Source of the DNA: the human T2T-CHM13v2.0 reference genome, Homo sapiens
Length of the DNA stretch: 64,000 nucleotides
Direction of reading: 5' to 3'
Assembly: GCA_009914755.4 (NCBI GenBank)
Contig: CP068257.2
Coordinates: 27,008,001 to 27,072,000, forward strand
Translations under genes and position numbers: made by a program
Notes under the pieces: generated by a model
Databases searched by the model: none
What the model was told of the DNA's origin: nothing
The model's input: only the letters and a program-made list of their open reading frames with translations
Shown: in pieces, positions 1-64,000 of the stretch
Position numbering within the stretch: position 1 is the first letter of the stretch
How the letters are laid out: the number at the start of each line of letters is the position of its first letter

Positions 1-2366
1 AATGTACAAATACTGCCTCACTCCACATTTTTGTTAATCTGATGAGAGATTGGCATTTGAGTTTAAGAACCTCTCTAGACTGAGGCCAGTGCTCTGGGGC
101 CTGGAGACTTGGCCACAGATTCGAAGGTTTTTTGGTGAGTTATAGGAATGGAACTGAATGTGCATGCCCTTGGGGTAGGAGTGCCCTCATCAGGGAAACT
201 ACAGAGTTACCTCCTTCTCCTCATCTCAAAGACTATGAAGTGAGTCTTTGAGGCCAGACAGGTAATCTACTTGTCCTCCTTTTGGGAGTTCCAGATACAC
301 ACAGGGCACATTTTCCTGCCAGACTCTGTTTAATTCTCCATGCTGCACTGCACTGTCCTTTTACTAACTGCATGCATCCCCAAGCTTACACCAGGAAATT
401 CATTTAGGGAGGGTCTCAGATAAGACTTCTCTTAATATTCTGTGAATTTAGTCTATCTCAGTCAGCCTCTGTTTCTAATAAATGCCTTCTACTCTAAACA
501 GATTTGAAATTATTCCGTTTATCTCACTGTCAGCTTTTGTCCAAGATCCTGTTCAGTTATAGACTGCCATACACAAGGTAAGAATAATTCAAAAGTTTCA
601 GAGACCTATAAAGGTACTGAAGGATTAAGAAAAATTGACACAAATTCCAAAGGAAAAAGACTCAAAAAGAATTTTTCACATCATGGTCCCCTAAATTTCT
701 GCATACCATCAACTTAGCTGTTTTTTTTTTAACAGTACAGATTCCTGAGCCCCATTGTTATGGTCTGAATGCTTGCATCTCCCCAAAATTCATATGTGGA
801 AACTTTATCACCAATGCAATGATATTAGCAGGTGGGGACTTTGGGAGTTGATCAGGTCATGAGGTCAGAACCCTTGTAAATGAGATTAATGTCCTCATAA
901 AAGAGATCTGAGGGAGTCTGCCCCTCTCATCATGTGAGGACACAAGTAGAAAGTGCTATCTCTGAATTAGGAAGTAGGCCCTCACTAGACACCAAATCTG
1001 CCAGTGCCTTGCTCTTAGACTTTCCAGCCTTCAGAACTGTGAGCAATAAGTTTCTGTTGTATATAAGCCACCCCTGTTTGTTATCACAGCCCAAAAGGAC
1101 CAAGGCACCCACTATATACCTATAAATTCACATTCTCTTAAGGATAGAGCTGGGATTCGGAATTTTTAAACAAATTCCCCAGGTGATTTTAATTCATGTT
1201 AAAGCTGAGAATCATGAAAGAAAAGGCTAATTATGAATCAAAAGAAGGTTGTGAGGGTCACTTGATGAAATATCTGTGTCTTGAGAGAGAACATCTGGCA
1301 CATGTTTGCAGAGGTTTGATGTCTGTATGTTATCATTATAATATGAGCAGCATATGGATGACTATGAAGAGAAAGAGGGAGGTGCTCCTTCCTCCTGCAT
1401 CAACCTGTCATCTCAGGAAAAGCCTGATGTCCTGATAGATAACCCATAAATAGTGAGCTGGGTGATTCACTTAAGCATATCCTGAAGGACACCATGCCCT
1501 ATCCCTGCTTCATACATAAAAGATTAGACAGAGGGAGAAGAGGATATGAGGGGACAACTGCCTCTTTCTTAACATTTCCCTGAGAGTGGAGGGGGAAGAA
1601 CATTGAACTTGTCCTACCTCCTTCAAAGGTTTGACCCAAGAGACTCTCTCATAAAGTTTGAGGGTATTTCAGTTATCTGTTGCTATGTAACAAACCACCC
1701 CCAAAACAAAGTGGCTCAAAATAACAATGTTATCTCCATGGTTCTATCAATTGACAATGTTCAGTCAGATGGCCTTATTTGGTATTTTTCATATAGCATC
1801 AGTCAGGTGGCAGCTGGATTTGGAGATCACTAAAGGTTCATGGGCCATGCATGTAAAATGGCTCACTCATATGACTAGGAATTGATGCTGAGTGTCAGCC
1901 TGGAGCTCAGCTGGGGTTGTCAAGCACAGAACATGTATGTGGCCTCTCCATTTGGCATGAGCTTCCAACAGCATTGGTTGGGGCATGGCAAGTCTGAAAA
2001 GGACTGATCCAAGAGCAAGTCCTCTTGTGAACTAGTCTCATAAGTCCCAGAACATCCCTTCTGATTCATTCTACTAGTTAAGCATGTTGCTTGGGCCAAT
2101 CCAAATCCAAGAGAAGAAGAAATAGGCTCCTGTTCTTAATAAGGGGTGTGGTAAAGTCATATTGGAAAAGAACATTAAGGGTGAGAGATATTGTCGCTGC
2201 CATCTTTTGAAAATATGATTTTCTATAGAATGTGGCTCTGAAATATGGTACAGAGATTGTTTTTGTTTTTCCACCAAGGGAACTTGGAAGAAAATGCAAA
2301 AGGTACCCAAGATTCTGAGGATGGGCTAATACAAATCCAAAAGGTGGTACAGAAAGTAGCACTGGG

Positions 2367-2778
<412 letters not shown>

Positions 2779-3941
2779 TTATAGCAGAGGGAACAAAGGC
2801 TGGAACCACGCATTGCCTGTAAGAATTCCCCAGGGGCGAGGGTTGAGGGCTGCAGAAGGCCACCCTGCAGACCTCTTACATGAAGTGAATGGACACCACA
2901 ACCATACACACACATACCCCATTCTGACAGCAAAGACCAACACAAAAGGCCCTCCTCCACCTCTCCTTTCCACTCAGGCTTGGGATGCACTGAGTAGTGC
3001 TCAGAGGATGCACAGGCATTAGGGCAAGAACAAGAGGGAGTGATTGTAACAGAAAGATCAAACTTTCCCTCTTCTCTACCATGTTCCTTGAAGCTGAGCT
3101 GAAGACCATTATGGGGGATAGTGATTCTTGAATGTGACTGAATATTTACTCTACATGAGACTTGAGAGTGTAATTACCAGATTATAATGCAAATCACTAG
3201 TCAGAACTGAATTTATCAGCAGAGGCTGAGATTTCTTAATGGTGTTTTATACTTTTGCCTCTTTGCATACCTCCTTCCCATTCAGAAGTCCCTGGAAAAT
3301 GTTAGGAACTTGAAAAATTATGACAGCAGCTTAAAAATAATTATTCCATGTTTGGACATTACTAAGATGCTCAGATTGCTCCTGCTAACTTTATGTATGT
3401 AAATACTTTTTTGAAATAAAGCATTTGACCCACTTTCCACTGGAAAAATCCTGAGAGTTAAACCTAATAGTTGCACCAGAGGTGGTTCTTTGGCAAAAAG
3501 TAGGTTATGTATGGGGTGTTTTGGCTCAATAGAAATACCTATTTTATCCTGGCAATAGAGCTGTGTGATCATTTATAAATGTCTGTCCTTGTCACTAGTC
3601 TGTAAGATCCCTGAGGACAGGGACCAAGTCTGCTTTGCCCATTACTGATTGCATCTCTAGCACTAAACTTGGTGCCTCTCACAGGAAAGGTATTCAGGTA
3701 AGGTTTGTTAAATGAATAATTAAATTAAGTTGATGAGTCAAAGAAGCCCAGAACTCTAGCAGTAGAAGAGACTTTTGAGATCATTTAGTTCAACCTTGAT
3801 CTTCTATGTTGTGATTCTGAGATCCACAGACATTAAAGAACCCACTCACCATAAAGAAGTATGTCAATGGCAGAGCAAGAAGCAAAACTCAGGTCTCTTG
3901 TCTCTGAATTCAGGGATTTCCAAAACATACTGTGTTTTCTT

Positions 3942-4275
3942 TTATTTATTTATTTTTATTTATTATACTTTAAGTTTTAGGGTACATGTGCACAACGTGC
4001 AGGTTAGCTACATATGTATACATGTGCCATGTTGGTGTGCTGCACCCAGTAACTCGTCATTTAACATTAGGTATATCTCCTAATGCTATCCCTCCCCGCT
4101 CCCCCCACCCCACAACAGGCCCTGGTGTGTGATGTTCCCCTTCCTGTGTCCATGTGTTCTCATGGTTCAATTTCCACCTATGAGTGAGAACATGCAGTGT
4201 TTGGTTTTTTGTCCTTGCGATAGTTTGCTGAGAATGATGGTTTCCAGTTTCATCCACGTCCCTACAAAGGACATG
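3942..4275 (-). mobile_element. L1 3'-end fragment (end of ORF2 + 3'UTR, L1PA-type), 5'-truncated, minus orientation
   Basis: Reverse complement of the L1 3'UTR: tttaagttttagggtacatgtgcacaacgtgcaggtt...gggagggatagcattaggagatatacctaatg...catggatgaaactggaaaccatcattctcagcaaactatcgcaaggacaaaaaacc. T-rich tail 3938-3968 on the left. TSD actgtgttttctt at 3929-3941 and 4276-4288. Confidence 0.9.
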
Positions 4276-5163
4276 ACTGTGTTTTCTTCTCTACGCCACG
4301 GTACAGCAGAAGAGCTAAGCACTAACCAGAATCTGGCTCTGTCTCCAAGGCAGTATCAATATTTCCTTGCTTTTCCCCTCTCCCCTTAAAGTCATATCAC
4401 TTAGCTAAATTAAAAGAGGAAGCTCATAAGTAGAATAGAATGTTCACAAAAACTAAACCCATCTAGAAGGAAAGAATGAGGGTGGAAAGGGGGCTCTCGT
4501 CTGACCCGATTAAGAAATAAGTATAGGGTACACTAAAGAATCAAAACATATCACCTCAGTGAACAAACCTTTGATCGTTTATTCATTCAACAATATTCAC
4601 TGAGCATCTACATTGTGACAGACACTGTTTTAGGAACTGGAAAGAGGTAACAAATAAGACAAAGTCGTTTCCCACAAGTAGAGTATATTCTAGTTCGGGA
4701 GGCAGAAATAAACAACTACATGAACAGTAGAATTTCTGAGAGTGATAAGTAATTGGAAGTAAATAAATGTTATGCTGGGATACAGGATAACTGCTGGGAG
4801 AGGGTCTCCTTTGGAAGAGATGATCAGGAAGGCTTTTCAAAGGCGGTAACATTTTATTTGGAGTCTACAAAGGGAAGGAACTTGCCATGCTAAGCACTAA
4901 GGAAATATACCAGAGGCCAAGGGAACAACAAATGCTAAGGTTCAGGGGCAATAAGAATTTGAAGGAAGTGGAGAAGAAAATCAAGGCAAAGGAAACAGCT
5001 CAAGGAAAAGCAAAATAATAAAATAATAAAATTTTTACTTTTTTTAAAATAACAAAAGTTTAAAAGCATGAAACTACATGGCATGTTTGGAAACAAATAA
5101 TTCAAATATATGCATGGGAATGAGGTCAGAAACCAAGGCTGGGAGGCTATAAAGAACATCTGA

Positions 5164-5725
<562 letters not shown>

Positions 5726-7550
5726 TTACGGGTTTCCAAATTGGGCAATGGGGGAATGGAAGTACCTATAGCCAACATCTTGGGGAGCAACTGTGTGAGA
5801 TGAGTTCAGGTGAGGTTGTACCTGGAGGTCAGACATCTTGGAATATTAGAGAGGGGTGTCTAGCCAACTATTCAGAGTTGAAGTCTAGTCTTGAGAAGGA
5901 AGAGGTAAAGATGTAGATTTGGAAGTCCTCGGCATATAAAGGGGAGTTGAATCCATGGGGGTGAATGATGTTAACTCAGAAGATGAAAGGGGCTTGAGGA
6001 AACAGACAGCTGAGAAGAGGCTATGAAAGATATGCAGAAGAGAACTTTAGGGGATGATTTCATTTAAATGGAGAGACGACAAAAAAGAACCATCAAAGGA
6101 TGCTAAAGGTGGGTACAGAGTGGTAGTGGGGAAAGTGATTGAATGAGAGAAGCAGCAAGGAATCAAGAATGTCAAAAATATTGTCAAGAGGAGAGGAGAC
6201 CGTAGTTGGAATTGTGTAATTATTATTTCTGTGGACCAAGTAAATCTTATTCAGGAAGATAGTTAGAGCTACATTGCTATTCTGGAAATAAGTATAAATT
6301 GTGCTAGTCAAAGCGCATAGTTTTATGCTCCAATAAAATCTTTGCCAGCTGTCAAATACCAGTCACTTTAAAACATAATAAAGACCTATTTCACAGTGAG
6401 AAGTATTCCTTTTCCCCCCAGACTCCATGCAAATTATGGATAAAGAATGTAGCAATTTAATAAATCACTGTACTTTTGAACTTAGCCATAAGAAGAAACT
6501 ACCAGAAGTGTGATTTAGAAGAAAAACTATAAAAAATATTCTACTTATTGTTGAACTGAATCAAGGCTTTTATGGAAATAAATGTGATGGTAGTTTATCA
6601 AAAAGAGGGTACTTGAAACAGAATAGAAATAAAACAGAATAAAGTAGTGTTATTTCACTTCTAAACATTGTCACTTGAATAGACCATTGTCTATGGATTT
6701 TTAATTGTAAGTTGCAATTTGAGTTCAATCAAAATTAATACCTATCACAAGAATGATTTCATTTTTGTCTCCTCTGTATAATTACCAAATTGATATAATA
6801 TCTTGCATAGAGCATTATCACGAAGGTCAGACCATCTTCTTTCAAAACACTTTGTTTTCCTTGGAATCTCTCTATATCAACCACCTCAGAGAATCTCTGG
6901 TAATGTCATTACAGAGAAATAGAAAATAAAGTCTGCCATGTTATTAACATGCCATTATTTTGCAAAAGAGAAAAGTTTAATAGAAATTTAAATAAAAGAA
7001 ATAGGTGGGGATGGGAAGAAAAACCATATCAAAATGTGAAAATCAAGTAAGACAACTTGTTCAAATTCCAACAGTCCACAACATACCACATTATACCTGT
7101 CTTATAAATTTTCCCCTAAGCGTGGAATAGAAAATTAAATTACCACATTTCTGTGATTTAAGATCTTTGGATTTGATTTGAATAGCTGTATTTCTGAAGT
7201 TGCTTCATTACATTTTTTCCTATGGAGGTAAAGTTTTTATTTTCAGAATTATTCACACCATATTTTTAGTCCCCTAAGATCTTAAAATGCAAACAGTGGT
7301 TGCTGACTTTATTAAAACATAAGAAAAGTTAGGTAATATTTATGATACTGTTGATCACCTACCCAACAATATTTCTTCCCTCTTTCCTTTCAGAGTGTTG
7401 ATTTTATTTAGGCATTCACTCTCCCCTCTTCACTGGGGAAATCCCGATTAGCCTAAGCCATTCTTGGGCATGTCATTGCCCAGGAAACCAACACCAGGAT
7501 GAACCTATGACCTAAGTTGACCCAATCAGATTGGAAAGAAGGGCTTATAG

Positions 7551-7654
7551 TTTCTTCCTTTTCTTTCTTTTTTCCTTTCTTTCTCTCTTTTCTTCCTCCC
7601 TTCCTTCCTTCCTTCCTCCCTCCCTCCCTTCCTTCTTTTCTGTCTTTCTTTCCT
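7551..7654. repeat. (TTCC)n/(CTTT)n polypyrimidine microsatellite (GGAA-type on the opposite strand)
   Basis: tttcttccttttctttcttttttcctttctttctctcttttcttcctcccttccttccttccttcctccctccctcccttccttcttttctgtctttctttcc. The overlapping ORFs 7453-7728 (-) and 7517-7717 (+) are low-complexity artefacts. Confidence 0.95.
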
Positions 7655-7929
7655 GCTGGACATGAACAAGGAAGCATGAAGTCCCAGCTGTCACAGACAG
7701 TCATCTTGCTCCCATGAGGGGAACCCACTTTAGAATTAAAAATGGCAAAGCAGAAATATAGAAATAAACTAAATTCTTGAGGACTCCATTAAGCTATTGT
7801 TCATTCCACCTGAAACCCACTTTACCCTTTAGACTACCAGAAATAAAAGAAAATAAATAACATTATTTATTTTCATTTGAGTTGAGGTTTAGCCTTCTTA
7901 AGACATAAACCAGATTATCCTGAGATAAA

Positions 7930-8360
7930 AGACCACAGCATTTATTTCCCAGTCTTGAAGGGATGAAGTGAAAAAATCAGCAGAAACCAGCAGATGGCCA
8001 AGAAAGTGATCCCTAGATACCCTCATTGCTCATTAGCCTAAGATACTCCCACGAGTGCCATGACAGTTTACAAATGCCAGGCAATTACCTGGGAGTTACT
8101 GACCCTTTCTGTGGCATTGACCCAAAAGTTACTGTTCCTTTCCTAGAAAGTTCTGAATCACCCACCCCTCAATTTGCATTAACCCTCCCCTTAATTTGCA
8201 TGTAATTGAAAGTGGGTGTGATTATAAAGAGAGATGCCAAGAGTCCATACATTGCCAACTCTCGGCACACTTCATGTGAGTTAGCCCTGCTCCACAAGGA
8301 GCAGTACTGGTCACTAAAGGATGTCTAACACCACTGGCTCATCCTTAAAAATATTTCCTG
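7930..8360. repeat. ERV-type LTR-like fragment, family uncertain
   Basis: Shares the motif cattgct...gccatgacagtttaca[a/g]atgcca[g/t]gcaa...ttac with the block at 29270-29400. Recalled from memory as an ERV1-class LTR (MER/LTR family) but not verified. Confidence 0.35.
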
Positions 8361-11300
8361 GGTGAAGGCTAAAACCCTCCAAGGCTAAATCCCAATTCTG
8401 GGACTTGCCTGTCCTGCATCAATATTGCTTGTTTAACATTCTCCAATGTCTTCCACCATACTCAGAAGAAAACCCAAACTGCTTACTCTGGATAACAAAG
8501 CCCTGCAAGATCTCTCCCTTCAAACTCCTTGAACCCATGACCACCCACTCTCTCCTTCATGCACTAGACTCCAACTAAACTGGTCCAGCTCCTTGTTCCC
8601 AATTTAAGGATCCTTGTCCTAGCTATTCAACCCAACTGGAAGGCTCATCCTTCTAATACTTTTATGACTAATGTCTTCTTTTCATTCCGATCTTTTTTTA
8701 AAAGGAAACAACCTCACAGGGACCTCCCTCAAGCACCCATATTAAAATCGCTTCTCAGTCAATTGCGTATCACTTCTGCACAACATTTCTTAACATCCGA
8801 CAAGTTTCTTGTTTGTTTACAGTCTCAGCTGCCCACAAGAATAAATAAATGAAAGCATTGCTGCTTCCACAGAAATCTTGGACCCCTGATACAAGCACTG
8901 ATTTGTGTTTAGTTCATTGGACTATAAAGAGTTTTGAAATCTCAATTGTCACCTGGACTAGGTCTAATGCATGCACTAGCAACAAAACCAGATATTATTG
9001 AGAAATTATGTAAGCCTAAATGATCATGAAAAATGTATCTGGCTCTATGATTAGCAAAAGAAAAAACTGTAAACTATCTTTTTATCCCTTGAAGTCATTA
9101 GCTTTAAGTCAAAAAGACTAATGAAATAAAACAACTTCAAACGCTAACCTATATGCAAACTGTGTTTACCAACTGGAATTATTGTTGACCAATGGTATTT
9201 GAAAGTCACTAACAAAAATGATGTGACAATTGTCAAATGAGCAGAAAGTACAGCAACCATGAAGAGGAAGATCTGATAAAACTCTGAGAAAACATGTGGA
9301 TTTGAGTCACAGAACATTGCACTGGTCTCACTGTCTTCTTGAAGGCCGATCAGAACAGGTTCGTACAATGAAAGAGCATTTAGTAAGTTATGGATCGTGG
9401 GCCATATCCTTATAGGCCATTAATTTGTTAATTTCAAAAACAGCACAGTGTTTTGTGCAACTAAGTATACTGTCTGCCTGCACAGAGTCTAAAAAATGTT
9501 GAAGTCTACTAACAGCTTTCATGGTTATCTCCAGCATTTTCTTTCTTTCTCTGCTTAGTTACTCACTTTGGAAGGGAAGGATACTGAAGGATAACCTCTG
9601 ACAAGTAGTATCTTTTTTTGGTGGTAGAAAGGCACAAAAGTTAGAGATCCATAAAGCTATTTTTTCACCAGCACTCTAAGTCAAGGAAAGCATAAGAATT
9701 GTTTCTGAGCAGATGTTCTCTCCCGTGGAACTTGCCAGGACAGAGTTTCTACTGTCTCGAAAAAAATAAAACACACATTTTAATGTATTTCTCTTAACGT
9801 CTCATTTTCAGTGCTGTCCAAACAAAAACCTGGCTACAGGTTCAGACTTACTGAAACAAGTCAATGAAATCTGCTTGGAATTCATAGTTTTAGCATAAAG
9901 CACCCAATTTTAGAAAAGTGGTTCTGCACATTAGGTTAATACATTAAGTTAGTTGTTTTCTGCAATAGGGTTATTGTAGATACCTAAAAACAGAGGTTTG
10001 GCAGCCTAGAATTCCTTATGCCAAGGATACAAAATGCTGGATATAAAATCCAATTTCCACCTGCTTACTTGAATATCTATTTTGACCAGGTATGTAAAAG
10101 ACATGTACTTGCTGAAAATGTTGTCTTTTACGCTCACCACTCACTTCATGCTGCTTAAATATCCATCTTTAATGAACTCACCTGGAAACTAATTCACTTT
10201 GAAAGCAAATATTTACCAAAAAAATCTGAGGCCAATAGATGGGTATTATAGAAAAAATTACATGTGTTCTCAAAGCACATTTTGAGCCTAATATACCTTT
10301 AAAATACCCCTCTTTTTCTATTAAAATATTATGACAAAATGTTCTACTGTTGGAAAATACCCAAGTCCCCTCCTCTATTTGTCTATTCTATTTTTCACTA
10401 ATTTCAATGAATACAATAAGTTTTTTATTTTGAATTTGTTTTGAACAAACTAGTATAGGGCAAAAAATGAACAAATGAAAACTATGTGGTTAGCTGCCTG
10501 AGGTAATTGCTTGTAAATGTGATAGTGTCTAACTGCATAAAAATTTGCTATAAATAAGAAAAAAATAAATCTGACTCTAAGTAGTTTTAAAAATCCATTT
10601 GAATTCATCAAGGAGAATAGGAAATACATTTTCTTTTCCAAATCCATCTCAATTGAATTAAAAACTCTTTGAGGGCAGGAAGCAGCTCAGACTGGTGGGT
10701 AAAACCTTGGAAATTTGAAATAAGACAACTCAGGATAGTAGCCCAGGTATTTAAACCACTGTGTGACCTCTGCCAGGTTTCTTATTCTCTCTAGGCTTGA
10801 ATTTCCCAACTGTAAGATAAGGATAATAATATCTACTTCATAGGATTGTGGTGTGAATTAAAGATCTGAGCATCTGACTCATGGTACGCTCCAAGTCAGT
10901 ACTAGCTCTCTGATATTTCCCAAAACACACAGCTCAGGTATTTACATACTGGATACTCAATGACTGTTTCCTAAATGAAATAAAATTAAATGTTATTTCC
11001 ACTCTATAAAATATCTGCATTTATATAAGAAATAATTACAATTAATAGGACTTTTGGCAACTTTTGATTCTTATAACTTGAGATTGCTTCTACTTTCTCA
11101 TTTGTACATATCCTATCTTACTCCTAGCCCCAAACCAAAATGTAAAATTTGTGCACGATTAGAATCTATTTAAATGTATGAAAAGTCATACTTTAAATAT
11201 CCAACTGAGTTTTGTCAGGAAAATAAAGTCAAAATCAACATTATGAGAAAAATGAATTAAATATACAAATTCAGGCTACACAAATAGAGGATGCAGCAAT

Positions 11301-14300
11301 GAAGGTTTAGAAGATGATGGCCGAGGTATCTCTTAACTAGGGGGGGAAGCCATTTATCTCTAGAAAGTTCAAGAAACTGACACAACCCAAGAAGTGGACC
11401 TTGTGGAAAATTCTAGAAACCACATCCTTTGCCACAACCTATAGAAAACACGGTCTGGGGAAGTCCAAGAAAGTACCAGAACCACTAACGGCTTGTGGAG
11501 AGGTCTAAAAACCAGCTGCACCTAACAATCAGGACAGTCCCAGGATAACAGCTTCCACTTCATTTGCAACTTCCAAATCCCACTCAAATCCCTCTTGTGG
11601 GTGAATTCTAACCCAGCACCACTTAGGAATAAGAACATAGGGAAATACAGTCCTCAGCCTTAGACAGGGCTCTTGGTGGTGGTGCCACATTGAAAACAAC
11701 CAACCTAGCACAGTCCATGCAATACCCTTGTTAACTCATTGACTCAACATCCATCCTACTACTAAAACCATCTTTAATTTCCAAATAAAGACAATGACAA
11801 CATCAGGCCTCCACCTAAACTAATGCAACCTATCATTTACACGACCAAAGACATACTAATCATCTGCCTCACAAAGGAGGCAAAGAGTCCACATGCCACT
11901 GTTAATTCTTTCTAAATACAAAGCAAGATAAGCCCATCAACCAAAGGCAATATAGTACAAGGACTTAAGTGTCAGAAAGACCAAGGGTCAAATCTTAGCT
12001 CTTTTACTTGACCATTGTGTAACTTTGATAAATTACATAACTCTCTGATCCTTCATTTCTTCAAGAGAAAAATGAAAAACACCTACCTTCTAAGACTACT
12101 GTAAACATTTACAATAATATTTGTGACAATTCTGTTTCATAGTAAGTGCTCAACAAGTAATTAGCCTTTATCAATATCTATTTTAAGTGGCATGGATAGA
12201 GTAACATTTCTTGCTGATCATTTTTTGTCATGCAGCATATTACATTCATGTTTTCTCAACATTATATTAAACGGTTTTCATACACAACTATGTATGTTTT
12301 TCTATTGTAAAAACTTCCTAAAACAAACATCAGCTGAAATTTCCTAATTTAAATGACCAATTTCTTGATCCTGCTTAGGTTAAACAGATCTGCATAAAGA
12401 TACAGAAAAGTGATTGAACAGTCAAGAGGTAGCAGCAAACCCTAAGAAAAAGGAAGGTCAAAGAACTGAATTATATACAAGTTACCTGATCAGCTCCTAA
12501 ATAATAGAAAATTTACTGTTTATCCAAAAGGACAGCAGTCCTATTTACCTAAATTATGCCAAGAGTGACTTCAGAGAGGAATTAGCTTTCACTTCTACAA
12601 AGATCTAACCCATGAGTTTGTAACTTTAATATTCTGACTTCATGTCAAAGGAGAAAAATCTCAACTCAATTATCCTACCAGAAAACACAAATTGGTTGAC
12701 ATTGGCAGACTACAACAACACCATGAAAATTGTAACTGCAGAGAAAAGACAAAACAAAAAAACCTCTGGAAGTCAGAACACTTGAGATTCATATCCTCAT
12801 AACTTGGAAGGTTATTCTTTTGTTTGGACAAAGAATACTGGAGTTTTTTAAATGTTTGTACTTCAACTCATCCATACTTATGATATAATCCCCAAAAAGC
12901 AGCCAGCAACCCAAACCTTTAAGGCTGCCAACCAGGAAAAATAACTTAGCACAACAATGATCTTTTCTAACCATAAATAATGGTATCTTGGGCCAAGCTT
13001 CCTAGATAGACTTGGATTGAAACAGCTCTTTACCCTAGGGCTATTAACTGTATAACATGGATATTGAGAGGAAAAAGGCAAAAAGAAAAAATGCAAAGGA
13101 ATAAAATTAATTCTTAAAATACCTCAAATTTTGAATAAATGGGGACATGGACTTCTTGAATGGTAGTTCTGTGAATTAAGACAAGCCATTTCTTGGTATG
13201 TGTGCAAAAATCCTAGAAGTTGTGGGATGCTTAAAATTATGTTTATGACTCCAAAACTCAAGTGTGCATGTCAAATATAGGTTGTAGGGACAGATCTCAA
13301 CTAATCTCTGTATGGTATTTGGCTCTAACACCAAAATAATAGGACCTAAAAGAGAAACAACATTAAAGTCCTACCATCCAAAACCCAAACAATTTTGTAA
13401 CTAGGATACTAATAAAAGAATAACTGGAGCCTCTAGAGTTCCAGTAGCTCAGTTTGGTTAGAGGCTACTTCAAAGGATATTAAAAATGCCCGAAACCAAT
13501 AGAGTGGGAAAGTTGGCTTGAGGGCCCTAAGAAAATGCATAGAACAGAATTCTGATTCAGTGGGGCTCCTGATGAGGTAGCAGAGGAATAAATACAACCC
13601 ACTTCAAGTTAAGATGAAGCCTAGGTGCCCATTTTAAATTGCCCTAAAATAGAGCTGAAAGGTCTTCTGCCTGTGCAATTGCCATGTTGAAGACCTTTGT
13701 TCTGCCTGCAGGAGGTTGTAATCTGGTCCTGCTATTCTGACTCCTTTTGACTAAAAACAAATGACATGTAAACAAATACAGCTTCCATGTTACACTGGCA
13801 TGATTTTAATGTCATATTTACCAATCTCATATGAGCTATTTGCCTAAGATTCAATTAGACTTTAAGAAATCGTATTATATCGTTGACTTGTCCCAAGCTC
13901 ATGACTGACAAAAAACCTCTTGTCCTTTTCATGTAAATTAATGTTAAGGCACATCTTGTCTGCTGCATATGCTGAATCTTTAGATTCATTGTAGCACTTT
14001 ACGTTAATTGCTATTACATTTCATCTTGTTAAACCTGGTCACTTATTTTACCTGCGTCTGATCTCGATTCTGCCCTCCAATATATTAGCTAAAGTTCCAA
14101 AGTCCATGTTAACTATTTGTTTCCTATGGCCACCAACAGTGTTGAGTAGGTATAATCTCAAACATTTGCTGCATGTAACCAGCTACTTCCTGACTGTCAA
14201 AAATATTGATTGCTTTTCTTAGATACAAACTATCAGTCAAAACTTTACAAATTCTCCTGAATACATTATCATCCTGACATTTTTCTTTTTGTCCACAAAG

Positions 14301-15099
14301 ATATTCTCTCCATATCTGTCTGATAAACTAGTTTCTGATATACATTTTCCTAATCAATCAGCCTAGAAGCTTTATTCAATAAAGAAATTTGGAAAATTTG
14401 AAAAGCCTTGTTCTACATGATTTAATAATAACCCACTGCAAGCGCTTCAGCTTTCTCAAAGAGTTCAAAAGATACCTTCTAATTAACCTGTTAGAGCATT
14501 TTGTTCCAAATGGACAATCAAGTTCCTCAATCTGTATCAAAATATTTTTATCAGTTCAGAATTTTGATAACCATTTTAGCAGCATTTGCCCATTTCTCAT
14601 TTTTCAGCACCTTTATCTTCATCCCAGGCATTTTAAAAGTGCCAAAAGAAGTGAAGAAGCTCATTGCCACATTTTCTGTTCAAGAGGAAAGGTAGAAACC
14701 AAAGAGAACTATTTGAGTATGAAATTCCCTTCCATATTCATATACCCTGGACTCAACATTGCAATATAATGAAAAATTAAAATGGGTTAGACTTGAAGAT
14801 TTGGGGTATACTTCTAACAAAAGAGAAATAGGTAATGAGACATCTCATGCTTAGCCCAAAGGATACCATTATTTTCCACAATCCACTAACCAAATATCTC
14901 CATATCAGATAAGGTAAGTCCTCTAACCTAGTTATTCATCTTCAGTATTGCCTGGGCTATCTTTGGTCTCTTGCCTTTCACACAAATTTTAGAATTATCC
15001 TAACAATATAGTTACACATACATATGTGCAAGCACATAAAAAAGTGCTAGAATTTTTATTGGGATGGCACTGAACCTAAATCAATTTGGGGAGAATTGA

Positions 15100-16700
15100 A
15101 ATACTGAAGAGATTATAGCTTTCTATTTATTAGATCCTTTTTAAATTTTTCTCAATAATGTGTTGTAGTTTTCTGTATAGAGGTTTTGCACAACTTTTAA
15201 TAGACTTATTCCTGGTATTCAGTATTTTTATATTATTGTTCATGGTATTATTTTTAACTTTTAATCTTTCATTTGTTTTTTTCTAGAGTGTAAAATAAAA
15301 CTGATCAAGCTGAAATACAATGACTTTGCTAAACTCACAAATCAATTCTCATAATTTATCACTTAATTTTTGGATTTTTCTACCTAAAACTTAATATCAT
15401 CTGTGAATAATTATAATTTTGTTAATCTTTATAGTTTTTACTTCTTTTTATTGCCTTCTGGAAATGATAAAAAAACTTCCACTAACATGTTGAACAGTAA
15501 ATTGGGCAAGCTTTACTTGTTCCTAATCTCAAAGGCAAAGTTCTTACTATTTTACTTTTACATAAAATGTTAGCTGGAGGATTTGGGGTAACTCTTCTTT
15601 ATCAGATTGTGAATTTTTTCTATATAAACTATCTATACTAAGAATTTTTAATCATAAATTTTCTCAAATTATTTTATATATTTATAATATTTTTATCTTT
15701 TGTTTTTTAATGTGATGGACTACATTGGTTTATGATCAAATTTTAAACTAATCTCGCATTCCTAGAACATAAAAAAACTTAATTGTGGTGTAATATATTG
15801 TTATATTTGGTTAGTGATTATTTTGTTTAGGAGTTTTGGACCATTGTTAATATGTGAGATTGTCCTGTAATTTTTCTTCCTTTGTCTGGTTTTAAAATCA
15901 AAGTTTGGAGAACATCATAAAATGAGATGGCTGATTGTTCCCCTATTACTATTTTTTGGAAGAATTTGTAAATGATGGCCATTAAGCCTTTTTAAAAAAT
16001 GGGACAGAACTCAATAGTGAAGCTATGTGAGCCTGAAGTTATCTTTGAACGAAGTATTCAAATATGAACCAATTGTTTAATACTTAAAGAACCACTTACA
16101 TACTCTACTTTTTTAAGGCCAGTTTGGTAAATTTTTTTCTAGAAATAGGTCCATTTCTTCTAAATTTCCAAGTTTATTGGACTTGGGTTGTTAAAAATAT
16201 CTTACCTTTCTCATCTCTATCAGTTCTATGGTTATTTACTGACATTATTTGTGCCTTCTCTATTTTTTCCTCATCATTCTTCCCAGGAGCTTACCAACTT
16301 TATTAATCCTTCAAAATAACTAATTACTGGCTTTGTATTTTCTTCTATCTTTGATGTCTAATTAATTTATGGTATCTTTCTGATTTTCTAAAGTTTCTGC
16401 CATCTTCGTATTTCACTTTTTGTTCTTTTTCTAACTTCTTGAGCTGGACACATAAATTTCTAATTGCACCTTCATCTTTTCTGAAATATTTAGTTAAGGC
16501 TCTAAATGTTCCTCTAAGGACTACTTTATTTATAACTACTTTATTTATGCAATATTTCACTATAATTTTATCATATCATTAATTTTTAAATATATGGGAT
16601 TTTAACAGCACTGTGATCAGAGAAACTATATTTTTCAATTTTGTGATTATGCTAATGACTAAAAGTGCTAGGTTTTGCTGTCTCTGTCTTAACATCAGCA
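15100..16700 (-). mobile_element. Ancient L1 (L1M-like) fragment, possible
   Basis: AT-rich stretch whose phrasing (ttctagaaataggtccatttcttctaaatttccaagtttattggacttgggttgttaaaaatatc, ctgattttctaaagtttctgccatcttc) resembles the antisense strand of old L1 ORF2/3' regions. Not verifiable without alignment. Confidence 0.35.
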
Positions 16701-16904
16701 ATGAAAATAACATATATATGTATGCAAATATATATATATATATGTTCTCTTTTCTTGAGGAAGCTCATGCTGAGTCTCTTGTATTTCATTTCCTGGTTCT
16801 AATGAAGTTCTTTTACTCATATTTCCCCTCCACCTTAAGAACTCTTCATTCCTCTAGCCCAGCACTCTCTGATGGAACTTTACGTGATGACAGAAACGTT
16901 CTGT

Positions 16905-17075
16905 ATCTCCACTGTCCAATACAGTAGCCAGTAGCCACGTGTGGCTATTGAGTGCTTGAAATGTGACTAGTGTAACTGAGAAACAGTTTTTATATTTTAT
17001 TTATGTTTAATTAACTAAATTTACATCTAAGTAACCAAAGTGAGTAGAAGCTACCACATTGAACAGCACAAGTGG
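16905..17075. repeat. Ancient MER-type interspersed repeat, probably DNA-transposon derived
   Basis: cagtagccagtagccacgtgtggctattgagtgcttgaaatgtgactagtgtaactgag...taaatttacatctaagtaaccaaagtgagtagaagctaccacattgaacagcaca. This is the classic gtagccac(a/g)tgtggctat palindromic consensus seen in a widespread mammalian repeat. Exact family name not recalled. Confidence 0.4.
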
Positions 17076-17674
17076 AATCATCCCATTCTCTCTCTGTTAG
17101 TTAGGATGTAGTCAGGAAGAAGTTATTTGAACAGAGAGAAAGTACCATAAATAATTGTTAACTAAGTATACATTTTGTTAATTAGAGAAAAAGAGAGACT
17201 CTAAGGCATCACAGAAGTGGCAACTGGGTGAAGCAACTGTCATCTCTAGAGCTGAGGGAAGGAAATAAACAATCTGAAATATTAAACTTAGAAGCTTGGG
17301 GAAGAGGCCCATGAAGCAGGAGCAGATCTCTGAAAGGGAAATGAGGGTGGGCGGGAGAGGGTCACGCTGATACGTGTAAACTGTACACTACAAGCTGTAT
17401 TCAGCTTGTCACATCCTGAAAGAATTGCTGCTGCCAAGCTGAAGGAATGTTGCTGATGCCCCACTGATAGACTTTTGCTCTCACAGGAACCAACTGGAAG
17501 GAGCAGGTTTGTCATCTGCCTCCAGTCATGCAGCCTCCCTCTTTCCCCCTCCGCTGGCTGAGTCTAACAGGAAGCATTTCACAAAGCAAAAAGGTGGCTT
17601 TCAGAGTCCAGGTCCAGGCACCATGAAGCCAATCACAGAAGGGTGTGTTCAAAGTTAAGAACCCAAAACCAACT

Positions 17675-18052
17675 AATATGGTTTGGCTGTGTCCCCACCC
17701 AAATCTCATCTTGAATTGTAGTTCCTATAATTCTCGTGTGTCGTGGGAGGGACCCAGTGGGAGGTAATTGGATCGTGGAGATGGTTACTCCCATGCTGCT
17801 GTTCTCGTAATAGTGAGTGACTTCTTATGAGATCTGATGATTTTATAAGGGGCTTTTCCCTCTTTTTCTCTGCACTTCTCCTTCTTGCCATCATGTGAAG
17901 AAGGACGTGCTTGCTACCCTTCCACCATGACTGTAAGTTTCCTGAGGCCTCCCCAGCCTTGCAGAACTGTGAGTCAATTAAACTTCTTTCCTTTATAAAT
18001 TACCCAGTCTCAGGTATGTCTTTATTAGCAACATGAGAACAGACTGATACAC
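17675..18052 (+). mobile_element. MaLR solo LTR (THE1/MST-like)
   Basis: taatatggtttggctgtgtccccacccaaatctcatcttgaattgtag...gtgggagggacccagtgggaggtaattgg...gaggcctccccagccttgcagaactgtgagtcaattaaacttctttcctttataaattacccagtctcaggtatgtctttattagcaacatgagaacagactgatacac matches the THE1/MST LTR consensus end to end. Confidence 0.8.
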
Positions 18053-20101
18053 CGACATACTCTCTTATCTGTTTCTCCATTCTCCCCTCCTCTTGCTTTC
18101 CCCAAGCCCAATCTTAACTGCTCCCTAAGAGAAAAAGCATACCTCTGAGAACCTTCCAGCACCTCCAGCACTGATCCAGTTTCTTAGATCTTTGTTTCAA
18201 CTTCAGTGGGAGATAAAGGAGAGAAATAATCTCTCAATGGAGAGTGAAAAAACGAGAAGAGAATACACAAAGAATAATCTGATGTAAAGATATAACTCTA
18301 CCATGCTGTTTTCATATTTTGATAAAGACGCTGGAAGAAAGACATAATTTCCTACTAAAAGAGAAATGAGAAAGTGCAATGATAAGTGTAGTGAAGTCAC
18401 AGAAACAAGTAGGGACTGTGGAGGACACATGCCTGTCTAAAGAGGGCAGCAGCCATCCAGCCAGCCTGGGACTGCAGTGCGGTAATGTGAGCCCAGTGTT
18501 CCCAGATCTCCTAATTTTTTGAGAGATGCCAGAAATCTGGATTTTTATGTGAAAGCATCCAATTTCATAATGTTGGCTCAGGAAAGTTTTAAACATTGTA
18601 CCAGCCAAATGAAACACTGCGATGGGCCAAATCCAGCCTGTGGGCCATGGTTTGGGACTTCTGCAGTGCAGCATGTGGACAAAAGGGGCTCTGCAGCAAT
18701 GATATATGGACCTCAACTATCCCATCACATGGCCCATCGGCAAGAACAGACTAGTTCAACATTAGGTGCCAACTTTAATTTTAATGCAATGTTGGTTACT
18801 TGGGATGGGTTTCTTTTTGTTGCTGTTTCTGTTGTTTCTCTCTGTCTTTTTTGTTATTGTCATTGATGACGTTAGGACAAAGTCCGTCTAACCTAGCACT
18901 GTCAGCCACTACCATGATCACTCACTTCAATGTGGAGTTAATTTAAAATGAACACTTTGGAGGAAATAAATTGTATAAATGAAACATATAATCATTATTC
19001 TGAGGGTTTGGCATTTACTTCAAGAGAGCGGGCATCTCTTTAGTTTGTAAGAGCAAGAGTCCATCAGCGGGACATGTAGTTGAATATGCAAACTGAAGGC
19101 AAATTGAAATAGACTAACACCGATGTATATACATACATACGCATTGTACATATAGTATGCTCATATATAAAGCTTCATTGTCTTTGGCAAAAACTTTTTT
19201 ACAGCTCTATTACAAAACAATAAAGTATATTGCAAAATAAAACGTGTAGACATTAAAACTGGAATTAGTTTTATATGTGTTTACATTTGTCAAATCTTTT
19301 AGTAAGTTCTTTGATGCTTGATTCTTTCATTTGTTTGAGTATAAGAAAATCTTTTACCCATATGGAAGCTTTACACATATTCCTAAGCCACATGGAATAG
19401 ACACTTTGACTTGTATGCAAAAGATTTGTGGTCTTTGCAAAGCCATTATAATTTCTCTTTTGGTACAATTGAAACCATAAATAAATATATGTACATGCAT
19501 TGTATAAATTGTGTCATATGTTTCTGGGTATCTTACTTGCTCTTATTCTAGAAAAATAAATCACTACATAGGCCCACACTTTGAAGGAGCAGTGGATTTT
19601 ATCAAATACAATATTTCTCTTTCTTCTTTCTCTACCTTCACCCAACTCAAATTAGCACTTTACTTACACTACCATCAACCATCTGTACTACAGTTTATTC
19701 TTATAAAATAGGGATAGTGCAGAGTATTGAAAGCATGACTTTTTCCTCCTAAAACTTTGCCTTTTAAAAAATATATATATATTGTAAGCTAAAGAGAAAA
19801 GATAATCACTCTACTAGAATTCTAGCAGACTATACCTTCAGGTCCTTCTCTATGTGCACTACATTTGAAATAATTCCTGCATGCTTCAGTCTCTAATAAT
19901 AATTATTTCACAGGTTGAAATGCTCAGAAAGGAAAATAAATTAGACCTTTAGATTACAGTAGCATTACTATATGATTAATAAATGCTAGTTTTTGATACT
20001 CAAGAGGGGTAGATTTTGTTCAGAAGATTACTTTGGTTTTAAAAATTAATATTTATTATAAGTTAAAAGTTTGTAAGACTAATTCACTCCTAAGCTTTTC
20101 A

Positions 20102-20458
<357 letters not shown>

Positions 20459-20497
20459 GATTAATTTATAAACACATTTGAAAACTTATTTATATTT

Positions 20498-20567
20498 CTT
20501 TTTTTTTTTTTTTTTTTTTTTTACTTTTTAATTTTCTTTTTTTTTTTTTTAATTTTTTTTTTTTTTT
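20498..20567. repeat. Interrupted poly-T tract (complement of an L1 poly-A tail)
   Basis: About 70 bp of T with a few a/c interruptions, directly abutting the inverted L1 3' tip at 20568. Confidence 0.9.
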
Positions 20568-21029
20568 ATTATAGTCTAAGTTTTAGGGTACATCACACTC
20601 TGGGGACTGTGGTGGGGTCGGGGGAGGGGGGAGGGATAGCATTGGGAGATATACCTAATGCTAGATGACACGTTAGTGGGTGCAGCGCACCAACATGGCA
20701 CATGTATACATATGTAACTAACATGGCAATCATTAAAAAGTCAGGCAACAACAGGTGCTGGAGAGGATGTGGAGAAATAGGAACACTTTTACACTGTTGG
20801 TGGGACTGTAAACTAGTTCAACCATTGTGGAAGTCGGTGTGGCGATTCCTCAGGGATCTAGAACTAGAAATACCATTTGACCCAGCCATCCCATTACTGG
20901 GTATATACCCAAAGGACTATAAATCATGTTGCTATAAAGACACATGCACACGTATGTTTATTGCGGCACTATTCACAATAGCAAAGACTTGGAACCAACC
21001 CAAATGTCCAACAATGATAGACTGGATTA
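20568..21029 (+). mobile_element. Rearranged young-type L1 3' fragment: inverted extreme 3' tip, then 3'UTR segment (+), then ORF2 C-terminal segment (+)
   Basis: 20568-20593 tattatagtctaagttttagggtacat is the reverse complement of the L1 3' terminus atgtaccctaaaacttagactataata. 20594-20722 cacactctggggactgtggtggggtcgggggaggggggagggatagcattgggagatatacctaatgctagatgac...gtaactaac is a plus-oriented 3'UTR segment of the L1HS/L1PA2 type. 20723-21029 atggcaatcattaaaaagtcaggcaacaacaggtgctggagagg...ccaacaatgatagactggatta is plus-oriented ORF2 C-terminal coding that lies upstream of that 3'UTR segment in L1. ORF 20702-21040 translates to an L1 ORF2p C-terminal peptide about 97% identical to the one at 37540-37845. 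Confidence 0.85.
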
Positions 21030-24000
21030 TATTTCTTTAAATATTTTAAGTTGCATTTATATATTTGGGTACTTCATTGTCCATTTTTTAAAAAAAATAG
21101 CCTTGCCAACTGCTTATGTAATTCTTCTCTATAAAATAAACTTATAAATCTGAGGGACATCAATTTCTCTTACATTTTCTAATATTATTAATAAACTTCT
21201 GTCTTGACCTTAAAATCACAATTCTAAATTGATTATGCATGATGCATATTTTAAATTAGAATCTATTTCTAACATTGCAAATGGTCCTCAACTTAGGACC
21301 TACGTTGTTCCCTCATGTCCCTGGACTTTTGAGTTTGTTTCCATTTGTCTCAGCTTTGAAAGGAAGCAGATTGGAAGGAAGGAAGATTTCTTCTTACTCT
21401 GTCTCCCATTTATCTTTTCTTCGGTATTTAGGAAAATGTGTGACTTTGGTGAGAAATTTACAGAATTTATTTTCTCATTTAATCATTAGATTCCCTTTGC
21501 AGTATACATTTAAGATTCTTTAAAGTAGTTGTCTGTTCAATTTTTACTATACACTTAATACTAGAAAAGGAGTTTAGGTTGCTAATACATGCCTTTGGAG
21601 AATCCAACATGCAAACAAGAAAATATACACTTCTGGCAATGTGGTCTTCTTCAGTTTGGCAGATAAATAGACTTAGCACTTTCAGAATATCAAACTAGTT
21701 TCACACCATGTTGAAGAGAGACATGAATGATTAGATGATTAGATCTACTACTGGAAACAGTTAAGAATCTGTCCTCCACTTAATCATTAATAACAGAGGA
21801 GGGCAGGTTTTCCTATAGATTTGTAATATATTTGCCTAGATTGGAGCAAAAGGTAGAAGGGTAATAAATAGCTTAGCAGCTTTTTTGGAATTAGATATCT
21901 CTTGATATATATAAATCCTGTTTAACCACTCATCTAACCATAATGTGTTCTGAGGAAAGACTAGAAAATATAGTCGTTAGTTCTCATCTGGTCACTTGGA
22001 CTTACTATACAAAAGACAGAGAAATTCATTTCAGAGATTTCTATATTATGGGAACAAATAGAAAAAACTAGTTGTTATGCAGTAATCTGAAAGTATTTTT
22101 TCTTCAAAGAAACAGAAGTCATGAGGTATGGAGCCCAGGACAACAGAATTTGGAATCATAAAACTATGGCTCAAATGTTGGTTCTATCACCTAGCTATGC
22201 AACTTTGTAAAGACCTAATCATCTTGTTCGTAAAGGAAGATAATAATTTTCCTGTAGACTTGTTATTAGAAATAAAGATAATATATATAAAATGTCTCAG
22301 AGTAGGTCCTGATGAAATATATGCTCTTATTTTACATAATTTTTAAATTGCTATTTCTCCCTGTGCGAGCTGTATCTCATTGTCATGAACTCATGGAATA
22401 TATAAACATGTGTTGTTTTGACAGATTTTTATTCCAATGATGTGCTTTGCTAAAAAGTATATAATCCACCATCAGGTTTCTGGGTTAAAGTGAAATGAGA
22501 AGCCATAATTTGTGTTTCTTTGATGAAAGAATTAGAATATGGGAAAAAAGTATTCTAAACCAAAACTATGAGAATGGGGGAAAGAGAGAATAAAGAAGCA
22601 AATATTGCAGCAGATTGTCCTTCACTCTCAAGAATGTGTCGAATACACATTTTGCTTCTGAAATCTGGAATCTTTCTGCTCTAGGTGGAAATCAGACTGC
22701 TTTTCTAGGAGTATTTATGTTGTTTCATGATGTGATTATTTCACATTGCATCATTGCATGCCTCTATCAAAACATCTCATGTAACTCATAAAATATACAC
22801 CTACTATGCACCTACAGAAGTTAAAAATAAAAAGTTACAAAAGTAAAAGAGGGTGAAATTCATTTAAAAACACTATTCTAGAGGCAACAACAGAGGGGTC
22901 AAGGAAACAAGTTCTGAAATCCATCTTCTCATTGGTATGGCCTCCTAGCTGTGGGATCTGAGTTACGAATGTGTGATCCTTTGTGATCCTTCAAGTAAGG
23001 TTAATAATAATCACTACCTCATAGAGTTGTTGGGAGTATTAAATGAATTAATACATGGAAAGTGTTCAGGATGGCACCTGGCATATACTAATATTTATTA
23101 AGTATTCATTGTTATTACTGCTAATCAACCCAACAGCAAACGAGAAAAAACTCGTACTCTGTCTGGGAAACACAGAAGTCCTTTGGGGGAAAATTTAGTA
23201 TCAAGAACAATCCTGAGAGTGTTCTAGGTCCTGGTCAAATCTCGTTATAAGCCAATTTTCCCCCTTTTCAGCATTTTCAACCAGGTTAAGTCAAATTAGA
23301 ACAAACATTAAAGATAACCTTAAATAAGGCACTAAAGGCATCTTGAAATCTAACAGAAATGTGGAAAAAGGAATTTAGAGTACCATATTTTATCCCAGTT
23401 TTGCTGTGCTGTTATTGGATGTATCTTTCAGCTTTTGCTGCAATAATGCTGCATAAGAAGCAATACCAAAATCTCATTGACTTATAACAACTGAAATTTG
23501 TTTGTCACACATGGATCTGTGAGGTAGCCATGGTGACTATGCTCCAGGCTATATATCTGGTTCCTGTTCCTCAGTCTAAGACTTATAACATCGCTCAAAG
23601 GCTGATGCAGCTGTAGCCACCTAAAGAAGTTTTTATCATGGCAGAGGGAAGGAACACAAGAGAAAAAAAGCAACGACATAAACAAATTGAAAACCTTATT
23701 TGAACAGGAAGTAGGTCACTTCTGCTCACATTTCATTGACCAAAATAAATCACATGACCAGGTCCAATAGCTATGTAACAAGGAAGTACATGCCTCCTGT
23801 GCTGGTATGGTCGAGGGCAGTATTTGCTGAACAATAATACAATCAATCACACTTGCCAAACTACCAGGGTTCCATCCATCAAATTCAAGACATATACTGA
23901 CCACTTCAATTAACCGTGTATTAGTGATATAGGTCTCAAATGTTGAAGAGCATCAAAATCACCTGGGGAAATTGTTAAAAAGTATAAATGACCTGGCCTT

Positions 24001-24242
24001 CCCACAGTGATTCTAATGTAATGCATTTGAGGATGGGACCTAGGATCTGTATTGTTACCAATCTCATCAATAATCCCATCATACACCAAAGTTTGAGAAT
24101 CACTGGTTTGCAGAAAGCTATGCCTAGAGATTAGGACAAGTCACTATTCAGAGCAGGTGCCTACTTTTTGACTTGCTGTCCCAGGGAAGAAGGGAAGATG
24201 ACACAACAACATTCCCACTTGTAGAAAGAAGAGAATAAACTG

Positions 24243-24524
24243 GGCTGGGTGCAGTGGTTCATGCCTGTAATCCAGCACTTTGGGAGGCCAAGGTGGGCCA
24301 ATCACTTGAGGTCAGGAGTTTGAGACCATCCTGGTCAACATGGTGAAACCCTGTCTTTACCAAAAATACAAAAATTAGCCAGATGTGGTGGTACACATAT
24401 GTAATCCTAGCAACTCGGGAGGGTGAAGCAGGAAAATCTCTTGAACCCAAGAGGCGGGGGCTGCAGTGAGCCGAGATCACACCACTGCACTTCAGCCTGG
24501 GTGACAGAGTGAGACTCAAAAAAG
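24243..24524 (+). mobile_element. Alu SINE with target-site duplication
   Basis: ggctgggtgcagtggttcatgcctgtaatccagcactttgggaggccaagg...cactgcacttcagcctgggtgacagagtgagactcaaaaaa. TSD (a)ag(g)aagagaataaactg at 24226-24242 and 24522-24539. Confidence 0.95.
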
Positions 24525-25796
24525 GAAGAGAATAAACTGAAGTTTCTGATGGATTGGATGTTGGCTCCCAATTATTTCCCCTCTGTGTTTTCATATCTTT
24601 GCCATTTGACTTTGCAGTTCCTCCCACTGTTTCCCTACCTTGTGGTTAGACTTAACCATGTGACTCACTTGGCCAGTGAGATGTGGGCGAAGTAACAGAG
24701 TGCCAGTTCCAAGCTTAAACCGTGTTCCTGCTTACCCTCTTGATCTGTACCTTGAGAACAGCTTTTCCTGGTAGCTGCTGCCAGTCCAGACAGGACCCCA
24801 GAGTTACACATTGACCAGCCTAAGCCCAAGCAAGAAGCCAAGCCCAGCTGGACCCAACTTGAATCAGAGCTTTTTAGCCAAGAGCAGTTAGATCAATCCA
24901 TCTCCATATGAAATCCATACACATGAAAGAAAAACTGATTGCAATTTTGAGCCAATGGATTTGGGGGTGACTTGTCACTCAGCAAAAGCTAACTCATAAC
25001 CTCTCCCCAGTTTTAGCATTATTTGGGTAGCAGGAGTGGGAACTCATGCTCCCTACATTGAAAAGGGGCTCAGACTTTAAGCAAAATAATTTTCCTAATT
25101 TTATGAAACATTAAGGATATATACTACTAGGAAGTATTCTCATCTGAATTCACAGTGTGTCATTTATTTGAATATACCTGAAGAACGAAGCATATGAATG
25201 TAGAAGAGTGAAATAAGAGAAAATAGGAATATTTAGGTCATATAACAGCATCATTTTTTTTTTCAAAATAGAAACAGATTGTTGTACAGAATCCAGCAAT
25301 CCTGGTGGAAATACTCTGCAATGGAAGCATGTTTTCCATTAACTTAAATATTGTGTTAACCTCAATCAAAAATATACTTTCTTAAACTAAATACAGAATT
25401 TATAGTTTTGAGAAACAGAGCCTACAGTCTAAATGGGCAAAGGAACTGATGCAAATGACTCTGTCCCACATGATTAAAAATATTCTTAGTTTTATTTTGT
25501 AAAAATGAAATTAAAACCTAAAATAGAATTTATTCTGTCACTCAACCAAACATTTAGCCATGTGTGGTATCTTTTACATCTCCAGAGTCCATTTTCTTTT
25601 CTCATTGCTGTGTACTGTCTTGAGGCCATAAGGACACGGTTTCTCTCTATTCAATAAAACTACTCAAGAAAAACTTCTCACACACAGACAGCCTCTATCA
25701 TCTCAAGACTCTTGGAGGCTGACATTGCAAGGCAGATCTTTCTACTAAGCTAGTGAATCTGAGAAGTATTGTCAGAGCTCTGTCCTGTTAGAAAGT

Positions 25797-26169
25797 GTAT
25801 TAGTCCGTTTTCACACTGCTACAAAGAACTTCCCTGAGACTGGGTAATTTATAAAGCAAAGAGGTTTAATTGACTCACAGTTCCACATGGCTGGGGAGGC
25901 CTCAGGAAACTTACAGTTGTGGCGGAAGGCTAAGGAGGCATGTCTTACATGGCAGCAGGCAAGAGAGAGCATGTGAAAAAGGAACTGTCGAATGCTTATA
26001 AAACTGTCAGATCTTGGTGTGAACTCTCTCACTATTACAAGACAGCATGGGAGGAACCACCCTCATGATCCAATCACCTCCCACCAAGTCCTTCCTTCGA
26101 CACATGGGGATTATGGGGATTACAATTTGAGATGAGATTTGGTTGGGGACACAGAGTCAAACTATATCA
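25797..26169 (-). mobile_element. MaLR solo LTR (THE1/MST-like), minus orientation
   Basis: tgtattagtccgttttcacactgctacaaagaacttccctgagactgggtaatttataaagcaaagaggtttaattgactcacagttccacatggctggggaggcctcagg...ggggattacaatttgagatgagatttggttggggacacagagtcaaactatatca is the reverse complement of the THE1/MST LTR consensus. Confidence 0.8.
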
Positions 26170-28099
26170 AAGAAAGTGATGCAACAGGTAATATATTGTA
26201 TATCTGAGTTGCACTCTGGGCTTTTGGGCTTAATGGGAGTGTCTTGCTATGAAGAAGAAAGATGTATGGAACAAGGAGGGGCAAGAGCCTTCACGGGAGG
26301 CTCAGGCCTCAGAGACTGCAGCCAGCTTTGGATCTTGCCTGTGATCCATGTATTTCTCCTGTACTTCATCTTTGCCTTTTGAGGGACCAAACAAATGTGG
26401 AAACTTAATCACGTCTTCGAAAGAAAGTGAGAACAGGCAGTGGTGGGAGAGAAGCAGTGCACTGTTGGAAGAAAGAGTAAAGGTCCAAATAAATCCTGTC
26501 TGAAAACCCAAGGTAATAAAGTGGGCCCTAATCATGAGAGGAAGATTTCAGGTTAACGCTACCATGCATCCTCCTTTTGCAGGCAACCTCTTCCTCTGGC
26601 TGCTAGAAAAGGAAGAATCCTCTTCATATATCCAGCCTTAGAGGTGAGCAAAGACCAACTCTGTATTCATTTGACATGAAATCAAACATTTCTGGGACTA
26701 GAAGAAGTGATTTCCCAGCCCAGAAGACTATGATGATAAATACAACCTGGATTACTGCAGTGTGGTAGGAGTGGGGTGGGCAAATAACCTGGTGTTTATA
26801 ACGTGTTTAGAAGACTCAGAGTGCTTGATGCTAATTCCCAAGAAGCTGAGTTTCGTATAGCAATGCCAGGGATATCATCATTCCATAAATCTCGTTTACA
26901 CCCTTAGTCACTAGGAAGCTTGGCTTTTTTATTACATCTGACGGTTGCTTCCACAATCATAAACATGATCCTCTGAATCATTTCCACTCTTTGAAAATGT
27001 TAGTTTTAATGTCACACGTAAATTCTGCCATAGCACTAATATTCACAATTTAATTTGCAAAACCTTTAATCCAATATATGGTCTCCCCTATCATTTCGCT
27101 GGAAAACAGAAAATTGTGAAATTCTGTGACTTATTCACTCTACAGTGGAGCAGAACAACTCAAGACCCATCAATCACATGACCAGTCATAGGCAAGTTTA
27201 AAGTACACGTTGTTTTTCAATCACCAGAGCACATTAGATAGTAGGCTCTTTTGCAAAGCAAACTCCCAAAAAAAGAAACATAGGCTTAAATAGTTATCAT
27301 TCTCATTAAACATTTGTCTAGTTCTCTCTTCACTTGAAACAGATGTTAAATCATTTGGAACTTCCCTTTGCTGAGTCCTGTCCTCCACAGAGGCTTGTTC
27401 TCTGTCTCTTTCTCACCCTCTGTCTTCCTCAGGTTAACAACTGCCCCAAGTACCAATCTATAAGGGATACTGCCTATCACTGGGTGTTAAATTTCCACTG
27501 GAAATTTAAGATGTAGAAAATGGTATTGACCATAATATTTTCCAAGGAGAGGACTGCATATGTTTACAAAGAGAGCTTTAAGTCATTTGTAGCCAAAAAG
27601 ACTCTTGAGGTGAATCCTAGAATTGCAAATAAATGTTTGCTCCTCTGCCCTGTCAGAAATGTGCAAGGCTCCTGTTTGGTAGAAAAGAACATGCAAGTTT
27701 TGGGGCCTGAGCTGAATTTCTCCATTAATAGAGAAGAAAGCGGGCTCTCCAGGAGGTGGTCTTTCTCCTCTTGTTCCCCAACCAGTGTACACCCCTCCTT
27801 TAAATTAAATGTAGAGAGAATATTTAAAGACAATGGTTTAAGGTGGTGCTGTATTAGTAGGCTATCCAAGACACTTGTATGACTCAAAGCAACCAAATGC
27901 CCTGCTCTTTTTCTCTTCTTGACGCTGCTCTCTCTTTCCATTTTTCTTGACTTGTTTTAATTTAAAAATTAAAAATGTAATTCTTCCCTCACAGATGTGA
28001 GCTAAGTCTCAGCTCTTCCTTTTATCTCCCAACTCCTGATTCAACTAAGCAAACAAAAAATACCTTCCTTTTCTATTCTTCCTTCTACATGATAAACGC

Positions 28100-28403
28100 A
28101 AAAAGAAGGAAGGCAGAGAGAGAGAGAAAGAAAAAAAATAAAAAAAGAGAGAAAGAAAAAGAAAGAGAAAGAAAGAAAGAAAGAAAGAAAGAGAAAGGAG
28201 AGAGGGAGGGAGGAAGGAAAGAAAGAAAAGAGAAGAGAGAGAAAGAGAGAGGGAGGAAGGAAGAAAGAAAGGAAGGAAGCAAAGAAGGAAGGAGGGAAGG
28301 AAAGAAAAAGAGGAAGGAAGGAAGGAAGGGAGGGAGAGAGGGAGGGGAAGGGAGAGAAAGAAAAACAGAAAGAAGAAAGGATGAAAGGGGGAAGAAAGAA
28401 AGA
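28100..28403. repeat. Polypurine GA-rich compound microsatellite (GAAA)n/(GGAA)n/(GA)n, ~300 bp
   Basis: The top strand is purine-only for about 300 bp (agagagagagagaaagaaaaaaaataaaaaaagagagaaagaaaaagaaagagaaagaaagaaagaaagaaag...ggaaggaaggaaggaagggagggagagagggaggggaagggagag). The three overlapping ORFs at 28041-28445 are low-complexity artefacts. Confidence 0.97.
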
Positions 28404-28562
28404 TTGTCTAGAAAAATGCATGATAGTGTTTTAGCAATCATTTAAATGAATCATTCATAACTGTTTTCTCCAATCAGAAATTTGTCTGATTCAGAAAATT
28501 TAGAAGTATTTAAAGAAAAGAAATTTGTCTGACACTACTTCTCTTTACATTGCTGAAAGTGG

Positions 28563-29078
28563 ATTTAAATCTACTTTCTCACTCCAAAAATAAACTTCAG
28601 ATAAATTTATATTCTCAGCAACATTCCAAACTCAAACACTTAGCTCACATATAACCCACATATATGGTCATATGAATATATGACTTGAAAAAGCTACATA
28701 AGTGAAAAATGCATAAAATGAATAGTTTCTCTTGCATTATAATCAACAATGTCCTTCAAGGTTTGAGGACAAAACATTCGTTAAAATTAACCACTCAGAT
28801 AACTCAGATGGTAGTGTCAGATTTAAATCTACTTTCTCACTCCAAAAATAAACTTCAGATAAATTTATATTCTCAGCAACATTCCAAACTCAAACACTTA
28901 GCTCACATATAACCCACATATATGGTCATATGAATATATGACTTGAAAAAGCTACATAAGTGAAAAATGCATAAAATGAATAGTTTCTCTTGCATTATAA
29001 TCAACAATGTCCTTCAAGGTTTGAGGACAAAACATTCGTTAAAATTAACCACTCAGATAACTCAGATGGTAGTGTCAG
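28563..29078. repeat. Tandem duplication, 2 x 258 bp, apparently 100% identical
   Basis: Unit atttaaatctactttctcactccaaaaataaacttcagataaatttatattctcagcaacattccaaactcaaacacttagctcacatataacccacatatatggtcatatgaatatatgac...cactcagataactcagatggtagtgtcag occurs at 28563-28820 and again at 28821-29078. I found no mismatch on base-by-base reading. Confidence 0.9.
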
Positions 29079-29640
29079 AGGCATTTGAACCAGAGCAACT
29101 CCATCTTAAATAGAAGCTGGGTAAAATGAGGCTGAAACCTACTGGGCTGCATTCCCTGAGGGTTAAGGCATTCTAAGTCACAGGATGAGATACGAAGTCA
29201 GCAAAAGATACAGGTCACAAAGACCTTGCTGATAAAACACGCTGCAGTAAAGAAGCCGGCCAAAACCCACTAAAAGCAAGATGGCGACAAGAGTAATCTC
29301 TGGTCATCCTCATTGCTACACTCCCATTAGCGCCATGACAGTTTACAGATGCCATGGCAACATCAGGAAGTTACCCCATATGGTCTAAAAAGGGGAGGCA
29401 TGAATAATCCACTCCTTGTTTAGCATATCATCAAGAAATAACCATAAAAAATTGGCAACCAGCAGCCCTCAGGACTGCTCTATGGAGTAGCCATTCTTTT
29501 ATACCTTTACTTTCCTAATACACTTGCTTTCACTTTATAGACTTGTCCTGAATTCTTTCTCGCTCAAGATCCAAGAACCCTGTCTTGGAGTCTGGATCTG
29601 GACCCCCTTCTGGTAACAGCAGCCCCAGTCAAAGACTCTC
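29079..29640. repeat. ERV-type LTR-like repeat, family uncertain
   Basis: aaagcaagatggcgacaagagtaatctctggtcatcctcattgctacactcccattagcgccatgacagtttacagatgccatggcaacatcaggaagttacc...cttgctttcactttatagacttgtcctgaattctttctcgctcaagatccaagaaccctgtcttggagtctggatctggaccccc looks like an LTR U3-R region with an aataaa-like signal upstream. Related motif at 7930-8360. Confidence 0.45.
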
Positions 29641-29844
29641 AAAAGCATAACTCATTCAGAGGTAGGCAGACAGAATGAGACTCCCAGGGAGCTTGTCCTG
29701 CTTCTCTGGAGTTAAATGGAAGGCTCACTTCATGATCTCACTCCTTGATTGCCCAACTGCATTAATTTTTTCTGGTTTTAGTTCTTTTTGTCTCCAGATC
29801 TGAGCACTCACCTTGAGAACTCTTTGCTAGACCCAGTATGTTAG

Positions 29845-30195
29845 TCCATTCCTGCTGCTGTCACAAAATATCTTAGACTGGGTAAATCATAAAAAATTTA
29901 TTTCTCACAGTTCTGGAAACTGGGAAGTCCCAGGTCAAGGTGGTGGCAAGTTCAGTATATAGTGGAGGCCCTGTTTCTCACAGATGGTGCTTTCTCTGTG
30001 TCCTCACATGGCCAAAAAGGCAAGGCAGCTCGCTTCAACCTCTTTTATAAGAGCATTAATCCCACCCATGAAAGTGGAGTCCTCATGACTTAATCACTTC
30101 CCAAAAGGCCCCACCCTTTAATACTATTGAATTGGGAGTTAGGTTTCAACATATGAATTCTGGGGGCACATCAACATTTAGATCATAGCACCCAG
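29845..30195 (+). repeat. Ancient LTR-like interspersed repeat (MER/MLT-type, motif ttatttctcacagttctgga)
   Basis: tgttagtccattcctgctgctgtcacaaaatatcttagactgggtaaatcataaaaaatttatttctcacagttctggaaactgggaagtcccaggtcaaggtg...ttgggagttaggtttcaacatatgaattctgggggcacatcaacatttagatcatagca. Same family as 31275-31640, 53040-53350 and partial copies at 50365-50528, 54360-54545, 60770-60960. Confidence 0.6.
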
Positions 30196-31274
30196 TAACT
30201 AAATGATTCATTAGCTACCTAAGGACCTACGGGCTAAAACACATTGGTAAATTATAGTAAACTTATGCTTACTGTGTGATTTTAGCACATTTACCAAGTG
30301 CTTCCAAACAACTGGCTTATTTGTCCATGTCTTCCTCATACAAGATAGAACAAGTAAACTTATTCCTCTTTTATGTACAATGATTACGGAAGTGAAATAG
30401 CAACCTTTTGCTGCTTTAAACAATACATTTATTCAAACATGATAATAAAAATGAAAAATGGATCAATCCTAAAAGATAATAAATGAATACATCTCAAGTT
30501 GGCAATTCACAAATTATGTCAGGCAGAGCACAGCCTGACTCATCAACCCCTCCCAGTGTCCCTATTTTGAAAACTCGTGATCTAACTGTTATTAAGTGTT
30601 TTGAATATCTAAAGTGACTGCCAACAAGACTGTCAGCAGTAGGGCAGGATATCCATCATTGGCAACAAAAAGAGGGCAAGTTGAACACAAATGTTACAAG
30701 ACAGAGACAGAACAGGGAACATTTTAACCTTGCTCAGGGCATGCCCTTAGAAACTATAAGGATTGATGATGCATCAAGATTAATTTGATGACTTGCATTT
30801 CAACCAAGAGGGCAGATTTTCAGGAACGCATATTCTGACTTGGAGCTGGGAAAGGCACAAACCCTGGGCCCAGTCCATCTTTGGGGACTGAGAACAGAGA
30901 GTTGAGAACTCATCTTACTAATAATTCCTGCAATATTGGAGTGTGTGTTTTTAACTTGGAGTCAGACACACTTTTCCTCACCCGCAGAGTGGACAGTAAA
31001 AGTAATCCAGAATGTTGCATCTGTGTTAGCTCTTCTTAGAAGGGCCTGGAGCTGCTACAGGAAGTTTCTCATTTGGAATTATGAAGTTCTTTCTTCTCTT
31101 GGGCCACTTTCTCTTGCAAGTCCAGCTGGGCATTACCCTGCCCCGTGGAATTTACTCCAACGCAGAATCCTTCATGCTTAACCCCAATTCCACTGTCTGG
31201 GCCTTCGGAGTCAGAGCCAAAGCTCAGCAGCAGATAAAGTACAAAAGCTAGCAAGGTAGAATTTGAAGCAAACT

Positions 31275-31640
31275 GCCCTGGTGTATGGTTTTTAGGGCTG
31301 CCATAACAAACTACCACAGACTGGGTGGCTTCAACTACAGAAATTTATTGTTTAACAATTCTGGAGGCTGAAATCCTGATATCAAGGTGTCAACAAGGTT
31401 GATTTCTCCTGAGGCCTCTGTCTTTAGCTGGTAGATTCCTGTGTCTACACATGGTAGTCCCTCTGTGTGTGTCTACGTTCTAATCTCCTCATTTTGTGAA
31501 GACACCAGTCAGCTTGGATTAGGGCCCACAATAGGACCTCATTTTAATTTAATTACCCCTTCAAAGACCCTATTTCCAAATACAGTCACTTTCTGAGGTA
31601 CCAGGGGGTTAGGACTTCAACAGGAGCTGATCATAATCAC
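31275..31640 (+). repeat. Ancient LTR-like interspersed repeat (same MER/MLT-type family)
   Basis: gggctgccataacaaactaccacagactgggtggcttcaactacagaaatttattgtttaacaattctggaggctgaaatcctgatatcaaggtgtcaacaaggttgatttctcctgaggcctctgtc...gggttaggacttcaacagg. Confidence 0.6.
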
Positions 31641-33114
31641 AAAAGACACAATCCCAAATATCATCATCTTGAAATCCTGAAAGATCAAAATCCTGAAAAT
31701 ACAGAGACAGCCAGGTGGGAGGGGGTCCCGAGAGAAACTCCAACTGGCCTGCACACTGGGAGGAGCATGCACTGGGGTGTAGCCACAGAAGTTCGCGCCT
31801 TTGCAGCAGCGAGGAGCCTGGCCCCTCCTCTTCCTGGGTGGTACCCAGGATTCAATCTGTGAGGCAGGAAGCACACTAGCGGACCCTGGCTTTGTGGAGG
31901 GTCCCTATTTCCCCTTTTTCCCCCTTTTGCCCAATAAATTCCATTATTCTCACCCTTCAAATTGTCTGTGAGCCTAATTTTTTATGGCCATGTGGCAAGG
32001 ACCCACATCTTTAGTGGAACTAAGGAGAGAGTCCTACAACAATATAATTCTGGAAAAAATGACTTTTAAAATTCTTTAAGATGGAGCCAAGATGGCCGAA
32101 TAGGAACAGCTCCAGTCTACAGCTCCCAGCGTGAGCGACGCAAAAGATGGGTGATTTCTGCATTTCCAACTGAAGTACCGGGTTCATCTCACTGGGGAGT
32201 GTCAGAAAGTGGGTGCAGGACAGTGGGTGCAGCACACCAAGTGTGAGCTGAAGCAGGGCAAGGCATCGCCTCACCCGGTAAGCGCAAGGGGTCAGGGAAT
32301 TCCCTTTCCTAGTCAAAGAAAGGGGTGACAGACAGCACCTGGAAAATCGGGTCACCTCCACCCTAATACTGTGCTTTTCCAACAGTCTTAGCAAACGGCA
32401 CAACAGAAGATTATATCCCACGCCTGGCTCGGAGGGTCCTACACCCACGGAGCCTTGCTCCTTGTTAGCACAGCACTCTGAGATCAAACTGCAAGGTGGC
32501 AGCGAGGCTGGGGGACGGGTGTCCACCATTGCCGAGGCTTGAGTAGGTAAACAAAGCGGCTGGGAAGCTCGAACTGGGTGGAGCCCACCACAGCTCAAGG
32601 AGGCCTGCCTGGCTCTGTAGACTCCACCTCTGGGGGCAGGGCATAGCCAAACAAAAGGCAGCAGTATCCTCTGCAGACTTAAATGTCCCTGTCTGACAGC
32701 TTTGAAGAGACTAGTGGTTCTCCCAGCACGCAGCTGGAGATCTGAGAACGGACAGACTGCCTCCTCAAGTGGGTCCCTGACCCCCGAGTAGCCTAACTGG
32801 GAGGCACCCCCCAGTAGGGGCAGACTGACACCTCACACGGCTGGGTATTCCTCTGAGACAAAACTTCCAGAGGAACAATCAGGCAGCAACATTTGCTGTT
32901 CACCAATATTCGCTGTTCTGCAGCCTCCGCTGCTGATACCCAGGCAAACAGCGTCTGGAGTGGACCTCCAGCAAACTCCAAAAGATATGCAGCTGAGGGT
33001 CCTGAGTGTTAGAAGGAAAACTAACAAACAGAAAGGACATCCACACCAAAACCCCATCTGTACGTCACCATCATCAAAGACCAAAGGTAGATAAAACCAC
33101 AAAGATGGGGAAAA

Positions 33115-34118
33115 AACAGCAGAAAAACTGGAAACTCTAAAAATCAGAGCGCCTCTCCTCCTCCAAAGGAATGCAGCTCCTCACCAGCAATGGAACAAAG
33201 CTGGATGGAGAATGACTTTAACAAGTTGAGAGAAGAAGGCTTCAGACGATCAAACTACTCTGAGCTAAAGGGGGAAGTTTGAACCCATGGCAAAGAAGTT
33301 AAAAACCTGGAAAAAAATTAGACAAATGGCTAACTAGAATAACCAATGCAGAGAAGTCCTTAAAGGACCTGATGGAGCTGAAAACCAAGGCATGAGAACT
33401 ACATGATGAATGCATAAGCCTCAGTAGCTGATTTGATCAACTGGAAGAAAGGGTCTCAGTGATGGAATATCATATGAACGAAATGAAACGAGAAGAGAAG
33501 TTTAGAGAAAAAAGAATAAAAACAAACGAACAAAGCCTCCAAGAAATATGGGACTATGTGAAAAGACCAAATCTACGTCTGATTGGTGTACCTGAAACTG
33601 ACGGGGAGAATGGAACCAAGCTGGAAAACACTCTGCAGGATATTACCCAGGAGAACTTCCCCAATCTAGCAAGGCGGGCCAACATTCAAATTCAGGAAAT
33701 ACAGAGAACACCACAAAGATACTCCTCAAGAAGAGCTACTCCAAGACACATAATTGTCAGATTCACCAAAGTTGAAATGAAGGAACAAATGTTAAGGGCA
33801 GCCAGAGAGAAAGGTCGGGTAACCCACAAAGGGAAGCCCATCAGACTAACAGCAGATCTCTCAGCAGAAACTCTACAAGCCAGAAGAGAGTGGGGGCCAA
33901 TGTCCAACATTCTTAAAGAAAAGAATTTTCAACCCAGAATTTCATATCCAGCCAAACTAAGCTTCATAAGTGAAGGAGAAATAAAATCCTTTACAGACAA
34001 GCAAATGCTGAGAGATTTTGTTACCACCAGGCCTGCCCTAAAAGAGTTCCTGAAGGAAGCACTAAACATGGAAAGGAATAACCGGTACCAGTCACTGCAA
34101 AAACATGCCAAATTGTAA
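33115..34118 (+). pseudogene. L1 ORF1p (disrupted)
   Basis: ATG ggg aaa aaa cag cag aaa aac tgg aaa ctc TAA gives a stop after 11 codons. The downstream frame 33459-34118 encodes 219 aa MMEYHMNEMKREEKFREKRIKTNEQSLQEIWDYVKRPNLRLIGVPE...RISYPAKLSFISEGEIKSFTDKQMLRDFVTTRPALKEFLKEALNMERNNRYQSLQKHAKL, the RRM and C-terminal domain of L1 ORF1p. Confidence 0.93.
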
Positions 34119-34181
34119 AGACCATCAAGGCTAGGAAGAAAACGCATCAACTAATGAGCAAAATAACCAGCTAACATCATA

Positions 34182-38012
<3,831 letters not shown>

Positions 38013-40010
38013 ACAATGAGAACACATGGACACAGGAAGGGGAACATCACACACTGGGGCCTGTGTAGGGGGAGCGGGGAGGGATAGCATTAGGAGATAT
38101 ACCTAATGTTAAATGACAAGTTAATGGGTGCAGCACACCAACATGGCACATGTATACATATGTAACAAACCTGCACGTTGTGCACGTTGTGCACATGTAC
38201 CCTAAAACTTAAAGTATAATAAAAAAATTAAATTAAAAAATAAAAATAAAATAAAATTCTTTAAAATATTTCTATATTATATTTATGATTATATTTATAT
38301 TATATTTTAAAGGGGATTTATTTCAGAAACACACAAACACAAGAGAACACTTCATAAGCCACTTTACACAATAAAATAGGTAATAGTAACATACACATTT
38401 TGGCAAGCATAAACACTGAGGTATACTAATAACAGTCACACAGGTATAACAATTATGAGCAGATGAACAATATTCATAAAGAAATAGGTCAAAAAGCAAA
38501 ATGTATGAACGCTTATCACTATGGCTGGTAACTGTGTGCACCCAGCTTTATAACTGCAGTCATCTGAAACACTGTGATGAACAACCCAAGTCTTTTGATA
38601 AGATTAATCCAAAACCATGATGGGTCACTGCCGCGTCATCACTGTAAGTAGCCCAAAGAGCCAGTATCTCGAGAAATTTTATCTTTCACAAATGCAAATG
38701 TACAAAAAGGATATCTCTTATATAACATTTTTACATACACGCACAATGTTTACACACCTAGTCAACATTGTGATGATGCACGTTCATGGAATCACATTTG
38801 TAAAAAATTACATAAAACAAATTAGAACTCTCTGAAAGTCTTAATACAATTTACATCTCCAGTGTTAGCGATTATGAAAAGGTGAAATATATAGCACAGC
38901 ATATTGTAAAAAATAATGCCAACAATTTTAAATAGTGAAAAACACTAAAAATAAAAGAAAATTTAACATGAAAAAACACATTGCAAAGAAAGACTGTGAG
39001 CAATTGCACACAGACAGCCCCTAAAAGCTAACTTTCATAATCACTAACTATATTCTGAAGTCTGGCATCATGAGAAGCTTCTTTTTATCTTTTGGGATAT
39101 GTATCTCCTTGGAGAATATGTTGACATTTATTTTCTATGTGGCACTGCTCTTTTTAAAATTACTGTATAATTCAATAGACACCAACATAAGCATTCCCAT
39201 CTTAAACTATTAAACTCTCCCATCTTCTGTGCTATGCTTATATGTTGTTTTGGATACTCAGAAATCCATTCCACATGCACCTATATGCAGACCACAAATT
39301 TGGCAGAAACAATACTGGTGATTCAACAGCAACACCATTGTGTGTTTCCTTATCCTACCGTGCACATAATTATTCTCAAACACTAAGTAACTTCTCTGGC
39401 TTCTTCAGCCAAATGCAGCTTTAATTCTTTAAAATCTGGAATGTTGTCAGCTAGGAAGGAATGTCAATGCAGGCAAATGACACATTTTTTAAACTGAAGT
39501 TTTCACTGGACCAATTCATCCATCTGAATTTCCCTCCAAATGCACTAGGCTAAACGGAAAAACAAACTTCATTAGTAATACCTTGAAATTCACTTTTATA
39601 ATCCTTTATGACACCTAATTTCGAGTCTGTCATTACGGTTTGGGAATTCAATTGAAATCCATTTCCTTCTGCATAAAGACTACAAGGTAATAGTTCAACC
39701 TGACATGATGCAACCATCCTGTGACTGTGACTTTCATCATTTTAGACATAAGGGATATTATACTGCAGGGATTTTCATCATTTGGGATTTCATCATTTGA
39801 GATTACGGCATTCAGGATTGTGTCTTTCAGAATTATGATCCAAACCTGACATCAACACGTGAATGGGGGATGCACAATCCCACCCATAGTACTTGGGAAC
39901 TCCAGTGGACCATGGGCTCACTTGAGCTCCAAGCTCCTGGGTCGAACATCCAACTGCCCTTCCTCACCTTGATGACCAAGTACCTGTGAGATCAGCTCTA
40001 TTCTACAAGG

Positions 40011-40305
40011 AATGGTTATGCACACTTAGATTTCTAGTGGCCACCAAAAAGATTTAAATGGTGTAAAAAGTAAACAAAGTCAGACACTAGTTAAAGAGGT
40101 AAAGACAGATTTTCATCAGTAATGTACTATTGCAATAGGGAAATGAGTTCTGCATGAACCGAAGTCAACTTCAATTTGTGGAGAGGTGACTGGTGTTTTA
40201 AAGGGAGAATGAGAGAGTTGGGAGGGGGCAGGTATTAGAGTCAGGGAAGTAAAAAAAACCTACAAAAAACAGAAATAGGGAATCGGTTCATGTGAAGTAT
40301 CTCAG
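40011..40305 (+). repeat. Copy 1 of a ~295-bp direct repeat of unknown family
   Basis: tggttatgcacacttagatttctagtggccaccaaaaagatttaaatggtgtaaaaagtaaacaaagtcagacac...gggagaatgagagagttgggagggggcaggtattagagtcagggaagtaaaaaaaacctacaaaaaacagaaatagggaatcggttcatgtgaag. About 90% identical to 40739-41030. Confidence 0.85.
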
Positions 40306-40738
40306 GATGCAAGACTTCAGAATATAGTTAGTGATCATAAAAGTCAGCTCTTAGGGGCTACCTCTATGCAATTGCCTTGCCATATGTTTTCCATATGTTA
40401 GATTTTCCTTTTTTAAGTCTTTTTCACTATTTTAAATTGTTGGCATTATTTTGTACAATACACTATGATATGTATTTCATCTTTTCAACTGATCATGAGC
40501 CTTTATGTCCCAAAAGCCAGTATACCAGAAAGGACAGGAAGTTGAAGTTGAAGAACAGCAAGACTTTCATCAGAAAGTCACAAAGAGCCACAGTGATGAC
40601 TCCCTCTTTTTTAAACTTTAGCTAAAGGCTGTGGTAAAGTGGAAAAGGAAAAATATATTAAGAAAGCAGAAGATTTAAGACCCCACTGACTCTCAAACCA
40701 AAACAAAGCCCATCGTTGCAAACTTACAGAAGCCAGTT

Positions 40739-41030
40739 TGGTTATGCACACTTAGATTTCTAGTGGTCACCAAAAAGGTTGAAATGGTGTCAAGAATAAA
40801 CAAAGCCGGATGCTAAAGAGGTAAGGACAGATTTTCATCAGTAATGTACTATTGCAATAAGGAAACATGTTCTGTATAAACTGAACTCAGCTTCAATTTG
40901 GAGGGAGGTGACTGTTGTTTTAAAGGGAGAATGAGAGAGTAGGGAGGGGGCAGGTATTAGAGTCAGGGAAGTAAAAAATTACAAAAAAAACAGAAACAGG
41001 GAATTGGTTCATGTAAAATCCACACAACTT
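40739..41030 (+). repeat. Copy 2 of the ~295-bp direct repeat
   Basis: tggttatgcacacttagatttctagtggtcaccaaaaaggttgaaatggtgtcaagaataaacaaagccggatgc...gggagaatgagagagtagggagggggcaggtattagagtcagggaagtaaaaaattacaaaaaaaacagaaacagggaattggttcatgtaaaa. Confidence 0.85.
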
Positions 41031-41364
41031 TGCTAACTGGAGCTTATCAGAGTTAGGCTCCTTCCCTCCCACAGAGGCTGGGAGACAGGGTCCCTGTATT
41101 CAGGTGTTGGCTGAAACAAACAGTACATCCTTGTGACAGCCTTGAGTGTTCTCAGGCAAGCATTTTATATGTGGGTCTAGGGTCATTCTTAGGAACACTA
41201 CTTTGAGCTATTAGAAACTATATTAGTGAGTGTTCAAGTCTTTATATGCCAGGCTGAGGCCTAGTCAAGAAGAGGGCTCCAAAGAGCCTGGCTAGAGTTT
41301 GGTGAAGGAGAGAATCTGTTATAGTGAAAATTTACTACTCTCCCACACCTCACCATTAGGTTTT

Positions 41365-41696
<332 letters not shown>

Positions 41697-44600
41697 CACC
41701 ATTAGGTTTTAATAAAAACAAATCTCAGCATAAATTTCTTTATATAGACAGACATGTAGTAGCAACTATTCATTAGCAAGAAAGCATAAAAGAGTTTATA
41801 CTATTTGTTCTGTGTGCTGGATGAACGCTTTTTAGGTGGCCCAGGGATGAAACATTCAGTTGAAATAGACACTGTGAGATTTCCAAGGCAGGATTCTGTG
41901 CTTACACAGCACCATGCAGTCAGAAATTCTCCTAAGTCAACATCTGGATTGAAGGGAATCAAACCATGACTGTCATCCTTAAAAATATCAGGTCAGGCCT
42001 TCGTGCATTTTTATACTCTTTTTAAAAAGGATGGAGAGACTCTGAACTATTTTAGCCAATCCATATGTTCAAAATATGTTTAATTTCATCAGTGAGAGCC
42101 AAAGCCTATTTCTAACATCCATCAGGCTAATCAACAAACACTAGATTCAGCAATGGAAACCCAAATTTGGAATTGATATGCTAGTTCATAGAGTATCAGA
42201 GGTTGAACAAAAGGATATAATAAAGGGCATGTAGCAGCTGTTTCCACAGTGGGCCCCTCTCACATTATACCCCCTGCCACATCTGAACTGTGCTGCCCTG
42301 CTAGCATTCTATCTGGCCACATATAAAGTTAATGCCTTAGCTAAAGTTTGCTCATGCTGTATGTACTTTAAAGTAAATTACAGAGATTGTAATACATGTC
42401 TTATACAAAGCTGAACCATGGCAATGGCAAACATACTGCACCTGGGGCTAGGACCCCTGGATTCTGATTTTAGGGCACCCACCTTGGACACACCGTCTCT
42501 TTGGACCTCATTTTCCTCGTCTAGAAAATAAATGGATTGACTTAGGTCACATTTCTCAAATTTGTCCTACAGAAACTTAGGGTTTTGTGGAGGAGATTCA
42601 GGAATCCTACAAACCTGTGATATACATTTTTATATCATTTATTTGCAGTGTGTTTTTAAAGAAAAAAAGAGAAAGTATGATGTACATGTCAGCATAGCAT
42701 GCACACACCCAGCAAAATTCAACAGAGTAGACTTAGTGCTACCAGACCAACTTGTTTTTTTCAATCTTAGAATAAAGCTTCTCTAACCATATCTGTAAAT
42801 GATATATAAAGATACTATAAACATGTGATTGAGAAGGTAGATTGTAACTCAACCTTTTTTGTTGTTAAATTTAGGCCCATGCATGTCAACTCATGTAAAA
42901 GTACGTGACAAGGGACATGACTAAGATACAGGTAATGTACTTGGCTTAATGCCAGGAAAAGCTTAAGGATGGAGGCCTTCATCACAGCATAGTTGTCAGT
43001 TATGCAATAGAAAGGAAAGGCCCAACATTTTGTGCATTTATTGTAAGTTCTTGTTAAAATTTGACTCTTTAATTTTAAGGCTAGATGCATTGTAAGTCTT
43101 GGGGTCTTTTTACCTAACTGTTTCTTTTCCCCAGGTAAGAAAAATAAATCCTTCTAAAGCTGAAAATTGATATGAATCACTGGTTAAAAATAAAGCTTCC
43201 AAGAAGATTTGTTGATGGATATGGTGAATGGATGTGGCTCAAGTTAAACTGTCAAAATGCCTGATGATCACCAGCTGATTTTTCAACCAGGATTCCATTC
43301 ACAACTGCACGTCAAATGAAGGAAACCTCTCTCAAACTGCATAACACAACTTGAAGACAATAAAGAATGAGAGTACATTGCCCATTCATTGAGAGTACAT
43401 TCAATGGGTTCGAGTGAAATTCTTCAAAATAATTTTGCCTTCAAATATACTCCAGTGTAAATCTGAAACAAAACATAGTGAACATACAACATAAACTCAG
43501 ATTTTTCAACAGTAATTGAACAATTTATAGGAAACATATGCAAACAATACTTACATCTAACAACAAAAATGCATTAACTTTTATCTTCAGATGCTGCTCT
43601 GTGGCAGGTCTGGGAGAAGCTGTTAGAAAAAGTTTATTATATCCTGGACTCTTGATACCAGCATGTCAACTAGAGTGCATGCATGATGAAGCAGGGACTT
43701 TGCTTGGTTAACTGCTTATCTCCAGGATCTAGGATGACACATACTAGGTTCTCAATAAATGTTGTTGAATGAATAAATGAATGAGTAAGTTGATACAAAA
43801 ATATACTTAGCATTATTATCAGAGCTGAGAGAAGAATTCAGATATGTACACTACAGATGCGTAAAAATTTATTCTAAGAAATGTTTATGCTATGACTAAA
43901 GAAGCAGTAGATTTTCATGGCTGTCTCCATTTTGTTTACTTTTATATAATATGCCCATATAAACAAATACAATGAAAATATATCCCTAGTAAAATACAGA
44001 ACACACACACAACAGGAGAGGGAATCTTTAAATGCATAGACAGGAGATCTACAAGTGGTGATATGTGGGCCAAATCCAGCCATGCCCATTAATTGACGTA
44101 TTGTTCATATGCTGTCAGGCTACAATGGCAGAGTTAAATATCTGCAACAGAGACAATATGGCACACAAAGCTGAAAATATTTACTGTCTGGCCTTGTACA
44201 GGGAGAGTCTGCCCACCCCGGTGTAGATAAAGTATAACATACCATCAATTAAGAAAAAATGTAATGACAATTATACCAAAAAGTAGTTATAAAATGGCAG
44301 AAAAAAATCAAAGGAGTATCTTCTAAAAGCTATTGCCAAAGTGATTGAGGCATTCCTTGTACATTATGAACCTGAGCATCCACTATAAAGAATATCCCGT
44401 TAAAAGCCATGCTTAATAATTCCATGCAAATTGTAGATGTTAAGACATAATCATTTAATCACAAATGTCTTAGGGTTACAGTAACAAAAGCAGCCAGTTC
44501 AAGAATTTACTTTTTTATACCTACATTTTCACTATCCTTAGAGAAATATTTCAGCTAAGAAAAAAATAATTTTCTTTTTTGTCTTTTTTTTTCTTAAAAA

Positions 44601-45077
44601 GAAGGTTAAGTACCTTTGGTAAGTATCTTTCAAATATCACAAGAAGGCACCAGCATGTATATCTCAGTAATTTTTTAGCCTTCATATATTATTTGTGAAA
44701 TAAAATACAAACACATAAAACAACACAAAACAAGGTATAAGGCGATCACACCTTTGGCAGGCAGAATTCTAAAGACATCCTCCCAAGATTCTAGTCCCCT
44801 GGTTATTCAATCAAACACACTCACCTAAGTACTGCTGTGAAGAGACATTGAAGATGGAACTAAGGATACTTATTAACTGACCTTAAAATAGGGAGCTTAT
44901 CCTGTATTCTCATATGGGACCAATGTGATCACATGAGCCCTTCAAAGCAGCAGAGGAAAGCAGAAGAGTTGCAATAGAAGGAGAACTCTGAGAGATTCAA
45001 AACGAAAAAGGGACTCCGTTTACTGCTGCTGTTTGAAGATGAAGGGGGCAATGTAGGGGTGGCCTTAAGAAGCTGAG

Positions 45078-45433
45078 TATATTAGTTCATTTACACACGG
45101 CTAATAAAGACATACCCAAAACTGGGTAATTTATAAAGGAAAGAGGTTTAGTGGATTCACAGTTCCTCATGGCTGGGGAGGACTGACAATCATGGCAGAA
45201 GGCAAAGGAGAAGCAAAGGCACATCTTACACAGCGGCAGGCAAGAGAGTTTGTGTAGGGGAACTCCCATTTATAAAACCATCAGATCTAGAAAGACTTAT
45301 TCACTACCATGAGAACAGTATGAGGGAAACTGCCCCCATGATTCAATTATCTCCACCTGGCCCTGCTCTTGACACATGGGGATTATTACAATTCAAGGTG
45401 AGATTCAGGTAGGGGCACAGCCAAACCATATCA
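45078..45433 (-). mobile_element. MaLR solo LTR (THE1/MST-like), minus orientation
   Basis: gtatattagttcatttacacacggctaataaagacatacccaaaactgggtaatttataaaggaaagaggtttagtggattcacagttcctcatggctggggaggactgacaatcatggcagaaggcaaagg...gtgagattcaggtaggggcacagccaaaccatatca. Confidence 0.8.
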
Positions 45434-58496: not shown

Positions 58497-61400
58497 GGTG
58501 GGGGAAGGATGATTCCCTGTAGGATCGCTGGCTGGACAGATGGGGAGGGGATGCAATAAGCATTATTATCCTGGTTTTGCAGGTTAAGGCCAGGGAGAGA
58601 ATAAAGCCAACCTCATTAAGCACCAGATGTCAGGCACCACATTGGAAGTCTTGCTTCCTTTTTCTAACATAGTCTTTACAATAATGCTCCATGTTACTGA
58701 CATTGTATTATGAAATAAGAAGCTCATGAGAGGAACTAAGCATCTTTTATCTGCTCATCCTTTATCTATGGATAAAGACAGGCTGAAACCCCAGACTTCT
58801 GTTCCAGTGCTCTATCCATGGGTCCAAGCCAAAGGCAGCACTTCCCTGTGGTAGCTGTTACTGTATTTCATTTCTTACGTTCCACATCCCTTACATTTTA
58901 TCAGCATCCTCTGGAACAGGAAAGAACATTGTTTTTATAGAAGTACATTCGTCCCGTGTAAAATTTATTGGATGCTCTGATTCAGAGTTACAGAAAAAAA
59001 ATTACAGTGTAGTAACACTATATTTAATGAGGTGTTACATATTTTCCATCCTTCTCTTGGCATTTTAGACATTATTCTCTTAGGTCAGGACACCAACATT
59101 TCATGCTGTTTTCGTGGACTTGAAGCTTACTTGACTATGGTTAATGCTAATTAATATTGTGAACCCATACAACATGTCTGCTCATGTCACATTAGCATTG
59201 AAACACTATCCAAACTATTGTTTTGGAAGTTAAGATACTGAAGAAATAAACCCCTTGATATATAAACAGTAGCTTGGAGGTCATGTTTCTAGCACCTTCT
59301 CGTGCCTTGAAAATTAGCTAAGTTAGCTGCATCTTCCTAGAACTGTAGAGGGAAGCCAGAGGTAGTTCAAAATGCTGACTTTCTATAAACTAAGCCCAGC
59401 TGGGGAATATAATTCAGACCACATAGAAAACACTTTTTCCCCATTTTTATCCCTTCTCAGACCTCCTAATGCACTGCTCAAGCAATTAAATCTCCTTATA
59501 CTCATGAGGCATTTCCTAAGTGCCCTGAGACTTCAAACAAAACGCATGGCTGGTTAAAGGTTTGCTTTTTTTACGTCCTGGTAGAAAATTTATATTGGAT
59601 CTGGGACACCATCTGGGTGAGAAACAAGTGATTAGGGTGTTAGCTCTAAACCCCTTGCTTAGCAATTTTACTAAATATTTTCTTCATACCATGATATTCA
59701 GCATGTTCCAGAAGGTTTTGGCAAAAAAAAAAAAAAAAAAAAACTTATTCCCATTATACTAGGGTTATGAAATGCAGGTAGGTTTTGAATGGACACAGAA
59801 GGGAACAAGCGTTTAAAAAAAAGTCAAATTGCTTCAGGTAAGCCTAATTTACCCCTGACTTTCAGCGGTCATTCATAGGAAAACTGTCACCCCTAAGATG
59901 TACTAAAATTACTCTGAAGTAATTTAAAGCCAATTTAAAGCCAATCATTTAAAATAAATGTTGATGACAAAGTATACAAGTTTCAAAATAAAAATGCTGA
60001 ATGTAAACACAACTTAATTTGTCCTGGTCCCTGTACCAGGTGGAGCATGTAAAGGCAGCAAGCACTGATGTTTTCCTGGCTTGGCAAACTGCCTCACTGG
60101 CTTCAAACTGCTTTGGCACTTCTAATTTTACATTCGGAGTAACGGCCTCCTTCCCTCTTCACTGCTGCTATCGTTCGTACTTGCTGGTCTCCCTCTAGGC
60201 ATCTTTGGCTTGAAGTCAACAAAATTACGTGAGGGTGAAAGAAATAGAAACTGCAGTTTTCTCTCCAAGCAGCTTGGTAAATTTTCATTTCTTTTCTTTT
60301 TTCTTGTCCTACCTTGACTTATTCCTACCACTATCATACTACTAGATCAAGGCTCAAAATATTAACAAATATTTTTTAACATTTTACTGAGCCCATTCTC
60401 TCCTATACATTGAAATCTATATGTCTATGGACTTTAAATAACTACAATGAAGAATTTCATTGATTTGAATAATTTTAAGACTCTTTTTTACTACTTTTCT
60501 TTTCTTTATCTACCCAAAGAAAAATCAAGATTTTTAAATAATTTCTTCAGGAGGCTACCTTCCTAACTCATTCATTGATAGAAGGAAAGACTTAGAAATA
60601 GGTTCCCATGTGTTCCTCATGACAGAAATAGAAAACCAACATAATATCTCTTGGCTTCTTCTCTTATTACTTGGTTAATATGTTAGCTGCATAGTACAGC
60701 CTACACAATACTGTACTTGAGAGTGAAGAGTTGGGAGTCAGAAAAATGTCCAACTTCAAAGACTCTGCTGTATTCATTTTCCACCATAATGAATTACCAT
60801 AAACTTAGAGGTTTAAAGCAACCCAAATGTATTATCTGACGGTTCTGTAGGCTAGAAGTCCAACAAGGCTCTCGCTGGGCCAAAATCAAGGTGTCTGCAG
60901 GACTGTGTTCCTTTCTGGAGACTCTAAGGGTAAATCAACGTTCTCGCCTTTTCCAGCTTCCAGAGACTTTCCACATTCCATGACTCATGACTCCCTCCCC
61001 CATCTTCAAAGCCAAATGCAACAAAAATGCAGAGAAATGCAATTCTCTGACCATTCTGTAATTCCATCTTCCTTTCTCTGATCACAATGGGAAAGGTTGT
61101 CTGCTCTTAAGATTAGCTTGAGCCCACTTGGATAATCCAAGATAATTTCTAAATCTTAAAGTCTTTAATATCACATCTTCAAAGTCATTTTTGCCTTGTA
61201 AGGCAACATATTCACACATTCCAAGAATTAGGATGTAGACATCTTTGAAGTGGTCATTATTCTACCTACCACACCACCTATCAGTGCCTCATTCTACACG
61301 GACAAAGTCACAGGTTAATTGTTCTATATTTGACGTAACTCTAAGTTCTCGTAAGAAATCTCAAACCTGTCTCTAAATCTCCTCTGTTTTCATCTAAAGA

Positions 61401-62423
61401 TTTTGTTAGTGTATATCTTTGAGCATTCAGAAGTAGACAGTTGCAACTACAAATTCATTTCATCTGTTCCACAATGGTTTGGTTACATTGAAGGATTATT
61501 TAACGACTCTATAACATCCTAGTTATATTTTCTGAGAAATTTATGGTCCTTATCGGGCCTCAATCAAATGTCATTCATGTCTTATTTCACATGTAGTTAG
61601 AAGGGGAGTGTGTGTAAAATATGGCCATGAGGTGACTCTTGCAGTATCTTTACTCATCTTGGAAACAGAAAAAATGAGCTAGTTTCATAAACTTAATTTC
61701 TTTACCTCTTCAGTTTTCTCTACCTGAAATATTGAGGCTTCTCTTTAACTCATCTTTTAAAGCACAGAATTTCCTAAACTTTTTAAAAATTAAATGACTT
61801 TTCCTGATTTTGCAGTTTTCTTTTCCCTTCATGAACGTTATCACTGCAGAAAAAGCAACGCTTGTACTTTCAAGACTATAAAATAAGCCCAGTTTATAAA
61901 ATTATTATTTGGAGGCTAAATATGGAATTTCAGATACTCACTCTGAACCACAAAAAAACTGAAATTAGCATTATTCTTGGTAGCTGTATTCTCTGCTACT
62001 GTATTTCCTTATTGTTCTATGTACTGTGCTCTACTTTTGAAACTCCCAGTCAGTAGGAAACTGCTCTATGCTCTCAGATAAATATACTCTGGTGAATGAA
62101 ATGTAATGGACCCTTTGAAAAAGTAAATACTTAATGTACACAAAGAAGGTGGAAATGACATTTGGATTCTCTAAAGTCTAGCAGTTCTCAAACTTTCTGG
62201 CCTCAACATCCCTTTACACTCTCAAAAGTGAAGGGCCTCAAAGTTCATGTGGATTGTGTGTACTGATATTTCTAATATTAGAAAATTACATTGAGAATGT
62301 TTAAATATTTATTAGTTTTAAAACGACAGTAAACACATTAAAGGTTAGCACAAACAACATCTTAATGAAAATTTACTATATTTTCCAAATCACAAAACTT
62401 AGAAGAGTTGCACAATTTTAATT

Positions 62424-62817
<394 letters not shown>

Positions 62818-64000
62818 TAAAATGCTCTTCTCAATAAACTATCCTACTATATATATATATAAACACACACACACTGTATCCCTACATAAAGCTGAGGGTT
62901 ACCGAGAATAAGTCAAATGTATTCATTAATGTCAATAATGAATTGGGTGGGAGTGGATTTAGACAGAAAAGAAATAAAAACAAAGGGTATATGTATATCA
63001 AATCATCACACTGTACACCTTGAATATATACAATCTTTATTGTCAATTAAATATTGTTTTAAAAAATAAAGGACCAGAAGCTGAATATAGTTATAGAATG
63101 CAGCAAATGATGAAAACAAAAGTGGGAGCAAAGAACAAGCCTGAGATGATCGGTGTGAACTTGGCTAGGAGGATTCCAGATTGCTGGATCTGCTGCTAAT
63201 TGGGAAGCATGGGTGAAAAAAGCAATTACTTTAAAAACAAGCCCATGGCCAAAAGTTTTCAGGACCCATATTTTCAAAATTCCAGATTCCATGATTTTTA
63301 ATCATGTTTAAATAACATTAATGCATGTTAATATCTTCTTGACACAATGTTTTTATGGTTTAAATAAAATGAGGAACTTTAATGTAGTCAAAAAAAAAAA
63401 CTGTTCTACCATATGAAACTTACATGTGGAAACTTAAAGATCTTTTGAAAATCAGGTTTTATTTTTACTGGTTTCTCCTACTATTAATCCTTTTTTGCCT
63501 CCTGCCAAAGAGTATTCTTTGTCTTCTTCCACTCATTATGTTATTCATGCTTATGTAGTAAATGATTATAATTTATCTTACAATTTCCATTAAGTTGTTC
63601 TTGGATCACAATCCCCAGGGTATGGTTATAATCCCAGGGATGAAAGGAAATGGCAAATAAGATATCATGTGGGCACAGGTTAAACAGGTACAACAATTAA
63701 TTCCAAGCATATGTACAGAAGGATAGCTATGACAGTTGTCAACAATGGTTATGACCAAGGAAAAATAGAAAGTATTATGGTGTGGTTTGAAAGATATTTG
63801 TCCTTAGGAAAGCTATTAACAAAAATAATGCTAGGTAATAGCAAAAAAGGGTGTTAAAAGTAAATCATACAAGTCTGTCATTCTTTATTCAAAACGGATT
63901 CATACCATACCTAGAACACTGTGAGCAACTGTGACCTCTATAAAGGCATAGCCAAACTGGATGAAATCCAAGAAGATTAACTAAAATGCTTAAAAGAATG

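What the first reader, a model, noticed from the sequence alone, without database searches (positions are those of the whole stretch)
28563..29078. Perfect 2 x 258-bp tandem duplication beside a 300-bp polypurine tract
The two 258-bp units (28563-28820 and 28821-29078) show no mismatch on reading. All other interspersed repeats here carry 3-15% divergence. The duplication is therefore very recent on an evolutionary scale, copy-number polymorphic (VNTR-like), or an assembly artefact. It lies 160 bp downstream of a ~300-bp GA-rich microsatellite (28100-28403) and directly before an LTR-like element. Purine tracts of that kind are established H-DNA/triplex-forming, replication-slippage-prone sequence. 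The unit is not a known SINE and has no poly-A or TSD, so unequal exchange or replication slippage is the natural explanation rather than retrotransposition.
Basis: seen in the sequence. Interest (0 to 1): 0.5.

Follow-up and report, generated by a model that had tools for sequence, protein, structure and literature searches.

The report
Perfect 258-bp tandem duplication, human DNA
A 258-base stretch of non-coding human DNA has been copied once, head to tail, without a single difference; this is a real but ordinary kind of young structural change, and I found no sign of a function.

Summary
Window 28562-29079 is an exact period-258 repeat of 518 nt: two identical 258-nt units plus a 2-nt "GA" shared at the junction. 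It has no mismatch and no indel, there is no similarity beyond either edge, and the 64-kb window holds no third copy. The window is human. It carries Alu, L1 and THE1/MST elements and strong CpG depletion, and nine public human-derived contigs match the neighbouring 1.8 kb at 99.5-100%. The duplicated DNA is AT-rich unique sequence with no family match for its junction ORF and no Rfam match. The structure fits one homology-independent duplication event, from a replication template switch or from break repair. It does not fit unequal crossing-over, because the segment has no flanking homology. Zero differences in 258 nt only limits the age to about 6-12 million years at 95%, so "very recent or polymorphic" is not shown. 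The 2-nt microhomology arises by chance in 18% of random placements. The adjacent 304-nt purine tract is a genuine H-DNA-type motif and only 1.5% of the window lies that close to such a tract, but a causal link rests on one event. I could not test other humans or apes, because no public contig I could reach covers the unit. Interest is low.

The parts
28562..28819 (.). Tandem duplication, copy 1 (258 nt, 30% GC, one CpG)
   Evidence: identical to copy 2. Its first 10 nt, GATTTAAATC, are a perfect palindrome.
28820..29077 (.). Tandem duplication, copy 2 (258 nt)
   Evidence: 100% identical to copy 1, with no indel.
29078..29079 (.). 2-nt 'GA' junction microhomology, also present at 28562-28563 and 28820-28821. 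It makes the breakpoint register ambiguous by 2 nt.
   Evidence: the exact period-258 run extends 2 nt past two full units; microhomology of 2 nt or more occurs in 18% of random 258-nt placements in this window, so it says little about mechanism.
28819..28830 (.). Novel junction, ...GTAGTGTCA|GATTTAAATC.... The join lengthens the 10-nt palindrome to 12 nt (AGATTTAAATCT).
   Evidence: The junction is a clean head-to-tail join, with no inserted or inverted bases.
28100..28403 (+). Degenerate (GA/GAAA/GGAA)n purine tract, 98.4% purine, which meets the H-DNA motif definition. It ends 158 nt upstream of the duplication.
   Evidence: purine runs of 140 and 85 nt; perfect purine mirror repeat with 18-nt arms and a 1-nt spacer at 28161-28197, the best in the window.
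28404..28561 (.). Unique left flank between the purine tract and the duplication. It contains the left arm of an 11-nt inverted repeat (TCTGACACTAC, 28528-28538).
   Evidence: no other copy in the window, and the inverted-repeat partner GTAGTGTCAGA ends exactly at the right breakpoint (28811-28821 and 29069-29079); a comparable configuration occurs at 0.16% of pseudo-positions; the repeat is not used in the minimum-energy fold of the reconstructed ancestor.
29073..29621 (+). LTR-like element (probable solo LTR) abutting the duplication. If it starts at TGTCAG (29073), the duplicated segment includes its first 5-7 nt.
   Evidence: Read from the sequence: TG...CA ends, an AATACA/ATAAAA-type signal region, and a U5-like end ...GGTAACA, with flanking 4-mers GTAG/GCAG matching at 3 of 4. 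The family was not identified because no repeat library was available. Only a related core of about 130 nt is found at 7964-8099.

Best explanation
This is a genuine one-step, head-to-tail duplication of 258 bp of unique, non-coding, AT-rich human DNA. It arose after the neighbouring LTR-like element was already in place and is evolutionarily young. The most probable age is within the last few million years, and the 95% bound is about 6-12 Myr. It formed by a mechanism that does not need homology. My preferred version is a backward template switch of the growing DNA strand during replication. The 3' end, having just copied ...GTAGTGTCAGA, disengaged, re-annealed 258 nt upstream through the 2-nt 'GA' at most, and copied the segment a second time. 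Fork stalling at the adjacent 304-nt homopurine-homopyrimidine tract, 158 nt away, is a plausible trigger. The duplication has no detectable function. It is a neutral structural change of a kind that is abundant in the human genome. What is shown: the structure, the exact identity of the copies, the clean junction, the absence of flanking homology, the non-coding nature and the human origin. What is inferred: the age range, the replication-based mechanism and the role of the purine tract.
For: The repeat is an exact 2 x 258 with a 2-nt overlap and no similarity outside it. The junction is clean, with no filler or inversion. The window holds no other copy of the unit, so it is not an interspersed repeat. 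There is no Rfam family in the window. No Pfam match exists for the junction ORF, and no homologue exists for any reading frame of the unit among 5.8 billion proteins. The sequence is human: Alu and THE1 sequences, L1 domains, a CpG observed/expected ratio of 0.165, and nine human-derived contigs at 99.5-100% identity. The purine tract satisfies the H-DNA definition of a homopurine mirror repeat (definition in PMC11667243), and such motifs stall replication forks. Only 1.5% of the window lies within 160 nt of a pure purine or pyrimidine run of 40 nt or more. Perfect 2x tandem duplications are very common in hg38, with 423,331 reported and more than half carrying at least 1 nt of microhomology (preprint 10.64898/2026.02.28.708716). 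That preprint links their formation to Okazaki-fragment processing (Rad27/FEN1).
Against: The 2-nt microhomology is no more than chance gives (P = 0.18), so the junction does not separate a replication template switch from end joining of a broken chromosome. The link to the purine tract is a single post-hoc co-location. The duplication lies 158 nt from the tract and not at its edge. No single-copy allele or orthologue was recovered, so the ancestral single-copy state is inferred and not observed. Gene conversion between the two adjacent copies could keep an older duplication identical and so weaken the age bound.
Confidence: 0.8

Rival explanations
1. Same event, different mechanism: repair of a staggered double-strand break or of two nearby nicks. 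The single-stranded overhangs are filled in (Pol alpha-primase with CST, then NHEJ, or Pol theta-mediated end joining) and ligated, which duplicates the sequence between the two nicks.
For: The junction is clean with 0-2 nt of microhomology, as expected for NHEJ-type joins. Schimmel et al. (PMC8355091) show experimentally that breaks with complementary 3' overhangs give tandem duplications, mostly without microhomology in wild-type cells. H-DNA motifs also provoke breaks (PMC6011834 and PMC4937311).
Against: The experimentally characterised duplications are small: the paper discusses insertions under 100 bp and 50-nt overhangs. A 258-nt duplication would need nicks 258 nt apart. Nothing in the sequence separates this from a replication template switch.
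Confidence: 0.3
2. Assembly or cloning artefact: the real genome has one copy and the second was created during assembly or polishing.
For: Perfect identity is what an artefact would give, and I recovered no independent sequence covering the junction.
Against: The whole structure is only 518 nt, shorter than a Sanger read and far shorter than long reads. The usual causes of false duplication do not apply at this scale (inference). The surrounding 1.8 kb agrees with nine independent contigs at 99.5-100%. The junction has the ordinary look of a biological tandem duplication.
Confidence: 0.05
3. Unequal homologous crossing-over (NAHR) between pre-existing direct repeats that flanked the segment.
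For: Once two copies exist, this mechanism can change copy number.
Against: Tested and not met. The sequences at the two breakpoints share only 2 nt, and the 24 positions on either side of the run match at about the chance level. There was no homologous substrate for the founding event.
Confidence: 0.02
4. An old duplication, predating the human-chimpanzee split by a wide margin, kept identical by gene conversion between the adjacent copies.
For: Adjacent identical repeats do convert, and the age bound assumes independent divergence.
Against: The other large-period tandem array in the window (53866-54039, period 76) shows 81-83% matches, and no array in the window exceeds 92%. Homogenisation to 100% is therefore not the local norm. 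Complete identity over 258 nt, including the retained CpG, is explained more simply by youth.
Confidence: 0.08
5. The unit is, or lies within, a small non-autonomous DNA transposon bounded by the 11-nt inverted repeat TCTGACACTAC...GTAGTGTCAGA, and transposon-end processing produced the duplication.
For: The right arm of the inverted repeat ends exactly at the right breakpoint. Such a configuration occurs at only 0.16% of pseudo-positions. The 8-mers outside the arms (GAAATTTG and GGCATTTG) match at 6 of 8, which resembles a decayed hAT-type target-site duplication.
Against: The left arm lies 23 nt outside the duplicated segment, so the duplicated unit is not the putative element. No second copy exists in 64 kb. 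The termini do not resemble the usual hAT or Tc1 ends (from memory, not tested). DNA transposons have been inactive in the human lineage for tens of millions of years (established knowledge), whereas the duplication is young. The repeat is not used in the predicted fold of the ancestral strand.
Confidence: 0.03

Closest known systems
Microhomology-mediated or non-homologous tandem duplications (2x TDs) of the human genome
   Same: It has exactly two head-to-tail copies at 100% identity, with 2 nt of microhomology at the junction and single-copy-type flanks. The cited preprint counts 423,331 such perfect 2x duplications in hg38, more than half with at least 1 nt of microhomology.
   Different: The unit of 258 nt is long for this class, which is dominated by short units (PMC8355091 describes TDs as the most common insertions under 100 bp). 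The 2-nt microhomology is not above chance here.
Minisatellite / VNTR
   Same: It is a tandem arrangement of a long unit in non-coding DNA. Once two copies exist, the locus can gain or lose copies by unequal exchange.
   Different: There are only two copies, with no internal variant units, no GC-rich core and no array history. Polymorphism, the defining property of a VNTR, was not testable.
H-DNA (triplex) motif-associated instability, e.g. the PKD1 intron 21 tract and (GAA)n repeats
   Same: A long homopurine-homopyrimidine tract with mirror symmetry lies within 160 nt of a rearrangement breakpoint. Such tracts stall forks and are enriched near breakpoints.
   Different: The documented outcomes are mostly deletions, translocations and repeat-length changes. 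The H-DNA review contains no mention of 'duplication' (0 occurrences). Here the tract itself is intact and the event lies beside it.
Serial replication slippage / FoSTeS-MMBIR template switching
   Same: It is a copy-number gain with minimal junction microhomology and no flanking homology.
   Different: FoSTeS/MMBIR events are typically kilobases to megabases in size and often complex, with insertions, inversions or triplications. This is a simple, small, single switch.

Membership tests
Simple tandem duplication (2x TD) | Two adjacent head-to-tail copies of one segment, with nothing between them | tested here: met
   28562-28819 and 28820-29077, 100% identical and directly abutting.
Simple tandem duplication (2x TD) | A single-copy ancestral state is seen in related genomes or alleles | not testable with these tools
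   No public contig covering the unit was found. No primate genome collection was available.
Microhomology-mediated tandem duplication (MTD) | Microhomology arm of at least 1 nt at the junction (definition in the preprint's methods) | tested here: met
   2-nt 'GA'. The same or more occurs in 18% of random placements, so meeting the criterion does not show that microhomology was used.
NAHR / unequal crossing-over product | Extended homology (tens of nt or more) between the sequences at the two breakpoints | tested here: not met
   identity stops after 2 nt, and the flanking 24 positions match at about the chance level.
SINE or other retroposed copy | 3' poly-A or A-rich tail, a flanking target-site duplication of about 7-20 nt, and multiple dispersed copies | tested here: not met
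   the unit ends ...GGTAGTGTCA, there is no flanking direct repeat beyond 2 nt, and the 64-kb window holds no other copy. Genome-wide copy number was not testable.
VNTR / minisatellite | An array of several units with copy-number polymorphism in the population | tested here: inconclusive
   Copy number is exactly 2.0, so it is not an array. Polymorphism was not testable.
H-DNA-forming motif (for the neighbouring tract) | A homopurine-homopyrimidine run with mirror-repeat symmetry (PMC11667243; search parameters in PMC4937311: stems of 6-50 nt, spacer of 0-7 nt) | tested here: met
   purine runs of 140 and 85 nt, and a perfect mirror repeat with 18-nt arms and a 1-nt spacer at 28161-28197.
H-DNA-forming motif (for the neighbouring tract) | Actual triplex formation or fork stalling in vivo | not testable with these tools
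   This needs chemical or S1 probing, or 2D-gel replication analysis.
Solo LTR (for the element at 29073-29621) | TG...CA termini, a 4-6-nt target-site duplication, U3-R-U5 signals, and membership of a known LTR family | tested here: inconclusive
   TG...CA is present if the start is at 29073. The flanking 4-mers GTAG/GCAG match at 3 of 4. No repeat library was available. The only relative in the window is a core of about 130 nt at 7964-8099, and the conserved motif has no hit in viral contigs.

The most novel reading that the evidence does not exclude
The duplication is a human-specific, still-segregating 1-copy/2-copy structural variant whose formation was triggered by replication-fork stalling at the adjacent 304-nt H-DNA tract. 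That would make it a natural germline example of triplex-motif-induced flanking tandem duplication, an outcome that the H-DNA review I searched (PMC11667243) does not mention.
Probability: 0.15. Interest if true: 0.3.

Novelty: already known. Interest (0 to 1): 0.12.

Why it matters
It matters little on its own. Perfect two-copy tandem duplications are reported in the hundreds of thousands in the human reference, and this one lies in non-coding, repeat-rich DNA with no detectable gene, RNA or conserved ORF. Its modest value is as one clean, large example (258 nt) with both breakpoints resolved to the base, next to a strong H-DNA motif. As such it could serve as one data point in a genome-wide test of whether triplex-prone tracts raise the rate of nearby duplications. 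If it is polymorphic, it would be an easy PCR-sized marker. The check also shows that zero mismatches over a few hundred bases is weak evidence of extreme youth.

Tried and rejected
(1) Finding other alleles or orthologues. Exact look-ups of the junction ORF (67 aa), the right-edge ORF (48 aa), two downstream ORFs (46 and 70 aa) and two minus-strand tract ORFs found nothing. Look-ups of two upstream ORFs did find nine human-derived contigs, but all of them stop at or before 28525. Protein homology searches with the junction ORF and with a six-frame pseudo-protein of the unit plus flanks found nothing. Exact 31-mer and 27-mer scans of metagenome and genome contigs, and a 31-mer scan of viral contigs, found nothing.

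(2) Cruciform or hairpin at the left breakpoint. The 10-nt palindrome GATTTAAATC sits in a weak imperfect palindrome of about 55 nt per arm (74% identity, E = 0.045). The fold is not better than shuffles (z = -1.26), so I rejected it as a driver.

(3) The 11-nt inverted repeat bracketing the unit. It is statistically unusual (0.16%). However, it is absent from the minimum-energy fold of the reconstructed single-copy ancestor (z = -1.67), and its geometry would favour deletion, not duplication. I kept it only as an unexplained oddity.

(4) Coding or RNA function. There are no Pfam, Rfam or homologue hits.

(5) Identifying the LTR family and its exact 5' edge, by comparison with a related fragment at 7964-8099 and by a motif scan of viral contigs. 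This was uninformative.

(6) Locating a host exon so that annotated primate orthologues could be fetched. No exon was recognisable among ORFs of 90 aa or more.

Full report
OBSERVATION. Tandem Repeats Finder reports one array at 28562-29079 with period 258, 2.0 copies, 100% matches, 0% indels and score 1036. The gapless repeat finder gives 28562-28819 and 28820-29077 at 100%. A base-by-base check shows that w[i] = w[i+258] for every i from 28562 to 28821. The periodic stretch is therefore 518 nt, made of two 258-nt units plus a 2-nt 'GA' that is shared by the start of the unit and the first two bases of the right flank. Outside the run the two sides are unrelated, with matches at about the chance level over the next 24 positions on each side. 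The junction...GGTAGTGTCA|GATTTAAATC..., is clean, with no filler bases and no inverted segment. A sensitive blastn search (word size 7) of the unit against the whole 64-kb window finds only the two copies.

CONTEXT. The window is primate, and specifically human. It contains Alu consensus stretches and THE1/MST-type LTR sequence. It also holds a near-full-length L1 on the + strand at about 32.0-38.2 kb, whose ORFs hit the three L1 ORF1p domains, the endonuclease and the reverse transcriptase. CpG is depleted to 0.165 of expectation at 38% GC. Nine independent contigs from human gut metagenomes and Logan runs, recovered through two ORFs just upstream, match 26738-28525 at 99.5-100%. I recognised no host exon among the long ORFs, and no Rfam family reaches threshold anywhere in the window. 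Upstream of the duplication, 28100-28403 is 98.4% purine on the + strand, with uninterrupted purine runs of 140 and 85 nt. It ends 158 nt before the duplication. Directly downstream lies an element with LTR features, read: TG...CA ends if it starts at TGTCAG (29073), a U5-like end ...GGTAACA at 29621, and flanking 4-mers GTAG/GCAG that match at 3 of 4. I could not name its family, because no repeat library was available and the window holds only a related core of about 130 nt at 7964-8099. If the element begins at 29073, the duplicated segment includes its first 5-7 nt. That fits the duplication having occurred after the LTR was in place.

WHAT THE UNIT IS. It is AT-rich (30% GC) unique sequence with one CpG. 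The period is a multiple of three, so a 67-aa ORF runs across the junction. That ORF has no Pfam match. It has no homologue among 5.8 billion clustered proteins, and neither does a six-frame pseudo-protein of the unit plus flanks. The unit has no poly-A tail and no flanking target-site duplication. Nothing indicates a coding or structured-RNA function.

MECHANISM. The founding event cannot have been unequal homologous crossing-over, because the two breakpoints share only 2 nt. The anatomy is that of a one-step, homology-independent tandem duplication. Two established routes produce this.

(a) Replication template switch or backward slippage. The nascent 3' end re-anneals upstream and copies the segment again. 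A recent preprint argues that microhomology-mediated tandem duplication is the dominant route in all domains of life, links it to Rad27/FEN1-dependent Okazaki-fragment maturation, and counts 423,331 perfect 2x duplications in hg38 (10.64898/2026.02.28.708716).

(b) Repair of staggered breaks. Here the overhangs are filled in by Pol alpha-primase/CST and then joined by NHEJ, or joined by Pol theta-mediated end joining (PMC8355091).

The junction does not discriminate between these routes. In this window, 2 nt or more of microhomology occurs in 18% of random 258-nt placements. I prefer (a) for two reasons. The experimentally characterised break-repair duplications are smaller, with 50-nt overhangs and a class described as under 100 bp. 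Also, a strong fork-stalling motif lies 158 nt away. This preference is an inference, not a demonstration.

THE PURINE TRACT. The tract meets the sequence definition of an H-DNA motif, which is a homopurine-homopyrimidine run with mirror symmetry (definition in PMC11667243; search parameters in PMC4937311). It contains a perfect mirror repeat with 18-nt arms and a 1-nt spacer at 28161-28197, the best in the window. Such motifs stall polymerases and forks, and repeat density peaks at rearrangement breakpoints within +/-500 nt. Only 1.5% of this window lies within 160 nt of a pure purine or pyrimidine run of 40 nt or more, so the co-location is suggestive. It is nevertheless one event, examined after the fact. 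The H-DNA review I searched never mentions duplication as an outcome (0 occurrences).

AGE. Zero differences in 258 aligned sites is weaker evidence of youth than it looks. At 0.5-1.0 x 10^-9 substitutions per site per year, the probability of no difference between the copies is 50% at 1.3-2.7 Myr and still 5% at 5.8-11.6 Myr. The duplication is much younger than the surrounding repeats. The best interspersed pairs are 93-97% identical and most are 65-89%. The other large-period tandem array in the window, at 53866-54039, shows 81-83% matches. Even so, the data do not show that the duplication is polymorphic or even human-specific. Gene conversion between adjacent copies would loosen the bound further.

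THINGS EXAMINED AND SET ASIDE. The left breakpoint falls at the first base of a perfect 10-nt palindrome, GATTTAAATC, and the join lengthens it to 12 nt. The local hairpin is not more stable than shuffles (z = -1.26). An 11-nt inverted repeat (TCTGACACTAC at 28528-28538 and GTAGTGTCAGA ending exactly at the right breakpoint) brackets the unit. A comparable configuration is found at only 0.16% of pseudo-positions, and the outside 8-mers match at 6 of 8. That raises the idea of a decayed transposon with terminal inverted repeats. Against this, the left arm lies 23 nt outside the duplicated segment, and no other copy exists in the window. The stem is also absent from the minimum-energy fold of the reconstructed single-copy ancestor (z = -1.67), and its geometry would favour deletion. 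I leave it as an unexplained detail.

WHAT COULD NOT BE DONE. The decisive tests are 1-copy versus 2-copy alleles in people, the state in apes, and spanning reads. All of them need human and primate genome resources that these tools do not hold. I tried to reach human-derived contigs in the public collections by exact ORF look-ups, protein homology and exact DNA patterns. The neighbouring sequence was recovered, but nothing covers the unit. An assembly artefact therefore cannot be formally excluded. I rate it at about 5%, because the whole structure (518 nt) is shorter than a single Sanger or long read and the junction looks biological.

VERDICT. The feature is a real, young, homology-independent tandem duplication beside an H-DNA-type tract. 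'Unequal exchange' is refuted for the founding event. 'Very recent or polymorphic' is unproven, and the tract's causal role is only plausible. The feature belongs to a well-known and very abundant class and shows no sign of function. Interest is low.

Noticed in passing
window 27955-28525 (loci L006-L009): Four scaffolds from four different gut-metagenome samples all cover almost exactly the purine tract plus about one read length on each side (starts 27955-27976, ends 28500-28525). This looks like human reads that escaped host-read removal because they are low-complexity and were then assembled and gene-called as a 118-aa 'protein'.
   Followed up: partly
window 28528-28538 with 28811-28821 and 29069-29079: An 11-nt inverted repeat, TCTGACACTAC / GTAGTGTCAGA, brackets the duplicated unit, and its right arm ends exactly at the right breakpoint. 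The outside 8-mers GAAATTTG and GGCATTTG match at 6 of 8. The configuration is rare by chance (0.16% of pseudo-positions), but it is not used in the predicted fold of the ancestral strand and its meaning is unclear.
   Followed up: partly
window ~32000-38200 (+): A near-full-length L1. A 219-aa ORF (33459-34118) hits the three L1 ORF1p domains, though the trimerisation-domain match starts at profile position 12, and ORF2 is split into at least five pieces (endonuclease 34475-35245, reverse transcriptase 35792-36448). Its 3' part is 97% identical to a fragment at 20723-21022.
   Followed up: partly
window 55700-58100: A second, older L1 3' portion, about 73-86% identical to 35500-37840 of the first L1 and offset by about 20.25 kb in the same orientation.
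   Followed up: no
window 7551-7641: A 91-nt uninterrupted pyrimidine run (purine-rich on the minus strand), the only other long purine-pyrimidine tract in the window. There is no rearrangement beside it.
   Followed up: no
window 53866-54039: A degenerate tandem array, period 76 (2.0-2.3 copies, 81-83% matches), built from a 17-nt sub-unit ATATTTTCACTGATTAG (8 copies, 71% matches). It is an older tandem repeat, useful as a local contrast to the perfect 258-nt duplication.
   Followed up: no
window 56712-56765 and 20495-20568: A (CA)27 microsatellite at 92% matches, and a 73-nt T-rich tract. Both are ordinary simple repeats.
   Followed up: no
window 40092-40268 and 40814-40990: A direct repeat of 177 nt at 89% identity with a spacing of 722 nt. 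Inverted repeats at 38875-39081 pair with 40294-40487 nearby. This is possibly the two ends of one inserted element.
   Followed up: no
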